Assembly: GCA_015069385.1 (NCBI GenBank)
Contig: SVIS01000005.1
Coordinates: forward strand, 627 to 64,626
Length of the DNA stretch: 64,000 bases
Reading direction: 5' to 3'
Source of the DNA: Clostridiales bacterium
GTDB taxonomy: Bacteria > Bacillota > Clostridia > Christensenellales > UBA1242
Of this stretch, positions 1 through 64,000 are shown in pieces. Position numbers and translations under genes: made by a program. Position 1 is the first letter of the stretch; each line of letters opens with the position of its first letter. The notes under the pieces are model-generated. The model worked only from the letters and a program-made list of their open reading frames with translations, searched no databases and was not told where the DNA came from.

Positions 1-399
1 AACATCTTTATTGGCTTGTTCCTTTAAATCGTATACTTCTATTATACGTTTTTCTATAGTTTTTACATTTGCTGGTTTATTAATATAATAACTAACTCCA
101 AGTGAAATTGCTTTAGAAATAAAACCTTCGTGAGCAAGTGCCGAAACAGCAATTAATTTTGGACACTTTTCTTTCATAGTCTGCTTTAATTTTTCAATAA
201 GAACAAATCCATCTAAACCAGGTAGTACAATATCAAAAATTAGAATGTCTGGCATTAAAACTTGTATTTCGTTAAGTGCCACTTCGCCATCGGCACTATG
301 ACCTACGACCTCAATTTGGTCGACATTTAATATATCTTGAACAAGCTCATCTTTAAGCTCGCTGTTATCTGCTATGTATAATTTAATTTTGTTATTCAT
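1..399 (-). CDS. spo0A: Spo0A-like response regulator, N-terminal receiver domain (truncated by window edge)
   Basis: Manual translation MNNKIKLYIADNSEL...GEVALNEIQVLMPDILIFDIVLPGLDGFVLIEKL...SALAHEGFISKAISLGVSYYINKP; AGGAG RBS; resembles the Spo0A receiver domain. Confidence 0.75.
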   Translation of the reverse strand, partial: MNNKIKLYIADNSELKDELVQDILNVDQIEVVGHSADGEVALNEIQVLMPDILIFDIVLPGLDGFVLIEKLKQTMKEKCPKLIAVSALAHEGFISKAISLGVSYYINKPANVKTIEKRIIEVYDLKEQANKDV

Positions 400-606
400 G
401 AGTGACTCCTATCTTTTTAATACATGGAAATGTTAGCACCAAAGAACATTAAAAAGCGAATGAAATAAATAGCGAAAACAATAATAAAAAGTAATTTTTG
501 TAAAAAATATACATAATATTGTCGAATATGTGGAAAACTAAATGTTTTTTGAAAAAGTTTTTCTTTTTTTAGAAGGCAAAATTTCAGTATTTTTGGCAAA
601 GTTTTT

Positions 607-634
607 CACCTAATTAAAATTTTTGGCATATAAG
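607..634 (+). promoter_or_regulatory. Putative sigmaK-type promoter
   Basis: CACC-N16-CATATAAG just upstream of the ORF at 643. Confidence 0.4.
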
Positions 635-642
635 TTAAGCAT

Positions 643-1191
643 ATGGATAATATAAATAAAAAAGCCGAGTCACAAAAAGGCAATTTATATACTGAGTATA
701 ATGATTATGAAATTATGTCACCAGAAGTTATGGAGAAAATTGCCAAACGATATTCAAAGCAAATTGCCTTAATAGAAGATTCTTGTCCTATTAATTTTGA
801 TGAAATTTATTTACTATTAAAAGAAAATTGTAGAATTTTTTATTCTGTTCTTGAATATTTTCAACGAAAAAATAAATCACAAAACTATTATATAATTCAA
901 AAAATATTATTAAAATGCGAAAATATTCAAAATTTAATAAAACCTTATTGTACTACTATAGTTAATACAAAAAATAAAACCATTACAAAAAGTTTGCCAG
1001 TTTGCATAATTAATTTTGTAAATATAGTCAATAAAATTTTATTTAATGATTGTAACAAAAAAATTCAAAATTTTGTATTATTAGACAAAAATAGTCAAAA
1101 TACAACAAAAAAAGAGCAATTATTACATATTAATATGAAACTAGTTCATATTTGTCTTGATAGCATTGTTGACCTGCAAACAATTAATTAA
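643..1191 (+). CDS. Hypothetical protein, possibly sporulation-expressed
   Basis: 182 aa ORF with no recognisable motif; sigmaK-like promoter upstream. Confidence 0.5.
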   Translation: MDNINKKAESQKGNLYTEYNDYEIMSPEVMEKIAKRYSKQIALIEDSCPINFDEIYLLLKENCRIFYSVLEYFQRKNKSQNYYIIQKILLKCENIQNLIKPYCTTIVNTKNKTITKSLPVCIINFVNIVNKILFNDCNKKIQNFVLLDKNSQNTTKKEQLLHINMKLVHICLDSIVDLQTIN

Positions 1192-1267
1192 ATAATATTT
1201 TAAATTTAACATATTTAAGTTGAGATATCTTTACATTTTATTTTATTAAAAAAGATTAAGTTTTACC

Positions 1268-2305
1268 TTAATCTTCTTTTTTATCTTCATTATTTATTTG
1301 TGAATTAAAATCTGTTTGTAATAAATTATTAATTTCTTGCTTTTCTTGTTTTTTTGCTACAAGCCAAGTAATTAAAATAATTATTGCAGCACCTACCAGT
1401 GCAGTTATATACCAAACCCATCTATTAGCCGAAATTGTCCAATATTCAAACTGTACACGTTCGCCGTCTGGCAAGTTTGAATTATTTGCTGAAATTTCCC
1501 AAATATGATAATAATAACCATCTTGATGAATTATTGCATCGGCATTGCTATGAAGCCTTGCTGTTGGAACAATATAAGTATAGGTAAAAGTTTCTTTACT
1601 ATTATCATAACCTACCGCAAGTTTAACTGAATCCCAACGGGCTTGAGCATTTTCAATATCTTGTGCTGTAGCATTTTGACCTGCAAGGACTGAAACAATA
1701 GTATCTTGAAACCTGTTTGCCATAGTAGTGCCAAGAGTTAACGACTCATTTACCATATTATCAAAAACAGGGTCTTTTATTACTTTAGAAATTGTTGTAA
1801 AAAAATGATTTTCTTCAACAATTTCTTTTTCTTCTTTTAAAATTTCGTTTGCATTTTTAAATTCTAGATAACATGTTTTGTTTGAAAAATACAATTCATA
1901 TTGAATATACGAAATAACATTTCGTGTGGTTACTTGACCATTTGGACCAATTGTTATTTGCGTAGATTGTGCATAATTAAATGAACTGTCATAATTTACA
2001 CCGTCTAAAAGAATTTGTTTTTGTTCATCTGTGTAATCTTCACTTGCAATAACTCGTGCTTTATAGGCATTAATATAATTAGCAAACAAATCGTTTAAAG
2101 TAGATTTTGCTGTTAATTTTATTGTTTCAGATTCTTCCCATGTTATGCCAGCCTCAACGAGTTCAGTTTCGGCATATGGAATATAGTAAAACTCTACAAC
2201 TGAGCCATCAGCATTTTGAACCAAACCAACAGTTGCAACATCTGTACAACCAGCAAATATGAAACAAACACAAAGAAGCAAAAAAACTAAAAATTTTTTC
2301 ATCAA
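1268..2305 (-). CDS. Putative lipoprotein with C-terminal TM anchor
   Basis: Lipobox FAGC after a signal peptide; C-terminal hydrophobic helix followed by a charged tail. Confidence 0.7.
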   Translation of the reverse strand: MMKKFLVFLLLCVCFIFAGCTDVATVGLVQNADGSVVEFYYIPYAETELVEAGITWEESETIKLTAKSTLNDLFANYINAYKARVIASEDYTDEQKQILLDGVNYDSSFNYAQSTQITIGPNGQVTTRNVISYIQYELYFSNKTCYLEFKNANEILKEEKEIVEENHFFTTISKVIKDPVFDNMVNESLTLGTTMANRFQDTIVSVLAGQNATAQDIENAQARWDSVKLAVGYDNSKETFTYTYIVPTARLHSNADAIIHQDGYYYHIWEISANNSNLPDGERVQFEYWTISANRWVWYITALVGAAIIILITWLVAKKQEKQEINNLLQTDFNSQINNEDKKED

Positions 2306-2344
2306 TGCTATTATATTCCTTTTAACTGAATTTAATGTTAATTT

Positions 2345-3721
2345 TTAATATTCACAATTGTTTGGTGTTCTAGGGAATGGAAGAACATCACGTATATTTC
2401 CTGCGCCTGTTACATACATAACCAAACGCTCAAAACCAATTCCAAAACCACTATGAATGCAAGAACCATATTTTCTTAAATTCATATACCACCAATAATC
2501 TTGCTCTTTTAAACCGACTTCATTAATACGATTTGCAAGTTTTGTATAGTCTTCTTCTCTTTGACTACCACCACAAAGTTCACCTATTCCAGGCACTACA
2601 AGGTCACATGCACGTACCGTTTTACCATCATCATTTTGTTTCATATAAAATGCTTTAATATCTTTTGGATAGTCAGTAATAAACACAGGGCAGCCAAAAA
2701 CTGTTTCAGCCATATAACGTTCATGCTCGGTTTGAATATCAATACCCCATTCTACCTTATATTGGAAGTTATCGTTATTCTTTTTCATAAGTTCAATGGC
2801 ATCAGTATATGTTATTCTGCCGAATTTTGAATTACGAACATTATTTAATTTTTCGATTAAAGTTTTATCTACAAAATTATTTAATAATTCAAGTTCGTTT
2901 TTGCATGTATCGAAAATGTGATTAATAATAAACTTAATCATTTCTTCTTCTAAATCCATAAGATCATCTAAATCTGCAAAGCAAACTTCTGGCTCTATCA
3001 TCCAAAACTCGTTTGCGTGGCGAGTTGTATTGCTATTTTCTGCCCTAAATGTTGGACCAAAAGTATAGATTTTACCAAATGCTTGAGCAAAACATTCACC
3101 CTCTAATTGTCCGGTAGGGGTTAAATAAACAGGTTTGCCAAAAAGTTCATCTTTAGCATTTAGTTTATCTTTTCCGTAAATTTCTTGTGTAGTCACTCTA
3201 AAAAGTTGACTACCTCCCTCGCAGTCGCTGGCTGTTAAAATTGGAGTATGTGCGTAAACAAAGCCTTTTTCATGGAAAAATTTATGAATAGCAAAAGCAC
3301 ATTCACTTCTTACTCTAAAAATTGCATTAAACATGTTTGTTCTTGGTCTAAGATAAGCAATTTCTCGCAAATATTCTACACTAGCACGCTTTTTTTGAAT
3401 AGGATAGGTTTCATCAGTTGCTTGAAAAACTTGAACCTGCTCGGCTTTAATTTCAAATGGTTGTTTATTTTGTGGTGTTAAAACTAAAGAACCTTTAACA
3501 TAAACAGTGCTACCCATGTTTAGTTTTACAACTTCATCAAAATTATTTAAAACATTTTTTTCTAAAACCACTTGTGCGTTTTTCAAACAAGTTCCATCAT
3601 TTACCTCTAAAAAGCCAAAAACTTTGCTATCACGTGTTGTACGCACCCAGCCTTTAATTAATACCTTTTCGCCATCTGCCACTTTTAAATTATATAACTC
3701 TTTAATATCAGTCTTTTCCAT
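2345..3721 (-). CDS. asnS: Asparagine--tRNA ligase
   Basis: OB fold GWVRT; motif 2 FRAENSNTTRHANEFWMIEPE; GELCGGSQRE; GFGIGFER; PFPR. Confidence 0.97.
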   Translation of the reverse strand: MEKTDIKELYNLKVADGEKVLIKGWVRTTRDSKVFGFLEVNDGTCLKNAQVVLEKNVLNNFDEVVKLNMGSTVYVKGSLVLTPQNKQPFEIKAEQVQVFQATDETYPIQKKRASVEYLREIAYLRPRTNMFNAIFRVRSECAFAIHKFFHEKGFVYAHTPILTASDCEGGSQLFRVTTQEIYGKDKLNAKDELFGKPVYLTPTGQLEGECFAQAFGKIYTFGPTFRAENSNTTRHANEFWMIEPEVCFADLDDLMDLEEEMIKFIINHIFDTCKNELELLNNFVDKTLIEKLNNVRNSKFGRITYTDAIELMKKNNDNFQYKVEWGIDIQTEHERYMAETVFGCPVFITDYPKDIKAFYMKQNDDGKTVRACDLVVPGIGELCGGSQREEDYTKLANRINEVGLKEQDYWWYMNLRKYGSCIHSGFGIGFERLVMYVTGAGNIRDVLPFPRTPNNCEY

Positions 3722-3880
3722 AATGCTCCTAAAAATTTAAATTTACAAAAAGCATTTTAGCACATTGAGATAAAAAAAGAAAATATTAAAGCAAATTTTT
3801 TAAAACTTATTTTATTATTTTTTAAAAGGTTTGCTAAAAATATAAATTTAGTGCAAACTATGTAAAATAAAGGAAATATT

Positions 3881-4840
3881 ATGGATATTTTTTTAGCAAT
3901 TTTAATTTTAATTGGCTCATTTATTCTTATTTTAATTGGCGGAAACAAACTTGTAGATTCTGCTGTTGCAATAGCACACAAATTTAATATTCCAACGGCG
4001 GTTATTGGTGCAACACTTGTAAGCATTGGCACTACTATTCCAGAAATTTTGGTAACAATTTTTTCAGTTTCAAGCGAGGCTGGCGATATTGCAATTGGTA
4101 ACTCTCTTGGTACGGTAATTTTTAATGCCTGCATGCTCGGTGGAATACTTTTTTGTTTTAGCAAAATAAAATTAAGAAAAGGTTGGCATATTGATTATGT
4201 AATTTTAATAACCTCGGCCACATTATTATTTTTACTATCTTTTGATAAAAGATTAAGTATTGGTGCTTCACTTGCCATGCTTTTGATATTTGTTCTTTTT
4301 ATAATTATAAATTTTCTAGAGGCTCGCAAACACCCCGTACAATCTGATGACCAGCCACCTAAGCACTCTGTTTGGATTTATTTATTAATGTTTGTGTTAT
4401 CGGCAGCAGCAGTTGGCGCAGGCGCATATTTTTTAGTTCAAAAAGCAACTTACCTAGCAGAACTTGCAGGGCTTTCGGATATTTTTATTGGGCTTACAAT
4501 AATTGCCTTTGGAACCTCCATGCCAGAACTTATTACAACTATTAATGCTATAAGAAAGAAAAAACCAAGATTGGTTATTGGCAACTTGGTTGGCGCAAAC
4601 ATTTTAAACCTTACTTTAATTATTGGGCTAGTTGGAATTTTAACTGGTGGCACAACTGCTATTTCTAACGCAACATTATATGTAACTATGCCATTTGCCA
4701 TTATTGCTACACTTGTTATGCTACTTCCACCAATTATTAAAAACCGCTCTTATAAGTGGCAAGGCTTTGTACTTTTGGCTCTATTTGTAATTTACTATAC
4801 TTACTTAATTTTAAATGCTATTGGTATTTTAGTTATATAA
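3881..4840 (+). CDS. Calcium/sodium antiporter (CaCA/YrbG family)
   Basis: Two alpha-repeat motifs, GTTIPE...GNSLG and GTSMPE...GNLVGAN; about 10 TM helices. Confidence 0.92.
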   Translation: MDIFLAILILIGSFILILIGGNKLVDSAVAIAHKFNIPTAVIGATLVSIGTTIPEILVTIFSVSSEAGDIAIGNSLGTVIFNACMLGGILFCFSKIKLRKGWHIDYVILITSATLLFLLSFDKRLSIGASLAMLLIFVLFIIINFLEARKHPVQSDDQPPKHSVWIYLLMFVLSAAAVGAGAYFLVQKATYLAELAGLSDIFIGLTIIAFGTSMPELITTINAIRKKKPRLVIGNLVGANILNLTLIIGLVGILTGGTTAISNATLYVTMPFAIIATLVMLLPPIIKNRSYKWQGFVLLALFVIYYTYLILNAIGILVI

Positions 4841-4968
4841 ACATTATAATTGGTTGCTTATTCAACAAAAACATAAAATTAGCGACAAAAAATATTGAAC
4901 AAAAGTTTGTCTTGTTTTAAAAAAGATGCTAGAATGTGCTTGTTATAAATATTTAAGGAGATAAAATT

Positions 4969-5343
4969 ATGGCATGGTATTATTGGGTAATTGTTCTTGG
5001 TGTTCTTGCACTAATGTATGTAATGTTAATTGTTCGTCAAAAAAGACAAGAAAAACAAAGCAAACAAATTATGGAGTCTTTTAAAGTTGGCGATAAGGTT
5101 ATAACTCACATTGGCATTTACGGCAAAATTAAACGCATATATAATACTACTTATGGTAAAGTTTGTGTTCTAGAAATTGGTACACTTGATAAGATTGACA
5201 TTGAAGTAGATATGCGTTATATTGCTGGAATTGATGAAAAAACAGCGGTGGCAGACGAAGAGCCTACAAAGCCCGAAGAGCAAAAACAAGAAGAACAAAA
5301 AACTGAAGAAGTACAAGAAAAAAAATCTAAAAAGAAAAACTAA
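4969..5343 (+). CDS. yajC: Preprotein translocase subunit YajC
   Basis: N-terminal TM, RQKRQEK, VGDKVITHIGIYGKI. Confidence 0.9.
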   Translation: MAWYYWVIVLGVLALMYVMLIVRQKRQEKQSKQIMESFKVGDKVITHIGIYGKIKRIYNTTYGKVCVLEIGTLDKIDIEVDMRYIAGIDEKTAVADEEPTKPEEQKQEEQKTEEVQEKKSKKKN

Positions 5344-5372
5344 AAAATACTAGGCAAATGCCTAGTATTTTT
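5343..5372. terminator. Bidirectional intrinsic terminator
   Basis: AAAAATACTAGGCA-AA-TGCCTAGTATTTTT between convergent genes. Confidence 0.8.
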
Positions 5373-6357
5373 AATTTAATTCAAAACTAAGAACATATTT
5401 TTCTCTAGTTCTAGTAACAAACTTATATTTATTACAAGCAGATTCAAATAATACATTTACTCTGCCAGATTCGTAGTCAAGGCCTTCACTCATACTAGGA
5501 GCAATTATGGTTTTGTTTAAATTATTAGAACAAAGAACATAAAGAGGTAATGTTTGTAAACCAAGAGCAATTTCACCATTTAATATAGGCGCATCATAAA
5601 CAAATATTTTAGAATCCGGTATAGAATAAGAAGTAGACACTACAACTTTGCCACTATTAGTTATACAAATGCCTTGTGCTTGGTCTGGCACGGATATTGC
5701 AAAACTTGCCGAAGTGCTTTGTATTCCGTGCAAGCAATTTTCATCTATATTAAAAGCAAATGCTATAGCGTGATTGGTTTCATTTTCATTAATGCTTACA
5801 TAATGTGATTGATCTACCTCATAGTTGCCTGCTCTATAAAATTCACCTATATATAATATGTTGTTGCTAGCATAACAAAAATCAGTATTAATGCCTACCT
5901 CAAATGCACTTTTTGCATTTATTGTATGTTGATTTTCATATGTAATAAAGTCGTTTAAATCAAAACAAAACAAATAACCATCAGTAACTAACCAAACAGT
6001 TTGACCTTGCATTGCAATGCCACAAAAATGACCTTTATTTAAATTTGTGCTTAAAGTGTTTATGTAAAAATATTTAACATCACCCGTTTGCTTATTTACA
6101 TAATATATGCGAGAGTTTAAGGAAGTATCTTTCATATACCCGCTAATTAAATAACTATTTGTATTATCAATTATGCACATGCCCTGCGGAGTAAAACCAT
6201 CACTAAGCCCCGGAATTTCAATTTCTTTTTGAGAATAATTATAAAATTCATAAGTTTTGCCAAAATAATAAAAAACTACCGCTCCAGATAAAATAATAAA
6301 AATTGATAAAATAATTATTAATACTTTTATTTTCTTTTTTGCTTTTGTGTTTTCCAT
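5371..6357 (-). CDS. Membrane-anchored hypothetical protein, possible beta-propeller
   Basis: N-terminal TM; repeated PQG/AQG/SEG beta-strand motifs. Confidence 0.6.
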   Translation of the reverse strand: MENTKAKKKIKVLIIILSIFIILSGAVVFYYFGKTYEFYNYSQKEIEIPGLSDGFTPQGMCIIDNTNSYLISGYMKDTSLNSRIYYVNKQTGDVKYFYINTLSTNLNKGHFCGIAMQGQTVWLVTDGYLFCFDLNDFITYENQHTINAKSAFEVGINTDFCYASNNILYIGEFYRAGNYEVDQSHYVSINENETNHAIAFAFNIDENCLHGIQSTSASFAISVPDQAQGICITNSGKVVVSTSYSIPDSKIFVYDAPILNGEIALGLQTLPLYVLCSNNLNKTIIAPSMSEGLDYESGRVNVLFESACNKYKFVTRTREKYVLSFELN

Positions 6358-6600
6358 AAAATTTCCTTAATTGTTAATTTATATATATTTTAACATAAAA
6401 TATAAAAACATGGAAATTATTTAAATAATTATTTTTTTGACAAAAATATTGTCTTTAAAAATAAAATAAAAAAATATTTAAAATTTAATAAAAATTGCTT
6501 TGCTTTTAAAAAATAATGTGATAATATATGTTTGTAACAAATTAGTAGGAATATTAAAAATATTTCTGCAAAAGATAAAATTAAATATTGGAGGTTTATT

Positions 6601-6954
6601 ATGAATTTAATTTTAGCAAAAATGAGTAACCTTATGTTTGGTGCTAGCCAACTAGTTAGAGACCCTGTTACAGGTGAAAAAGATTTAGGCGATTTCAACT
6701 GGGTTTATGACATTGTTGACGTTATTAATGCAGTTATGTGGCCACTTTTAATTATTGTTGCTGCAGCAGGCACCATTTATGCCGTTGTATTAGGTGTAAA
6801 TATGGCAAGGGCTGACTCTACTGAAAAAAGAGAAGAAGCTAAAAAACGTGTTATCAACGTATTAGTTGGTATGGCAATTATTGTTGGTTTAGTTCTATTA
6901 TTAAAATTATTCATAAGCCAATTACCAAATTGGATTCCAACACCAGAAGCTTAA
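6601..6954 (+). CDS. VirB2/TrbC-like pilin (Mbov_0395-like conjugal transfer protein)
   Basis: Two TM helices flanking ARADSTEKREEAKKR, the typical pattern of this pilin family; GGAGG RBS. Confidence 0.75.
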   Translation: MNLILAKMSNLMFGASQLVRDPVTGEKDLGDFNWVYDIVDVINAVMWPLLIIVAAAGTIYAVVLGVNMARADSTEKREEAKKRVINVLVGMAIIVGLVLLLKLFISQLPNWIPTPEA

Positions 6955-6973
6955 TATTTAATTTTATAATTTT

Positions 6974-7003
6974 AACCCCCTTTGGTTTTTCAAAGGGGGT
7001 TTT
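6974..7003 (+). terminator. Intrinsic terminator after pilin gene
   Basis: AACCCCCTTTG-loop-CAAAGGGGGTT followed by T-tract. Confidence 0.8.
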
Positions 7004-7116
7004 GTTTATAATTATTTATTTTTTATAATCTTATTTAATTTTAATACACTTTTTTTAAAAAAAGTATGTACAAATAAATACTTTTTTGGTATACTAAGTG
7101 TATATAGGAGATTCTT

Positions 7117-9342
7117 ATGATAAATTCTTTGATGCTTTTTAATATAGGAAAATATTTAGGGGGCATTTTTTCAATTATTCCTAAAATGCTTTACTTTATT
7201 GTTTCCGCTATTTTGTCATTAATAGATTTGTGTCAAGTGTCGTTTAGAAAAATGGCTGGTCTTGACCCAATTATTATAGATGGTGAGCCTTACATTGGCG
7301 ACTCTGTTTATAAATTAATAACCGATGCACTTTTTGGTGGAAAATATCCGGCAGTTAAAACTGTATTTTGGGCAATAATAATTTTGGGTATTGCAATGCT
7401 GTTTATTACTTCACTTATTGCAGTAATTAGGCTTGAATATAATCCTGATAAAGAAAAAGGCAATTCTAAGGCAGGTGTTATTAAAAATTTCTTTAAAGCA
7501 CTTTTCTCTTTTGCTATTGTTCCTATTGCTTGTCTTTTTGGTATGTTTTTAGCAAACTCACTTGTTGGAATCATTGACTCAGCAACTGCTCAAGTAACCA
7601 CCCCATCAACCGATGTTGTTAAATATTACGACAAATGGTCCGCCTCGGATAGCAATCAAGACTCCATTTTTGCAGACAACGCAAATTTAAATGCAAGAGA
7701 TAGTTCTTATATGGCCTATAACATATTTGGTCTTTCAATTCCAACAACTAGCGAACCTTTTAGTGGAATTGTATTTAGGGCTTGTGCTTATGGAAGCAAT
7801 CGTATAAGAAATAATAATGATTTTTATTTACTTGCACAAAACAAACAAATTTTAGGTTTTATGGACCAAATTGATAAACAAGAAGATGCCGCAAATTTAA
7901 TTGATACTGGCTTTGCAATAAATGCAAAACTAAAAGGTACTTTTAATTTACCTAAAGATGATTTTGATAGTTTCTTCTTTGACTGTTCAGAATGGATTGA
8001 TTTTGGTGTTTGGAAATACACTGGAATAACTGAACTTAGCAAATATAATGTTGATGCAGTTTATTTCTTCTATAACTTATGGTCATTTAACTATATAATT
8101 GCTTTTGTTGCCGTACTAAGCATTGGAAAAATGTTCTTTAACTTTGTACTATACTTAATGCAAAGAATGTTTGAGATTTTAGGCTTATTCTTAATTTCAC
8201 CAATTGCTATTGGTTTAATGCCATTAGATGGTGGCGATGCTCTTAAAAATTGGCGAACGCAATTTGTAATAAAGTTTGCACTATTAATTATTATGGTATT
8301 ATCGTTTAACCTTATTACTCCACTTATATCTATTGCACAAAACATTAAATTCTTTGGTGTTGCAATAATTGATTATATTGTTCAAACTTTCTTCTTAGTT
8401 GCAGCATTCAATTCAATTTCTGCTCTTCAATCAATATTAACTAAAATATTTACTGGTGATGAAAAGAACTTTAACCAAGTTGGTGCAGCAGCACAAGGTA
8501 TTCAATCTTCATTTAATGCCGGTCTTGGTGCAGCAGCATCTACTGCTAAGTTTGCAACAAAAATATCACCTGTTGGAATTGGTGCTTGGGCTACAGGAAA
8601 AGCGGCAAAAGCAGCATTTAATGCTCCAGCAAAATCTAAGGCTAAAAATGAAGCCCTTGAACGTAAAGAAGTCCAAGACCAAATCAAATTTGGTAACAAA
8701 GCAGATGGTGACTTTACAGATGCTGATATTACTAGCAAGTGGGGCGGTTTGGCCGGTGCTGGTGCAGGTGGTAACAAAAATGATGCAAGAGGTTTAAATA
8801 CTGTAAATGATTTCTTAGGCACTTCAGAAGGTCAAGACTTTATTAATAAATACTATGGTGGTAATAAAACTAAAGCTCAACGTGCTTTAAGAGGTACTCA
8901 TGGTCAAGATGTTACTGATGTTGATGCAATGAGACAATATGAAAGTTACTTACACGATAAAGAACAATTTGATAAATCTTCAGAGGCTGCTAAGCATGGT
9001 GTTGGAACTTCGGCTTATTGGGCAGAACTTGAAAAATATAGACAATCATCATTTGATGAAAAAACTGATTACTTTACAGGCTCTAATGCAGGCTTAACTG
9101 CTAGACAAAACCAATTAAAAGCTAAAATTGCAACTGCTGATAGATGGGATAAATCTTGGGGTCGTCAATCTGTTAGATGGGTTGGAAAAACTGCTGGCAA
9201 AGCTGCTCCAGTTGTTAAAAAAGTTGGTGCTGCCGGTGGCAAAATGCTTAAACCTATTGGTGGATTACTTTCAACCTTGCCATTTACTGAATTAATTGGT
9301 AACTCATTTAGTGCAATATTTGGTACTAAACCAAAACCATAA
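7117..9342 (+). CDS. VirB6/TrbL-like polytopic T4SS membrane protein (Mbov_0396-like)
   Basis: Multi-TM; QRMFEILGLFLISPIAIGLMPLDGGDALKNW motif; Gly/Ala-rich C-terminal tail; follows the pilin gene. Confidence 0.75.
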   Translation: MINSLMLFNIGKYLGGIFSIIPKMLYFIVSAILSLIDLCQVSFRKMAGLDPIIIDGEPYIGDSVYKLITDALFGGKYPAVKTVFWAIIILGIAMLFITSLIAVIRLEYNPDKEKGNSKAGVIKNFFKALFSFAIVPIACLFGMFLANSLVGIIDSATAQVTTPSTDVVKYYDKWSASDSNQDSIFADNANLNARDSSYMAYNIFGLSIPTTSEPFSGIVFRACAYGSNRIRNNNDFYLLAQNKQILGFMDQIDKQEDAANLIDTGFAINAKLKGTFNLPKDDFDSFFFDCSEWIDFGVWKYTGITELSKYNVDAVYFFYNLWSFNYIIAFVAVLSIGKMFFNFVLYLMQRMFEILGLFLISPIAIGLMPLDGGDALKNWRTQFVIKFALLIIMVLSFNLITPLISIAQNIKFFGVAIIDYIVQTFFLVAAFNSISALQSILTKIFTGDEKNFNQVGAAAQGIQSSFNAGLGAAASTAKFATKISPVGIGAWATGKAAKAAFNAPAKSKAKNEALERKEVQDQIKFGNKADGDFTDADITSKWGGLAGAGAGGNKNDARGLNTVNDFLGTSEGQDFINKYYGGNKTKAQRALRGTHGQDVTDVDAMRQYESYLHDKEQFDKSSEAAKHGVGTSAYWAELEKYRQSSFDEKTDYFTGSNAGLTARQNQLKAKIATADRWDKSWGRQSVRWVGKTAGKAAPVVKKVGAAGGKMLKPIGGLLSTLPFTELIGNSFSAIFGTKPKP

Positions 9343-9455
9343 ATATAACAAAAAAATTGAGACAACAAAAGTCTCAATTTTTTTGTTAGGTTTTCCATAT
9401 ACCTTAATGCTTAAAAAAGACCATAAGTTATATGGTCTTTTTTTAAAATACTATA

Positions 9456-10709
9456 TTAATACTCAATAATATAATCAGCAAAGTTATATGTTTGTAAACT
9501 AGACATTTGTAAATAGAAATAATTATTTGCTTTTACATTTTCTAATAACGCCTGAGAAGAATAATCATTTAAAGTATCATTAAAATAGTTGGAATATGCT
9601 CCTGAATTAATTAAACTATGAACACTTGTTGCTGTAGTTAATGCAGTTAAATTTCCAGAGTTTATGGCTTCAAAAGTGGTAATTGTTCTATTTACATCAT
9701 TATATTCTATCCATTTTTCAAGTTCATCATCAACATACCAATCAACCAAAGCCGTTTGTGTTTCACCAATTTGCTCAATTGAACCCGAGCCTGTTTTATG
9801 CTTTATTTGAACTTCCGCACCATAACCACCATCAACTATAAACACATAAGATATACTCTCTAGCATTACTTCTTTTTTGGGCATATAAATATAGCCAACA
9901 TAGTTCTTTTTAGGGACATTTTTAATTGTATCTGATTTGCCATCTAAAATATAATCCCATACAAAATAAGTGCTGTATATTTTAGAATAGTTTGCATAAT
10001 CTGAACCACTAGTTGCATTTTGAACAGCTGTTTCAATATCAGCCTCTGACTTGCCAGAACCCAACCAATTATTGGCAATGGTTGAAGCAACTGAATCTAT
10101 TACTAAAGTCCAATCTTCAGAAGATAAACCAAAGTGTTGTATATTTTCGGCTGCCGAAACTAGTTCTAAATTAGTTGTTTGTGCTAATGCATTAACAAAA
10201 TCTTTTGCAACTAAAGCCGTTGTTTCATCAGTTTTATAGTCAGCAGATAATGTATAAGTTACTAAATTTGCAGTATTATCAACATCATCTAATATTTCAT
10301 AAGAAAGTTTTAAATAATAATCTTCAAGTTCTAAGGCTGCTGCTTGTTTATCTTCATAAATATATCTAGCCCCATAAAAACTATCACCCGCAATGCCATA
10401 CGGTGCAGATATTAATGCATTTTCTTTATCATAAGCATCGTAATCAAATATGCCAAGAATAAGCACAACAATGCCCGCAATTAACGCAATACACAAAAGT
10501 ACAATTAAAACAATTAATAAAATTTTCCAAAACAGAGGATTTTTCATTAATTTAAGAACTGCTTTAGCCGCTTTTTTTATTGCCTTGCCTACCGCCTTTG
10601 CAACTTTTTTAACTGCCTGCCCAACTTTTTGACCAATTTTTTTCGCCGTACCGGCAACTTCGGATAAATTTTGCTGGGTTTCAGAGTTCTGTGGATTTTC
10701 TTCTTCCAT
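9456..10709 (-). CDS. Membrane-anchored hypothetical protein with Lys/Ala amphipathic N-terminus
   Basis: KKVAKAVGKAIKKAAKAV then a long TM helix, as in N-termini of conjugation-associated envelope proteins; acidic extracellular domain. Confidence 0.55.
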   Translation of the reverse strand: MEEENPQNSETQQNLSEVAGTAKKIGQKVGQAVKKVAKAVGKAIKKAAKAVLKLMKNPLFWKILLIVLIVLLCIALIAGIVVLILGIFDYDAYDKENALISAPYGIAGDSFYGARYIYEDKQAAALELEDYYLKLSYEILDDVDNTANLVTYTLSADYKTDETTALVAKDFVNALAQTTNLELVSAAENIQHFGLSSEDWTLVIDSVASTIANNWLGSGKSEADIETAVQNATSGSDYANYSKIYSTYFVWDYILDGKSDTIKNVPKKNYVGYIYMPKKEVMLESISYVFIVDGGYGAEVQIKHKTGSGSIEQIGETQTALVDWYVDDELEKWIEYNDVNRTITTFEAINSGNLTALTTATSVHSLINSGAYSNYFNDTLNDYSSQALLENVKANNYFYLQMSSLQTYNFADYIIEY

Positions 10710-10889
10710 GCAAGTACTCCTTTTAACATAAATTACATGTTAATTTATGTGATTTTAATATTATTTATTTTAGTATATCATTAATTATAAATAAAATCAA
10801 CCATAAGAAAACACTCTCTTAGTTAGTATTATTATTGCGTTTCTAAACAAAAACACACATGCTAATATAAGTATGTGTGTTTATTGAAA

Positions 10890-13346
10890 TTATTTTTTAC
10901 TTTTTTTATTTGAAGATATGTTAATTAAAGACTCACCTAATTGTTTTAAGAGTTCTGCATTTTGGTTATTAGCATCAGATTTTTTAGGTCTACCAACTTT
11001 ACGCTTTGGTGTTGCAGGCTCTTCTGTGGTTTGTTTTTTAGGCCTACCAACCTTTTTAGTTGCTGTAGGTTTAGTCTCTTCAACCTGTGTTTTTTTAGGT
11101 CTTCCTGCTTTCTTTTTTGCAGGCTCCTCTACTTTGGTTGAAGTTTTTGGTCTGCCAACCTTTTTAGCAGTAGTTTGTTCTACTGTTTCTTCTTTTTTAG
11201 GTCTACCGGCTTTACGTTTTGGAGTTTCTGGCGCACCACCTGCAGTTTTTCTTGGTCTGCCTGCCTTTTTCTTAGGTGTTTCTTCTTGTGCCTCAACCTG
11301 TTTTTTAGGCCTACCGGCTTTACGTTTTGGCTCAGCAGATTCTGATACTTGAGCACTTTCAGGTTGCTCTTCAACTTTTTCTTCTTCAGGCTGTTTAGGT
11401 TCTTCTATTTGTTTACCTTCGGTATTATATACTTTACCATCGGTATCATGATATAAATTATTTGCATCGTAATAAGTACCATCGGCATACTCACGAGTTT
11501 TTACATCTTGTGGTTTTACATCTTGAATAATGTTTAAACCTAAGTCATCAGTTGAATTAAATAATTCTTCTTCAAGTGGCTTTTCTTCTTCAGTAGGAGT
11601 GACTTCTTGTACTGCTGGAGCAGGTTCAGGTTGTTGTTCTTTAACTTCAACAACAGGTTCTTTTGCTGCTACTTCAGCAATAGTTGTTGCAACATCTTTT
11701 TTTACTTCTTTTTCTACCTCAACACCTGTTTGAAGTAAGTTACCTTCAGAATCAAACACATTGCCATCAAGGTCATGGTATAAATTATTTGCATCATAAT
11801 ATGTTCCATTATTAAACCAATAATAACCTTTTTCATCGTAATGACCTTGGCTATCGTCCTCAGTTTCTTGGGCAACAGGCTCTTGTTCAACTGTATTAAC
11901 TTGTTCAGCAACAAACTTTTCTCCTAAATATTCTTGAAGTTTAGTTGCAAGGTCTGCAATAGTTTGGTCTTTAGACCTAATTAATGCATCACGACTATCA
12001 ACTTCATTTTTAAGATATGTAATTGCTTGTGCATATTGATTTTTTTCGTTAGTAACTTGTTGAATACTTTCAACTTTGCTCTTTTCAACCTCATCAGAAA
12101 TAGTTTTATGTAATTTAGAAGAGAAAGTTTGATACTCGGCTTGCATAGCCTCTTGAACAGCATTTTTCTTTGTTTCGAGTTCTGTTCTTCTTTTTTCAAT
12201 TTCTTCATTTAAAGAGTTGATTTCAACATTAAATTTATTAGTTGCGTCTTCTTGATCTTTTTCAAGTTGTTCTTGTTTTTTAACTTCATCTTGTTGTTGT
12301 TTTCTAATATAGTTTACTTCAATACGGTTAGTAGACTCTTCTTGTTGTTGACGAAGCCTTTCCATATTTTCTTTAGATGCTTGAAGTTTACGTTGATAGT
12401 CTTTAGAAGTATTTTCATAATTTTTCTTTAAAGTAGAAATTTCTGATTCAAATTGTTGAATTTCAGTTAAAAGCCTTTGTTTAATGTTAATATAAGTTTC
12501 TGACTCTTTCATAGCACGCTCTAACACAAGTGCACCATCAACACCAGATTCAGAAAAGTTGTATTCTTCATGAGAAATTGCATTTCTTTGTGCTTCTTCA
12601 AGTTCTTCTTGTTCTTGTCTTGCACGTTTTTCTAAATATTCACCTAAAATTGGAATACCATCTTTAATTTCTTGTTTTGTAAATAAAATTTCAAAATCTA
12701 CATATTTTGGAATTGTTGTGCTGGCTTTATCTATATATCTATTAAACACATTAAATGTTTGATATAAAGTTGCAATATTATAGTTTTGCATTGCACGAAG
12801 AGCAAGTGTTAAAACTAAACCAATAAACAATATTAGTACTGATGCAACCATTGATTGTGTTAAATATGTTAAAATAGCATCGCTGCGACTTGCAAAACAA
12901 AGCATTGATAAAAAGAATGTTACAACTGCAGTTACTATATATATCATAGTAAAGTTTTTAATGTTAGATGTAAAACTACTTGTTTTAAGTGGTTTATCTA
13001 TACAATTATAGGTGCTCATATATTCGCTTGGTGCTTTATCGCGATAAAGCATATATTGTTGCCAATATTTACGCAATATTTTTGGTGAACGCCTATCCTT
13101 TATAATATTGTTAAATTCCACCAAGTTTTGGTCTGTAATGTTTTGGTTTTTAAATAGCCATTCATTTAATCTATCTGCTGTTTTATCTAATTTATATTCA
13201 TAAGATGTTCTTGACCTAATGAAGAAAAATAAAGACATTAAAAGCAAAAAGCCAACACCTATGTAAAATATAATATCAATTGTAAGTGTTGAACTAACTA
13301 AATCTGAAATGGCATTCCAAATTGTTTGAACTATACCGAGTTTCAT
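10890..13346 (-). CDS. Membrane protein with coiled coil, YYD repeats and seven AT-hook-like motifs
   Basis: 3 N-terminal TMs, long coiled coil, 2x GTYYDANNLYHD-DG, 7x K(A/V)GRP(K/R). Confidence 0.75.
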   Translation of the reverse strand: MKLGIVQTIWNAISDLVSSTLTIDIIFYIGVGFLLLMSLFFFIRSRTSYEYKLDKTADRLNEWLFKNQNITDQNLVEFNNIIKDRRSPKILRKYWQQYMLYRDKAPSEYMSTYNCIDKPLKTSSFTSNIKNFTMIYIVTAVVTFFLSMLCFASRSDAILTYLTQSMVASVLILFIGLVLTLALRAMQNYNIATLYQTFNVFNRYIDKASTTIPKYVDFEILFTKQEIKDGIPILGEYLEKRARQEQEELEEAQRNAISHEEYNFSESGVDGALVLERAMKESETYINIKQRLLTEIQQFESEISTLKKNYENTSKDYQRKLQASKENMERLRQQQEESTNRIEVNYIRKQQQDEVKKQEQLEKDQEDATNKFNVEINSLNEEIEKRRTELETKKNAVQEAMQAEYQTFSSKLHKTISDEVEKSKVESIQQVTNEKNQYAQAITYLKNEVDSRDALIRSKDQTIADLATKLQEYLGEKFVAEQVNTVEQEPVAQETEDDSQGHYDEKGYYWFNNGTYYDANNLYHDLDGNVFDSEGNLLQTGVEVEKEVKKDVATTIAEVAAKEPVVEVKEQQPEPAPAVQEVTPTEEEKPLEEELFNSTDDLGLNIIQDVKPQDVKTREYADGTYYDANNLYHDTDGKVYNTEGKQIEEPKQPEEEKVEEQPESAQVSESAEPKRKAGRPKKQVEAQEETPKKKAGRPRKTAGGAPETPKRKAGRPKKEETVEQTTAKKVGRPKTSTKVEEPAKKKAGRPKKTQVEETKPTATKKVGRPKKQTTEEPATPKRKVGRPKKSDANNQNAELLKQLGESLINISSNKKSKK

Positions 13347-13518
13347 TTGTTTTCTCCTTGCTATAAATTTTTAAATTCAACATTAGTATAACATATGAAA
13401 ATAATTTTAACTAATATTTTTAAATATTTTTTAATAATTTTTTTTGAATTTTTTGAATATTTTTTTAATATTAAAAAATCTCGAGTTTTAGCCCGAGATT
13501 TAAAGGTATTTTTATATT

Positions 13519-16500
13519 TTAATCATAATTTATAATATAATTTTGAGAAAGATTTAAAATTTGACTTTTAATATTAAAATTTTTAAACCTTTTAGATAAC
13601 GCAAGTTTATATAGTTCTATTTGTTTCTCATATTTTTGTTTTATTTGTTCATTTGATTTTTTAGATAATTTATAATCAAATAGTAATATTGTGTCTTTTT
13701 TTATAATTACCAAATCTATAATCCCCTGAACTAATATTTTATCTTCTTTATTGCCTCCTGCAACCTCTTTATAAGGCACATACATTACAAACTTTTGTTC
13801 TTTTAAAATAGTATCCTGGAAGTCAATATAACTCTTAATTAATAAAATATTTTTAAAAATATTTTCATAGGTAATATTATTAAATATTGCTATATCTTGC
13901 TCAGAAAAATTACACTCAATATAATCTTTAACATCGCCAACCGAATTTATTTCGTTAAAATCTATTTGTTGTAAAAGTAGATGATAGAGTGTTCCAATAT
14001 CGCTTGCTTTTTCTGATAAATGTTCTGCTAGTGTAAAATTTTGAGGAGCAAAATTAAGGCTAGCATCATTGTCAAATGCAAATTCTGACACTGAATTTTT
14101 TAAAGCGATTTCGCTTTTTTGATTACTTAAATCCATTTTTAAAAAATGAGATAACTTATTAATATTTATATCATCGTTTTGTTTAGCAAAAATATCTTTT
14201 TGTTCTTCAAAATTATCTATTACAACATTTTGTTTACTTATAACTAGTTTATTATTGTTATATAAATGTTGCTTTATTTCATTATTTTTATTTAATTCTT
14301 GTACTATGTTATCAGGCAAAGCCCCACAAATAAGTGATAAATAGTTATTTGTTGTTATTACCTGATAATCGTTTTTAAACTTAATAAAATTTTTTGCCAT
14401 TGTTCCACAAAGAATCAATTTGTTTTTGGCTCTTGTCATGGCAACATATAAAAGCCTTATTTTTTCGCTTAATTCTATTTCTTTATTTTTAAGTTTACAT
14501 GCACAATAAAATATGCCAGATGATGCAGTTCGGTCTTCGGTATCATAACTTTTAATACCAACACCTAACTCTTTATTTATTTTAATTTCTATGTGAGATG
14601 GTTCTTTAGTAAAATCAACGCCTAAAAAAGGTAAAATAACAACAGGATATTCTAACCCTTTTGATGAATGCATAGTTGTAATTTCTACGCATTTTGAAAA
14701 AGTTTTATTGGTTTCTACTTTTTCTTTACGTAAGGCTGTTTCTCGGTATGTTATGTAATTATATATATCATTATTATATTTTGAGTCGACAAAACTATTT
14801 ATATAATTTTGTATGTTTAATTTTCTTTCAGCATAGTCTTCATCTGTGGAAATGTTTAGTAAATAGTTGGTTTTTTTAATTATATTTTCTAACGCAAAAT
14901 ATATTCCAAAATATTTTACATTAAAAGTAAATTCATTTAACACTTCATAAAAATTATTAACTTTGCTACATAGTATTTTATTTGATTGAGCATATAAATT
15001 TAAACATTCATAAAAATATTTTTCTGATTGATAACTTTGTCTTATTTCTGCAAGTTCAGTGTCAGAAAAATTAAACAAAGCCGATGACAAAACAGAAAAC
15101 ATGGCATAGTCATCTTGTCTGTTTAGTGTTAATTTCAACAAATTGTACAAAACCAAATTATCATATGTGTCTTCTAAATTGTTATTTACATTTACAACGT
15201 AAGGTATGCCCAACAAATTAAAGTGTTTAATTAAGTTTTGCAAAAAGCCGCCACGTTTTAAAAGTAAGATGGTTATATCGTTATAGTCAATTTTTCTTAT
15301 TTTTCCCGTTTCTTTATCATATATTTCTTGTCCTAAAACCTGTAATATTTTATTACAAACAAACAAACTTTCTTTATCGTCTTGATTTTGCTCAGCCTGG
15401 CTTGGCAAGTTTTCTTTTACGCTATAAACATTTTTTATTTCTAACTTATCTGGCACTTCGGTTTCTTGCGAAATAATATTTAAATCTACACACACTTCAT
15501 TTTTTAGGTCCAGATAGTCGGCTTTTGGCTCAAACTGAGCTTTTTGTTTGTAATTTAATTTGCATGTTTGCTCTGTCATAATAATATTAAAAATTTCATT
15601 CACAAATTGTAAAATGTTTTTATTAGTTCTAAAATTACAATTTAACGTTTTTGCACTTGCATTGGTACTATTTTTAAAACCATTTTCAATATTTAAAAAT
15701 ATTTCCGGGTCAGATTGCCTAAATGCATAAATAGATTGTTTTGTATCCCCCACAAAGAACAAATTATTATTACCTAGTAAAAAAATTAATTTTTCTTGAA
15801 CATGATTTGCATCTTGAAATTCATCTACAAAAATATATTTATATGAATTTTTAATTTCTGTTCTAATTTGCTCATTTTGTAACAATGTTATGGCAAAACG
15901 TTCAATATCGTCAAAGTCAAACATATTAATTTTTGTTTTTTGTTCTAAATACTTTTCTTTAAACAAATTTAATAAAATAAATATGTTTTTTAATAAAATT
16001 TGACAATTTATATATGATTTTTCTATATTTTTGCTAGAAATTAAGTTTTTCTTAATATCATCAACGCATTTAACAAATGCTTTTTTTATGTTTAAAATTT
16101 CTTCTTTTAAACCAACCTCATCGTTTTTTTCTGCTCGCAAAATTCCAAACTCTAATACATATAAATAATCTACAAACTTTCCAAAATTTTGCTCACTAAT
16201 TAATTGTTGTAAAATTAATATAAAATTACCGATATATTTTGTATATTGACTAAATTCTAAAGATATACTTTTTTGCCTTAAATCTTCAAGTTGTAACCTA
16301 AAACTATAAAAAATAGAATTATAATATTGTTTTAAAAATTTTTCTGCAGGTTTTTCTTCAAAATTATATAAATTAAGGCTATTATCTATAAATTCTTGCT
16401 CATTTAAAATTGAAGTCATATAACTATAAATTTCAAGAATAATTTGCTTAATATTTTCCTCATCTCGTTTTGAAGAAAGATTATCTATTAAATTTTCGAA

Positions 16501-16953
16501 AACTTCTGGAGAATTTGCCTTTATTTCATCTAGGGCCCTATTTAACGCCTCTGCCTGAAAATATTTTTGCTCGCCACCTTCTAAAATTCCAAAAGATGGG
16601 TCAATATTTAAAATATAAAAATATTTTTTAACCAATTTTTGACAAAAACTATCAAATGTAGAAATATCGGCATTTTGTATAAGATCTAGTTCCTCTTGCA
16701 AAAATTCATATTTTTTTAGGTTATCTTTTAATTTATCAAGCAACTTTTTTTTCATTTCTTCGGCAGCAGATTTTGTATATGTTAAAACCAGAAGTTCATT
16801 AACATGACAACTTCTATCTAAAATATATTTTAATATTTTTCGTATCATAACAGTAGTTTTCCCACTACCTGCCGAAGCTGACACAATTAAACTTTTACCA
16901 GTTTCGTTTAATATATCTTCTTGTTCAGCAATTTTTAACTGCTTAGTTTCCAT
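13519..16953 (-). CDS. addA: ATP-dependent helicase/nuclease subunit A
   Basis: SASAGSGKT, DEFQD, VGDTKQSIYAFR, TMHSSKGLEY, LLYVAMTRAK, C-terminal QGIIDL..DYK nuclease; start moved to METKQ with GGAG RBS. Confidence 0.93.
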   Translation of the reverse strand: METKQLKIAEQEDILNETGKSLIVSASAGSGKTTVMIRKILKYILDRSCHVNELLVLTYTKSAAEEMKKKLLDKLKDNLKKYEFLQEELDLIQNADISTFDSFCQKLVKKYFYILNIDPSFGILEGGEQKYFQAEALNRALDEIKANSPEVFENLIDNLSSKRDEENIKQIILEIYSYMTSILNEQEFIDNSLNLYNFEEKPAEKFLKQYYNSIFYSFRLQLEDLRQKSISLEFSQYTKYIGNFILILQQLISEQNFGKFVDYLYVLEFGILRAEKNDEVGLKEEILNIKKAFVKCVDDIKKNLISSKNIEKSYINCQILLKNIFILLNLFKEKYLEQKTKINMFDFDDIERFAITLLQNEQIRTEIKNSYKYIFVDEFQDANHVQEKLIFLLGNNNLFFVGDTKQSIYAFRQSDPEIFLNIENGFKNSTNASAKTLNCNFRTNKNILQFVNEIFNIIMTEQTCKLNYKQKAQFEPKADYLDLKNEVCVDLNIISQETEVPDKLEIKNVYSVKENLPSQAEQNQDDKESLFVCNKILQVLGQEIYDKETGKIRKIDYNDITILLLKRGGFLQNLIKHFNLLGIPYVVNVNNNLEDTYDNLVLYNLLKLTLNRQDDYAMFSVLSSALFNFSDTELAEIRQSYQSEKYFYECLNLYAQSNKILCSKVNNFYEVLNEFTFNVKYFGIYFALENIIKKTNYLLNISTDEDYAERKLNIQNYINSFVDSKYNNDIYNYITYRETALRKEKVETNKTFSKCVEITTMHSSKGLEYPVVILPFLGVDFTKEPSHIEIKINKELGVGIKSYDTEDRTASSGIFYCACKLKNKEIELSEKIRLLYVAMTRAKNKLILCGTMAKNFIKFKNDYQVITTNNYLSLICGALPDNIVQELNKNNEIKQHLYNNNKLVISKQNVVIDNFEEQKDIFAKQNDDININKLSHFLKMDLSNQKSEIALKNSVSEFAFDNDASLNFAPQNFTLAEHLSEKASDIGTLYHLLLQQIDFNEINSVGDVKDYIECNFSEQDIAIFNNITYENIFKNILLIKSYIDFQDTILKEQKFVMYVPYKEVAGGNKEDKILVQGIIDLVIIKKDTILLFDYKLSKKSNEQIKQKYEKQIELYKLALSKRFKNFNIKSQILNLSQNYIINYD

Positions 16954-19900
16954 TTTGTATCTCCAAAAATTTTTCCGGAATAACATTATATTTTTCAGTT
17001 CTTACAACTTTTTCATTAAAAGCAAACTTACATATCTTATTAAACTCACAAATTTTGCAACGTTGTTCTATTGGCGAACACTCAACATATCCACTTTTAA
17101 TATCACTGATACTCTTTTTTACAAGTTCCTGTGCATAAGAACAATAAGACATTAAAACCTGATACGGCAATATATTTTGTTTTTTTCTAAGTGTTATTTC
17201 ACCATCATTTTTAATTTTTGCTAAAGAAACATTCAAAACTTCCGATTTTCCATTTTGCAAAAGTGTGTTATCAGCAAGCATTGCAAGGCTGGCATTGTTT
17301 TCTAAAAAACCACTAAATTTATATGCAGATTCACCATCTTTATTAAAACCGTTTTTAATAGGTAAATAAAAAGCACCAAATAATTTTTTATTCATATTAC
17401 AAGCCACAGCCTTAGCATATATAAACAATTGAATTTTTGTACCATAGTATAACTGCTCTGCCCCTTTAGAATTACTTGCATTACCAGTTTTATAATCAAT
17501 AATTCTAAAGGAATCCTCGGCAACATCAATTCTATCAACAAAACCAGAAATTTTATATTTTTCGCCCTCAACCTCTATTTCTAGTGGTTTAAAACCAGTT
17601 TCTCCACCAAAATATTTTTCTGCATACTTTGGTTTAAAGAAAGAAATTTTTTGTTCGTAATTTATAAAATTACAAAAACGCAAACCTTCTTTTTTTAATA
17701 ACTTTAATAAGAATTTGTTTTCTTTTAGTAAAAGTGCAAAATATTGCTCATTTTTTAAAATTTGCTCAATTATTTCTTGAACATTTTTTTCTATATATGC
17801 CTCGCTTAAATTACCAAGTTTGTTTAAATTATGTTTAACAAATACTTCACCAACCTCATGAATAAAGGTTCCAATAATATTAGCCTCAATTTTTTCTTTT
17901 TGTTGCTTTTGAAGTTTTAGGGCATTTGCTAAAAATGCGGATTTAGGACAACCATTATATTTTTCTATAATAGAAATAGATGCTTTGCCATCTTTGAAAA
18001 ACAATTTTGAAAAATTTATTTTTAAGTCGGAATAATTAAACAAGTTTATATTTTGTTTAAAAGTAATAGCATTTTTTATAATTGCCCGAAAATTATGTAA
18101 TAAAACATCATTTAGTTGCAGGCTTGCGTTATATTCATCTTGTAGGTTAAAACATAATTTATTTATTAATTTTTGCTCGTTCTCTATTTCATCAACAATT
18201 TTTAAACTTGCGGAAGAAATTTCTTTATTTTCAAATAAATATTTTAATTCCGAAACAAATTCGTTTGGCTGAGCAGGCCTTGAATCACTCGAATAAACAT
18301 GATAACTCAAAAAACACTTTGTTTTTGCAGATAATAAAATTTCAAACAATTTAAATTTATTTCTTTTATTAATAATTTGTGTTGTTGGTTCTAAATTAAC
18401 TTTAATTGTTTCACTGCATATTTCTTTGTCTGATATTAAACCCAAGTCAGATATACAAATTGGCAAAATTCCTTCGTTCATACCTAATATAAAGATATAT
18501 TTTTTATTGCCATAAAAACTTTTAGTGTCACCAATAAAAATCTGGTTTATACCACTTGGCACAGCAGAAATTTCGCACTCGGTTAAAACCTTTTCTAATA
18601 TCTTTAAAAAATCATCATAATTAACATTATTTTTAATGCAATTTTCTATAGCATTTAAACAATCACTTAACTTGTCCTCAATTTGCAAATATGTTTTATG
18701 AAGCAAAATATGACCTTTTTTTTCAAAAAAATCACACTTTTTGACAATTTTTTCTTTAATTTTTGTGTTTTCAATAATATGTTTAAATATATTAATATAT
18801 TGCGAAACATCACTATTTTTTGGTATTTTTATATTTTCTAAAAAATTAAAATAATTAATAGTTTTTTCATCTTCTATTTTTGCATATTTTTTTAAAGATT
18901 CTAATTTACCGTATTTAATTATCAACGTTAGAATTTGCTCTTGTTGTATTTTGTCTAAATCACAAAAATCGTTAGCAAAAATATAATTTAAAATTTTATT
19001 ATCGTTTGTTGCTGCAAATTTAAAAATATTAAATAAATATTTTACTACTTCTAATTCTAATAAATTTATTGTACTATCACAAAAAACATCAATATTTAAA
19101 TTAGACAATTTACTGTTTAAAATTTTATGATATTGCACAGGAGCACACACAGCAATATCATTAAATTTTAAATTATTTGTTTTAAGCAAATAATTTATTT
19201 GTTTAACACAAATTTCAATCTCTTCTGAAAACGAATTAGATTTATATATATTAAAATATTCATTTTCAAAATCATATTTATTTTTCCTAGAAAACAAATT
19301 ATTCAAAATAATATTTTTATTTGTGTTTTCTAAAGGAAAATTATTCCAAACAGTTTCACATTCGATTTGTTCTTGTTTACACATATTTATTATTGAATCT
19401 AAAAAAGTTTGGTCATAAATTCTATAATTATTTTGATTATTTGGTGCAACAACAGCAATTTGTGAGTAGTTTGCATTTTTTGCAATATTTTTTAATAATT
19501 GTAAACCTTGTTTTGTTAAAGAATCAAAACCTACAAAAAAAACATTACAGTTTTTTAAAAATTCAGATTTTATTGCAACCGAATTAAATAAGTTGATTAA
19601 CTCACCACTATCAATTTTTCCGGCCAATAATTTTTGATATTCACAATAAATTAATTTAATATCTTCAAATTTTAATTTAGTTCCTAAAGTTGCATTTTCA
19701 TCTATTAAATCTTCAATTTTTGCATTAGATGATTTTATTTGTTCAATTTTTGCATATATTTCATCTACAAAACCTAAAGTATAATTTTTAGAAAAACACT
19801 TAAAACCTTCTTTAACATTTTGTATTGCATTTAACACAATTAACTTTGACTCAATCGCAGTGCACTCTAAAAATTGCAAATTGTTTTCTTTAATTATTTT

Positions 19901-20116
19901 ATTTGCAAATTTTGATATACCCATTACCGAAATATTAAAATATGCATCTATATTTAATGCAGAAAAAATTGTTTGTTCAGTAAGCAAACTCAATTTATCT
20001 GGTACAATAATTATATTCTCTTTAGAAATATCATCAACAAATGGTTTTATTGATGATATTGAATATTCAAACAATCCGCCCGTTCTATTTGCAATTAAAA
20101 TTTTTAATTTATTCAT
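16943..20116 (-). CDS. addB: ATP-dependent helicase/nuclease subunit B
   Basis: IIVPD motif, GFVDRID..IIDYKTG nuclease, QLFIY, Fe-S cysteines; overlaps addA. Confidence 0.9.
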   Translation of the reverse strand: MNKLKILIANRTGGLFEYSISSIKPFVDDISKENIIIVPDKLSLLTEQTIFSALNIDAYFNISVMGISKFANKIIKENNLQFLECTAIESKLIVLNAIQNVKEGFKCFSKNYTLGFVDEIYAKIEQIKSSNAKIEDLIDENATLGTKLKFEDIKLIYCEYQKLLAGKIDSGELINLFNSVAIKSEFLKNCNVFFVGFDSLTKQGLQLLKNIAKNANYSQIAVVAPNNQNNYRIYDQTFLDSIINMCKQEQIECETVWNNFPLENTNKNIILNNLFSRKNKYDFENEYFNIYKSNSFSEEIEICVKQINYLLKTNNLKFNDIAVCAPVQYHKILNSKLSNLNIDVFCDSTINLLELEVVKYLFNIFKFAATNDNKILNYIFANDFCDLDKIQQEQILTLIIKYGKLESLKKYAKIEDEKTINYFNFLENIKIPKNSDVSQYINIFKHIIENTKIKEKIVKKCDFFEKKGHILLHKTYLQIEDKLSDCLNAIENCIKNNVNYDDFLKILEKVLTECEISAVPSGINQIFIGDTKSFYGNKKYIFILGMNEGILPICISDLGLISDKEICSETIKVNLEPTTQIINKRNKFKLFEILLSAKTKCFLSYHVYSSDSRPAQPNEFVSELKYLFENKEISSASLKIVDEIENEQKLINKLCFNLQDEYNASLQLNDVLLHNFRAIIKNAITFKQNINLFNYSDLKINFSKLFFKDGKASISIIEKYNGCPKSAFLANALKLQKQQKEKIEANIIGTFIHEVGEVFVKHNLNKLGNLSEAYIEKNVQEIIEQILKNEQYFALLLKENKFLLKLLKKEGLRFCNFINYEQKISFFKPKYAEKYFGGETGFKPLEIEVEGEKYKISGFVDRIDVAEDSFRIIDYKTGNASNSKGAEQLYYGTKIQLFIYAKAVACNMNKKLFGAFYLPIKNGFNKDGESAYKFSGFLENNASLAMLADNTLLQNGKSEVLNVSLAKIKNDGEITLRKKQNILPYQVLMSYCSYAQELVKKSISDIKSGYVECSPIEQRCKICEFNKICKFAFNEKVVRTEKYNVIPEKFLEIQNGN

Positions 20117-20197
20117 AACTACATTTTATCACTTTATACTACAAATTTCAAATTTTGTATTGATATTAATTTAATTATAAATAATTCAAAAAAACTG

Positions 20198-20226
20198 TTG
20201 ACAAAATTACAGTTTATAAGTATAAT
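20198..20226 (+). promoter_or_regulatory. SigmaA promoter of tRNA pair
   Basis: TTGACA-N17-TATAAT. Confidence 0.9.
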
Positions 20227-20243
20227 AGCAAAGTAGTTTATAT

Positions 20244-20320
20244 GGCGGCGTAGCTCAGTTGGCTAGAGCGTACGGTTCATACCCGTAAGGTCAGTGGTTC
20301 GACCCTACTCGCCGCTACCA
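20244..20320 (+). tRNA. tRNA-Met (CAT)
   Basis: GGCGGCG acceptor stem, TT-CAT-AC anticodon loop, GGTTCGA, CCA end. Confidence 0.93.
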
Positions 20321-20326
20321 AATTAT

Positions 20327-20401
20327 GGCCTCGTGGTAAAAAGGTTAATACAACGCCCTTTCACGGCGTAGTTATGGGTTCGATTCCCGTCGAGGTCACC
20401 A
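20327..20401 (+). tRNA. tRNA-Glu (TTC)
   Basis: GGCCTCG/CGAGGTC stem, CT-TTC-AC loop, GGTTCGATTCC, CCA end. Confidence 0.93.
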
Positions 20402-20404
20402 ATT

Positions 20405-20432
20405 AGCAAAGCATTAGCTTTGCTTTTTTTTA
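20405..20432 (+). terminator. Intrinsic terminator after tRNAs
   Basis: AGCAAAGC-ATTA-GCTTTGCT plus T-tract. Confidence 0.8.
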
Positions 20433-20498
20433 TTACAAATTTTATTTTCACATTACAAAAAAGCATTCAAAACATGTTTGAATGCTTAAATGAAATAA

Positions 20499-20882
20499 TT
20501 ATTTAGTTATTGAGCTTTCATCTTCTACAACAATTGGTCCTTTATCCCAAAATATAGTAGAAACATTTTTTTCACCATTTGGATAATTTATAACAAGAGT
20601 TGAAACGTTAGAAGTTTTAGTTTGTTTTAATCTCATAATCCACGAGTTAGAATAAACATCTGAAATTGTTTTTGCTTGTTTACAAGGGATACTAAATTTT
20701 GCAATTATTGAATTTGCAAGTAATACAATTTTTTCATCAAGTGGTGAAATATTTTTAGTATACCAATCCCTTTCTTCTGGATAATTGCTAAGTTCTGCCC
20801 AAGACTCTTTTTTGCAATGTTCTTGAATTTTTGTATCTCTCTCATTAATTAAGTTTAAAAAATCATTTACTCTATTAGCCAT
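20499..20882 (-). CDS. Hypothetical protein
   Basis: 127 aa, AGGAG RBS, own sigmaA-like promoter; ends EDESSITK. Confidence 0.65.
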   Translation of the reverse strand: MANRVNDFLNLINERDTKIQEHCKKESWAELSNYPEERDWYTKNISPLDEKIVLLANSIIAKFSIPCKQAKTISDVYSNSWIMRLKQTKTSNVSTLVINYPNGEKNVSTIFWDKGPIVVEDESSITK

Positions 20883-20981
20883 TAGTTATCTCCTATTTGA
20901 TTATATTATATCAAATATAAAATAAAAATCAATACGTATTTATAAAATAAATTTTTCTATTTTTTATAGCGCAAACGTAAA

Positions 20982-21659
20982 TTATTTTTTTAAAAAGTCA
21001 ATTACCCTTTTGCATACTAAATCTTTAATTTCGGAAATAGATTTAATTCTGTCTCCATCAGTACATTCAATTGTTATAAATGATTGCATTTTTATAATTT
21101 CCAAGTATGTTTCCTCAGATTTACTTAAATAGTTTTCTGCCTGTTCGTGTTGGTCTGGCCTTTCTGCCCTGTCTGCTTTTAATAATTTACTAGCCCATAT
21201 TGGCATATGCAAAAACAAACTCAAATCGGGCTTTGGCAAATTTAAAAGACCATATTCTAATTTATCAACAAAATCTAAGAATTTTTTTCTTTCAGTTCCT
21301 TCATATTTTGCACCCTGATGCGCCATGTTTGATGCAACATATCTATCTAAAACAACATTATATCCCTCATTAAGATATTCTATAATTTGCTTAATATTAT
21401 ATTTTCTATCCATAGCATATAATAACGATGCACAATAAGGATCAACATTAGTAGCGCCCTCATCAAATACTGGATCCATATACCCTTCTTTACCCAAATA
21501 AGCACCAGCAATTATTTTTCCTGTAGGCGAATTGTAGTTTGGAAAAGCACACTTAATTGACATATATCCATTTTGATTTAAAAAGTCTACCAATGAATTG
21601 GCTTGCGTTTCTTTACCTGAACAATCGGTACCTTCAATAACAATTAACTTTCCTTTCAT
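20982..21659 (-). CDS. tmk: Thymidylate kinase
   Basis: IEGTDCSGKETQ P-loop, FPNY, LDRY, PKPDL. Confidence 0.88.
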   Translation of the reverse strand: MKGKLIVIEGTDCSGKETQANSLVDFLNQNGYMSIKCAFPNYNSPTGKIIAGAYLGKEGYMDPVFDEGATNVDPYCASLLYAMDRKYNIKQIIEYLNEGYNVVLDRYVASNMAHQGAKYEGTERKKFLDFVDKLEYGLLNLPKPDLSLFLHMPIWASKLLKADRAERPDQHEQAENYLSKSEETYLEIIKMQSFITIECTDGDRIKSISEIKDLVCKRVIDFLKK

Positions 21660-21743
21660 ATTTCCTCCATAATAATCATAAACTTATTACAAAAGTTTAC
21701 AATAATAAGTATACAATAATGGAGTAAAAAATGCCATCAATAT

Positions 21744-22091
21744 TTAAAATTTTAATTCTTTTAGACTCTCAATAGCATAATTCATAAGTTCATTTATAAA
21801 TCTATTTTTTAATGAATACTTTATTATTTTACCATCTCTTCTAGCCTCAACAATTTCTTGATTTTTTAAATATTTTAATTGGTGACTAATTGTTGTTTGA
21901 TTTATGTCTAAAACATTTGCTAAATCATTAACGCACAACTCATTTATGCTTAGCGCCGATATGATTTTGAGCCGAGTAGAATCGGAAAAGTTTTGAAAAA
22001 AACAAGCCATGTCATTCAATTTTTTATCAGACGGCATGTAGTTATTAATTTCATTTTCTTCTACAATATTTAATAATATGTAATCACCCAT
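21744..22091 (-). CDS. ArsR/SmtB family metalloregulator
   Basis: DSTRLKII..L...ELCVNDLA....QTTISHQL; start at MGDY with AGGAGG RBS. Confidence 0.9.
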   Translation of the reverse strand: MGDYILLNIVEENEINNYMPSDKKLNDMACFFQNFSDSTRLKIISALSINELCVNDLANVLDINQTTISHQLKYLKNQEIVEARRDGKIIKYSLKNRFINELMNYAIESLKELKF

Positions 22092-22258
22092 TATTTCCCT
22101 CCTGTAACATTTTTTTATTGTTTTACATATATAAAGCAAGAAGCAACTATAAAACAATTTTTATATAATACATTTTATCATTATTTCTTTAATTATAAAT
22201 GCTGGAATTTGGTGATATATTGTTGAATTTATTGTTTTAAAGTCGAAAGGAGGGAACT

Positions 22259-22435
22259 ATGAATAACAACACCGAAATACTATTATTTATAATATTTTTA
22301 GGACTATTTGCAAATGCAAACAATTTAGACTTAGCCAATAATACATCAATTTTACTGCTTTTAACTTTGATTTTGCTTGGTGGAAGTTGGAATAATAGTT
22401 GTAACTGTGGTTGTGGTTGCGGCTGCAATAACTAA
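22259..22435 (+). CDS. Small hydrophobic protein with Cys/Gly tail (putative spore coat protein; not in ORF track)
   Basis: AGGAGG RBS; MNNNTEILLFIIFLGLFANANNLDLANNTSILLLLTLILLGGSWNNSCNCGCGCGCNN (58 aa). Confidence 0.7.
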   Translation: MNNNTEILLFIIFLGLFANANNLDLANNTSILLLLTLILLGGSWNNSCNCGCGCGCNN

Positions 22436-22441
22436 AGATAA

Positions 22442-22457
22442 TGTTTCACGTGAAACA
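22442..22457. promoter_or_regulatory. parS centromere-like site
   Basis: Perfect TGTTTCACGTGAAACA downstream of parB. Confidence 0.95.
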
Positions 22458-22497
22458 TTTATTAAAAAAAGATGGCTTATACCATCTTTTTTATAAC

Positions 22498-23427
22498 TTA
22501 TTTTCTTTTATTAAATTCACTTAGTTCTTTTAATGTAAGTTTTTTTGTTTTAAGTAAATTCATCATTTCAGCTATACGATCTAAATCATCTGTAGAATAA
22601 TAATCTATATATATTCTACCCTTATGATCATTACCAATAACAGAAACTTTTGTAGCAAATGTTCTTTGCATTTCATTAACAAGCTCTTTTAACTCTATAC
22701 TTTGTTGAGGAGCAATTCTTTCAACCTCTTTTTTAGGTTTTAATAAGTTCTTAACAGCCTTTTCGAGGTCACGCACAGTCATTTTATTATCAGAAGCCGC
22801 CATGGCAAGCTTAATTTGCATATCATAATTTTGAACAGGAACCAAGCAACGAGCATGCCCAGCAGACAATTTATTATTTTCCACCAAGGCAATAACTTCA
22901 GGACAAAGCGATAATAGCCTTATTGTATTAGCAATATTTGGCCTACTAACACCTATACGCTCACTAACAGCCTCTTGCGTCATTTTATATTCTTCCATCA
23001 ACTGTTTAATTGCCCTAGCAGACTCTATAGGATTTAAGTCTTCACGTTGCAAATTTTCTATAATAGAAATCTCTTTAATTTGTTTCTCGGAATAATTCTT
23101 AATAACACATGGAATTTTAGTTAAGCCAGCAAGTTTTGAGGCCCTATAACGCCTTTCACCCGCAATAATTAAAAATGTACCATCTTTTTGATCATTTACA
23201 ACTAATGGCTGAATAACACCATGAATTTTTATTGAGGCAGCCAATTCCGCCAAAGCCACCTCATCAAAGTTTTTACGTGGCTGATTAGGATTAGCAACCA
23301 ACTTATCAATTTCAATTTCGCTAGCGCCAGCCATATCTGCCGATTTTTTAACTGTATCATCATAATCATCATAGGCAGAAAGCAAAGCCCCCAACCCTTT
23401 TCCTAAACCTGTTTTTTTAACAACCAT
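22498..23427 (-). CDS. parB: ParB/Spo0J partition protein
   Basis: GLGKGLGALL, NPNQPRK, IIAGERRYRA, IENLQREDLNPIE. Confidence 0.96.
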   Translation of the reverse strand: MVVKKTGLGKGLGALLSAYDDYDDTVKKSADMAGASEIEIDKLVANPNQPRKNFDEVALAELAASIKIHGVIQPLVVNDQKDGTFLIIAGERRYRASKLAGLTKIPCVIKNYSEKQIKEISIIENLQREDLNPIESARAIKQLMEEYKMTQEAVSERIGVSRPNIANTIRLLSLCPEVIALVENNKLSAGHARCLVPVQNYDMQIKLAMAASDNKMTVRDLEKAVKNLLKPKKEVERIAPQQSIELKELVNEMQRTFATKVSVIGNDHKGRIYIDYYSTDDLDRIAEMMNLLKTKKLTLKELSEFNKRK

Positions 23428-23428
23428 A

Positions 23429-24238
23429 TTATTTTTTTCCTTTTAATGAACGTTTTCCGGGTTTTTTATACTCTATCCCGCTCCTGTCTAAAAATTCATA
23501 CGCAAGAGACAAATATGCCTCAGCACCTTTAGATTTTATATCATATGTAGCAATAGATTCGCCATGACTTGGTGCCTCTGCAAGCCTAATATTTCTTGGA
23601 ATATATGTTTCAAAAACTTTATTGCCAAAAAATCTTTTAACCTCTTCACTAACCTGTGCAACCAAATTAGATCTATTATCTTTCATTGTCATAACAACAC
23701 CATCAATCTGTAATGAAGGATTTAAATGGTGTATTATTAATCTAATTGTATTCATTAACTGAGTCAACCCCTCCAGTGCAAAAAACTCACACTGAATTGG
23801 AATAATAACAGAATTTGCCGCAGTTAACGAATTAACCGTCAAAAGCCCAAGAGATGGCGGACAGTCAATCATCACAAAGTCATATTTTTCAATAACCCTA
23901 TTCAAAATATTTTTTACGACCGACTCTCTAGATTGCATCTGCACCAGTTCAATTTCTGCACCAGCAAGATCAACAGTTGCAGGAATTATATCTAAATTTT
24001 CAATATTTGAATGCAGAATTACATCTTCAACATAACACTCTTTACTTATAACATTATAAATAGTTTTAGTTTCTTTTGTTTTTTCAACACCAACCCCGCT
24101 AGAAGCATTTCCCTGTGGGTCCATATCTAAAATTAACACCCTTTGCCCCAACAAAGCCAAAAACGCAGCCAAATTTACACAAGTTGTGGTTTTTCCAACC
24201 CCACCTTTCTGATTGGCAAATGCAACAATTTTACCCAA
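23429..24238 (-). CDS. parA: ParA/Soj ATPase
   Basis: NQKGGVGKTTT, DPQGNA, IDCPPSLG, RNIRLAEAPSHG; TTG start after AGGAG. Confidence 0.96.
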   Translation of the reverse strand: MGKIVAFANQKGGVGKTTTCVNLAAFLALLGQRVLILDMDPQGNASSGVGVEKTKETKTIYNVISKECYVEDVILHSNIENLDIIPATVDLAGAEIELVQMQSRESVVKNILNRVIEKYDFVMIDCPPSLGLLTVNSLTAANSVIIPIQCEFFALEGLTQLMNTIRLIIHHLNPSLQIDGVVMTMKDNRSNLVAQVSEEVKRFFGNKVFETYIPRNIRLAEAPSHGESIATYDIKSKGAEAYLSLAYEFLDRSGIEYKKPGKRSLKGKK

Positions 24239-24316
24239 AGCATTATCTCCTTTTTTTAGAAAGTATATCACATGTTTTATGTTTTGCAAACAACAATTTC
24301 AAAAAAAACCAAAAAA

Positions 24317-24332
24317 TGTTTCACGTGAAACA
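24317..24332. promoter_or_regulatory. parS centromere-like site
   Basis: Perfect TGTTTCACGTGAAACA upstream of parA. Confidence 0.95.
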
Positions 24333-24386
24333 TTTTTGTTTTGTTTATTGAAAATCTGTTTACTTTTTGCTCGGTTTATTCTATAA

Positions 24387-26642
24387 TTGTTTCAAATGAT
24401 AATTAACGGAACTATTGAAGAAATTATTTTTAGGAATGATGACAACGGATACACTGTTGCCGTTTTATCACACAAAGATAATGGATTTGATGAATATACG
24501 ACAATTGTTGGCATTCTGCCAGATGCAAGGGTGGGCCAATGCCTTAAGTTAGAAGGAAAAATAATAAATTCTAAATATGGCAAACAATTTAGTTTCACTA
24601 ATGCAGAAATAGTGTACCCTAGTAGCATCTCAGGCATAAAAAAATATCTATCAAGCGGTTTAATTAAGGGCATTGGCCCAGTTACTGCAGGTTTGATTGT
24701 TGACGAGTTTAAAAATGATACATTAACCATAATAGAATATTCACCCGACAAACTGGCAAAAATTAAAGGAATAAGCAAAAATAAAGCATTGCAAATATCT
24801 CAAGCATACAATGATATAAAAAAAATGCAAAATAGTGTAATGTTTTTACAAGAATATAACATATCAACCAATATGGCCATTAAAATTTTTAATACTTATG
24901 GCGATAAAACAATTGAATATGTTAAAACAAATCCATATAAATTAGTTGAAGATATAAAAGGAATTGGCTTTTTAACTGCAGACACTATCGCTAAAAATAT
25001 GGGAATTGCATCTAACTCCATGTTTAGAATTAGAGCGGGTATCGTGCACTGTTTGGAAGAAAATTGCGAAAAAAACGGAAATACCTTTTTATATAAGGAT
25101 ATGTTATTAAAAGATTCTGCAATGCTATTAGGCTTAAACCTTGAAGCCAATCAAGAAAAAATTGAAGAAGCGCTCGTCAATATGGGTTTTGACAAGTTAA
25201 TTTCTATGTTTAGAAACAAACAAGGCAGAGAAATTGTAATGCTTACACAATATTATTTTGTGGAAAGCGCCATAGCACAAAAACTCGCAAAATTAAATTT
25301 AACAGCAAAGACAACAAACAAAGATTTCTCCAAGCCCATAAATATATTTGAGCAATTAAATAAAATATGCTTTGATGAGCAACAAAAAAGCGCAATAGAG
25401 AACTCATTGAAAGCAGGTGTAAGCGTAATTACCGGTGGACCAGGAACCGGCAAAACAACAATAGTTAAATGTATTTTAAATATTTTGGAGCAAGAAGGCG
25501 AAAAAGTAATTTTGCTAGCACCAACCGGAAGAGCAAGTAAAAGATTATCAGAAAGCACAGGGCGCACAGCAAAAACAATTCACAGAGGTCTTGAAATAAA
25601 CTTTAAAGATGAAAAATCTACTTTCGTGCATAACGAACGAAATCCGCTTGAGGCAAATGCAGTTATTGTTGATGAGGTTTCCATGGTAGATGCCCACCTT
25701 ATGAATTCTCTTTTAAAAGCATTAGCAAGTGACTGCAAACTTATTCTAGTAGGCGACAAAGACCAACTGCCAAGTGTTGGAGCCGGAAATGTTTTAAGCG
25801 ATATACTTGCAAGCAAGATTATTCAAGTATCCTATTTGACCAAAATTTTCAGACAAGATGAAAAAAGTTTAATTGTTTCCAACGCACATTTAATTAATAA
25901 TGGTGAAATGCCAATTATAGACAACACCTCTAATGATTTCTTTTTCGAATCACAACAAGAACCCATAGATATTAAGAATTCAATCATAGGCTTAATTACT
26001 AAGCGCCTACCAACTTTTACTAAATTAGAGCCATCAAAAATTCAAGTTTTAGCCCCGCTAAAAGCAGGCGCTAGCGGTGTTGAAAGTTTAAACAATAGTT
26101 TACAAGAAATAATAAACCCACTAAGTCCGGGACGTAGAGAAATTCATATTGGCAAAACAATTCTTAGAGAAGGCGACAAAGTAATGCAAACAAGCAATAA
26201 TTATGATTTAACATGGACACGCAAAATTGGCCTTTTAACTGAAGAGGGAAGTGGAGTTTTTAATGGAGATATCGGCTATGTAGACAGAATATTTCCCGGT
26301 TCAGATGAAATTATTGTTTTATTTGAAGATGGCAGAGTATGCACATACCAAAAACCTGATGCTGAAGATCTTACACTTGCATACGCAATTACAATTCATA
26401 AAAGCCAAGGTAGTGAATTTGATGTTGTAGTTATCCCAATCATTGCCGGACCAAGCATTATTTTAACTAGGAATCTTATTTATACAGCAATAACAAGAGC
26501 AAAAAAACTTGTAGTTCTTGTTGGTAGCAAAAAAAATTTGGCACGAATGGTAACTAACAAATATACCGCCGAGCGGCTTACAATGTTAAAAGATTTCTTA
26601 ATAGAATCTAACGAAAAACTTAAACTACTTTACGATAATTAA
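24387..26642 (+). CDS. recD2: RecD2 family ATP-dependent helicase
   Basis: GIG HhH motifs, GGPGTGKT, DEVSM, VGDKDQL, YAITIHKSQGSE, YTAITRAK. Confidence 0.95.
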   Translation: MFQMIINGTIEEIIFRNDDNGYTVAVLSHKDNGFDEYTTIVGILPDARVGQCLKLEGKIINSKYGKQFSFTNAEIVYPSSISGIKKYLSSGLIKGIGPVTAGLIVDEFKNDTLTIIEYSPDKLAKIKGISKNKALQISQAYNDIKKMQNSVMFLQEYNISTNMAIKIFNTYGDKTIEYVKTNPYKLVEDIKGIGFLTADTIAKNMGIASNSMFRIRAGIVHCLEENCEKNGNTFLYKDMLLKDSAMLLGLNLEANQEKIEEALVNMGFDKLISMFRNKQGREIVMLTQYYFVESAIAQKLAKLNLTAKTTNKDFSKPINIFEQLNKICFDEQQKSAIENSLKAGVSVITGGPGTGKTTIVKCILNILEQEGEKVILLAPTGRASKRLSESTGRTAKTIHRGLEINFKDEKSTFVHNERNPLEANAVIVDEVSMVDAHLMNSLLKALASDCKLILVGDKDQLPSVGAGNVLSDILASKIIQVSYLTKIFRQDEKSLIVSNAHLINNGEMPIIDNTSNDFFFESQQEPIDIKNSIIGLITKRLPTFTKLEPSKIQVLAPLKAGASGVESLNNSLQEIINPLSPGRREIHIGKTILREGDKVMQTSNNYDLTWTRKIGLLTEEGSGVFNGDIGYVDRIFPGSDEIIVLFEDGRVCTYQKPDAEDLTLAYAITIHKSQGSEFDVVVIPIIAGPSIILTRNLIYTAITRAKKLVVLVGSKKNLARMVTNKYTAERLTMLKDFLIESNEKLKLLYDN

Positions 26643-26682
26643 AAAAGAACATATTGTTAAAATATGTTCTTTTTTATAATAA

Positions 26683-27720
26683 TTATTCTTTATTTGTAGT
26701 TTCAGCATCACCATCACCACTAAATAATATTTCAACAATACTTTCAGGTGAATGATTTTTTAATTCTTCTTTACATGCCGCAATTAATGAATCAAACAAC
26801 GAACCATACGTTCCAGCATATTGAAATGCCGCCACATGCTCATGACCGCCACCGCCCATTTTGGTTGCTATATCGGCTACGTTAATTGTATTTTTGCCTC
26901 TTAAACTAACATAATATGAATCATCTTCTTGTTTAATTGCCAAAATTGCAATATCAACACCTTTAATTTCTATACCATGATTCACAATACCTACGGTATC
27001 ATCAAAGGTTGCCTCACAACTAGCCAAATCGCCTTTTGTAAGTTTCATATAAGCAATTCGATCATCTTGATAAAATTTAAGCGAATCTAATGCTTTTTTT
27101 AGCAAAAATGCTTTATTTTTTGTGTTATTCTTAAAAAAATGTTCATTTAAGGCATCTAAATTAATTTTACGCTCTAACATCTCGGCAATAATCTTGTGTG
27201 TTCTTGTAGTAATTGCTCCTTGAGTTAAATTGTTAGTATCGGTAATAATTCCAGAATAAATTAAACTACAAACATCATCGTTCATAATAAAATTTTTAAA
27301 TTTAAACAAAAGATATAATGCTTCGCAAGTTGAAGATGTTTTTAAAACCAAATTATTATCAGCAAATTCATCATTAGTAATATGATGGTCAATATTTACA
27401 CGCATAGCGCAAGAATTAAACATTTCTTCATATTTTCCAAGTCTATTTGAATTTGCACAATCAAGCGCAATGCCGAGTTCATAATTATTACAGCGCTGAA
27501 AGTTATGCACAGCACCTTTAATAATTACATTATTTACTTCACCGATTTCATCATAATCAAAGAATAAATCAACAATTTTATCATCACCATAATTGGCTTT
27601 AATTATTTTTTTAAGTGCCACTGCCGAGGCAAGCGCATCAGCATCGGGTGCCATATGCGAAAAAATGGCAATATTTGTACTGTTTTTAATACTTTCTAGG
27701 CACTTTATAAGTGACCTCAT
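26683..27720 (-). CDS. DHH/DHHA1 phosphoesterase (NrnA-like)
   Basis: H..PDAD, IDHH, TDT, SLRG, GGGGH; start at MRSL with AGGAG RBS. Confidence 0.9.
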   Translation of the reverse strand: MRSLIKCLESIKNSTNIAIFSHMAPDADALASAVALKKIIKANYGDDKIVDLFFDYDEIGEVNNVIIKGAVHNFQRCNNYELGIALDCANSNRLGKYEEMFNSCAMRVNIDHHITNDEFADNNLVLKTSSTCEALYLLFKFKNFIMNDDVCSLIYSGIITDTNNLTQGAITTRTHKIIAEMLERKINLDALNEHFFKNNTKNKAFLLKKALDSLKFYQDDRIAYMKLTKGDLASCEATFDDTVGIVNHGIEIKGVDIAILAIKQEDDSYYVSLRGKNTINVADIATKMGGGGHEHVAAFQYAGTYGSLFDSLIAACKEELKNHSPESIVEILFSGDGDAETTNKE

Positions 27721-27943
27721 AAATTTCTCCTTTTTTATAAAAACCAAGACATTTTATCACATATACCACAATATGTCAAATAATGCAAAAATGCCAACCA
27801 TGTCACAATATTTTAACGCTTAATATTAATTGCAACAAACATTATTTTCACTTTTGTTTTATAAAAATATAAAAAAATTGTTTTAAAAAGTTTGATTACT
27901 AATAAAAAAATGATACAATATAAGCATATTAGGAGGTAAAAAT

Positions 27944-28933
27944 ATGAAAAAATTTATTACATGCTTCTTGGCTATTTGCTTAATTGTTCCTTTCGCATTC
28001 TTGCTTTCCGGATGCGGAGAACAACCACCACAAAACTCTGTTACACTTTCTGTTAATCCAGAGTTAACATTTGTTTTAGATGGTAACGATAATGTGCTTA
28101 GTATATCTTATGGCAACTCAGATGCCGGCACCATTTTTGCAAACGTAAATTTTGTAGGCATGAATGTTGATGATGCCATTCAAAAATTCTTAGAACAAAG
28201 CGCAATTAGTGGTCACGTTTATTTATCTGGTGATGTAGTAACTGTTGAAGTAAACGGCATAAACGAAGAAAAAATTACCGCTCTTCAAAATTTAGCAAAA
28301 ACCCAAGTTGAAGAAGTTTTTAACAACCTTGGCGTAACTGTAGAAGTTAACATTGCTGAACTTACTGAAACTGCTAGAAAACAAGCCCTTATTGCAACCG
28401 CTGGCCTTTTAGCCCCAGAAAAAACTGAAACCGAACTTAACGAAATGACTAATGAACAACTTCTAAAACTTATTAACGATAAACAAAAAGAATACGAAGG
28501 CCTTGTTTATTCTCAAATCGCTGAAATTCAAGATGAATTTTCAACCGCACAAAACGCAGCACTTCAAGCAATTCAACAAGCAAAAGCACAAGTTGAAAGT
28601 TTAGAACAACAAATAAATGAAATGCTTGAACAATATGGCGATTTAATTCCAGATGCAATAAGAACACAAATTGAAACAACTCGTCAAACTATTGAAACTC
28701 AACAAAGACAAATTGAAGAACAAGTAAACTCTCTTTTAGAAGTTTTCAAACAAACCATTAACAATGCAAAAGCACAAGCTGAAGCAGCAAAAGCACAACT
28801 TGTTCAACAATTTAATGCACAGGTTGAAGCAACAAAAGTTGATTTTATTGCCCATTTAGACGCTGCTCTTGCAAACGAAACATTAACTCAAGCACAATAC
28901 GACTATTGGAAAGCATTAGTTGAAAACAACTAA
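27944..28933 (+). CDS. Lipoprotein with RsgI-like N-terminal domain and coiled coil
   Basis: Lipobox LSGC; VTLSVNPELTFVLD resembles the RsgI periplasmic domain; Gln/Ala coiled coil. Confidence 0.65.
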   Translation: MKKFITCFLAICLIVPFAFLLSGCGEQPPQNSVTLSVNPELTFVLDGNDNVLSISYGNSDAGTIFANVNFVGMNVDDAIQKFLEQSAISGHVYLSGDVVTVEVNGINEEKITALQNLAKTQVEEVFNNLGVTVEVNIAELTETARKQALIATAGLLAPEKTETELNEMTNEQLLKLINDKQKEYEGLVYSQIAEIQDEFSTAQNAALQAIQQAKAQVESLEQQINEMLEQYGDLIPDAIRTQIETTRQTIETQQRQIEEQVNSLLEVFKQTINNAKAQAEAAKAQLVQQFNAQVEATKVDFIAHLDAALANETLTQAQYDYWKALVENN

Positions 28934-29027
28934 ATACAACTTAATATTTAATTAAATTGCAAATTTTTTGCTTATTAATAACCAATAAATTTGGTAATAT
29001 AAAAGAATGGTTTAGTAACCATTCTTT

Positions 29028-29771
29028 TTATTTTAAATATTTTTTAGAGTTGCAAAAATAACTTTCATCTAAATCGGAATTTAAATATATCTTATTTTGT
29101 TTTAAAGAATAATAATCTTCTTCGCCTATTATAACATTTTCTACCAACACAATAGATAACGCATTAATTATTTTTCCTAAAGCCTCAAATGTTTCAATAT
29201 CTCCTACCGAAGGCGCAGAACTATGGTGCGGGTGAGTATGAGCAAATATACAAAAATTAGTTTTATGTTGCAATAAATAATCTGTAACATCGTTTATGTT
29301 TAAACTTATTAAAGCGTGACTTACTCCTTTAAAAATCTTATATTGTTTAACAGTATAATTTTTGTTTAATATTAATACAACAAATTGTTCGTTATCAGAT
29401 GGTGGTATAATTGTTTTTAAATAAAACAATAAATTTTTTAATGTTCCCACATACGGCTTTTTACCAAAAATTGCCTTGTTATACATATACGCAGTTGCCG
29501 CCATAAATCTTAAAAATCGTGCAGTTTGTTCACCTACACCATTAACATTCATTAAAGCCGAAAGGTTAGCATTAAATATTTCATCTATACTACCAAATTC
29601 TTTTAAAAGAGAATGAGCAATAGGGTTAGTATCGGCTCTTGGAATTACAAAAGTTAAAAGATATTCTAAAAAATGTAATTCATCTAAATTAAAAATGCCT
29701 AATTTATCAATATTTTTTCTTAATCTTTCTCTATGCCCCGAATGCATATTCTTTTCTTCATTTATTTTCAT
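29028..29771 (-). CDS. radC: RadC-like JAB domain protein
   Basis: HSGHRERLR, IPRADTN, HhH GVGE, HTHP...PSVGD. Confidence 0.85.
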   Translation of the reverse strand: MKINEEKNMHSGHRERLRKNIDKLGIFNLDELHFLEYLLTFVIPRADTNPIAHSLLKEFGSIDEIFNANLSALMNVNGVGEQTARFLRFMAATAYMYNKAIFGKKPYVGTLKNLLFYLKTIIPPSDNEQFVVLILNKNYTVKQYKIFKGVSHALISLNINDVTDYLLQHKTNFCIFAHTHPHHSSAPSVGDIETFEALGKIINALSIVLVENVIIGEEDYYSLKQNKIYLNSDLDESYFCNSKKYLK

Positions 29772-29836
29772 ACATATAATTTTAACATATATTGCTTTTT
29801 ACGCAAAAATGTTTGTCGAAATTTGTCATAAAAATA

Positions 29837-30532
29837 TTACTTTTTTATTTTCTTTAATAATTCTTTTTGCTCACCTAAAATTCTAAAAGACTCTATTGCT
29901 TTTTGAATAGCCTTATTATGTGTAAATAAATCAATATCTGTCGTTTGTAAAAAATTATATGTTTTAGTAAAATTTTTAATTAAACAATACGAAATTAACC
30001 ACGCATTTGCCATTTTTACATAATAAAAGTCCAATTTGACATTTTTTATAATTTCTAAAATTTGTTCCAAATATTCTTCATTAATATAATAATTTAAAAG
30101 CATCACTAAAGCGAATCTAACTTCAAATTCCTTTCCACTTTGCAAAAAATATAAAATAATTTGAAATATTTCTTTTAAATATTTTTTGGTTATTTTTAAA
30201 CTACTACAAAAATTATCACAAACAGCCCAATTACTTATACTGGGAACAAAATTAAAAATATATTTTTTTAAAGCACTAAAATCAAGTTTTTTATTAAGCC
30301 CAATTAAAATACTTTTTAATAAATACTGTTCTAAATAATCTTGAGATATATTTAGAATTAAATAATCTAAATCATATTGCAAACTTAATTGTTTGGCATA
30401 TTTTTTTAACAATGGCAGCCTAACCCCAATAGAAGGTAAAGCATTGTCGTTTACAATTTTATCATTAAATTCTTTGTACTTTATATCTTGCATACTTTGC
30501 ATTTTTTTTATAATGTCAGAATTAATATCCAT
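29837..30532 (-). CDS. DNA alkylation repair protein (AlkD-like)
   Basis: IGVRLP, NWAVCD, YYVKMANAW, HNKAIQKAIESFR. Confidence 0.85.
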   Translation of the reverse strand: MDINSDIIKKMQSMQDIKYKEFNDKIVNDNALPSIGVRLPLLKKYAKQLSLQYDLDYLILNISQDYLEQYLLKSILIGLNKKLDFSALKKYIFNFVPSISNWAVCDNFCSSLKITKKYLKEIFQIILYFLQSGKEFEVRFALVMLLNYYINEEYLEQILEIIKNVKLDFYYVKMANAWLISYCLIKNFTKTYNFLQTTDIDLFTHNKAIQKAIESFRILGEQKELLKKIKK

Positions 30533-30616
30533 AAAAATACCTCTTTAAATATTTTAACATAACTTGATTAAATTTAAAAAATAATGTAAACTTTTATAGA
30601 AAAAATAGAGGTCAAA

Positions 30617-31300
30617 ATGAAAAAAAGTTTTATATTTATTAATATATTAATGTGTCTTGCCGTAATGATTGGCGATTTTTGTTACATGAAATATGGAACA
30701 ATTTTAATTAAAGGTATTGCTAGTGGATTATTCGTTTTAACCGGAATAATAAACTTAATTTATTGTATAAAAAACAAACTAAGTTTAAAATTTCCAATTT
30801 TTCTTGTGTGCGCACTATTTATAGCCATGCTTGGTGACATATTTTTAAATATTGAATTTATTGTAGGTGGAATTATTTTTGCAATAGGGCATGTTATATT
30901 TATTGTTGCATATTGTATGCTTCATAAATTTAAATGGTTAGATTTAATATTTATGGCATCAGTTTTAATACCTTCAATTTTAATTGTATTATTTTTACCT
31001 AGTTTAAACTTTTCAGATATATCACTTAAAGTATTATGCATTTGCTATGCAGCCATCATTTCAGTAATGGTTGGCAAAAGTTTATCGAATCTTTTTAGAC
31101 AAAAAAGTTTTTTAAATCTAAACATATTAATTGGCAGTATCTTGTTTTTTGTGTCTGATTTAATGTTATTGTTGTCTAAATTTGCAAAAGTACCTAACAC
31201 TGGCACAGTTTGCTTGTTAACATATTACCCAGCACTTTTCTTACTTGCATTTTCTATTTTCTTTTTTGCTGATGAAAAACTTGAAACAAACCATAACTGA
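30617..31300 (+). CDS. YhhN/lysoplasmalogenase family membrane protein
   Basis: GDIFL, F.IGH, LFFVSD, YY motifs; multi-TM. Confidence 0.85.
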   Translation: MKKSFIFINILMCLAVMIGDFCYMKYGTILIKGIASGLFVLTGIINLIYCIKNKLSLKFPIFLVCALFIAMLGDIFLNIEFIVGGIIFAIGHVIFIVAYCMLHKFKWLDLIFMASVLIPSILIVLFLPSLNFSDISLKVLCICYAAIISVMVGKSLSNLFRQKSFLNLNILIGSILFFVSDLMLLLSKFAKVPNTGTVCLLTYYPALFLLAFSIFFFADEKLETNHN

Positions 31301-31389
31301 TTAACTTAATAATTGGCAATTTATACAGATACAAATATTGTGTCTGTTTTTTAACGATAAAAAATCTACCAGTGTTCGACAAAAATCTC

Positions 31390-31418
31390 TTGAATAGTGA
31401 CACTAATTAGTGTAAAAT
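31390..31418 (+). promoter_or_regulatory. SigmaA promoter with palindromic operator
   Basis: TTGAAT-N17-TAAAAT; perfect palindrome ACACTAATTAGTGT (31400-31413) in the spacer. Confidence 0.6.
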
Positions 31419-31443
31419 GCATATGTAAAGCGAGGAGGAAATT

Positions 31444-32754
31444 ATGAGAGACTATAACTACGGGAATTATTTATTATCACTAAGAGAAAAGTCGGGATTA
31501 AGCCAAAAAGAGTTGGCAGCAAAACTTGGTATAACAAACAAAGCCGTATCTAAGTGGGAAAACGGCAATGCAAAACCCGGCTTAGAACAACTTATAGCTC
31601 TAGCAGAAATTTATGGCGAGCCTTTAGAAAATTTAGCAAAAATGCAAATTAAAAAACAAGGGAAACAAATTACAAAAATAGTTGTAACCGGTGGTCCATG
31701 TGCAGGCAAAAGCACTGCACTAAATTGGATTCGAGAAACGTTTTCTAAAAAAGGTTATGCTGTTTTGTTTATATCCGAAGGCCCAACCGATTTAATAAAT
31801 GGAGGAGTTGCTCCATGGACTTGCAAAAGCACAATAGACTTTCAAACAACAGTTTTAAAATTACAATACGAACGTGAAAAAATTTTTGAAAATGCAGCAA
31901 TGAATATTGCCGGCTACGACAAAGTTTTAATAGTGTGCGATCGTGGTCTTATGGACAGCAAAGCGTATGTAAATGAATATGAATTTATGCAAATTTTAAA
32001 AAGACTTAACTTATCAGAAACAGAAATACGAGATAATTATGATGGAGTTTTTCATTTAGTTACTGCAGCAATTGGGGCAGAGGAGTTTTACTCAAGCGAA
32101 AACAATAAAGCAAGATACGAAACAGCAACAGAAGCAGCCGCTGTAGACAGACGCACTTTAAATGCATGGACAGGGCATCCACATTTAAGAGTGATTGACA
32201 ATAATACTGATTTTAATTCTAAAATGAAAAATCTTCTTAGCGAAATAAGTGCACTTCTTGGAGAGCCTGAACCTTATGAAATTGAAAGAAAATATTTAAT
32301 AGAAATGCCAAATATTGCAAAACTTGAAAAAATTTTTGGTGCCAAAAAATTAGATATAATTCAAACTTATTTAAAATCTACAAATGGTGATGAAATTAGA
32401 GTGCGCCAACGTGGACAAGATGGTGACTATGTATACTACCAAACAACCAAAAAAACTATAAATAATTTAAAACGTATAGAGGTTGAAAAGCGTTTGAGCA
32501 AAGACGAATATTTAAACTTAATTATGCAAGCCGATACCAACAAAAAACAAATTCGAAAAACAAGATATTGCTTTGTATATAATAATCAATATTTAGAATT
32601 GGATATATATCCTTTTTGGCAAGATAAAGCAATATTAGAAATTGAACTTTCTTCTGAAAACCAACAGGTAAACATTCCAAAAGATATTAAAGTTATTAAA
32701 GAAGTAACCCAAGATATTACATATAAAAACTTTTCGTTAGCAGATATAATATAA
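31444..32754 (+). CDS. XRE HTH + AAA_28 (NadR-like) P-loop + CYTH domain fusion
   Basis: SQKELA..VSKWENG; TGGPCAGKST, CDRG; EIERKYL, RVRQR, ILEIEL. Confidence 0.85.
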   Translation: MRDYNYGNYLLSLREKSGLSQKELAAKLGITNKAVSKWENGNAKPGLEQLIALAEIYGEPLENLAKMQIKKQGKQITKIVVTGGPCAGKSTALNWIRETFSKKGYAVLFISEGPTDLINGGVAPWTCKSTIDFQTTVLKLQYEREKIFENAAMNIAGYDKVLIVCDRGLMDSKAYVNEYEFMQILKRLNLSETEIRDNYDGVFHLVTAAIGAEEFYSSENNKARYETATEAAAVDRRTLNAWTGHPHLRVIDNNTDFNSKMKNLLSEISALLGEPEPYEIERKYLIEMPNIAKLEKIFGAKKLDIIQTYLKSTNGDEIRVRQRGQDGDYVYYQTTKKTINNLKRIEVEKRLSKDEYLNLIMQADTNKKQIRKTRYCFVYNNQYLELDIYPFWQDKAILEIELSSENQQVNIPKDIKVIKEVTQDITYKNFSLADII

Positions 32755-32767
32755 AAGGAGTTAATTA

Positions 32768-33109
32768 ATGAGTAATACCATACCAACATATATTTTAAAA
32801 TGCGATAAACTTGTGGCAATTTGTATGTACAAATTGAAAAAAACTTGGGTAAGTTTAGATGAAATATATACCGAATTTATAAATATAAATAAAAAACTAC
32901 ATAAAAAATATCCTGGTAGTTTTGCACTTTATTCTAATATTTACATAAAAGAAATGCTACATGATTACAACGATGTATTTGTTAAGCATGACAATATTAT
33001 TTGCCTGCACGGGAACAAAAATTTATCATATTTAGAAAAACATATTCTTTCATATATGCAATACGATTTATTAAAATTGACTTTACAAAATGAAGAATTA
33101 ACTAAATAA
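32768..33109 (+). CDS. Hypothetical protein
   Basis: 113 aa, AGGAG RBS; ends QNEELTK. Confidence 0.6.
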   Translation: MSNTIPTYILKCDKLVAICMYKLKKTWVSLDEIYTEFININKKLHKKYPGSFALYSNIYIKEMLHDYNDVFVKHDNIICLHGNKNLSYLEKHILSYMQYDLLKLTLQNEELTK

Positions 33110-33139
33110 AAAGAACTCTTAATTTAGAGTTCTTTTTAT

Positions 33140-34699
33140 TTATAGTTTTTTAAAAAGTGTTTTACCTTTTGTATAAAGAACAGCCAAAACTATTATTAAT
33201 AACAAAACATACACACCCAAAGAAATTAAAAATAAATTTATTAACGATAATGTCGAAAATAGCAAGTATATTGCAAGCGGAATTAGCGCAAGTAAAGCGC
33301 TAAAAAGCATTGTAAGGGTTACCGCCAAACTTTGCTTAATAACTTTTGTTTCGTTATCGTAATCTAAAAGTGGCAACCATAAATTTATAAGTACACCTAA
33401 AAATGCTGTAATAATAACGCATAAAGTAGGCAAAAGAAAAATAATTAAAAATTGCAATAAACTTAGTTTAAAAAATATTAAAAGTAATAATGAAGCAATA
33501 ATTACTGCCGGTTCTAAAATAACAATATGCAAACATGCTTTAGCCGAAAAAAGTTCATTATTATTTATTGGTGAACTTTTTAAAAGCCAAATATTTTTAC
33601 CCTCTAAAGATATAGTACTTGCTGAAATTACCGACATAGAAAGTGCTAAAGAAGCCGCAATTGCCAAAATTCCAGGAAAATATTCAAAAGGCATAAACAT
33701 TGTTAAAATACTAGATACTTGTTCTAAACCAACATAACAAAGAAGTACAGCGCCAACAATAACTATTAATGGGCTAATAATTGTATTAATAATATATGCC
33801 GTTGTTGTACCATAGTTAAATAATTCTTTTTTTAAAAGCATTTTAAAACTACTTTTACCACAGCCAAATTTTAAATTATTATTTTTTGCCGAGTATGAAA
33901 TAAAACTTTTACCATAATTTATAGAATAAAGTACTACACCTAAAACAAAAGGCAATACTATTAAACCAATAACTCCTAAAACATTTAAAATATTTGGTGT
34001 AAAAATAAATTGCATAAACAAATTAGTTATTGGTCTTGAAGCAAAATAAGCATCTAAATTATTCACCTCAACAATTCCATACGTAGATGTTACCATATAA
34101 AGCAACACCATAATAACTATAAATATAATTGTTATAGTAACCGATTTTAAAAGTGAAGCAATTTTTGTTCTGTTAAAAATTCTTGAAATAATAAAATCAA
34201 AAATATATGAAATTCCAACACTTAATAAAGGTAGTAAAAAAACAAGCAAAATTCCTAAAATAAGCATTGGCAAGTTTAGTCCGACTTTTATTTGATGAAT
34301 AATTAAATATGGCAAAAACATCATTACAACAAAAAACAAATCAAATATATATTTATTTAATGTTTTAGAAATAATAATATCTCGCTTTTTAATAGGCATT
34401 GATAATAAAAAGTCAGCATCATTATTTTTTGCATTTGCCGATGAACGCATTATGCCAATTATAACCAAAACAGAAAGAGTAGTTAAAAAAGCATGAAACA
34501 TGCAAACTTTTTCAAGACCTAACTCACCCAAACCATAATACATCATGTAGGCTTGATAAGAGTACAATGCCAAAATTAGTATTAACCCAATTGCCAGTAT
34601 TGCGCTTGCCACCCACATACTTTTGCGTTTTTTATTTTTTTGAAAATTACCAATAAAAATGTTGTAATTATTTTTAAATAGTATAAAAAGATTACGCAT
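33140..34699 (-). CDS. ABC-2 type transporter permease
   Basis: Multi-TM; FLLSMPI and SLEGKNIWLLKSSPI motifs; overlaps the ATPase gene. Confidence 0.88.
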   Translation of the reverse strand: MRNLFILFKNNYNIFIGNFQKNKKRKSMWVASAILAIGLILILALYSYQAYMMYYGLGELGLEKVCMFHAFLTTLSVLVIIGIMRSSANAKNNDADFLLSMPIKKRDIIISKTLNKYIFDLFFVVMMFLPYLIIHQIKVGLNLPMLILGILLVFLLPLLSVGISYIFDFIISRIFNRTKIASLLKSVTITIIFIVIMVLLYMVTSTYGIVEVNNLDAYFASRPITNLFMQFIFTPNILNVLGVIGLIVLPFVLGVVLYSINYGKSFISYSAKNNNLKFGCGKSSFKMLLKKELFNYGTTTAYIINTIISPLIVIVGAVLLCYVGLEQVSSILTMFMPFEYFPGILAIAASLALSMSVISASTISLEGKNIWLLKSSPINNNELFSAKACLHIVILEPAVIIASLLLLIFFKLSLLQFLIIFLLPTLCVIITAFLGVLINLWLPLLDYDNETKVIKQSLAVTLTMLFSALLALIPLAIYLLFSTLSLINLFLISLGVYVLLLIIVLAVLYTKGKTLFKKL

Positions 34700-35402
34700 T
34701 TTCACTCTCCAAAAAAGCATTTTCTAGAGAATTATCCTTTTTAACCTCTTGCATTGTACCACATGTTACAATTTCGCCGTCTTTAATTATTGCAACTTTA
34801 TTACACAATTTTTCAGCAACTTCTAAAACATGAGTAGAAAAGAAAATTGCACCACCCTCTGCAACAAACTCTTTCATTATATTTTTCATACTAAAACTTG
34901 CCTTAGGATCTAACCCCACAAATGGCTCGTCCATAATTAATAATTTAGGGCTATGAACAAAGGCTGCAATAAGCACAAGTTTTTGGCGCATACCGTGAGA
35001 ATAAGTTGATATAGGATTATTTAAATCATCATATAATTCAAGGGTTTTAGCATATTTTTCGGTAAGTGTTTTGCGAGTGCTTTTATCTACTTTAAAAATG
35101 TCGGCAACTAAATTAACATATTGTATACCGGTTAAACTTTGATATATATCTGGGTTATCAGGAATATATGCAATTTTTTGCTTACATTCAATTGGTTGTT
35201 GCTTTACCGAAACTCCATCTATTAAAATATCACCGCTTGTTATATCATTAATTCCCACAATGCTTTTTATTGTTGTTGTTTTACCCGCACCATTGTGTCC
35301 AATAAATGCAAATATATCGCCACTTTCAATTTTTAAATTAATATTTTTTGCGCCAAACTTTCCGTTTGGATATTTTTTTGAATAATTTATTAATTCTAAC
35401 AT
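34692..35402 (-). CDS. ABC transporter ATP-binding protein
   Basis: GHNGAGKTT, YSHGMRQK, MDEP, STH. Confidence 0.95.
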   Translation of the reverse strand: MLELINYSKKYPNGKFGAKNINLKIESGDIFAFIGHNGAGKTTTIKSIVGINDITSGDILIDGVSVKQQPIECKQKIAYIPDNPDIYQSLTGIQYVNLVADIFKVDKSTRKTLTEKYAKTLELYDDLNNPISTYSHGMRQKLVLIAAFVHSPKLLIMDEPFVGLDPKASFSMKNIMKEFVAEGGAIFFSTHVLEVAEKLCNKVAIIKDGEIVTCGTMQEVKKDNSLENAFLESENA

Positions 35403-35411
35403 AATATCTCC

Positions 35412-36032
35412 TTACTTAATTTTTGTTTTTAAATATTCTCGTAAACTATTTAGCCTGAGTTCAAATTCAAATCTTGTTAAAACTGTTTCATTAATGTTTT
35501 CATTACCCATATGATGCAATAAATATTTGTTACCGCTAGCAAGCAAAGCGTTTTGATATAAAGGGTTTTTAAGTGCTGAAACATACAATTCATCTAAAAA
35601 CAATTCATATTCTAAACTTTGTCTTTGCATGGGTTTGCCTTGCCAATATAAAATGCCGCAATTTCCCCAAAAGTTATTAAAGTTGGCCGCACGGGTATGA
35701 TATGCATCTAAGCCGCAGTAACCAAGTACCAAATTTTGAGTTTTTTTATCTTTATATTTTACCCCTTGTAAAACTCCCTCAATGCTTGCTACCCATTTGC
35801 CTTTAAATTTAAAACGCATTGGGTATAAATTAGATAGCATTCTTGCCTTGCTATTTTTAAAATTATAACCAATATTTAATATTTTTTCACTCTCGGAGTA
35901 TTTACCTGTTATATCTTCAACAAGCATGTCTTCACAATAAAGTTGTTCGCCCACATTTATTATTTTTTTATACTCAAATTTGTAATTTTTTCTAAAAGCG
36001 GTATATTCTTTTACATTAAATTTCAATCGCAT
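35412..36032 (-). CDS. Phage T4 gp30.3-like NADAR family protein
   Basis: LSNLYP..F.F.G....SIEGVLQGVK...LYWQG...AL.AS....L.H....T.LT..EF pattern, recalled as collinear with T4 gp30.3. Confidence 0.7.
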   Translation of the reverse strand: MRLKFNVKEYTAFRKNYKFEYKKIINVGEQLYCEDMLVEDITGKYSESEKILNIGYNFKNSKARMLSNLYPMRFKFKGKWVASIEGVLQGVKYKDKKTQNLVLGYCGLDAYHTRAANFNNFWGNCGILYWQGKPMQRQSLEYELFLDELYVSALKNPLYQNALLASGNKYLLHHMGNENINETVLTRFEFELRLNSLREYLKTKIK

Positions 36033-36163
36033 CTCTACCTTTTAAAACATTTTAACACTTTTTTAATTATTTGTATATTAAAAATATATTTAATTCACTA
36101 TTGCAATTATATATATTTTATGGTAAAATAAAGTCAAGATAATTAATTAGGAGGGTTTAATTT

Positions 36164-36352
36164 ATGCCATACGATTCATTAGATGGTTGGAGAAAAGAAG
36201 TTGGAATTACCACTAGCAAAGGCGAAAAGGTTCGCTATGAGGGTGGCTGCGAATATGATGCTACTGCCGCTGCAATTATGGAATATATGCGTCAAGAAGA
36301 ATTAGCAAAAAAAGCCAAAGAACAAAACAAGGAACAAGACCTTGGTAGATAA
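36164..36352 (+). CDS. Small hypothetical protein
   Basis: AGGAGG RBS, TTGCAA-N17-TAAAAT promoter; ends KEQDLGR. Confidence 0.65.
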   Translation: MPYDSLDGWRKEVGITTSKGEKVRYEGGCEYDATAAAIMEYMRQEELAKKAKEQNKEQDLGR

Positions 36353-36416
36353 ACTTTAAAAAACTATTGACAAATTTAATTAAATATTTTACTTTATAAA
36401 CAAGGAGGGTAAAATC

Positions 36417-36539
36417 ATGAAAGTTATTTCAACAAGCGTTTTAGTTAGCAGCAAAAAACTTGAAGGTATGTATAACTCAGTTTACGGCTGCCCAGACAAT
36501 TGTCTTGATGCCTGCACTTGCACAGGTAACTGCGAATAA
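36417..36539 (+). CDS. Cys-rich RiPP precursor peptide (not in ORF track)
   Basis: AAGGAGG RBS; MKVISTSVLVSSKKLEGMYNSVYGCPDNCLDACTCTGNCE (40 aa) directly upstream of two rSAM/SPASM genes. Confidence 0.85.
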   Translation: MKVISTSVLVSSKKLEGMYNSVYGCPDNCLDACTCTGNCE

Positions 36540-36551
36540 TTTTAAAAATGC

Positions 36552-36585
36552 AAAAAGCGGCTATTATTTTTTATAGCCGCTTTTT
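36552..36585 (+). terminator. Hairpin/terminator between precursor and maturases
   Basis: AAAAAGCGGCTAT-loop-ATAGCCGCTTTTT. Confidence 0.75.
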
Positions 36586-36626
36586 GTGTTTTTAAATACA
36601 AATTTTATTACACAAGGAAACAATTT

Positions 36627-37892
36627 ATGAAATATAGTAAATACAACATATTAACAAAATCTGGCAATGAATATATTTTATATAATTCTGTAACAAAAGC
36701 CAGTGTTAGTATTGATGAAGATTTTAAAAATAAATTTATAGACTCTAATAATATTGCTGCGTTAAAAAAAGAAGATTACGATTTTTTAGTAGAAAACAAT
36801 TTTATTGTAGCCGACAACAAAGATGAAACAAAAGAACTAGAATATATGTTTAACACTAATTACTTTGCCCATGACCCATTGAACATTGTTTTGGTGCCAA
36901 CACTTAAATGCAACTTTTCCTGCCCTTATTGTTTTGAAAAAGTTGTTTGTGATAAATATGATAATCCAAATTATTTTGAAAATTTAAAAGAGTACGCCAA
37001 AGCACAATTTCATCATCACTCTGTTGTACAAATAAGTTTGTTTGGCGGTGAGCCTTTAGTGTATGAAAAACAAGCACTAGAGTTTTTAGAGTTTGCAAAG
37101 CAAGATTCACTTAAGCATGGCTACGACTTAAAAGTAAGCATGGTAACAAATGGCTCGCTACTTACCGACCATAATGTTAAAAAACTTTTAGAGTATGGGT
37201 TATTTTCGCTTCAGGTAACCTTTGATGGCGGAAAAGAATCACACAATAAAACCCGTTGTTTTAAAGATGGCAGGCCTTCGTTTGACTTGCTTGTTGAAAA
37301 AGTTAAAATGGTAATTAAATATATTAAAAATGTTCCAGACTTTTTGCTTAACATCAGAATTAATTTAAACAATAATTCTAAGTCTGATTTAGAAGAAGTG
37401 TTAAATTGCTTTACAGTGGAAGAACGCTCATATATGCGCCTTTTAATTAGGGTAATATATAATACAGATAAATATAAAGGTGAAAATAACAACTCGTTAG
37501 ATGACTTAAAAACATACTATGATGTTGCGCTTTCTATGGGTGCAAATTTAGTTAAAAATTCATACTTTTATCAAACTTGCGAGGGTTGTGCGGACGCACG
37601 TTTCTTCTATTTAATGCCAGATATGACAATGTGGAAATGTATTAACGACCTTAATTTTAAAGAGGCAATCATCGGGCAAATTCAACCAGATGGCAGTGTG
37701 CAGATTAATTATAACAATATTGTTAATTGGTATAGTGCGGCTAATTGTTTTAAAGATGAAAAATGTTTGGAGTGCAAAAAATTGCCAGATTGTTTTGGTG
37801 GTTGTGTACTTCATAAACGCAAAAAGGGCAATCGCTCTTGCAAAACTTTTGATATGGCTTGCTTGCCATACTGCATGGGTAAAAACGAATGA
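36627..37892 (+). CDS. Radical SAM/SPASM peptide maturase 1
   Basis: CNFSCPYC, FGGEP, VTNG, SPASM CEGC...CLECKKLPDCFGGC; RRE-like N-terminus. Confidence 0.92.
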   Translation: MKYSKYNILTKSGNEYILYNSVTKASVSIDEDFKNKFIDSNNIAALKKEDYDFLVENNFIVADNKDETKELEYMFNTNYFAHDPLNIVLVPTLKCNFSCPYCFEKVVCDKYDNPNYFENLKEYAKAQFHHHSVVQISLFGGEPLVYEKQALEFLEFAKQDSLKHGYDLKVSMVTNGSLLTDHNVKKLLEYGLFSLQVTFDGGKESHNKTRCFKDGRPSFDLLVEKVKMVIKYIKNVPDFLLNIRINLNNNSKSDLEEVLNCFTVEERSYMRLLIRVIYNTDKYKGENNNSLDDLKTYYDVALSMGANLVKNSYFYQTCEGCADARFFYLMPDMTMWKCINDLNFKEAIIGQIQPDGSVQINYNNIVNWYSAANCFKDEKCLECKKLPDCFGGCVLHKRKKGNRSCKTFDMACLPYCMGKNE

Positions 37893-39145
37893 GAACTTCT
37901 AACTATAACCTAGTTAAAAAAATTAAAAATAAAGGGTATTTGGTTTTTAATACCCTTTTTCAAAGTTTGGTTTTTGTGAGCAAAGCCGATTACTCTGATT
38001 TTGTTAATTGTAATCAAAATAACATTAATTATGAGACATGGAAAAGCGAGCATTTAATTACAAATTTAAATGATGAATATAAGCAGACATATACAAAAAT
38101 GTATGGCAATGAAAACGACAAGCAAATTTTAACAATTTATACAACTACTGCCTGCAATGCCCGTTGTGCTTATTGTTTTGAAAAAGGTATAACTCCAATT
38201 ACTATAAAAAAAGAAGATTGTAAAAAACTTGCAAAATCAATAATAGGCAACATAAATGCAAAATGGTTACATATAACTTGGTTTGGTGGCGAACCACTAA
38301 TAAATACATATGCCATAGAAGAAATTACAAAATTAGTAAAAGAGCATTGTGAAAAAAATAATATAAAATATACAGCATCTATAATTACAAATGGCAGTTT
38401 AATAACAAAAGAAATTGCCAATAAAATGCAAAACGAATGGGAGTTTAAAGCCGTTCAAATAACACTAGATGGTTTAGAGAAAACTTATAATAAAATTAAA
38501 GGCTATGCCGATGGCAGCAACTTTAATAAAGTAATAAATAACATAAAAATATTAACAAAAATAGGTCAAAAAGTTACAATAAGAGTAAATTTTGATAAAA
38601 ATAACCTAAAAAATGCGTTAAAACTTGTTAGATTTTTAAACAAACAACAATTAACCTCTGACAAAATAAATATTTATTTTGCTCCAATTACAACAACCAA
38701 AGGTAATGACAAAACTAAAAAAGAATTAAATAAACAATATAATAAAATATTTAATAAATTAATAAAATATGGTTATTTAAAAAATTTAAATTATTTTCAT
38801 TTTCATTTAGCACGATATCATTGCCAAGCCGAACAACCAAATTGTTTTTGTTTATTTCCAAATGGAAAAACTTCTAAATGCCAACGTGAAAAACCAGAGC
38901 ACAGCAAAATATCAATTTATGATGACAACTTTTTACAAAAACTAAACTTACAATGGAACACAAACTGCAAAAATAAAAACTTTGATGAATGTAAAACTTG
39001 CAAAAGCCTTCCACATTGCCAAGGCGGTTGCAAAATAAAAAACTATGAATATTTAACAAAAAACCATTGCGATGTTTGCTATATGTACAAAGATGCTATG
39101 CCAGCCATTTTAAATGCGCTTGCAAAAATATATTTAAATGCTTAA
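37889..39145 (+). CDS. Radical SAM/SPASM peptide maturase 2
   Basis: CNARCAYC, FGGEP, ITNG, SPASM CKTCKSLPHCQGGC; ATGA overlap with maturase 1. Confidence 0.92.
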   Translation: MRTSNYNLVKKIKNKGYLVFNTLFQSLVFVSKADYSDFVNCNQNNINYETWKSEHLITNLNDEYKQTYTKMYGNENDKQILTIYTTTACNARCAYCFEKGITPITIKKEDCKKLAKSIIGNINAKWLHITWFGGEPLINTYAIEEITKLVKEHCEKNNIKYTASIITNGSLITKEIANKMQNEWEFKAVQITLDGLEKTYNKIKGYADGSNFNKVINNIKILTKIGQKVTIRVNFDKNNLKNALKLVRFLNKQQLTSDKINIYFAPITTTKGNDKTKKELNKQYNKIFNKLIKYGYLKNLNYFHFHLARYHCQAEQPNCFCLFPNGKTSKCQREKPEHSKISIYDDNFLQKLNLQWNTNCKNKNFDECKTCKSLPHCQGGCKIKNYEYLTKNHCDVCYMYKDAMPAILNALAKIYLNA

Positions 39146-40207
39146 ATTTTCAAAATATTTTTTATTATGTAAATATGCAGCGCTTTTATAATATTTACCG
39201 GCAAGGTTATTAAACTTTGCCGCTTTTTTATTATCCCCCAATAAAGAAGTTATATAACAAAGTTGCATATAAGGATAATAGTTATAATATATTGGTTCAA
39301 CAAAAGCCCCAGTGTGTGAAATGTCTTTACATTTAGTCGCACTATTATACCAATAGCATGCATTTTTATATTGTTTTTGTTGCAAAAAATAATCGCCTAA
39401 ATAACAACAAACATTTGCTCGTGGTAAATCGTATAAAAATGTTTTTGTTAAACACTCATGTTGTTTTAATGGTTTGTTTAAAATTACATAACATTTATAT
39501 AAAATTACATAACTTTCAATAATATTTTCTACCCAACCCTTGCCTTCTTTTATAAACCTATTTAAAACTTGTATACACTTTGTATATTTTTTATGGTCAA
39601 ATAGTTCACGAGCAAAATAGTATTGCTCTCTTGGGTTCAATATTCTTTCTTTTGCCAAGTTTTGATATATTTTTAAATTACGATTAGAGTCACTAGTTTT
39701 AATTTTTCTATGCTCTATTGAAATATCAATATTTTCTACTTTGCCAAAAGGGGTTATACACTCGTGCACTACGCCTTGCCAAATGCACTTATCACAATTT
39801 TTTATTATTCTTTCACGAAAATAACTAAAGGTTGATTTATTGTCACAAAAAGCAATGTCGTATTTTAACATATAAACATCTGCCGTTAAATTTGTCTTTA
39901 ACCCCATTAGTTTGTTTAAACTCTTTTTAGGAACAATATCATCGGCATCTAGCCACATAACATAAGAACAAGTTGACTTAGAAAAAGCAAAGTTTCGTGC
40001 CTTGGAAAAATCATTACACCATACAAAATCATATATTTTATTGGTGTATTTTTTGGCAATTTGCTTTGTGTTGTCAGTCGAGCCAGTGTCTACAATAATA
40101 ATTTCATCAACAAAACTTTTAACCGACTTTAAACATCGCTCTAAAACCTCTTCTTCATTTTTTACAATCATACATAAACTTACACTTACCATTTTTTCTC
40201 CAATCAT
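39134..40207 (-). CDS. GT2 glycosyltransferase with TPR domain
   Basis: SLCMIVKNEE, VDTGSTD, DFSKARN, WLDADD, VHE; TPR-like C-terminus. Confidence 0.92.
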   Translation of the reverse strand: MIGEKMVSVSLCMIVKNEEEVLERCLKSVKSFVDEIIIVDTGSTDNTKQIAKKYTNKIYDFVWCNDFSKARNFAFSKSTCSYVMWLDADDIVPKKSLNKLMGLKTNLTADVYMLKYDIAFCDNKSTFSYFRERIIKNCDKCIWQGVVHECITPFGKVENIDISIEHRKIKTSDSNRNLKIYQNLAKERILNPREQYYFARELFDHKKYTKCIQVLNRFIKEGKGWVENIIESYVILYKCYVILNKPLKQHECLTKTFLYDLPRANVCCYLGDYFLQQKQYKNACYWYNSATKCKDISHTGAFVEPIYYNYYPYMQLCYITSLLGDNKKAAKFNNLAGKYYKSAAYLHNKKYFENLSI

Positions 40208-40221
40208 TTAATACCAACAAT

Positions 40222-40249
40222 ATCATATGCTAAAAGGCATTCAGGGGTT
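40222..40249 (-). promoter_or_regulatory. Putative sigmaK promoter of GT2 gene
   Basis: AACC-N16-CATATGAT on the minus strand. Confidence 0.55.
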
Positions 40250-40312
40250 AAAAATACCAAAACTTCATATGAAATTCATATAAATATTTTAAAGTTTTTT
40301 TTAGAAAAAGTA

Positions 40313-40341
40313 TTGACAAAAAGGTTTATATATCATACTAT
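40313..40341 (+). promoter_or_regulatory. SigmaA promoter driving ncRNA pair
   Basis: TTGACA-N17-TACTAT; predicted +1 near 40348 coincides with the first base of RNA1. Confidence 0.8.
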
Positions 40342-40347
40342 ATTAAT

Positions 40348-40410
40348 GCCGAAGCGTAGAAAGTGGATACTTCGTCTGTCAAACAAAATGCCATTTTCGT
40401 TTTTCTCGGC
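40348..40410 (+). ncRNA. Putative Ro60-associated (Y-like) RNA 1
   Basis: Terminal stem GCCGA/TCGGC, inner stem GAAAGTGG/CCATTTTC, motifs AGCGTA, TACTTCGTC, TTTTCTC shared with RNA2. Confidence 0.65.
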
Positions 40411-40424
40411 AGTTTTAAAAATAA

Positions 40425-40524
40425 TTTTGAGGCAGCATAAAGAACAGTTACTTCGTCAAAGGTTTATGAATGTGTGGCAAGAAGTTCTTCTTGTCACTAA
40501 CTGTGCTTGATTTTCTCCTCAAAA
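40425..40524 (+). ncRNA. Putative Ro60-associated (Y-like) RNA 2
   Basis: Terminal stem TTTTGAGG/CCTCAAAA, inner stem ACAGTTA/TAACTGT, hairpin GTGGCAAGAA/TTCTTGTCAC, motifs AGCATA, TACTTCGTC, TTTTCTC. Confidence 0.65.
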
Positions 40525-40531
40525 ACCAAAA

Positions 40532-40567
40532 AAACTGCCCCTGAAATTTTTTAGGGGCAGTTTCTTA
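40532..40567 (+). terminator. Intrinsic terminator closing the ncRNA unit
   Basis: AAACTGCCCCT-loop-AGGGGCAGTTT followed by CTT. Confidence 0.8.
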
Positions 40568-40645
40568 TTAAAAATAACAATGTCAATTTTGTAATTATAA
40601 TAATTATATTATTGCTTAATTAATGTAAATTAGGAGGATAAACTT

Positions 40646-42301
40646 ATGTCAATATTTTCTAAAAAAGTAAGAGAAGCCGCTTTAGACAAAAAAAATAAAA
40701 AAGTCACTAATTTTATGGGTGGTAATTCTTATGAACTTTCACCAATAGAAACTTTAAAAATGGTTACAGCAAGTTCTATTTTTGGTGAACCTCAGTATTA
40801 TCGTGATGGCGAGTTTGCACCTAAAACAATGCCAGATGGAATATATAAAGTTCATGAACTTTTTAAAGACTACTCAATTTTATCTGATTCATTTGAAGGT
40901 AAAACCACAACCGAAATTATGGAAACCGTAATAGACAACGCCTTAGATTATGACTTTGGTGAAGTTTTGTCATGGGCTGTTGAGTTAAGACGTGACTATT
41001 TTATGCGATTAAACCCACAAGTAATTATGGTAAGAGCCGCTATGCATGCAAAAAAGGACGAGTTTATTAAAGAAAATCCTGGTGTTTTTGATAATATTAA
41101 TCAACTTGTTATGATGCGTGCCGATGAGCCAAATACTCAATTTACTTATTTTTTATATAAAAATAAATCTCATAAAAATATGCCAAATCTTTTAAAACGT
41201 GGTTGGGCTAAAAAAATTGCCGGGCTAACACCTTATACTTTTAATAAATATAAAAACGCTGGTCTTGGCATGAAAGATATAATTTGTGTTTGCCACCCAA
41301 AAAGTGCAGTTGTTGATGAATTTATGAAAACCGGCAAGGTAACAGTTGAAAAAGAGGATTTAACGTGGGAAGTTTTAAAATCTGATGGTAAAACATGGAA
41401 AGAAATTTTATCTTTAATAAAACTTAACCATATGGCACTGCTTAGAAATTTAAGAGGAATTTTTACAGAAATAGAAGATATTAAACTTTGTAAAGATCTT
41501 TTAACCGAGTTAAAAGATAGCGTTTTAACTGGAATGCAATTCCCTTTTAGATATTGGTCAGCACTAAAAGCTGTTAAAGCCGATGAAAACGTGCATCACA
41601 AAGGCATAATTATTGATGCCTTAGAAGAGTGCATTGAAATATCTTGCGATAATTTGCCAAAATTAAAAGGCAGAACTATGTGCTTGTCAGATAACTCAGG
41701 TAGCGCTTGGGGTCATTTTACAAGTGAGTTTGGCAGTGTTACAGTTGCGGAAATTGACAACTTAAGCGCTGCAATAATTGGTAAAAACTCTGACGAGGGC
41801 TATATTGGTAAATTTGGTGATAAATTAATTGAATATCCAGTTTCTAAAAAGAATGGAGTTTTGCTTCAAACTGAAATTTTAACTGGTACCAAATATTCTG
41901 ATGTTGGCGGAAACACTGAAAATGGCATTTGGCTTTTCTTTGATAAAGCAATTTCTAAAAAAGAGCACTGGGACAATATTTTTGTGTTCAGTGATATGCA
42001 GGCTGGTCATGGCGGTTTATATGGAATTGACCCAAATGAATATGCTAATTATATAACTAGAGATAGATTTATTGATGTAAATAAATTGGTGCAAGAGTAC
42101 AGAAATAAAGTCAATCCAAAAGTTAATGTTTTTATGGTTCAAACTGCGGGATATCCTAATGTTTTAGTACCAGAATACGGATATAGAAATAATATTTTAT
42201 ATGGCTGGACCGGTAAAGAATTACTATTTGCCGATGCTATGATTAAATTCTGGAATGAAAAAGATGAGGGCAAAAAGGAAAATGTGCCATGCTATCGTTA
42301 A
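40646..42301 (+). CDS. TROVE domain protein (Ro60/Rsr homolog) with C-terminal vWA
   Basis: N-terminal NFMGG.SY; MALLRNLR; PFRY; MIDAS DNSGS; FSDMQ; YGW. Confidence 0.9.
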   Translation: MSIFSKKVREAALDKKNKKVTNFMGGNSYELSPIETLKMVTASSIFGEPQYYRDGEFAPKTMPDGIYKVHELFKDYSILSDSFEGKTTTEIMETVIDNALDYDFGEVLSWAVELRRDYFMRLNPQVIMVRAAMHAKKDEFIKENPGVFDNINQLVMMRADEPNTQFTYFLYKNKSHKNMPNLLKRGWAKKIAGLTPYTFNKYKNAGLGMKDIICVCHPKSAVVDEFMKTGKVTVEKEDLTWEVLKSDGKTWKEILSLIKLNHMALLRNLRGIFTEIEDIKLCKDLLTELKDSVLTGMQFPFRYWSALKAVKADENVHHKGIIIDALEECIEISCDNLPKLKGRTMCLSDNSGSAWGHFTSEFGSVTVAEIDNLSAAIIGKNSDEGYIGKFGDKLIEYPVSKKNGVLLQTEILTGTKYSDVGGNTENGIWLFFDKAISKKEHWDNIFVFSDMQAGHGGLYGIDPNEYANYITRDRFIDVNKLVQEYRNKVNPKVNVFMVQTAGYPNVLVPEYGYRNNILYGWTGKELLFADAMIKFWNEKDEGKKENVPCYR

Positions 42302-42468
42302 TGCAACGAGCAAGGCTCGCGCAAAAGAAAAAAGATTTAAAACTCTCATCAAAACAACTCTCAGAATTGCTTGGAATTAAATATGGAACATTAACTATGG
42401 TACTTTGCGGTAGTTACTCTAATGCCGAGGTAGAAAAAATATTATTGAACTGGCTAAAATCTAAATAA
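42289..42468 (+). CDS. Small XRE/Cro-like HTH protein (not in ORF track)
   Basis: MLSLMQRARLAQKKKDLKLSSKQLSELLGIKYGTLTMVLCGSYSNAEVEKILLNWLKSK; overlaps the TROVE stop; AAGGA RBS. Confidence 0.7.
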   Translation: MLSLMQRARLAQKKKDLKLSSKQLSELLGIKYGTLTMVLCGSYSNAEVEKILLNWLKSK

Positions 42469-42514
42469 ACTAAAAAACTTGAACATAAACGTTCAAGTTT
42501 TTTAATTGTTTTAA

Positions 42515-43369
42515 TTATTTTATTTGTTCTTCTTGCACTTGCGCCACCTCAGCCGTTGCTGCTGTAGGCATAGCCCCTTTGATTTGCGTTGGTGGAAGAG
42601 TTGTTTGTTTGCCTTTAATATATTTTGTCCATTTAATATAACCGTAGGTGGTATTAGTTAGGTAACCTGCTTTTAAAACAAGCAATATCCATTGGCCAGC
42701 CATAATATTTAAAACTATTTCCAAGAATGTAACCAAATACCAACATATCCATTGTTCACGATATCTTAATAAAATAAATACACCGTTTGCAATTCCTATT
42801 GCACTTGCACAGGCATCTAAATAACCACCTAAATCTTGAATTACTTCGTTATATGACAATATACCTTCGTATTCAATAAGAGAAAGTAAATATCCAACCA
42901 CAACAGTCCATACAGCAATACCCAAAATTAAAATTAAATCTTGCCACCAAGTTAGTTTGCGAACTTCGGTAATATTTTCTTCTTTTTTATCTTTGTGTTT
43001 TTGCCAAGCAAAAAAACTAATAATATCGATTGGAATCCAGAAGAAAATTGTAACTGCCATTGTGGCAAAACGATATGCACATACAATGCAAATTGCAATT
43101 TCAGTAAGTTCAACAATTAAAGATACAATAAAATTCCACTTACTTTGTTTAGAAATTAACAATTCACACAAAATATTGGAAAGTATATCTACAAGATACA
43201 ATATCATTATTATTGTGCCATTAACACCGCCAACATCTTCCTCTGGGAATACAAATGCAAATACAACAGCAAGCACTGCAATACTAATAAACCATAATTT
43301 TTCGTAAGTAGAAAAATAATTCCATAATTTTTTAATTTTATTTTCTTTTTTATCTTTTGCTAAATCCAT
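42515..43369 (-). CDS. pnuC: PnuC nicotinamide riboside transporter
   Basis: Multi-TM; WNF, YLDA, RYREQWICW, YGYIKW. Confidence 0.85.
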   Translation of the reverse strand: MDLAKDKKENKIKKLWNYFSTYEKLWFISIAVLAVVFAFVFPEEDVGGVNGTIIMILYLVDILSNILCELLISKQSKWNFIVSLIVELTEIAICIVCAYRFATMAVTIFFWIPIDIISFFAWQKHKDKKEENITEVRKLTWWQDLILILGIAVWTVVVGYLLSLIEYEGILSYNEVIQDLGGYLDACASAIGIANGVFILLRYREQWICWYLVTFLEIVLNIMAGQWILLVLKAGYLTNTTYGYIKWTKYIKGKQTTLPPTQIKGAMPTAATAEVAQVQEEQIK

Positions 43370-43438
43370 AAATCACCTTTTAGTCCGAAAGATATGATAT
43401 TCTTTTGCTCTAAAAAAAGCAAGCATATATATATTTTT

Positions 43439-43466
43439 CACACATTTTTTTTCAAAAACATATTAT
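43439..43466 (+). promoter_or_regulatory. SigmaK-type promoter
   Basis: CACA-N16-CATATTAT upstream of the collagen-like gene. Confidence 0.7.
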
Positions 43467-43495
43467 GCTTTGATAGATAAAAGGAGGAAAAACAA

Positions 43496-44687
<1,192 letters not shown>

Positions 44688-44839
44688 ATAAACTCCTTTA
44701 ATATAACAATTATATCACACTTAATTATTAATTGCAATATGGTTATTAAATAGTAAAACAGGAATAAATTAATACTTTTAAATATTAAACTTTGTCTTGA
44801 CAAATAAATATAAGTTATGTTAAATTACTTAGTGTTTAT

Positions 44840-44917
44840 GGTGGAATTAGTTCAGTTGGTTAGAATGCCAGATTGTGACTCTGGAGGTCGCAGGTTCAAG
44901 TCCCGTATTCCACCCCA
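44840..44917 (+). tRNA. tRNA-His (GTG)
   Basis: G-1 + GTGGAAT/ATTCCAC stem, TT-GTG-AC loop, C73, CCA; terminator follows. Confidence 0.95.
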
Positions 44918-45052
44918 TAAAAACCTTGAAATTATTCAAGGTTTTTTTATATTTATTAAAAATAAGAAAAAATAAATATAAAAAATATAATAAAATTTAA
45001 AAAATAAAAAATTCCTATATTCTTTATAGGATTTTTTTAATATTTTTAACAA

Positions 45053-45550
45053 TTAATCTTTTTTATCTGATATTACACATGAACTTTTTAAAAATTTATC
45101 TTCACTATAAACATACTCTAACTTACCAGTCTTTTCATTAATATCAACTTTGCAGTTTGCAACAAAACCATAAGTTTTTACAATATTTGTTTCAGTAATT
45201 TTTTCTTCTTTAGATAAAGTTTTACAAATACAAATTCCTTTTGTGCTTATGCCATCATTAAACGATTTCTTTCCACAAACGTGTTCATTTTCTGTTTTAT
45301 TAACAAAGTCCATTTTTATATCTTCGTAATTTTTTGTTACAATGCTTAGTTCTTCAAATGCGTTATTAATTTTAGGAGTAAGTTTTTCTATATATTTTAC
45401 AAGTAGATTATATTTCTTAGCCATTTCTGTAATATATTTCTCATATTTATTTACTTTTTCATTTAAATCTTTTATTTCTTTTAAAACATTTTCTTCTTTG
45501 GTATTTTCTTCAATTAAAATTTTTTCTTTTTTCATAATATAATCTCCCAT
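45053..45550 (-). CDS. Hypothetical coiled-coil protein
   Basis: ORF with coiled-coil N-half; exact start uncertain. Confidence 0.5.
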   Translation of the reverse strand: MGDYIMKKEKILIEENTKEENVLKEIKDLNEKVNKYEKYITEMAKKYNLLVKYIEKLTPKINNAFEELSIVTKNYEDIKMDFVNKTENEHVCGKKSFNDGISTKGICICKTLSKEEKITETNIVKTYGFVANCKVDINEKTGKLEYVYSEDKFLKSSCVISDKKD

Positions 45551-45644
45551 AAAATTAAATTTAATTTCTTTATTTATGATTAAAGAGAAATAAGGCAAAC
45601 CCTATTTCTCTAAAAATAATTTCTATAATTAATTCTACTTAAAA

Positions 45645-46463
45645 TTAAGCATGAATATTTATTGCATAAGCTTCTTCAAATATAGAAACATCATTTACCG
45701 GAATAAATCCTTGTGTGGCGTCACCAAATGAAACCGCTAAAAATTTTTTTGTGCTTGTAACATTGTCTTTTGTTATAACATATTCTTTATAACCATAAGC
45801 AATTGCTACATGCCCATTTGTGCTATGTATGCCTACCATTACAATGCTGCTATCCATGTCTTCAACTCCAGCAATAGTAAAGTAATAGTATGAATTCATA
45901 AATAGTGCAATTGGTTGTTGTGCGTTTAAATATGAAATAGCAGTTGTTACATCTAATCTTGTTCCACATTTTGTATAAGTAATATTTAAACCACAATCTT
46001 CTACATACTCTTGCAAACCACTTTTAAATTGCGCAACCGAAGTACCTGCTGCTTGAGTATTTGTACCCATTAAACTATATAACTGAGTATTTACAGCATC
46101 TACGGCTGGATATGTGCCTCTATATCTATATGTATTATTATAAATATAACAAGCAACAAAGTTTGGTATTAAATCTTCATATAAATAATCATAATAACCT
46201 ATAATATGAGTGCCAGCAGTTGGTGCGCAAGAATTTGTTAAATCCGGATTATAACAATAATTTGGACACGCCCTTGTTAGATATGTCATATTGGTAGTAT
46301 AAGTATCATATGGAAATGTTTGTGTATAAGATGTTGCCGATGATGTACTTTCGTTATATGATGTATCACAAAAATACTTAGTTTCACCTCCTTTAAATAT
46401 TGGTATGCTGCCAAGTAGTGCATAAGCAAAAACAAGTAGACAGCCAATTAATTTTTTTAACAT
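45645..46463 (-). CDS. Secreted papain-fold (C39-like) cysteine peptidase-like protein
   Basis: Signal peptide; NSCAPTA and GHVAIAYGY resemble a Cys-His catalytic pair. Confidence 0.55.
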   Translation of the reverse strand: MLKKLIGCLLVFAYALLGSIPIFKGGETKYFCDTSYNESTSSATSYTQTFPYDTYTTNMTYLTRACPNYCYNPDLTNSCAPTAGTHIIGYYDYLYEDLIPNFVACYIYNNTYRYRGTYPAVDAVNTQLYSLMGTNTQAAGTSVAQFKSGLQEYVEDCGLNITYTKCGTRLDVTTAISYLNAQQPIALFMNSYYYFTIAGVEDMDSSIVMVGIHSTNGHVAIAYGYKEYVITKDNVTSTKKFLAVSFGDATQGFIPVNDVSIFEEAYAINIHA

Positions 46464-46548
46464 AATAAAACCCCCTTACAATAACTAATGTATTGAAAAG
46501 AGGTTTTTTTTCAACTTTTGACAAAAAATTTTAAAAATTTACAAAAAA

Positions 46549-47187
46549 TTACAAAAACTTATTAAAACTATCGTAGTCTTCATAGTTTACTAATACATAT
46601 ACGCAATAGTCGCTATATTCCATAATGCCATATAATAGAATATCTTCTAAATCACTCATTTTTTCTTTATAATAATAAACATAGTTATCTCTTACTTCCT
46701 TTTCAGAATTAACTAAGTAATCTTCTTTTTCTTTAGGTGTGAAATTTTTATTGATTACCAAACATAGGTTTAATGTTGAAAATGGAGATTCGTATTTTTC
46801 ACCAAGTAACCTAATACCCAACAATTCATTTTTGTCATTGCTATAAATACCAAATACTTCCAATAAATAATAATCCTCAAAAACGAACGAGTATTTTGAA
46901 TAATTCTCTTGCACAAGTGATTGAGCATATTCTTGCGTTATAGTTTGTTGATTAGTTTCTGTATCTGAATAATAAAGAGGTTTTTGTAACATAATTGGCA
47001 AAAGTACAGCAGTGCAAATTAATATTACGCATGCTGCTGCAAGTGCAAATCTTTTAAACATTACTAAATTCTTTTTAGGTTTTGCATTCTTTGTTTGATT
47101 TTTAAGACGCTCAACAGTGGCTTGGTTTATTGGTGGAATTTCTGGTTCTTTAAAATATTCTTCCAATTCTTTTTTAAATTCGCTCAT
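46549..47187 (-). CDS. Putative anti-sigma factor
   Basis: Short cytoplasmic N-terminus and single TM; overlaps the ECF sigma gene. Confidence 0.65.
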   Translation of the reverse strand: MSEFKKELEEYFKEPEIPPINQATVERLKNQTKNAKPKKNLVMFKRFALAAACVILICTAVLLPIMLQKPLYYSDTETNQQTITQEYAQSLVQENYSKYSFVFEDYYLLEVFGIYSNDKNELLGIRLLGEKYESPFSTLNLCLVINKNFTPKEKEDYLVNSEKEVRDNYVYYYKEKMSDLEDILLYGIMEYSDYCVYVLVNYEDYDSFNKFL

Positions 47188-47695
47188 CTTCTACCCCCAA
47201 AGTTTTTATAATTTCTTTTTCTCTTCTACGAATTGTAGAATCAGACATATGTAAAATTTTTGAAACTTCTTTATAATCGCAATTTTTTAAATGAAGTAAA
47301 TACAAAATATGTTTTTCTTCTGCAGACAACATATCAAGTCTTTTTTGAATATCTAATTTTTCACAAATATCTTCTTCTGTAACATAACTATCTTGTTTTG
47401 TTAAAAAACTTTTCCGCTTTGATTCTCTTTTCATTACATTTCTTAACTGGTTTTTACCTATTGTTAAAATCCAACTATAACAATTTACATACACAATTCT
47501 ATTAGATTTTTGTATTATAGTATCAAAAGTTTTATCTACTGCTTCTGAAATATAATCTACATTATAACTATATCTAAATAAAAATGAAAAAACTACCTTA
47601 TACATTTTTTGATAAAGTATTCCCATTGCCTCCGAATTATTATTTGCAACTTGTTTAACCAAATAGTTAATTTCTATTTTCTCTTCTTTTGTCAT
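47174..47695 (-). CDS. ECF sigma-70 family factor
   Basis: Region 2 SWILTIGKN; region 4 LSAEEK...YKEVSKILHMSDSTIRRR. Confidence 0.85.
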   Translation of the reverse strand: MTKEEKIEINYLVKQVANNNSEAMGILYQKMYKVVFSFLFRYSYNVDYISEAVDKTFDTIIQKSNRIVYVNCYSWILTIGKNQLRNVMKRESKRKSFLTKQDSYVTEEDICEKLDIQKRLDMLSAEEKHILYLLHLKNCDYKEVSKILHMSDSTIRRREKEIIKTLGVEDERI

Positions 47696-47701
47696 AACTC
47701 T

Positions 47702-48031
47702 CTATTCTTTAAATGATTTTATAAGATACTTAATAGTATTTTTTTGATTTTCAGTCAAACAAATATAGTCATTTATCAAATCTTTTTGTTCTTTTGTTAA
47801 ATAAATCTTCTCCTCATTTGAACAAAAAAGATAAGCAAGTGAAATATCTAATGCCTTGGCAACCTTTTCTAATGAATCTATGCTTGGAACATATTTTCTG
47901 CCGCCATACCAGTTACTTATGCATGCCAAAGTTAAGCCACTTAACTCTGCGAGTTTTTCCATTGATATTTGCCTTTGTTGTAATATTTGAGAAATTTTAT
48001 TTTTTGCTAATTCTACTAAGTTCTCGTCCAT
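47702..48031 (-). CDS. XRE family HTH regulator
   Basis: SMEKLAELSGLT...ISNW...PSIDSLEKVAKAL. Confidence 0.88.
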   Translation of the reverse strand: MDENLVELAKNKISQILQQRQISMEKLAELSGLTLACISNWYGGRKYVPSIDSLEKVAKALDISLAYLFCSNEEKIYLTKEQKDLINDYICLTENQKNTIKYLIKSFKE

Positions 48032-48127
48032 TTGTAACCTCTTTATAATATTTTACATAAAAAGACTACATAATGACATTAGTTATCGTTTTAAACCTAC
48101 TTAGTTATGCCTAACCTGTGTTTAGTT

Positions 48128-48700
48128 TTAGTTGAGTAAATGTTTTATTAAAACATTTAACCATTCTTGTTTTGTTGTATGCCCACGTTGTGCCAAATAT
48201 AAATAATTAGGTTTAATATTTAAAATTTCGCAAATTTGTAAATAACCAAACTCGGCAAGTCTGCTATTACAAATAACAAGTGCATTTTTAGGAACAGAAG
48301 CAAATCCATTAATATCTAACGAATAATATTTAATATCGTTATCATAGGCACTCCCTTTTTTTCTAATAACACTTTTCATAATATCTAAAAATGCAATATT
48401 CTTATTTACCAATTCATTTTTAATTTTATTTACAACCTCTTGCTTATTTTTAGAAACAAAAAGTTCTTTTTTTAAATTTTTTAATGTGGTTTGCTTTAAT
48501 GCTTCATCAATGTAACCATAAATTTTATTTGCCGGTGAAGTATAAAAATAGCCACAACCGGCAGGTGGAGTAATTGTTCCTACAATAACTATTTTTGTTT
48601 GTGCATTCACACAGTGCTCTGAATTAAAATTAAATGCAATTTCATAATTATCATTCATTTTTATATTCATCAATTCATCATTTTTTATTAACTTTGGCAT
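48128..48700 (-). CDS. Uracil-DNA glycosylase-like protein
   Basis: H...KIVIVGTITPP...YFY...N and IAFLD motifs of the UDG/MUG superfamily. Confidence 0.55.
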   Translation of the reverse strand: MPKLIKNDELMNIKMNDNYEIAFNFNSEHCVNAQTKIVIVGTITPPAGCGYFYTSPANKIYGYIDEALKQTTLKNLKKELFVSKNKQEVVNKIKNELVNKNIAFLDIMKSVIRKKGSAYDNDIKYYSLDINGFASVPKNALVICNSRLAEFGYLQICEILNIKPNYLYLAQRGHTTKQEWLNVLIKHLLN

Positions 48701-48804
48701 TGTTTAATCCTTTTTATTTATTTTACCAAATTGTAAATATAAATCAAAATTTTATTATACATACAAAAAAATTAAGATTAATAAAATCTTAATTTTTTAA
48801 CTAA

Positions 48805-49971
48805 TTATCTTTCCAACGCTTGTTTATTTTCTAATGCCAAGCCACATTCTTTTACTTGTAAACATATAGCCTTGTAAACCCATATTGCCTCTTCATTTTT
48901 ATTAATAGTTGAATCATCAAAAGTGCGCATTTCTGTTAATTCTTCTTTTGTAGCGTTTGCTATTTTAGAGGCTAAATTAACACAAAACTCATCTAATTTG
49001 GCTTGTTCTTCTTGGGTTAAACATTTTTTTGCTTCTTCTAATCTTTTTGAAATTAGATATTTAAAATTATCTATATCTTTTTGACTACGAACTTTGCCAC
49101 AGAAAACTTTTGCATATTTTTTTGCGTTTTCAAGTTTATCGCTTAAATTTTGAAAAGCTTCAACTTTATCAAAATAATTTATCAACTTTTGTTTTTGTTC
49201 TTTTGTAAGAGATGCGTAAAACTCGGCTAATTTTCTATATTTTTCCTCTATATTACATTTCCTTTCAACCGATTCTATTGTATAACTCAAGTGTTCTAAT
49301 CTTTCACGCTTTTTCTTACTAATTTTTAACAAAAATTTCTTTTTTGAAAGTTCATCATACTCTTTTTTAGCAGTTTCTAATTTCTCTTTTAAACCAGGAT
49401 TTCGTAAAATATAATCATCTAATTTTTCTTGGTAAATATTTATACCTTGTAAAACCTGTTCTTTAGTTAAACCACGGCCATTAAAAGTATCAACTACAGA
49501 CACATATTCAAATTTAAACCCAACTGAATTATCAACTTTTTTTATAGATAATTTTTGATTAAATTCTGAATCAAGAACAAACCCCATATCAGATAGTTCT
49601 TGGACGCAAGCATCTAGGTCTTTTTGTGCTTGTTCAAATTGTGGACAAAAATCTAAAAATTTTTCTTGCAATTGTTTTTCATCAGCAAGTTTTAAATCTT
49701 TTGTTTTATCTACATATTTTTCAACAATTTCTTTAATTTCATCATTTTTTTGTATTTCACCTAAACACTGCGCAACAAATTTATCCCTTAATGCTAAATT
49801 TGTTTCTGTTGAATAATCTAAAACATTCTTTTTTACAATCGCATTTTGCCTAGAAGAATTCACATATGAAGATTTTCTAGAACGATTATTTTTAATATGT
49901 TGTTGCATTGCTAAATTATTAAGGTTTACCATATTTGCAGTATGCAAAATAAGAAATGGTACTAAAGACAT
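48805..49971 (-). CDS. Hypothetical coiled-coil protein
   Basis: AGGAGG RBS; TTGACA-N17-TATAAT promoter; ends ENKQALER. Confidence 0.7.
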   Translation of the reverse strand: MSLVPFLILHTANMVNLNNLAMQQHIKNNRSRKSSYVNSSRQNAIVKKNVLDYSTETNLALRDKFVAQCLGEIQKNDEIKEIVEKYVDKTKDLKLADEKQLQEKFLDFCPQFEQAQKDLDACVQELSDMGFVLDSEFNQKLSIKKVDNSVGFKFEYVSVVDTFNGRGLTKEQVLQGINIYQEKLDDYILRNPGLKEKLETAKKEYDELSKKKFLLKISKKKRERLEHLSYTIESVERKCNIEEKYRKLAEFYASLTKEQKQKLINYFDKVEAFQNLSDKLENAKKYAKVFCGKVRSQKDIDNFKYLISKRLEEAKKCLTQEEQAKLDEFCVNLASKIANATKEELTEMRTFDDSTINKNEEAIWVYKAICLQVKECGLALENKQALER

Positions 49972-50094
49972 AAATACCTCCTATTAATTTATATAAATTA
50001 TATATCTTTTTTAATTGACTGTCAATATTTATAAATTTAGTAATATTTCACATACCAGATAAAAACAAAGTATGACATAAGCAAACGCAAAAAA

Positions 50095-50460
50095 GGGCCA
50101 CCCTGATGCAACGTTAAAACTTTGCGTGTTGCGTTGCAACACAATGTAGAGATGGTGGTTTTCGAATCATAACCAACAAAAAAGCACCCTTAGGGGTGCA
50201 ATTTCTTGGTTGGATTGAGTGGACTCGGTGCAGGGCGAAGCCCAAACCTGCCAGTTTCAACTTCGAAGGATAGGGCCGACACCGCCCCCACCTTATATCA
50301 AATTTTTAGAGAAATTTGATACGAAAATGCAAGCATTTTCTAACAGGGACACCCTGATGTTTTGTTTTTAAAAACAAAACGCACCACATTTGTGGTGCAA
50401 AGGTGGTGGGGCTGGTGTAATTCGAGACATCATCCAACAAAAAAGCACCCTTAGGGGTGC
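50095..50460. repeat. Three degenerate tRNA-Ile copies with hairpin insertions (261-bp period duplication)
   Basis: 50173-50227 matches 50434-50488 at 54/55 nt; inverted copies CACCCTGAT[insert]...TTCGA...CCAAC at 50099 and 50350. Confidence 0.7.
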
Positions 50461-50467
50461 AATTTCT

Positions 50468-50544
50468 TGGTTGGAATGAGTGGACTCGAACCACCGACCC
50501 CCACCTTATCAGGGTGGTGCTCTAACCAGCTGAGCTACATTCCA
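50468..50544 (-). tRNA. tRNA-Ile (GAT)
   Basis: Reverse complement TGGAATGTAGCTCAGCTGGTTAGAGCACCACCCT-GAT-AAGGTGG...GGTTCGAGTCC...CATTCCAACCA. Confidence 0.95.
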
Positions 50545-50729
50545 TCATTTATTAACTTGGTCATTATACACAAAGTTAAAAACATTGTCAATAAAAAAAT
50601 TAAAATAATTTTAAAGTATTACCATGAAGCAATTTTTGGTGTAACGACAAATCTCTTAAAAAATTTTTTTATATTTTATTTGTACAAAGATTGTTTAGTG
50701 TGCTAAAATTATTGTGTAAAGAGGGGAGT

Positions 50730-51110
50730 ATGGATATTTTAGCAATCTCTAAAACACTTGCCACAGTGGCAAAAGTAAAAAAAATTAGTGACAATGAATA
50801 TGAAATTTTAACAGAAGCAAAAATTAATAGCAAAACTCCAATAAAAATGTACCTATATGAAGGACATAATGGTGTCATGCTTGGCGATAGAAAGCACACT
50901 TTAAAATATATGAATCAATTATATGAACTTAAATCGCCAGATGTTAAAGGTTGTATTGCTTCGGTTATTAAAATTTATGGGTTTTCTATAGTTTCGGGCG
51001 AACTTGTTGCTTCTATAGTTAGCGATAAATTTGCTTTAGAAACTTTCTATAACTACATAATTTGCGTAGGTCAACTTGCAAATATGTACGCATTCTTTGA
51101 TAAACCATAA
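50730..51110 (+). CDS. Hypothetical protein (DUF1828-like)
   Basis: GGGGAG RBS; size and pattern resemble DUF1828. Confidence 0.55.
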   Translation: MDILAISKTLATVAKVKKISDNEYEILTEAKINSKTPIKMYLYEGHNGVMLGDRKHTLKYMNQLYELKSPDVKGCIASVIKIYGFSIVSGELVASIVSDKFALETFYNYIICVGQLANMYAFFDKP

Positions 51111-51239
51111 TTTGTTTGTAACAAACATTCACTTTTTCTTGTTTGGCTTTGGCAAGAAAAAGTGTTTTTTGTTGTAATAATTAAAATTGACAAAATTTAA
51201 ACAAAGTTTTAAAATACATTAAATTATTAGGAGTATAAT

Positions 51240-52880
51240 ATGAAAAATATATTTATTGGCGGAGCATGGCCTTATGCAAACAATTCACTTCATATTGGAC
51301 ACTTTGCGGCTCTTTTGCCAGGTGATGTTCTTGCTCGTTTTTTTAGAAAAAACGGAAATCAAGTTTTATATGTATCTGGTTCAGATTGCCATGGAACACC
51401 AATCACAGTTAGGGCAAACAAGTTAGGTGTTAATGCAAAAGATATTGCCTCACATTATGACAATGAGTTTAGAAAGAATTTCGAAGATTTAGAATTTAGT
51501 TACGACCTTTATACTAACACAATGACAAAAGAACACGAAAATGTTGTAAAAAACAATTTAAAAATCATTAACAATAAAGGTTTATTTTATACCAAAACCG
51601 AAAAAGAAGATTATTGTGAAAACTGTGGCAAGTTTATTTCTGATCGTGAAATTAAAGGCATTTGTCCAATTTGCGGAGCAGAAGCAGACGGTGACCAATG
51701 CGATAAATGCTTAACAACTTTAACACCAAGCGAACTTAAAGATAAAACTTGCAAACTATGCGGTCACAAAACTGTTTTAAAAGATAATACTCACTTATAT
51801 TTTAAACTTTCGGGTTGTGAACAAAAAGTTACAGATCTTTTTGAAAAATACAAAAAATATTGGCGTCCTACAACTGTTAACGAAACTGCAAAGTATTTAA
51901 AAGAAGGGCTTAGAGATAGAGCAATTACCCGTAGTTTAAATTGGGGAATTGAACTTCCTTTTGATGGGTTTGATGACAAGCGTGTGTATGTTTGGATAGA
52001 AGCCGTAATGGGTTATCTTTCTGCAGGCGAGCAGGCAGCAAAAAATTTAGGCATTAATTTTGAAGATTTTATGCATGATAAAAACACTACATCTTATTAT
52101 GTACATGGAAAAGATAATATTGTTTTTCATACGATAATTCTTCCAGCATTGCTTGGAGCAATAGATGAAAATATTTCTATGCCAGAACGTATTATTGCTA
52201 GTGAATATGTTAATATGGGTGGCGACAAAATGAGCAAAAGTAAAGGTAATTTAATTACCGTAAATACTCTTCTTGCCAACTTTGACCCAGATTCTATTAG
52301 ATATTATTTCTGCCTAAACAATCCAGAAAAACGTGATATGAATTTTGACCTTGCTGATTATATTTCAATCCACAACAAACATTTAGTTGGTGGTTATGGT
52401 AATTTTGTAAACAGAAACTTATCGTTCCTTGCTAAAAAATTTGAAGGCAAACTTCCAGCACTAAATTTAGATGCCGAAGTAAAAACTGTCGTTGAAAAAA
52501 CATATAAAGAAATTAAAGAGTTATTTATTAATGGTGAAATTAAAGAAGCCACAACAAAACTTTATGATTATGTTCAATATGCAAACAAATACTACGACAC
52601 TAATGAGCCTTGGGTGCTTGCTAAAACTGATTTAGAAAAGTTTAATAAAGTAACATCAAATTGCTTATATTTAATTGCCAATATGGCAAATTTATACGAA
52701 CCAATTATGCCAAAGCGCACAAAAATAGTAAGTGAACTACTTGGTTTTAACTCAAATAACTTTGAGCCAGTTGTTTACGATGCAAATAAAACAGTTTGCA
52801 ATGTTCCTCTTTTATTTCAAAGAATAGAAGAAGATAAAGTTGATATGACCAAAGGCGCAGAAGCAACTTTTCAATCTTAA
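51240..52880 (+). CDS. metG: Methionine--tRNA ligase (MetRS2-type, short form)
   Basis: PYAN..LHIGH, two Zn-knuckle CxxC pairs, YVW, GKDN, KMSKS. Confidence 0.96.
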   Translation: MKNIFIGGAWPYANNSLHIGHFAALLPGDVLARFFRKNGNQVLYVSGSDCHGTPITVRANKLGVNAKDIASHYDNEFRKNFEDLEFSYDLYTNTMTKEHENVVKNNLKIINNKGLFYTKTEKEDYCENCGKFISDREIKGICPICGAEADGDQCDKCLTTLTPSELKDKTCKLCGHKTVLKDNTHLYFKLSGCEQKVTDLFEKYKKYWRPTTVNETAKYLKEGLRDRAITRSLNWGIELPFDGFDDKRVYVWIEAVMGYLSAGEQAAKNLGINFEDFMHDKNTTSYYVHGKDNIVFHTIILPALLGAIDENISMPERIIASEYVNMGGDKMSKSKGNLITVNTLLANFDPDSIRYYFCLNNPEKRDMNFDLADYISIHNKHLVGGYGNFVNRNLSFLAKKFEGKLPALNLDAEVKTVVEKTYKEIKELFINGEIKEATTKLYDYVQYANKYYDTNEPWVLAKTDLEKFNKVTSNCLYLIANMANLYEPIMPKRTKIVSELLGFNSNNFEPVVYDANKTVCNVPLLFQRIEEDKVDMTKGAEATFQS

Positions 52881-52889
52881 AATTTATAC

Positions 52890-53066
52890 TTGACAAATTT
52901 ATTAAAAAGAACTAACATTTAAAAAGAAGGAAATGTTATGAAAAATATAAGTTTTTTACATCATCATATCAAATAACTTGCAAATTTTTGCAAGGTTTTT
53001 GGTATGCCTTGATATTTAAAAAGACTTTTAGCATCAATGGCATATTAAAACCATTGGTGCTTTTTT
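52890..53066 (+). promoter_or_regulatory. hisS promoter and ribosome-dependent His attenuator
   Basis: TTGACA-N17-TAACAT; leader ORF; alternative hairpins; terminator AGCATCAATGG/CCATTGGTGCT-T5. Confidence 0.8.
52938..52976 (+). CDS. His leader peptide MKNISFLHHHIK
   Basis: AAGGA RBS, three tandem CAT codons, upstream of hisS. Confidence 0.8.
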   Translation: MKNISFLHHHIK

Positions 53067-53075
53067 AAAAACTCC

Positions 53076-53159
53076 AGCGCGAAGTTGCTTTGCCTAAATG
53101 GCAAAGCAGAAAATGCATGAATGCATTTGCTTGGGCTGTGTAGCCCAAGCCTTCGCGCT
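53076..53159. repeat. GC-rich four-way-junction palindromic element
   Basis: Closing stem AGCGCGAAG/CTTCGCGCT enclosing three perfect hairpins. Confidence 0.65.
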
Positions 53160-53198
53160 TAAGTAACAATTAATAAACTTTAAAAGAAGGAAATAGAT

Positions 53199-54479
53199 AT
53201 GGAAATAGAATTAAAAAATTTAAAAGGAACTTGCGATTTTTTGCCAAACGAACAAATTGTCCGCAATAAAATTATGGCAGTACTTAGAAATAATTTTGAA
53301 AAATATGGATACTTACCTGTGGAAACACCAATCTTAAACTCATACGACTTGCTTGCATATAAATATGAAGAAGGTGCCGAAATATTAAGCGAAATTTATA
53401 CACTTAAAGACCAAGGCAAACGTAAATTAGGTTTAAGATATGATTTAACTGTTCCATTTTGCAAAGTTATAGGTTTAAACAAAGATTTAACTTTACCATT
53501 TAGGCGCTACGAAATAGGCAAAGTATTTCGCGATGGTCCCGTAAAACTTGGTAGAGCACGTGAATTTTATCAATGCGACATAGATGTTGTTGGCATAGAT
53601 GGCAGACTAATTGAAGTTGAACAAATGCTAATGGTAAAAAATGTATTTGATGAACTAAATATACCTGTAGAAATTAAGTGGAATAACCGCAAAGTAATGA
53701 GCGGGCTTTTAAAATTGGCCAATATTTCAGAAAGTTTAATTTCTAATATAATAGGCTTGATTGATAGATTAGAAAAAATATCATATAAAGAGTTACTTGA
53801 AGAATTTGAAAAACTTGAAATTAAAGAAGAAAAAGTACAAGAAATTTTACAACTTTTCTCTTACGATTTACCAACTTATGTTTCTAAATTTCAAAATGCT
53901 GAAATAGAAGTTTTAAAAGAGGGGATACAAGAATGTGTTGAACTTCAAAATTTAATTAACCAACTAGGGCTTGAAAATGTTTGTATCTTTTCACCACGTC
54001 TTGCCCGCGGGCTTAGCATTTATACAGGAACAGTTTTTGAATTTTTTGATAAACAAAAACGCATTGCCTCATCACTTGGTGGCGGCGGAAGATATAATAA
54101 AATTATCACAGAATTTATGGATAATGGTCAACAGTATCCTGCCGTTGGTTTATGCTTTGGCTTAGAACCAATTTATGTAATATTATCTAACCAACAACAA
54201 ATAGCACCTGTTGATGTTTTTATTGTTCCAATGGGAACCGAAGTAGAATGTTTAACACTTGCAAGTACTCTTAGAGCAAATGGCGTTAGAGTTTTGGTAG
54301 AAATGAAAAACAAAAAGGTTAAAAAATCTTTTGAATATGCAAATAAAACCGGCATAAAATATGTAATTGTTGTAGGAAGCAACGAAATAGAAAGCCAAAC
54401 ATTTGCTTTAAAAAATATGTTTACCGGTGAACAAATTTCGGTATCTTTAAGCGAAATGCTAAATATTTTAAAAAATTAA
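53199..54479 (+). CDS. hisS: Histidine--tRNA ligase
   Basis: LKGTCD, LRYDLTVP, GRAREFYQCD, LARGLSIYTG, GGGRY, anticodon-binding domain. Confidence 0.96.
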   Translation: MEIELKNLKGTCDFLPNEQIVRNKIMAVLRNNFEKYGYLPVETPILNSYDLLAYKYEEGAEILSEIYTLKDQGKRKLGLRYDLTVPFCKVIGLNKDLTLPFRRYEIGKVFRDGPVKLGRAREFYQCDIDVVGIDGRLIEVEQMLMVKNVFDELNIPVEIKWNNRKVMSGLLKLANISESLISNIIGLIDRLEKISYKELLEEFEKLEIKEEKVQEILQLFSYDLPTYVSKFQNAEIEVLKEGIQECVELQNLINQLGLENVCIFSPRLARGLSIYTGTVFEFFDKQKRIASSLGGGGRYNKIITEFMDNGQQYPAVGLCFGLEPIYVILSNQQQIAPVDVFIVPMGTEVECLTLASTLRANGVRVLVEMKNKKVKKSFEYANKTGIKYVIVVGSNEIESQTFALKNMFTGEQISVSLSEMLNILKN

Positions 54480-54526
54480 TCACCATATTGGTGATTTTTT
54501 TATATATTTTATGTTAATATATTTTT

Positions 54527-55174
54527 ATGAACTTTATATTATTTATGTTGTTTACAATAATAATATTTATGCTTGCTTTAATAGGTTATAAAAAATTCCA
54601 CTCCAGCACATTATATGCTCTTGCAATTGGAGGAATTGTTAATGCAAATTTTTTTCATGCAGGCCTTTACCCAATAAATTGCTTTGGCTTGCCATTTGGT
54701 ATAGATAGCATAATTTATACATTATTTGTTTTCTGTGTAATTTTAATGTTTTTTCAGCAAGGTAAAAAATCTGCTTATACACTTGCAATATCTAGCGTTG
54801 TTGCAATATTATTTTCTGCCATAATGCAATTAATTGCTGAACTATTTACAACAGGTTCGCAAAGCACAACATGGTTTACATTTTTAACATTTTTTGTTAG
54901 CGCCGCAGCAAGTATAATTGCAATTGTTATAACACTTGAAATTTTAGATAAAATTAAAGATAAAACAAATAATTATATTAAATTAATTGTGGGGCTTTTA
55001 TTACATACATTAATAAATACTGCAATTTATTATCCATTATCTATGCTTATTAATGGCACACCTTCCAACATTGGCTTACTTGTGCTTGCATCATTTATTG
55101 GTAAATTAATTGCCACAATTTGCGCAATTTTTACATTATTTTTACTTCATAAACTAAATAAAAGGAGTTATTAA
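54527..55174 (+). CDS. Membrane protein, possibly VUT/YhhQ (queuosine precursor transporter)-like
   Basis: About 7 TMs; AN..FG...IIY...GKKSA pattern. Confidence 0.45.
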   Translation: MNFILFMLFTIIIFMLALIGYKKFHSSTLYALAIGGIVNANFFHAGLYPINCFGLPFGIDSIIYTLFVFCVILMFFQQGKKSAYTLAISSVVAILFSAIMQLIAELFTTGSQSTTWFTFLTFFVSAAASIIAIVITLEILDKIKDKTNNYIKLIVGLLLHTLINTAIYYPLSMLINGTPSNIGLLVLASFIGKLIATICAIFTLFLLHKLNKRSY

Positions 55175-55693
55175 ATGGAATATAATTTAAACTTAAACGA
55201 ATTAGATGTAGAAAAATTAAAAAAACTATCACCTGGTGAATTAACTGATTTAGGAATTTGCCCTACGTGTTTTGATAGAGCAACAAACAAAAGTCTTTAT
55301 GGCGATGATAGCCAACTTAAAACATATGAAGATGATGATATTGAGTGTTTATTTGTACCTAATCCACGAGCAAAAGGTCATATGATGATTTCCACAAAAA
55401 CCCACTATCATGATATGGCAGAAGCACCAGACTATATTAATGAAAAAATTGTTCGCTTTGCTAAAGCCTATATGAATATTATTAAACAAGTTTATGGTTG
55501 CGTAAGAGTATATTTATGTACTATGGCAGATGGTCCTATGAACCATTATCACGTTCAACTTATTCCACGTTATGACCACGAAGAGCGAGGTTCTAAAAAC
55601 TTTGTAAAACCAAGACAAAAATATGTTTACCAAGAAGAATCTTTTAACCAAGTTTGCAAACTAATAAACGAATATGCAAAAAAACAAATCTAA
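55175..55693 (+). CDS. HIT family protein
   Basis: CPTC, P...GHMMI, HYHVQLIPR. Confidence 0.85.
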   Translation: MEYNLNLNELDVEKLKKLSPGELTDLGICPTCFDRATNKSLYGDDSQLKTYEDDDIECLFVPNPRAKGHMMISTKTHYHDMAEAPDYINEKIVRFAKAYMNIIKQVYGCVRVYLCTMADGPMNHYHVQLIPRYDHEERGSKNFVKPRQKYVYQEESFNQVCKLINEYAKKQI

Positions 55694-55871
55694 TAACATT
55701 ACTAATAAATAAAAACTATTTGTTTTTATTTATTTTTATTTAGTAATTTTTCAATAGAATGTAAATATTGTTCATATTTTTCCTTATTAAATTATTTTTG
55801 TACAAATATAAAAAATATTTGACAAAAAATTACAAAGCATTATAAAATTATGGTTAAAGGGTGATAAATTG

Positions 55872-56171
55872 ATGGAAATTAATTCAAATGTTCGTAATAC
55901 AATGATATTATACGGCTTTGACTTTTTGCTCAAAGGCACTTCATATATTTACGAAATGGTATTAGAAATGGCAAACAACTTTTCATTTAGAACAGGTAGC
56001 AAACTAATGCAATATATTTCCGATAAACATGACATTAAACTAAAATCTATGAACAGAGCAGTTAGGTGGGCAATATTTAATGCAACAAAACGCGGTGAAA
56101 CGTTTAATACTGCCATTCCAACAAAAATATTAATTAAAAAAATATATAATGCTGCCCTTATTAATTGTTAA
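55872..56171 (+). CDS. Stand-alone Spo0A C-terminal-like DNA-binding domain protein
   Basis: LKGTSYI..., RAVRWAI, PT resemble Spo0A_C KGY.YL / RAIRHAI / PT. Confidence 0.6.
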   Translation: MEINSNVRNTMILYGFDFLLKGTSYIYEMVLEMANNFSFRTGSKLMQYISDKHDIKLKSMNRAVRWAIFNATKRGETFNTAIPTKILIKKIYNAALINC

Positions 56172-56757
56172 ATCTTAATGCTAAATTTTTAATTGCCTCT
56201 AAAACCGGTAGGTTTGTTTGCACCATAATTTCATCTGTATTTAAACATAATATAATATCACTACTATTTAATGTAGCATTTAACTTTTTAAAAATGTATT
56301 GCGCTTGCTTTATAGGTAAATCTTGATTATTTTCACCTTGTAAAACTTTACATGCACCACCGCCTCCAACTAAAATTAACCCAGACTGTTTGTTTTTAAA
56401 ATTATTTATAATATTTAATTTTACTTTGTTATTGTAAGTAAAATTAAACCTGTTAATTAAATTAAACATTGGTCCGGGTAAATTAGATTGATATATTGGA
56501 GATGCTATAATAATTTGCTCATAGTCATCGGCAATAATTTTTTTAAAACCATCATTTAAACAACAATATTGATTTATGCTACAACCACCGCAATCTATGC
56601 AACTGCTTATACCTTTATCATTTGCAATAGGAAAAACATTTACAATTTCAACACTATGAGCATAGTGTTTTTTAAACTCGTTAATTAAAAAATATGTATT
56701 GCCATTTAATTTAGGACTACCATTAATAATTAAACATTTTTTATTCATTAATTGCAC
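56161..56757 (-). CDS. Flavodoxin/NADPH-dependent FMN reductase family protein
   Basis: INGSPKLNGNT, CIDCGGC, ASPIY. Confidence 0.88.
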   Translation of the reverse strand: MQLMNKKCLIINGSPKLNGNTYFLINEFKKHYAHSVEIVNVFPIANDKGISSCIDCGGCSINQYCCLNDGFKKIIADDYEQIIIASPIYQSNLPGPMFNLINRFNFTYNNKVKLNIINNFKNKQSGLILVGGGGACKVLQGENNQDLPIKQAQYIFKKLNATLNSSDIILCLNTDEIMVQTNLPVLEAIKNLALRFNN

Positions 56758-56770
56758 TCCTTTTTTTTAA

Positions 56771-57316
56771 TTATACATCTAATCTTTTTATATCGCTTAA
56801 ATTTATGTAATCTTTTAACTCTTTCATATCAATGCTTTGTTTTTTATAAAGATTAAAAAGTTTTTTATACGCTTTGTTTTCAAACTCCTTGTCAATTGAA
56901 GCTTTATGATAAACGCCATTTATATAAATACTAAATGCCGAAAGCAAATTTTTTAAATAATCTTGCACTTTTCCTGCAAAAAGACATTCCTGCATAATTT
57001 CATATTTGCGACTATTTACATAAGCATTTTCAATACGATTTTTAAATTCTGAAGTAAATTCTATTTCGTTTACAAGTTCAATAATTTCAGAAAAATTATG
57101 TTTTTTGTTATTAATGTTTAAGCCCGCCTCTAAATACCCAACAATATACCATAAATCGCAGGTGAATTTGTAAATTTCAAATCGCTTATCAAACAACTGA
57201 ATACTTGCGTTTATGTTTTGACTTTTTGTTTGTTGCCTGATTGATACAATAGAAACAACAATTGCCACAACCGAAGTTAAACAACTAAGCACAATACTAA
57301 CAATTTCAACAACCAT
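56771..57316 (-). CDS. Hypothetical protein with N-terminal TM
   Basis: TM then LFDKRFEIY; follows XRE genes. Confidence 0.6.
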   Translation of the reverse strand: MVVEIVSIVLSCLTSVVAIVVSIVSIRQQTKSQNINASIQLFDKRFEIYKFTCDLWYIVGYLEAGLNINNKKHNFSEIIELVNEIEFTSEFKNRIENAYVNSRKYEIMQECLFAGKVQDYLKNLLSAFSIYINGVYHKASIDKEFENKAYKKLFNLYKKQSIDMKELKDYINLSDIKRLDV

Positions 57317-57326
57317 AAAATCCCCT

Positions 57327-57533
57327 TTAATCTTCCAAACCTAGTAAATAATCGGTTGTAACCTTAAAATATTTGGCTAGAATAATAAGCCTTTGTAATT
57401 TCCTAATTTTTGTTTTGCCTTTTTCCCAACATATCAAAGTTGAAACTGGAATATCAATCTCTTTTGATAAGGCTATCACCGATAAGTTTTTGGCTTCTCT
57501 TAATTTTTTTAATCTTTTTGCAAATTTTTCCAT
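57327..57533 (-). CDS. XRE family HTH
   Basis: RLKKLR...WEKG...LAKYFKVTTDYLLG. Confidence 0.88.
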   Translation of the reverse strand: MEKFAKRLKKLREAKNLSVIALSKEIDIPVSTLICWEKGKTKIRKLQRLIILAKYFKVTTDYLLGLED

Positions 57534-57659
57534 TATATTCCCTTTATGAAAATTATACTACCTTAAATAAATTAAAAATAATTTAATTATTCTAAACGGT
57601 ATCATAAGTACAATAATATAAATGAGGATAAAGTCTGGAACATTTCATAAATAGAACAC

Positions 57660-57863
57660 TTAGTTCTCTAACCCTAATAAATAGTCAGAAGTTTCACCTA
57701 ATGCTTTGCATATTAAAATTAAAACATCTAAAGTTGGCTCTCGTTTTCCAGTGCAGTAATTATTAACAACACCTTGTGACATTCCTATTGCTTTTGCAAG
57801 CGCAACCTGTGACATTGCGTTTTCTTTTAAACTTTGCTTTAATCTTTCACTAAATTTATTCAT
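57660..57863 (-). CDS. XRE family HTH
   Basis: SQVALAK...YCTGKREP...SDYLLG. Confidence 0.88.
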   Translation of the reverse strand: MNKFSERLKQSLKENAMSQVALAKAIGMSQGVVNNYCTGKREPTLDVLILICKALGETSDYLLGLEN

Positions 57864-57873
57864 AATTTATATT

Positions 57874-57948
57874 ATACTGCAATTAGCCGTAAATTTGTTG
57901 ACATACGGCTATTAGCAGTATATACTAATGTAAGGTCAATAGCAGTAC
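57874..57948. promoter_or_regulatory. Divergent promoter region with three operator repeats
   Basis: ATACTGCAATTAGCCGTA and TACGGCTATTAGCAGTAT are inverted (16/18); third copy TAAGGTCAATAGCAGTAC; TTGACA-N17-TATACT. Confidence 0.6.
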
Positions 57949-57958
57949 AGGAGGTAAT

Positions 57959-58045
57959 ATGAGAAAATTTCTAAAAACTGAAATATTTGAAGAGTATATA
58001 AAACAAAATTGTCAGTGGCAAAAACTTTAAATTGCGAGCACTTTT
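57959..58045 (+). pseudogene. Decayed Cro-like HTH remnant
   Basis: AGGAGG RBS, MRKFLKTEIFEEYIKQN then out-of-frame VAKTLNCE. Confidence 0.4.
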
Positions 58046-58188
58046 AAACATTGCAAATACATTAACATAGAAATATACAAATTAATAATATAACACAATT
58101 AATACATAACACATTTTAAGCCATTTTGAACTAACGAATATAGACATTTTATCATTGATTAGATAAGGTGTCTTTTTCGTATAAAAAC

Positions 58189-58250
58189 TTCCGCTATCGG
58201 AAATAAATGTTATATAAACGATTGATAAATTTCCGATAATGGAATATAAT
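58189..58250 (+). promoter_or_regulatory. fic promoter with two TTCCG-N4-(C/T)GGAA operators
   Basis: TTCCGCTATCGGAA (58189) and TTCCGATAATGGAA (58231), the latter inside TTGATA-N17-TATAAT. Confidence 0.65.
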
Positions 58251-58273
58251 AGTAAAAAATAGAGGTAATATAA

Positions 58274-59164
58274 ATGGATTTTATATCAGTTGCAGAAATT
58301 GCAAAGAAATGGAATGTATCAGATAGAATGGTTAGAAATTATTGTGCAAAGAAAAGAATACCAGGCGCTTTTTTGACTGGTAAAACTTGGAATATACCAG
58401 CAAATGCAGTAAAACCTAAAAGAGAAAGTAAAAAAAACTTTAGTAATAATAAATTATTAAATATTTTAAAAGAACAAAAAAATATTAAACTGGGCGGTGG
58501 CATTTATCACAAAACACAAATTGAATTAACCTACAACTCAAATCATATCGAAGGCAGTACTTTAACTCACGACCAAACAAGATATATCTTTGAAACAAAT
58601 ACCATTGGTATAGAAAAAGAAACAATTAACATTGATGACATTGTTGAAACAGCAAACCACTTCAAATGTGTTGATTATATAATTGATAATGCATTAAAAC
58701 CGCTTAGTGAAGCAATGATTAAAGAATTACACTTTATACTTAAAAACGGAACAAGTGATAGCAGAAAAGATTGGTTTAATGTTGGAGATTATAAAAAATT
58801 CCCAAATGAAGTTGGTGGTGAAGAAACTTGTTCGCCTGAGAATGTAAAAGAAGAAATGAAAAAACTTTTATCTTTTTATAACAACATAAAACAAAAATCT
58901 TTTGAGCAAATTCTAGAGTTTCATAAAACCTTTGAAGTTATTCACCCATTTCAAGATGGAAATGGTCGTGTTGGAAGGCTCTTAATGTTTAAAGAGTGTT
59001 TAGCAAATAACATTGTTCCATTTATCATTGATGAAAACCATAAATTATTTTACTATCGTGGACTTAAAGAATGGAAAAATGAAAAAGGCTATTTAATTGA
59101 CACTTGCCTATCTTGCCAGGATAAATATAAATCATGGTTAGATTATTTCAAAATTGAATATTAA
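58274..59164 (+). CDS. Fic family protein with N-terminal HTH
   Basis: HPFQDGNGRVGR; inhibitory SNHIEG; N-terminal excisionase-like HTH. Confidence 0.93.
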   Translation: MDFISVAEIAKKWNVSDRMVRNYCAKKRIPGAFLTGKTWNIPANAVKPKRESKKNFSNNKLLNILKEQKNIKLGGGIYHKTQIELTYNSNHIEGSTLTHDQTRYIFETNTIGIEKETINIDDIVETANHFKCVDYIIDNALKPLSEAMIKELHFILKNGTSDSRKDWFNVGDYKKFPNEVGGEETCSPENVKEEMKKLLSFYNNIKQKSFEQILEFHKTFEVIHPFQDGNGRVGRLLMFKECLANNIVPFIIDENHKLFYYRGLKEWKNEKGYLIDTCLSCQDKYKSWLDYFKIEY

Positions 59165-59202
59165 AAAATTGCCGTATTAATTTACGGCAATTTTTAATAT
59201 AG

Positions 59203-60576
59203 TTATTCTACCTCGTCACAGCAAAAGAAGTCGTTATCTATATAGTGGCAGATAAATCTTGCTTTTAAGTTTCTGCTTGGGCAAATTGAGTCAGTTACAT
59301 CAATTGTGCTTAAATCTTCTGGTAATACAAATTTAATGCATCTAACTAAAACGTCTTGACAGGTTTCTCTAGTATGGGCTGGAATTGTCATTGTTTTTAA
59401 ACCACGTTTATGCTCTATGCCGTTGTCATCTACTTCGTTTAAAATTACGGCAAGTGCAACACGTTTATTTGGGCAAATATTTTTTAAAGTTACATCTAGT
59501 TGCACAATTCTTCCAAGTGACTCCATTACAAGGTCGCCTGCATCAAAAACTATTGAATCTGAGCAAGTATCAACGGCTATGTCTACAGGTGTAGGACATT
59601 CTTCAGGGTTAACAATAATGTCGCAGTCAACATTAAGTGTTGGAGAAGGGAAGTTTACAACATTGCCTTCGGTATCGGTATAGGTTATAGATTCATTAAT
59701 CTCAACTTCGCCAGAGCAAGTACCAATGTGTTGAACAGTAAATTCTAACACAGCACCCTCGCTTGCTGTTACGCCAAGTTCATCAATTCTCCATTCAATT
59801 GTGTTCATATCAAGTAAAGTTGCTGTGCCTTTTGTTGGAGAGGTTATTGAAGTAATGCGGAAACAATCGATAACTGTGTCGGTTATAACAATATTAGTTG
59901 CACCAGGATTAACGATGTTTTCGGCAAGGTCCTCAAATAAATCGGCAAGTTCGGCATCATCTGGAGTTATTGCAACATAAGAAGATGCAGGACTAGATGC
60001 CCAGCCCTCTAGCACAGGAACATCAACGCCGCCGTTGCCAGATAGTCCAATAACATAAATTATAACGCCCTGAGATTTTGCAAGTGTAGTAATGGCGTTT
60101 GCATCGCCTCCTGTTGTAGTAAAGCCATCTGTAAACATAACCATAACTTTTGCGTTTGTAGATACATCATCAAACAAGTCTAGCGCTTTTGTAAAAGCAT
60201 CTTCGTGGTTAGTAGAGCCACCTGCGCTTAAAGCGTCGATAGCAGTTTTTAAGTCAGAAGATGAAGTAATTAATTGAGTATCTTGCACACCAATGTCGGC
60301 AAAACTTACAACGCCAATACGGCTTCCGCCTTGAATTTCGCCGTCAATTGTTCCACCCGTTGCTTGTGTAATTATATCAACAAATGCTTTTGCACCTTCT
60401 TTTAAATTGGTTATTGCGCTACCCGCCATACTTCCCGAACGGTCTAAAATTAACACTATATCGGTTGGGTTAGAAGTAATATCAGGCTCGGCAGTAAGTG
60501 ACAACCTAACATTAAAAGACTGACCACAATTTATTTGTGTGGCAGTTAACTCTTTATTAAAATTGGTAACACCCAT
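59203..60576 (-). CDS. vWA domain protein, likely spore-associated
   Basis: MIDAS DRSGSM, GGST, FTDG; Cys-containing acidic C-terminus; start set at MGVTNF. Confidence 0.85.
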   Translation of the reverse strand: MGVTNFNKELTATQINCGQSFNVRLSLTAEPDITSNPTDIVLILDRSGSMAGSAITNLKEGAKAFVDIITQATGGTIDGEIQGGSRIGVVSFADIGVQDTQLITSSSDLKTAIDALSAGGSTNHEDAFTKALDLFDDVSTNAKVMVMFTDGFTTTGGDANAITTLAKSQGVIIYVIGLSGNGGVDVPVLEGWASSPASSYVAITPDDAELADLFEDLAENIVNPGATNIVITDTVIDCFRITSITSPTKGTATLLDMNTIEWRIDELGVTASEGAVLEFTVQHIGTCSGEVEINESITYTDTEGNVVNFPSPTLNVDCDIIVNPEECPTPVDIAVDTCSDSIVFDAGDLVMESLGRIVQLDVTLKNICPNKRVALAVILNEVDDNGIEHKRGLKTMTIPAHTRETCQDVLVRCIKFVLPEDLSTIDVTDSICPSRNLKARFICHYIDNDFFCCDEVE

Positions 60577-60661
60577 TTTACTAAGTCCTTTTACATGCCA
60601 ACAATGCCTTATGTTGACAAATTGTAAAGCATGTGATATTATATTTATAAAGAGGTGTAAT

Positions 60662-62194
60662 ATGAGTATATATACATTACAAAAAAAACTTTTTAGCAAA
60701 AATCTTGTAGATAATTATGGAAGAAAACTTGAGTTAAAAAACACTGCCTTTAAATTAAAAGAAGCAGAGGGCGGTTTTGTATTAAGCGCTTCATTTGTAA
60801 AAACACCTGTTTTGAAATCGGTTGAGGTAGAAAGCGGTAATCGTTGTATATGTGAAACTGCTGATGGCAAAAAAATTATTCTTGATTTAGAAACTGCCAA
60901 AATGTCTGTGCCTTTTACACATTCATCATACGACAGATATGGCTCTAGAATTCTTGTTGGCGAAAACAATGCTTTAACTCTTTTGGATGCTGGTCTAAAT
61001 TGTAAAGATTTAGGCTACTTTGGTGTTCTTGAAACAAATTCATTTAATAAATTAGCACTTAAACAAGCATCAACATATAATTATTGTTGGCTTACTTATG
61101 CAAAAGATAAAAATGGAAAATATGGCATATTAAATCAAAATGGGAATGTAATTGTTCCTTTTGAATTTGAAATACCAGATATTACTTTAGAAAAAACAAT
61201 TATCTCTAATGTTACCCACAGAACTGAACTTTTTATATTCAAGTGTGGCGATAGGCAAATTGTTGTAAATACTTCTGGCCAAGTTTTAAGAGATGGCAAC
61301 AAAACAGAATGCACCGAACTTTATAATGATGAAAAAACTGGTTATTCATTTTACGATGCAAAAACTGACACTAGTGCCATTTATGAATTTAATCATGAAA
61401 CCCTTGCATTTGATCAAGTTACCACTTTAGATGGTAACGCAAAATATCTTAATGCAAAAACTAGTAATGGTTCTAGATTATACGCTACTAAAAAAGATGG
61501 AAAGTTTGCAGTAGTAGACGCTAATGGTAACACTATTATACCTAGAGAATTTGATTATATTAAAAAAGTTGATGTAAAAGGAAATAGTTCAAAAAGAGAT
61601 ATTTTGTTTGCCACCCAAATTGGCACAGGCAAAAAAGATGCTTGGGGCAATGAAATAATGAAATCCGGAGTTTATTCTTATAACAACCAAAAACAATTAC
61701 TTCCAGCCAAATATGAAATTGCATTTGATCTTTCTTATTGGGGCAAAAACGACAATTATAGATTTTTAGCTTCTGATGGCGAATATTGGGGCGTTGTAGA
61801 TGACAAAGGTGAAGTAATTGTTGATTTTGAATATAAATTGCCTACAACAAAATTCCATGTAAGCGATGGCAGAAATTCATATTTAAAACTTAAAGACAAA
61901 AATGACAATGAAGTTTATATAAAAGATGGCTCTTTAACTCTTGCAACCGCTGAGGATATAAAAAATATAGAAGAACATGGTCGACATCTACAAGCCTCCG
62001 CAGAGCAAGACAAACAAAGAAAACTTGCACAACAACAAAGAGAAGAAGCAGAAAGAACTAGAGCAGCACAAGCCGCAGCAAAAGAAGAAAAAGCAACTAA
62101 CGCAGCAATTGTTGCAGGCATTTTAACCGAAAGCCCTATTGTTGGAATGATGGTTTATGACCACATTATGGAAAATGAAGATTTACAAAAATAA
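60662..62194 (+). CDS. WG-repeat protein with C-terminal coiled coil
   Basis: GKYGILNQNG..IVPFEF, GKFAVVDANG..IIP, YWGVVDDKGEVIVDF; start MSIY with GAGGTG; ends ENEDLQK. Confidence 0.8.
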   Translation: MSIYTLQKKLFSKNLVDNYGRKLELKNTAFKLKEAEGGFVLSASFVKTPVLKSVEVESGNRCICETADGKKIILDLETAKMSVPFTHSSYDRYGSRILVGENNALTLLDAGLNCKDLGYFGVLETNSFNKLALKQASTYNYCWLTYAKDKNGKYGILNQNGNVIVPFEFEIPDITLEKTIISNVTHRTELFIFKCGDRQIVVNTSGQVLRDGNKTECTELYNDEKTGYSFYDAKTDTSAIYEFNHETLAFDQVTTLDGNAKYLNAKTSNGSRLYATKKDGKFAVVDANGNTIIPREFDYIKKVDVKGNSSKRDILFATQIGTGKKDAWGNEIMKSGVYSYNNQKQLLPAKYEIAFDLSYWGKNDNYRFLASDGEYWGVVDDKGEVIVDFEYKLPTTKFHVSDGRNSYLKLKDKNDNEVYIKDGSLTLATAEDIKNIEEHGRHLQASAEQDKQRKLAQQQREEAERTRAAQAAAKEEKATNAAIVAGILTESPIVGMMVYDHIMENEDLQK

Positions 62195-62280
62195 TTTATA
62201 AAACAAAAAACACCTTAAATTTAGGTGTTTTTTTATTTTAATTATTAAAATATATATTATTTTAAATCAAAATATTTATT

Positions 62281-62805
62281 TTATTTTTCTTTTGATATGC
62301 CATTTTTATTAATTATATAATTATTTTTTTTGCCTAAATATTCTAAGATATTTAACATATATCCTTTATATAATTTTGTATTACCTTCTTGGTATAAATT
62401 GGTTTCATAAACTCCTGTAGAAAAATGAAAAGAATAATTTATATTATATTCATTTAAGGCTTCACAAAAAATTTCAATCATTCTTTCAGTTATAATAGAA
62501 CCATTTATTACGAAATATGTGCAGTTATCGCCTAAAATCATTGGATTATAATTATTACCATTAAATATATGGTTACCTAATTCATATTTTTTATTATATT
62601 TATCATTTAGTAAAATTTGTTTGTTTTTTAATTTTTCTTCTAATTTTAAAAGTGAATATACATAGCATACAAACTGATAATGTTTTTGATTATTATTATA
62701 TTGAGTTTGATTTCTAGAATCAACAACATCAAAACAAAATGCTCTAAACGGGCATTTCTTTTTTTGCACATCAAAAAATAAATCTAAATATTCATTCCAA
62801 GCCAT
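62281..62805 (-). CDS. Hypothetical protein
   Basis: 174 aa ORF downstream of the HD gene; FDVVDS and GD motifs. Confidence 0.55.
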   Translation of the reverse strand: MAWNEYLDLFFDVQKKKCPFRAFCFDVVDSRNQTQYNNNQKHYQFVCYVYSLLKLEEKLKNKQILLNDKYNKKYELGNHIFNGNNYNPMILGDNCTYFVINGSIITERMIEIFCEALNEYNINYSFHFSTGVYETNLYQEGNTKLYKGYMLNILEYLGKKNNYIINKNGISKEK

Positions 62806-62826
62806 TTTGTTTACCTTTAATTTTTA

Positions 62827-63465
62827 TTAAATTTCAATTTGTTTTAATTTAAATTCTATTTTAATTTTTCTTGCTTTATAAAGATTATTTAATATCTGAT
62901 TAAATTTAACAAAATAATAATCTGAATTTATATTATTAAATAGAGAAATATCGGTTGTATATACTTCAAAGTTATAACCACCATCAATTTGTTTAAGTTC
63001 AGTTTTTTCAATTGACATAAACATTTTAATTGCCACATGATTATCATCTTCACGATACCTTGTTTTATCAAAGTCAAACTTATCTGCAAGAATTAAACAC
63101 ATAGATACGTTATTATAATAATCTTCTAACCTTTTTCCACCATGGCATGCAATAGCATTGCATATAATATTAATCTCATCTTCACATAATTTGCCTTGCA
63201 AAAACATTTTAGCGGCATGTGCACCATTAACAGCATGTTCATCTCTGCCATTTAAATAACCAATATCGTGCAATGCACAAGCTATTAACAACAATTGTTT
63301 TTCTTTTTCACTAAGTTTAAAAATCTCCGCAAGATTTTTTGCATGTTTTATAACATGCCATATATGAACAAACCCATGATTTACTGGGTAGTTTCTTTTT
63401 AAAAACTCTATTTTTGAATAAGTTTCAAAAAAATAATCTGTCTGTAAAATATCTTTATATGTCAT
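62827..63465 (-). CDS. HD domain phosphohydrolase
   Basis: H...H, LHDIG, H, H, LADKFD. Confidence 0.88.
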   Translation of the reverse strand: MTYKDILQTDYFFETYSKIEFLKRNYPVNHGFVHIWHVIKHAKNLAEIFKLSEKEKQLLLIACALHDIGYLNGRDEHAVNGAHAAKMFLQGKLCEDEINIICNAIACHGGKRLEDYYNNVSMCLILADKFDFDKTRYREDDNHVAIKMFMSIEKTELKQIDGGYNFEVYTTDISLFNNINSDYYFVKFNQILNNLYKARKIKIEFKLKQIEI

Positions 63466-63540
63466 AAATTCACCTCGTAATTTAATATTATATAAATTAT
63501 ATTATAATTTTTAATTAATTTTAAATCTATATATTTAAAA

Positions 63541-64000
63541 TTATTTTCTTTTTAACATATAATAGGCTGAAAATATCATTAAAATAGCAAGCGCAACTCC
63601 TAAATATATTAAATAAGATAAATCTTTAATTAATAAAAATGGTACAATTATTAAAGGTCTAAAAGCATGAACACAAATTTCTCTTATAACCATTGCTTTA
63701 TGAGAAAACTCTTGTGTATTCTCAGCATAAGAATTGCAATCTGATATAAAAAATAAGGGGAATGAAATGCTTATAATAACCGATAAAACATATATAAATG
63801 TACTATCTGTTATGTTAGGCAAAATTACGCACGCTATTGCAAAAATTACGCTTCCTAAAATAACCATTAAAAAAGATTTACTATTTTTATACATTTTGTT
63901 TGCCAACATTGTCATAAAAATTTTTATAACATTAACAATTGCAACCACAAAGGTAATTGTTTGAATTGATATATTGTTTATTGCTAAATAAATCGGTATA
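63541..64000 (-). CDS. Membrane protein C-terminus, MFS-like (truncated by window edge)
   Basis: Several TM helices; frame appears to continue to the window end. Confidence 0.55.
   Translation of the reverse strand, partial: IPIYLAINNISIQTITFVVAIVNVIKIFMTMLANKMYKNSKSFLMVILGSVIFAIACVILPNITDSTFIYVLSVIISISFPLFFISDCNSYAENTQEFSHKAMVIREICVHAFRPLIIVPFLLIKDLSYLIYLGVALAILMIFSAYYMLKRK

What the first reader, a model, noticed from the sequence alone, without database searches (positions are those of the whole stretch)
40313..42468. Dedicated promoter-to-terminator unit of two homologous structured RNAs beside a Ro60/TROVE gene: candidate new Y-RNA class
Seen: a sigmaA promoter (TTGACA-N17-TACTAT) puts +1 near 40348, the first base of RNA1 (63 nt). 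RNA2 (about 100 nt) follows, then a GC-rich terminator (40532-40567), then the TROVE gene. Both RNAs have the same layout: 5'/3' closing stem, internal loop with AGC(G/A)TA opposite TTTTCTC, second stem, then TACTTCGTC opening a variable module. The stem sequences differ between copies but both pair, which suggests structural conservation. RNA1's variable part contains CU-GUC-AA closed by GU/AC, loosely like an anticodon loop; RNA2 carries an extra 10-bp hairpin. Known: bacterial Ro60 (Rsr) binds Y RNAs encoded near its gene, and YrlA RNAs mimic tRNA. These two lack the canonical GGUCCGA/UUGACC Ro-binding helix and a clear T-arm. Inference: a non-canonical Y-like RNA family with a constant Ro-binding scaffold and swappable effector loops.
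Basis: partly seen in the sequence, partly recalled or inferred. Interest (0 to 1): 0.88.

Follow-up and report, generated by a model that had tools for sequence, protein, structure and literature searches.

The report
Two minimal Y RNAs beside Ro60
Two small structured RNAs just upstream of a Ro60-type gene are real, stripped-down relatives of the known bacterial and phage Y RNAs (YrlA type), so they extend a known family and are not a new class.

Summary
Window 40347-40411 (RNA1) and 40425-40524 (RNA2) share one scaffold: closing stem P1, internal loop AGCRUA / UUUUC, second stem P2, then UACUUCGU. A sigma-70-like promoter precedes them, a strong hairpin follows, then a 551-aa ORF.

A covariance model built only from 21 RNAs upstream of orthologous genes in other genomes finds RNA1 (35 bits, E 7.7e-7) and RNA2 (18.4 bits, E 0.017) as the two best hits in the 64-kb window. 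Both stems covary strongly in bacterial and in independent viral sets.

Full-length relatives on the same scaffold carry T and D arms and align to Rfam YrlA below threshold (up to 49.6 bits), scaffold included. RNA1 carries the published bacterial Y-RNA motif GNCGAAG. The predicted protein fold matches Ro60 structures. The closest solved one, from Thermus phage phiLo, has two hairpin Y-like RNAs upstream, shown in print to bind it. Bacillus phage G gp540 (54% identical) has five such RNAs.

So these are new, reduced members of the known kind. They lack the tRNA-like module and Rfam misses them. No test of expression or Ro60 binding was possible.

The parts
40313..40341 (+). sigma-70-like promoter, TTGACA-N17-TACTAT; predicted +1 at about 40347-40349, the first bases of P1
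   Evidence: 10 of 12 matches. Similar sites lie 5-27 nt upstream of the first RNA in 8 of 15 loci. No transcript data.
40347..40411 (+). RNA1, a minimal Y RNA (65 nt): P1 40347-52/40406-11; GNCGAAG 40348-54; loop AGCGUA 40353-58; P2 40359-66/40391-98; UAC 40368-70; weak anticodon-arm-like hairpin UUCGU-CUGUCAA-ACAAA 40371-87 (4 of 5 pairs); 3' loop GUUUUUC 40399-405
   Evidence: Model R1, built without window sequences: 40343-40415, 35 bits, E 7.7e-7 in the window, 1.4e-5 in the 1.2-Mb genome, 5.3e-9 in the intergenic stretch. Fold. Homologues listed.
40412..40424 (+). 13-nt A/U-rich spacer with no terminator, so the two RNAs are probably made as one precursor
   Evidence: Sequence and fold. 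Precedent: M. smegmatis YrlA and YrlB are processed from one precursor (PMC4201824).
40425..40524 (+). RNA2, a Y-like RNA (100 nt): P1 40425-32/40517-24; loop AGCAUA 40434-39; P2 40440-48/40500-08 (8 of 9 pairs); UAC 40449-51; hairpin UUCGU-9 nt-AUGAA 40452-70; 10-bp hairpin 40474-97; 3' loop GAUUUUC 40509-15. It lacks the CGAA motif.
   Evidence: R1: 40424-40525, 18.4 bits, E 0.017 in the window and 1.2e-4 in the intergenic stretch. Fold. Same two-hairpin layout as L004, L016, L008, L014 and L010.
40532..40569 (+). intrinsic-terminator-like hairpin (14 bp, GC core CUGCCCC/GGGGCAG) with a U-rich tail and an A-tract upstream, so possibly bidirectional
   Evidence: z -5.8 and -5.3. Not listed by the rule-based scan. 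Weak Rfam hits here (MCS4, 34.2 bits against a cut-off of 56, minus strand) only reflect this hairpin.
40646..42301 (+). Ro60 (Rsr/TROVE) orthologue, 551 aa: HEAT-repeat ring plus a C-terminal vWA domain with DxSxS (D349, S351, S353)
   Evidence: Pfam TROVE scores 17.9 bits, under the 23-bit cut-off. All 17 of 17 orthologues hit TROVE at E<=0.01, best 6.4e-9. AF2 pLDDT 77.9, pTM 0.79. The Foldseek top 12 are all Ro60: phiLo 9kop E 9.5e-17, Rsr 2nvo, Xenopus 1yvp, human 9nen. Invariant residues.
42289..42468 (+). 59-aa ORF overlapping the Ro60 stop codon, with an HTH-looking segment; not a conserved partner
   Evidence: No Pfam or NCBIfam hit. No counterpart downstream of the orthologues.
42471..42504 (.). 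bidirectional terminator shared with the convergent PnuC-like gene (42515-43369, minus strand)
   Evidence: 14-18 pairs, both strands. PnuC identified.

Best explanation
The locus is a Ro60 ribonucleoprotein cassette: a Ro60 gene preceded by two Y RNA genes of the YrlA lineage that have lost the tRNA-like (T/D/acceptor) module.

Inferred mechanism:
- A sigma-70-type promoter starts transcription at the first base of RNA1's closing stem.
- RNA1 and RNA2 are made as one roughly 220-nt precursor that ends at the hairpin at 40532-40569, and may be separated afterwards.
- Each RNA folds into P1, a conserved internal loop (AGCRN opposite UUAUUC/UUUUUC) and P2. This is the module that, in characterised Y RNAs, binds the outer surface of the Ro60 ring through its 5' strand.
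- The distal part then presents a short hairpin (RNA1) or two hairpins (RNA2) to a second partner. The most likely partner is the host's PNPase. The RNA would gate or tether Ro60 as in the RYPER complexes of D. radiodurans and phage phiLo.

Shown here: the family relationship, the covarying structure, the linkage and common strand with Ro60, the Ro60 fold, and the presence of PNPase in the genome.

Inferred only: transcription, processing, Ro60 binding and the PNPase link.

The cassette is probably horizontally acquired and ultimately phage-derived.
For: (1) Independent model. R1 was built from 21 RNAs of 14 other genomes. It hits RNA1 at 35 bits (E 7.7e-7) and RNA2 at 18.4 bits (E 0.017). These are the two best of 3 matches at E<=10 in 64 kb on both strands.

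(2) Linkage. R1 matches lie upstream of the orthologous gene, on its strand, in 14 of 18 genome loci. The 4 without a match hold only 47-894 nt of upstream sequence. In viral contigs all 174 matches at E<=0.01 are on the gene's strand.

(3) Covariation.
- MAFFT alignment A2: 86.5% of cells paired, 15 of 16 pairs with compensatory changes, 0 of 500 shuffles as high, slid controls 40-46%.
- Model-fitted A4 (27 RNAs, window included): 94.4% paired, 16 of 16 pairs.
- Viral set A5, not used for building (114 distinct of 150): 92.8% paired, 16 of 16 pairs, slid controls 32-48%.

(4) Link to YrlA. Rfam RF02553 aligns globally to L012:2724-2849 (49.6 bits, E 2.7e-8). It gives 36-45 bits on four RNAs in L003 and 33.8 bits on L009. 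It gives 36.2 bits on the tRNA-like RNA of Bacillus phage G, which R1 also hits.

(5) Published motifs (PMC4201824). GNCGAAN0-1G is present in RNA1. The YUAY motif is present as UUAC in RNA2 (AUAC in RNA1). The paper's location rule, within 4 kb of rsr and on the same strand, is met.

(6) The protein is Ro60 by fold.

(7) Precedent. phiLo Ro60, the closest solved relative, has two hairpin Y-like RNAs directly upstream. Both bind it and host PNPase in EMSA (PMC12135203, abstract and passages).

(8) The genome encodes PNPase.
Against: - No expression data: no RNA run was listed for this stretch.
- Neither RNA gives any YrlA, Y_RNA or tRNA hit in Rfam even at E<=10. ARAGORN finds nothing there.
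- RNA2 lacks CGAA, has a C/U mismatch at the inner end of P1 and an A/G mismatch in P2, and scores only 18.4 bits.
- The window's Ro60 is below Pfam's TROVE cut-off. By sequence profile it reaches only the phage Ro60 structure, not cellular Ro60.
- No tRNA-like Y RNA was found anywhere in the 98%-complete genome. The YrlA-model hits there are tRNA clusters. [quoted passage not shown]
- The alignments A4 and A5 are fitted to the model, which inflates the paired fractions.
- The promoter rests on a consensus match only.
Confidence: 0.85

Rival explanations
1. The elements act in cis as a structured leader of the Ro60 mRNA, not as free RNAs. An example would be an autoregulatory Ro60-binding site combined with a read-through terminator.
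For: The RNAs sit 121 nt upstream of the ORF on the same strand. In L012 and L013 the last RNA ends only 22 and 33 nt before the start codon with no terminator, so co-transcription is likely there.
Against: In L001, L004, L014 and L016 the RNA lies 581-2246 nt upstream with other genes in between. In many viral loci the arrays lie downstream of the gene. There are up to 6 tandem copies (L003). A strong hairpin separates the RNAs from the ORF in the window. Characterised homologues are free RNAs (PMC4201824, PMC12135203).
Confidence: 0.07
2. They are decaying, non-functional remnants of phage-type YrlA genes that arrived with a horizontally acquired Ro60 gene.
For: RNA1 looks like a deletion derivative. 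Its UACUUCGUCUGUCAA matches the start of L009's full tRNA-like RNA, but the 3' half of that arm is degraded (ACAAA where L009 has ACGAG) and the T, acceptor and D arms are gone. RNA2 has lost CGAA. The gene is sporadic: 0 of 10 same-genus genomes have an orthologue, and 1 of 40 relatives has a 28%-identical TROVE gene.
Against: The Ro60 ORF is intact at 551 aa. P1 and P2 of RNA1 are fully paired (6 and 8 bp). The conserved unpaired motifs are kept in both copies although the stem sequences differ. Small forms without a T arm are the majority in the family: 17 of 27 and 68 of 114. That fits a functional class better than decay.
Confidence: 0.06
3. The similarity is chance: A/U-rich hairpins in an intergenic region.
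For: Single-sequence folding z-scores are modest, -1.85 and -2.19. Promoter-like sites are not enriched.
Against: The model E-values, the linkage to Ro60 on one strand in dozens of loci and the covariation.
Confidence: 0.01

Closest known systems
YrlA bacterial Y RNAs (Rfam RF02553; Chen et al. 2014, PMC4201824; Wang et al. 2018, bioRxiv 10.1101/312249)
   Same: Encoded next to Ro60/rsr on the same strand. The 5' and 3' ends pair. The scaffold runs stem, internal loop, stem, YUAY. RNA1 has GNCGAAG. Full-length relatives on the same scaffold carry T, acceptor-like and D arms and align to the Rfam model.
   Different: The window RNAs have no T, D or acceptor-like arms and give no Rfam hit. The loop sequences differ from the Rfam consensus: AGCRG, UACUUC and UUAUUC here against AUGCu, CUAc and AcUuG there. 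Even the best relatives stay under the 69-bit cut-off.
Yrl1/Yrl2 with Ro60 of Thermus phage phiLo (PMC12135203; PDB 9KOP, 9L5Y)
   Same: Two short hairpin-type Y-like RNAs lie directly upstream of the Ro60 gene. A CGAA motif sits in the stem-bulge-stem. The protein is the closest solved relative of the window's Ro60. The host supplies PNPase.
   Different: Protein identity is only about 19% in the structural alignment. I did not hold the phiLo RNA sequences, so homology of the RNAs themselves was not tested. RNA2 lacks CGAA.
Bacillus phage G gp540 locus (NC_023719.1)
   Same: gp540 is 54% identical over 99% of the protein. Five R1-family RNAs lie upstream on the same strand. One has a YrlA-type tRNA-like module and four are small ones of 78-107 nt.
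   Different: It is a 498-kb phage, not a 1.2-Mb bacterial chromosome. It retains a tRNA-like member. None of these RNAs is annotated in the record.
Hairpin-type bacterial Y RNAs: YrlB (Salmonella, M. smegmatis) and Yrn2 (D. radiodurans)
   Same: They are second Y RNAs in the same locus, without a full tRNA-like domain. They can be co-transcribed with the first (PMC4201824).
   Different: Those species also keep a tRNA-like Y RNA. Here none was found in the genome. Sequence homology to YrlB or Yrn2 was not tested, because no sequences were held.
Metazoan Y RNAs (Rfam RF00019)
   Same: Modular design, with a Ro60-binding terminal stem and variable distal loops. Relatives L006, L009 and L011 even carry GUCCGA, which is 6 of the 7 bases of GGUCCGA quoted in PMC4201824.
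   Different: No bulged-C helix: P1 is fully complementary. No RF00019 hit. Bacterial-type promoter and terminator.

Membership tests
Bacterial Y RNA (criteria of Chen et al. 2014) | Encoded within about 4 kb of the Ro60 orthologue, on the same strand | tested here: met
   The RNAs end 121 nt upstream of the ORF, plus strand.
Bacterial Y RNA (criteria of Chen et al. 2014) | GNCGAAN0-1G motif near the 5' end | tested here: inconclusive
   RNA1 has GCCGAAG at 40348-40354, so it meets the criterion. RNA2 has GAGGCAG and does not. In the wider family this position also reads CGUAG, UGUAG, UAUAG or UGAUG.
Bacterial Y RNA (criteria of Chen et al. 2014) | 5' and 3' termini pair into a long stem that holds the Ro60 site | tested here: met
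   P1 and P2 in both RNAs. Covariation.
Bacterial Y RNA (criteria of Chen et al. 2014) | Bound by Ro60/Rsr in vivo or in vitro | not testable with these tools
   Needs RIP or EMSA. The complex predictor offered takes proteins only, so it was not used.
YrlA subfamily / Rfam RF02553 | tRNA-like domain (T arm, acceptor-like stem, D arm) and a score of at least 69 bits | tested here: not met
   No RF02553 or tRNA hit at E<=10 in 40200-40700. ARAGORN finds none. No T- or D-arm motif. Relatives reach 33.8-49.6 bits only.
Scaffold family R1 (defined here) | P1, AGCRN loop, P2, UAC(A/U)UC ... (U/A)UUC loop, P1', matched by the covariance model | tested here: met
   RNA1 scores 35 bits and RNA2 18.4 bits with a model that excludes them.
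Metazoan Y RNA (RF00019) | Bulged helix GGUCCGA / UUGACC | tested here: not met
   No such helix in the sequence. No Rfam hit.
Ro60 / TROVE protein | Pfam TROVE (PF05731) at its curated cut-off | tested here: not met
   17.9 bits against 23 for the window protein. All 17 of 17 orthologues match at E<=0.01, best 6.4e-9.
Ro60 / TROVE protein | HEAT-repeat ring plus a C-terminal vWA domain with a MIDAS motif (the Ro60 fold) | tested here: met
   AF2 pTM 0.79. The Foldseek top 12 are all Ro60, over 477-609 aligned columns, TM 0.50-0.72. D349, S351 and S353 are invariant. The DxSxS definition of MIDAS is recalled.

The most novel reading that the evidence does not exclude
The window RNAs may be the minimal end of a large, mostly phage-borne Y-RNA family that Rfam misses. 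More than 170 copies were seen here, in arrays of up to 6 or more beside Ro60 on contigs of 100-500 kb.

The full members look like more complete tRNA mimics than Salmonella YrlA. Of 52 distinct RNAs with a perfect T arm, 21 also carry a perfect 5-bp stem with a 7-nt loop just 5' of it, mostly of the form CU-NNN-AA and often followed by AGGUC. A shifted control gives 3 of 52. The middle triplets differ from copy to copy.

That reads like a circularly permuted whole tRNA with the Ro60-binding stem inserted between the D and anticodon arms. It would fit the proposed dimeric-tRNA origin of YrlA quoted in bioRxiv 10.1101/312249. RNA1's CUGUCAA would then be a relic anticodon loop.

A speculative function: Ro60-tethered decoys or sensors for anticodon-directed nucleases or for tRNA-modifying enzymes during phage-host conflict.
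Probability: 0.2. Interest if true: 0.75.

Novelty: new member of a known kind. Interest (0 to 1): 0.45.

Why it matters
- It gives a reduced 1.2-Mb bacterium an unannotated Ro60 RNP: one protein gene and two RNA genes that standard tools (Rfam, Pfam at its cut-offs) do not call.
- The YrlA scaffold can exist without any tRNA-like module, and this is the commoner form in this clade: 17 of 27 RNAs and 68 of 114. That bears on which part of a Y RNA is needed for Ro60 function, and on the published generalisation that every Ro60-bearing species keeps a tRNA-like Y RNA.
- The covariance model made here could be used to annotate these RNAs in rumen and gut bacteria and in large phages, including the cultivable Bacillus phage G. 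There the five predicted RNAs can be tested directly.

Tried and rejected
- **Rfam, gathering thresholds.** On the window and on 12 loci only tRNAs were found.
- **Rfam, E-value mode, 40200-40700.** There were 19 weak hits. The best was MCS4 on the minus strand (34.2 bits against a cut-off of 56). All centre on the terminator hairpin or A/U-rich sequence, so I rejected them as noise.
- **ORF 40313-40510 (65 aa, TTG start).** It overlaps both RNAs. I did not pursue it, because covarying stems explain the conservation.
- **NCBIfam on the Ro60 and the 59-aa ORF.** Nothing found.
- **Sequence profile of 17 orthologues against PDB.** It reaches only the phage phiLo Ro60, not cellular Ro60. The fold search was needed to make that link.
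- **A conserved third helix (P3) right after UAC.** A hairpin was found in 67 of 140 RNAs against 49.9 expected from shuffles. I do not claim it as a family-wide feature. Only the subset next to T arms is enriched.
- **The 59-aa downstream ORF as a conserved partner.** Rejected: no counterpart in 17 loci.
- **Is the window itself a phage contig?** AddA/AddB, RecD2 and MetRS point to a bacterial chromosome. A gp30.3-like ORF and a collagen-repeat ORF lie nearby.
- **R1 on the distant TROVE locus of a same-genus genome (L025).** No match at E<=1.
- **RtcB in the own genome.** Not found (genome 98% complete).
- **Sequencing runs.** No RNA holder was listed.
- **Complex prediction.** Not used, because it takes protein partners only.
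- **Literature.** Searches listed no paper describing Y-RNA arrays in large phages or this scaffold motif. The review PMC10870794 is not held. Supplements are closed and I did not request them. Supplemental Tables S1 and S2 of Chen et al. 2014, which list the species and phages with YrlA, may already include Bacillus phage G or relatives of this clade. PMC12135203 says Y-like RNAs were reported for phage G.
Full report
**What is in the sequence**

Between a divergent glycosyltransferase gene (39134-40207, minus strand; Pfam Glycos_transf_2) and a 551-aa ORF (40646-42301, plus strand) lies a 438-nt intergenic stretch. It contains:
- a sigma-70-like promoter, TTGACA-N17-TACTAT at 40313-40341 (10 of 12 matches);
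- two hairpin-closed RNAs;
- a strong GC-cored hairpin with a U-rich tail at about 40532-40569.

RNA1 (40347-40411) and RNA2 (40425-40524) share one layout. A closing stem P1 is followed by an internal loop, AGCGUA or AGCAUA on the 5' side and GUUUUUC or GAUUUUC on the 3' side. Then comes a second stem P2, then UACUUCGU opening a variable part. The stem sequences differ between the copies, but both pair. TACTTCGTC occurs exactly twice in the window, once in each RNA. Folding z-scores of the single RNAs are modest, -1.85 and -2.19. Promoter-like sites are not enriched locally. So the sequence alone would not settle the matter.

**Comparative test**

The 551-aa protein has 18 relatives of 53-63% identity in one-genome-per-species contigs. 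They come from rumen and gut Clostridia, a spirochaete, a Synergistaceae member and an Anaeroplasmataceae member. Reading their upstream regions showed the same scaffold again and again, for example GUCCGAAGCGG-stem-UUACUUCG ... stem-GUUAUUCUCGGAC.

I aligned 21 of these RNAs, none from the window. I wrote the two-helix structure by hand and counted pairs:
- 86.5% of cells were paired;
- 15 of 16 pairs had compensatory changes;
- 0 of 500 shuffles reached the observed covariation;
- partners slid by 1-3 columns gave only 40-46% paired.

The covariance model R1 built from this alignment was then run on the window. Its two best matches on both strands of 64 kb are RNA1 (40343-40415, 35 bits, E 7.7e-7) and RNA2 (40424-40525, 18.4 bits, E 0.017). 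The third match is a 12.6-bit local match to unpaired positions at 19508-19541, which I take as noise. On the intergenic stretch alone, with filters off, the E-values are 5.3e-9 and 1.2e-4. In the whole 1.2-Mb genome R1 finds only this locus.

In the 18 loci R1 gives 25 plus-strand matches in 14 loci. These include four RNAs not used in training, at 23.8-43.6 bits. There is also one weak minus-strand match inside an ORF (E 0.24). The four loci without a match hold only 47-894 nt upstream of the gene.

**What family it is**

Rfam at gathering thresholds calls nothing here or in the related loci except tRNAs. In E-value mode the longer relatives match YrlA (RF02553) below its 69-bit cut-off:
- L012:2724-2849 at 49.6 bits, E 2.7e-8, aligned over model positions 1-114;
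- four RNAs in L003 at 36-45 bits;
- L009:239-302 at 33.8 bits.

In the L012 alignment the scaffold itself lies on the YrlA model's first stem, loop, second stem and CUAc. Its T, acceptor-like and D arms lie on the model's tRNA-like core. The scaffold of the window RNAs is therefore the YrlA Ro60-binding module.

Chen et al. 2014 (PMC4201824; I read Results and Discussion) give four relevant points:
- the short motif GNCGAAN0-1G near the 5' end is the likely Rsr contact;
- a conserved YUAY lies after the stem;
- the RNAs lie within 4 kb of rsr on its strand;
- there are two or more Y RNAs per species, sometimes processed from one precursor.

RNA1 carries GCCGAAG (40348-40354), and RNA2 carries UUAC where RNA1 has AUAC. 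RNA2 has GAGGCAG in place of the CGAA motif. Across the family that position is variable anyway (CGUAG, UGUAG, UAUAG, UGAUG). The invariant parts are GC in the 5' loop, UAC/UC after P2 and UUC before P1'.

**The protein**

Pfam TROVE scores 17.9 bits for the window protein, under the 23-bit cut-off. All 17 aligned orthologues match TROVE at E<=0.01. By sequence, only the Ro60 of Thermus phage phiLo is reached in the PDB.

An AlphaFold2 model made with the 17-sequence alignment has pLDDT 77.9 and pTM 0.79. Its 12 best Foldseek matches are all Ro60: phiLo 9kop and 9l5y, human 9nen, 9nep and 9nfa, Xenopus 1yvp, 1yvr and 2i91, and D. radiodurans Rsr 2nvo (E 1e-16 to 2e-10, TM 0.50-0.72). vWA domains follow. 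D349, S351 and S353 are invariant, as in a MIDAS DxSxS motif; that definition is recalled.

**Published precedent**

The phiLo paper (PMC12135203; abstract and 12 passages read) reports two Y RNA-like genes directly upstream of the phage Ro60 gene. They are one- and two-hairpin RNAs with a CGAA motif in a stem-bulge-stem. Both bind the protein and host PNPase in EMSA. The paper also notes earlier reports of Y-like RNAs in mycobacteriophages, CcrColossus and Bacillus phage G.

Phage G gp540 is the closest named relative of the window protein, 54% identical over 99% of it. Upstream of it R1 finds five RNAs. One of 162 nt has a tRNA-like core that matches YrlA (36.2 bits). Four tandem small ones are 78-107 nt. 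None is annotated.

**Wider family**

IMG/VR holds 52 loci with relatives of 36-62% identity, many on contigs of 100-500 kb. R1 gives 174 matches at E<=0.01 there, all on the gene's strand. They fall in at least 45 loci, counted on the best 150, with up to 6 per locus in that subset, either upstream or just downstream of the gene.

This set was not used to build the model. It shows 92.8% paired cells, 16 of 16 pairs with compensatory changes, and slid controls of 32-48%. The alignment is model-fitted, which favours the structure.

The viral consensus is GA-(A/U)GC(A/G)G ... GU-UACUUC ... UUAUUC-UC. This matches the window RNAs' UACUUC and GA/UC better than the UACAUC type of most MAG loci does.

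By simple motif tests, 17 of 27 RNAs and 68 of 114 have neither a T arm nor a D arm. Ten of 15 bacterial-contig loci, the window included, have no T-arm RNA at all. The reduced form is thus common, not an oddity of this genome.

**The variable parts**

RNA1's UACUUCGUCUGUCAA is nearly identical to the start of L009's full tRNA-like RNA (UACUUCGUCUGUCAC-ACGAG-AGGCC, then a T arm). It also resembles several viral ones (UUCGN-CUG(U/A)(U/C)AA-NCGAG-AGGUC), whose closing pair covaries as U-A, G-C and C-G.

Among 52 distinct RNAs with a perfect T arm, 21 have a perfect 5-bp/7-nt-loop arm 3-6 nt upstream. A shifted control gives 3 of 52. The loops are mostly CU-NNN-AA. In RNA1 the arm keeps 4 of 5 pairs, and everything from the T arm to the D arm is missing.

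RNA2 has the two-hairpin distal part also seen in L004, L008, L010, L014 and L016. A hairpin right after UAC is not a family-wide feature: 67 of 140 against 49.9 expected.

**Context**

The genome is 1.2 Mb in 31 contigs and 98% complete.
- The window carries AddAB, RecD2 and MetRS, so it is chromosomal.
- An orthologue was not found in 10 same-genus or 30 more distant relatives. One same-genus genome has a 28%-identical TROVE gene with no R1 match next to it.
- GC content of the cassette (0.31-0.35) is close to that of its flanks.
- Sporadic presence, about 60% identity to genes in four phyla, and the abundance in large phages point to horizontal acquisition.
- The genome has PNPase. RtcB was not found.
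- The YrlA-model hits elsewhere in the genome are tRNA clusters.

**Mechanism, with status**

Shown:
- homology to the YrlA-type scaffold;
- covarying P1 and P2;
- strand-specific linkage to Ro60;
- the Ro60 fold;
- PNPase in the genome.

Inferred:
- transcription from the promoter as one precursor ending at the hairpin;
- Ro60 binding through the P1/loop 5' strand;
- tethering or gating with PNPase through the distal hairpins.

Rivals are a cis-acting leader, decaying remnants and chance. They are weighed in their own section. The first two cannot be fully excluded without RNA data.

**Verdict**

These are new, reduced members of the known bacterial and phage Y-RNA kind, invisible to Rfam, and they sit at the minimal end of a large, modular and mostly phage-associated family.

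Noticed in passing
L027-L078 (IMG/VR loci), e.g. L033:4663-5534, L032:4723-5628, L027:4670-5177: Tandem arrays of Y-like RNAs of this family sit beside the Ro60 gene on viral contigs of 100-500 kb, with up to 6 per locus among the 150 best hits. There are 174 matches at E<=0.01, all on the gene's strand, often immediately downstream of the ORF.
   Followed up: partly
L079 (Bacillus phage G NC_023719.1) 1277-1438, 2754-2842, 2954-3043, 3061-3167, 3185-3262: Five unannotated R1-family RNAs lie upstream of gp540. The region 2441-3500 carries no annotated feature, and tRNA genes and a tmRNA lie nearby.
   Followed up: partly
A4/A5 members, e.g. L067:4810-4946, L073:5027-5162, L032:4985-5148, L006:2741-2871: Many T-arm-bearing members carry a canonical-looking anticodon arm (5 bp, loop CU-NNN-AA) followed by AGGUC just 5' of the T arm: 21 of 52 against 3 of 52 in a shifted control. 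The middle triplets vary (CAU, GUC, GAU, GUU, UUU, GCU and others).
   Followed up: partly
L004:2535-2987; similar ORFs in L002, L007, L014, L016: A small HD-domain protein (Pfam HD_4, E 7.6e-7, about 142-150 aa) is encoded between the Y RNA and the Ro60 gene in several loci. It is absent from the window.
   Followed up: partly
L006:2871-2960 and L011:2786-2870: A further conserved hairpin element (CCGUUUCUGACAUCAGRAGCGGUUC...) lies between the Y RNA and the terminator in two loci. It may be another small RNA.
   Followed up: no
window 42289-42468: A 59-aa ORF overlaps the Ro60 stop codon. It has an HTH-looking segment and no family hit, and it is not conserved in other loci.
   Followed up: partly
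window 35412-36032 (-) and 43496-44176 (+): A phage gp30.3-like ORF (PF08010, E 6.9e-31) and a collagen-triple-helix-repeat ORF lie close to the cassette. The second sits in a GC spike of 0.60 against about 0.30. These may be remnants of mobile or phage DNA.
   Followed up: no
window 36627-39145: Two adjacent radical-SAM / 4Fe-4S genes (421 and 418 aa) lie upstream of the glycosyltransferase.
   Followed up: no
L018:282-1972: The Ro60 homologue in this locus appears interrupted. The reading frame from the first start gives only 74 aa, although tblastn covers residues 1-540.
   Followed up: no
L001:1451-1523: A tRNA gene lies between the two Y RNAs (998-1305) and the Ro60 gene (3001) in this locus. 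This recalls the Yrn2-tRNA-Yrn1 precursor of D. radiodurans described in PMC4201824.
   Followed up: no
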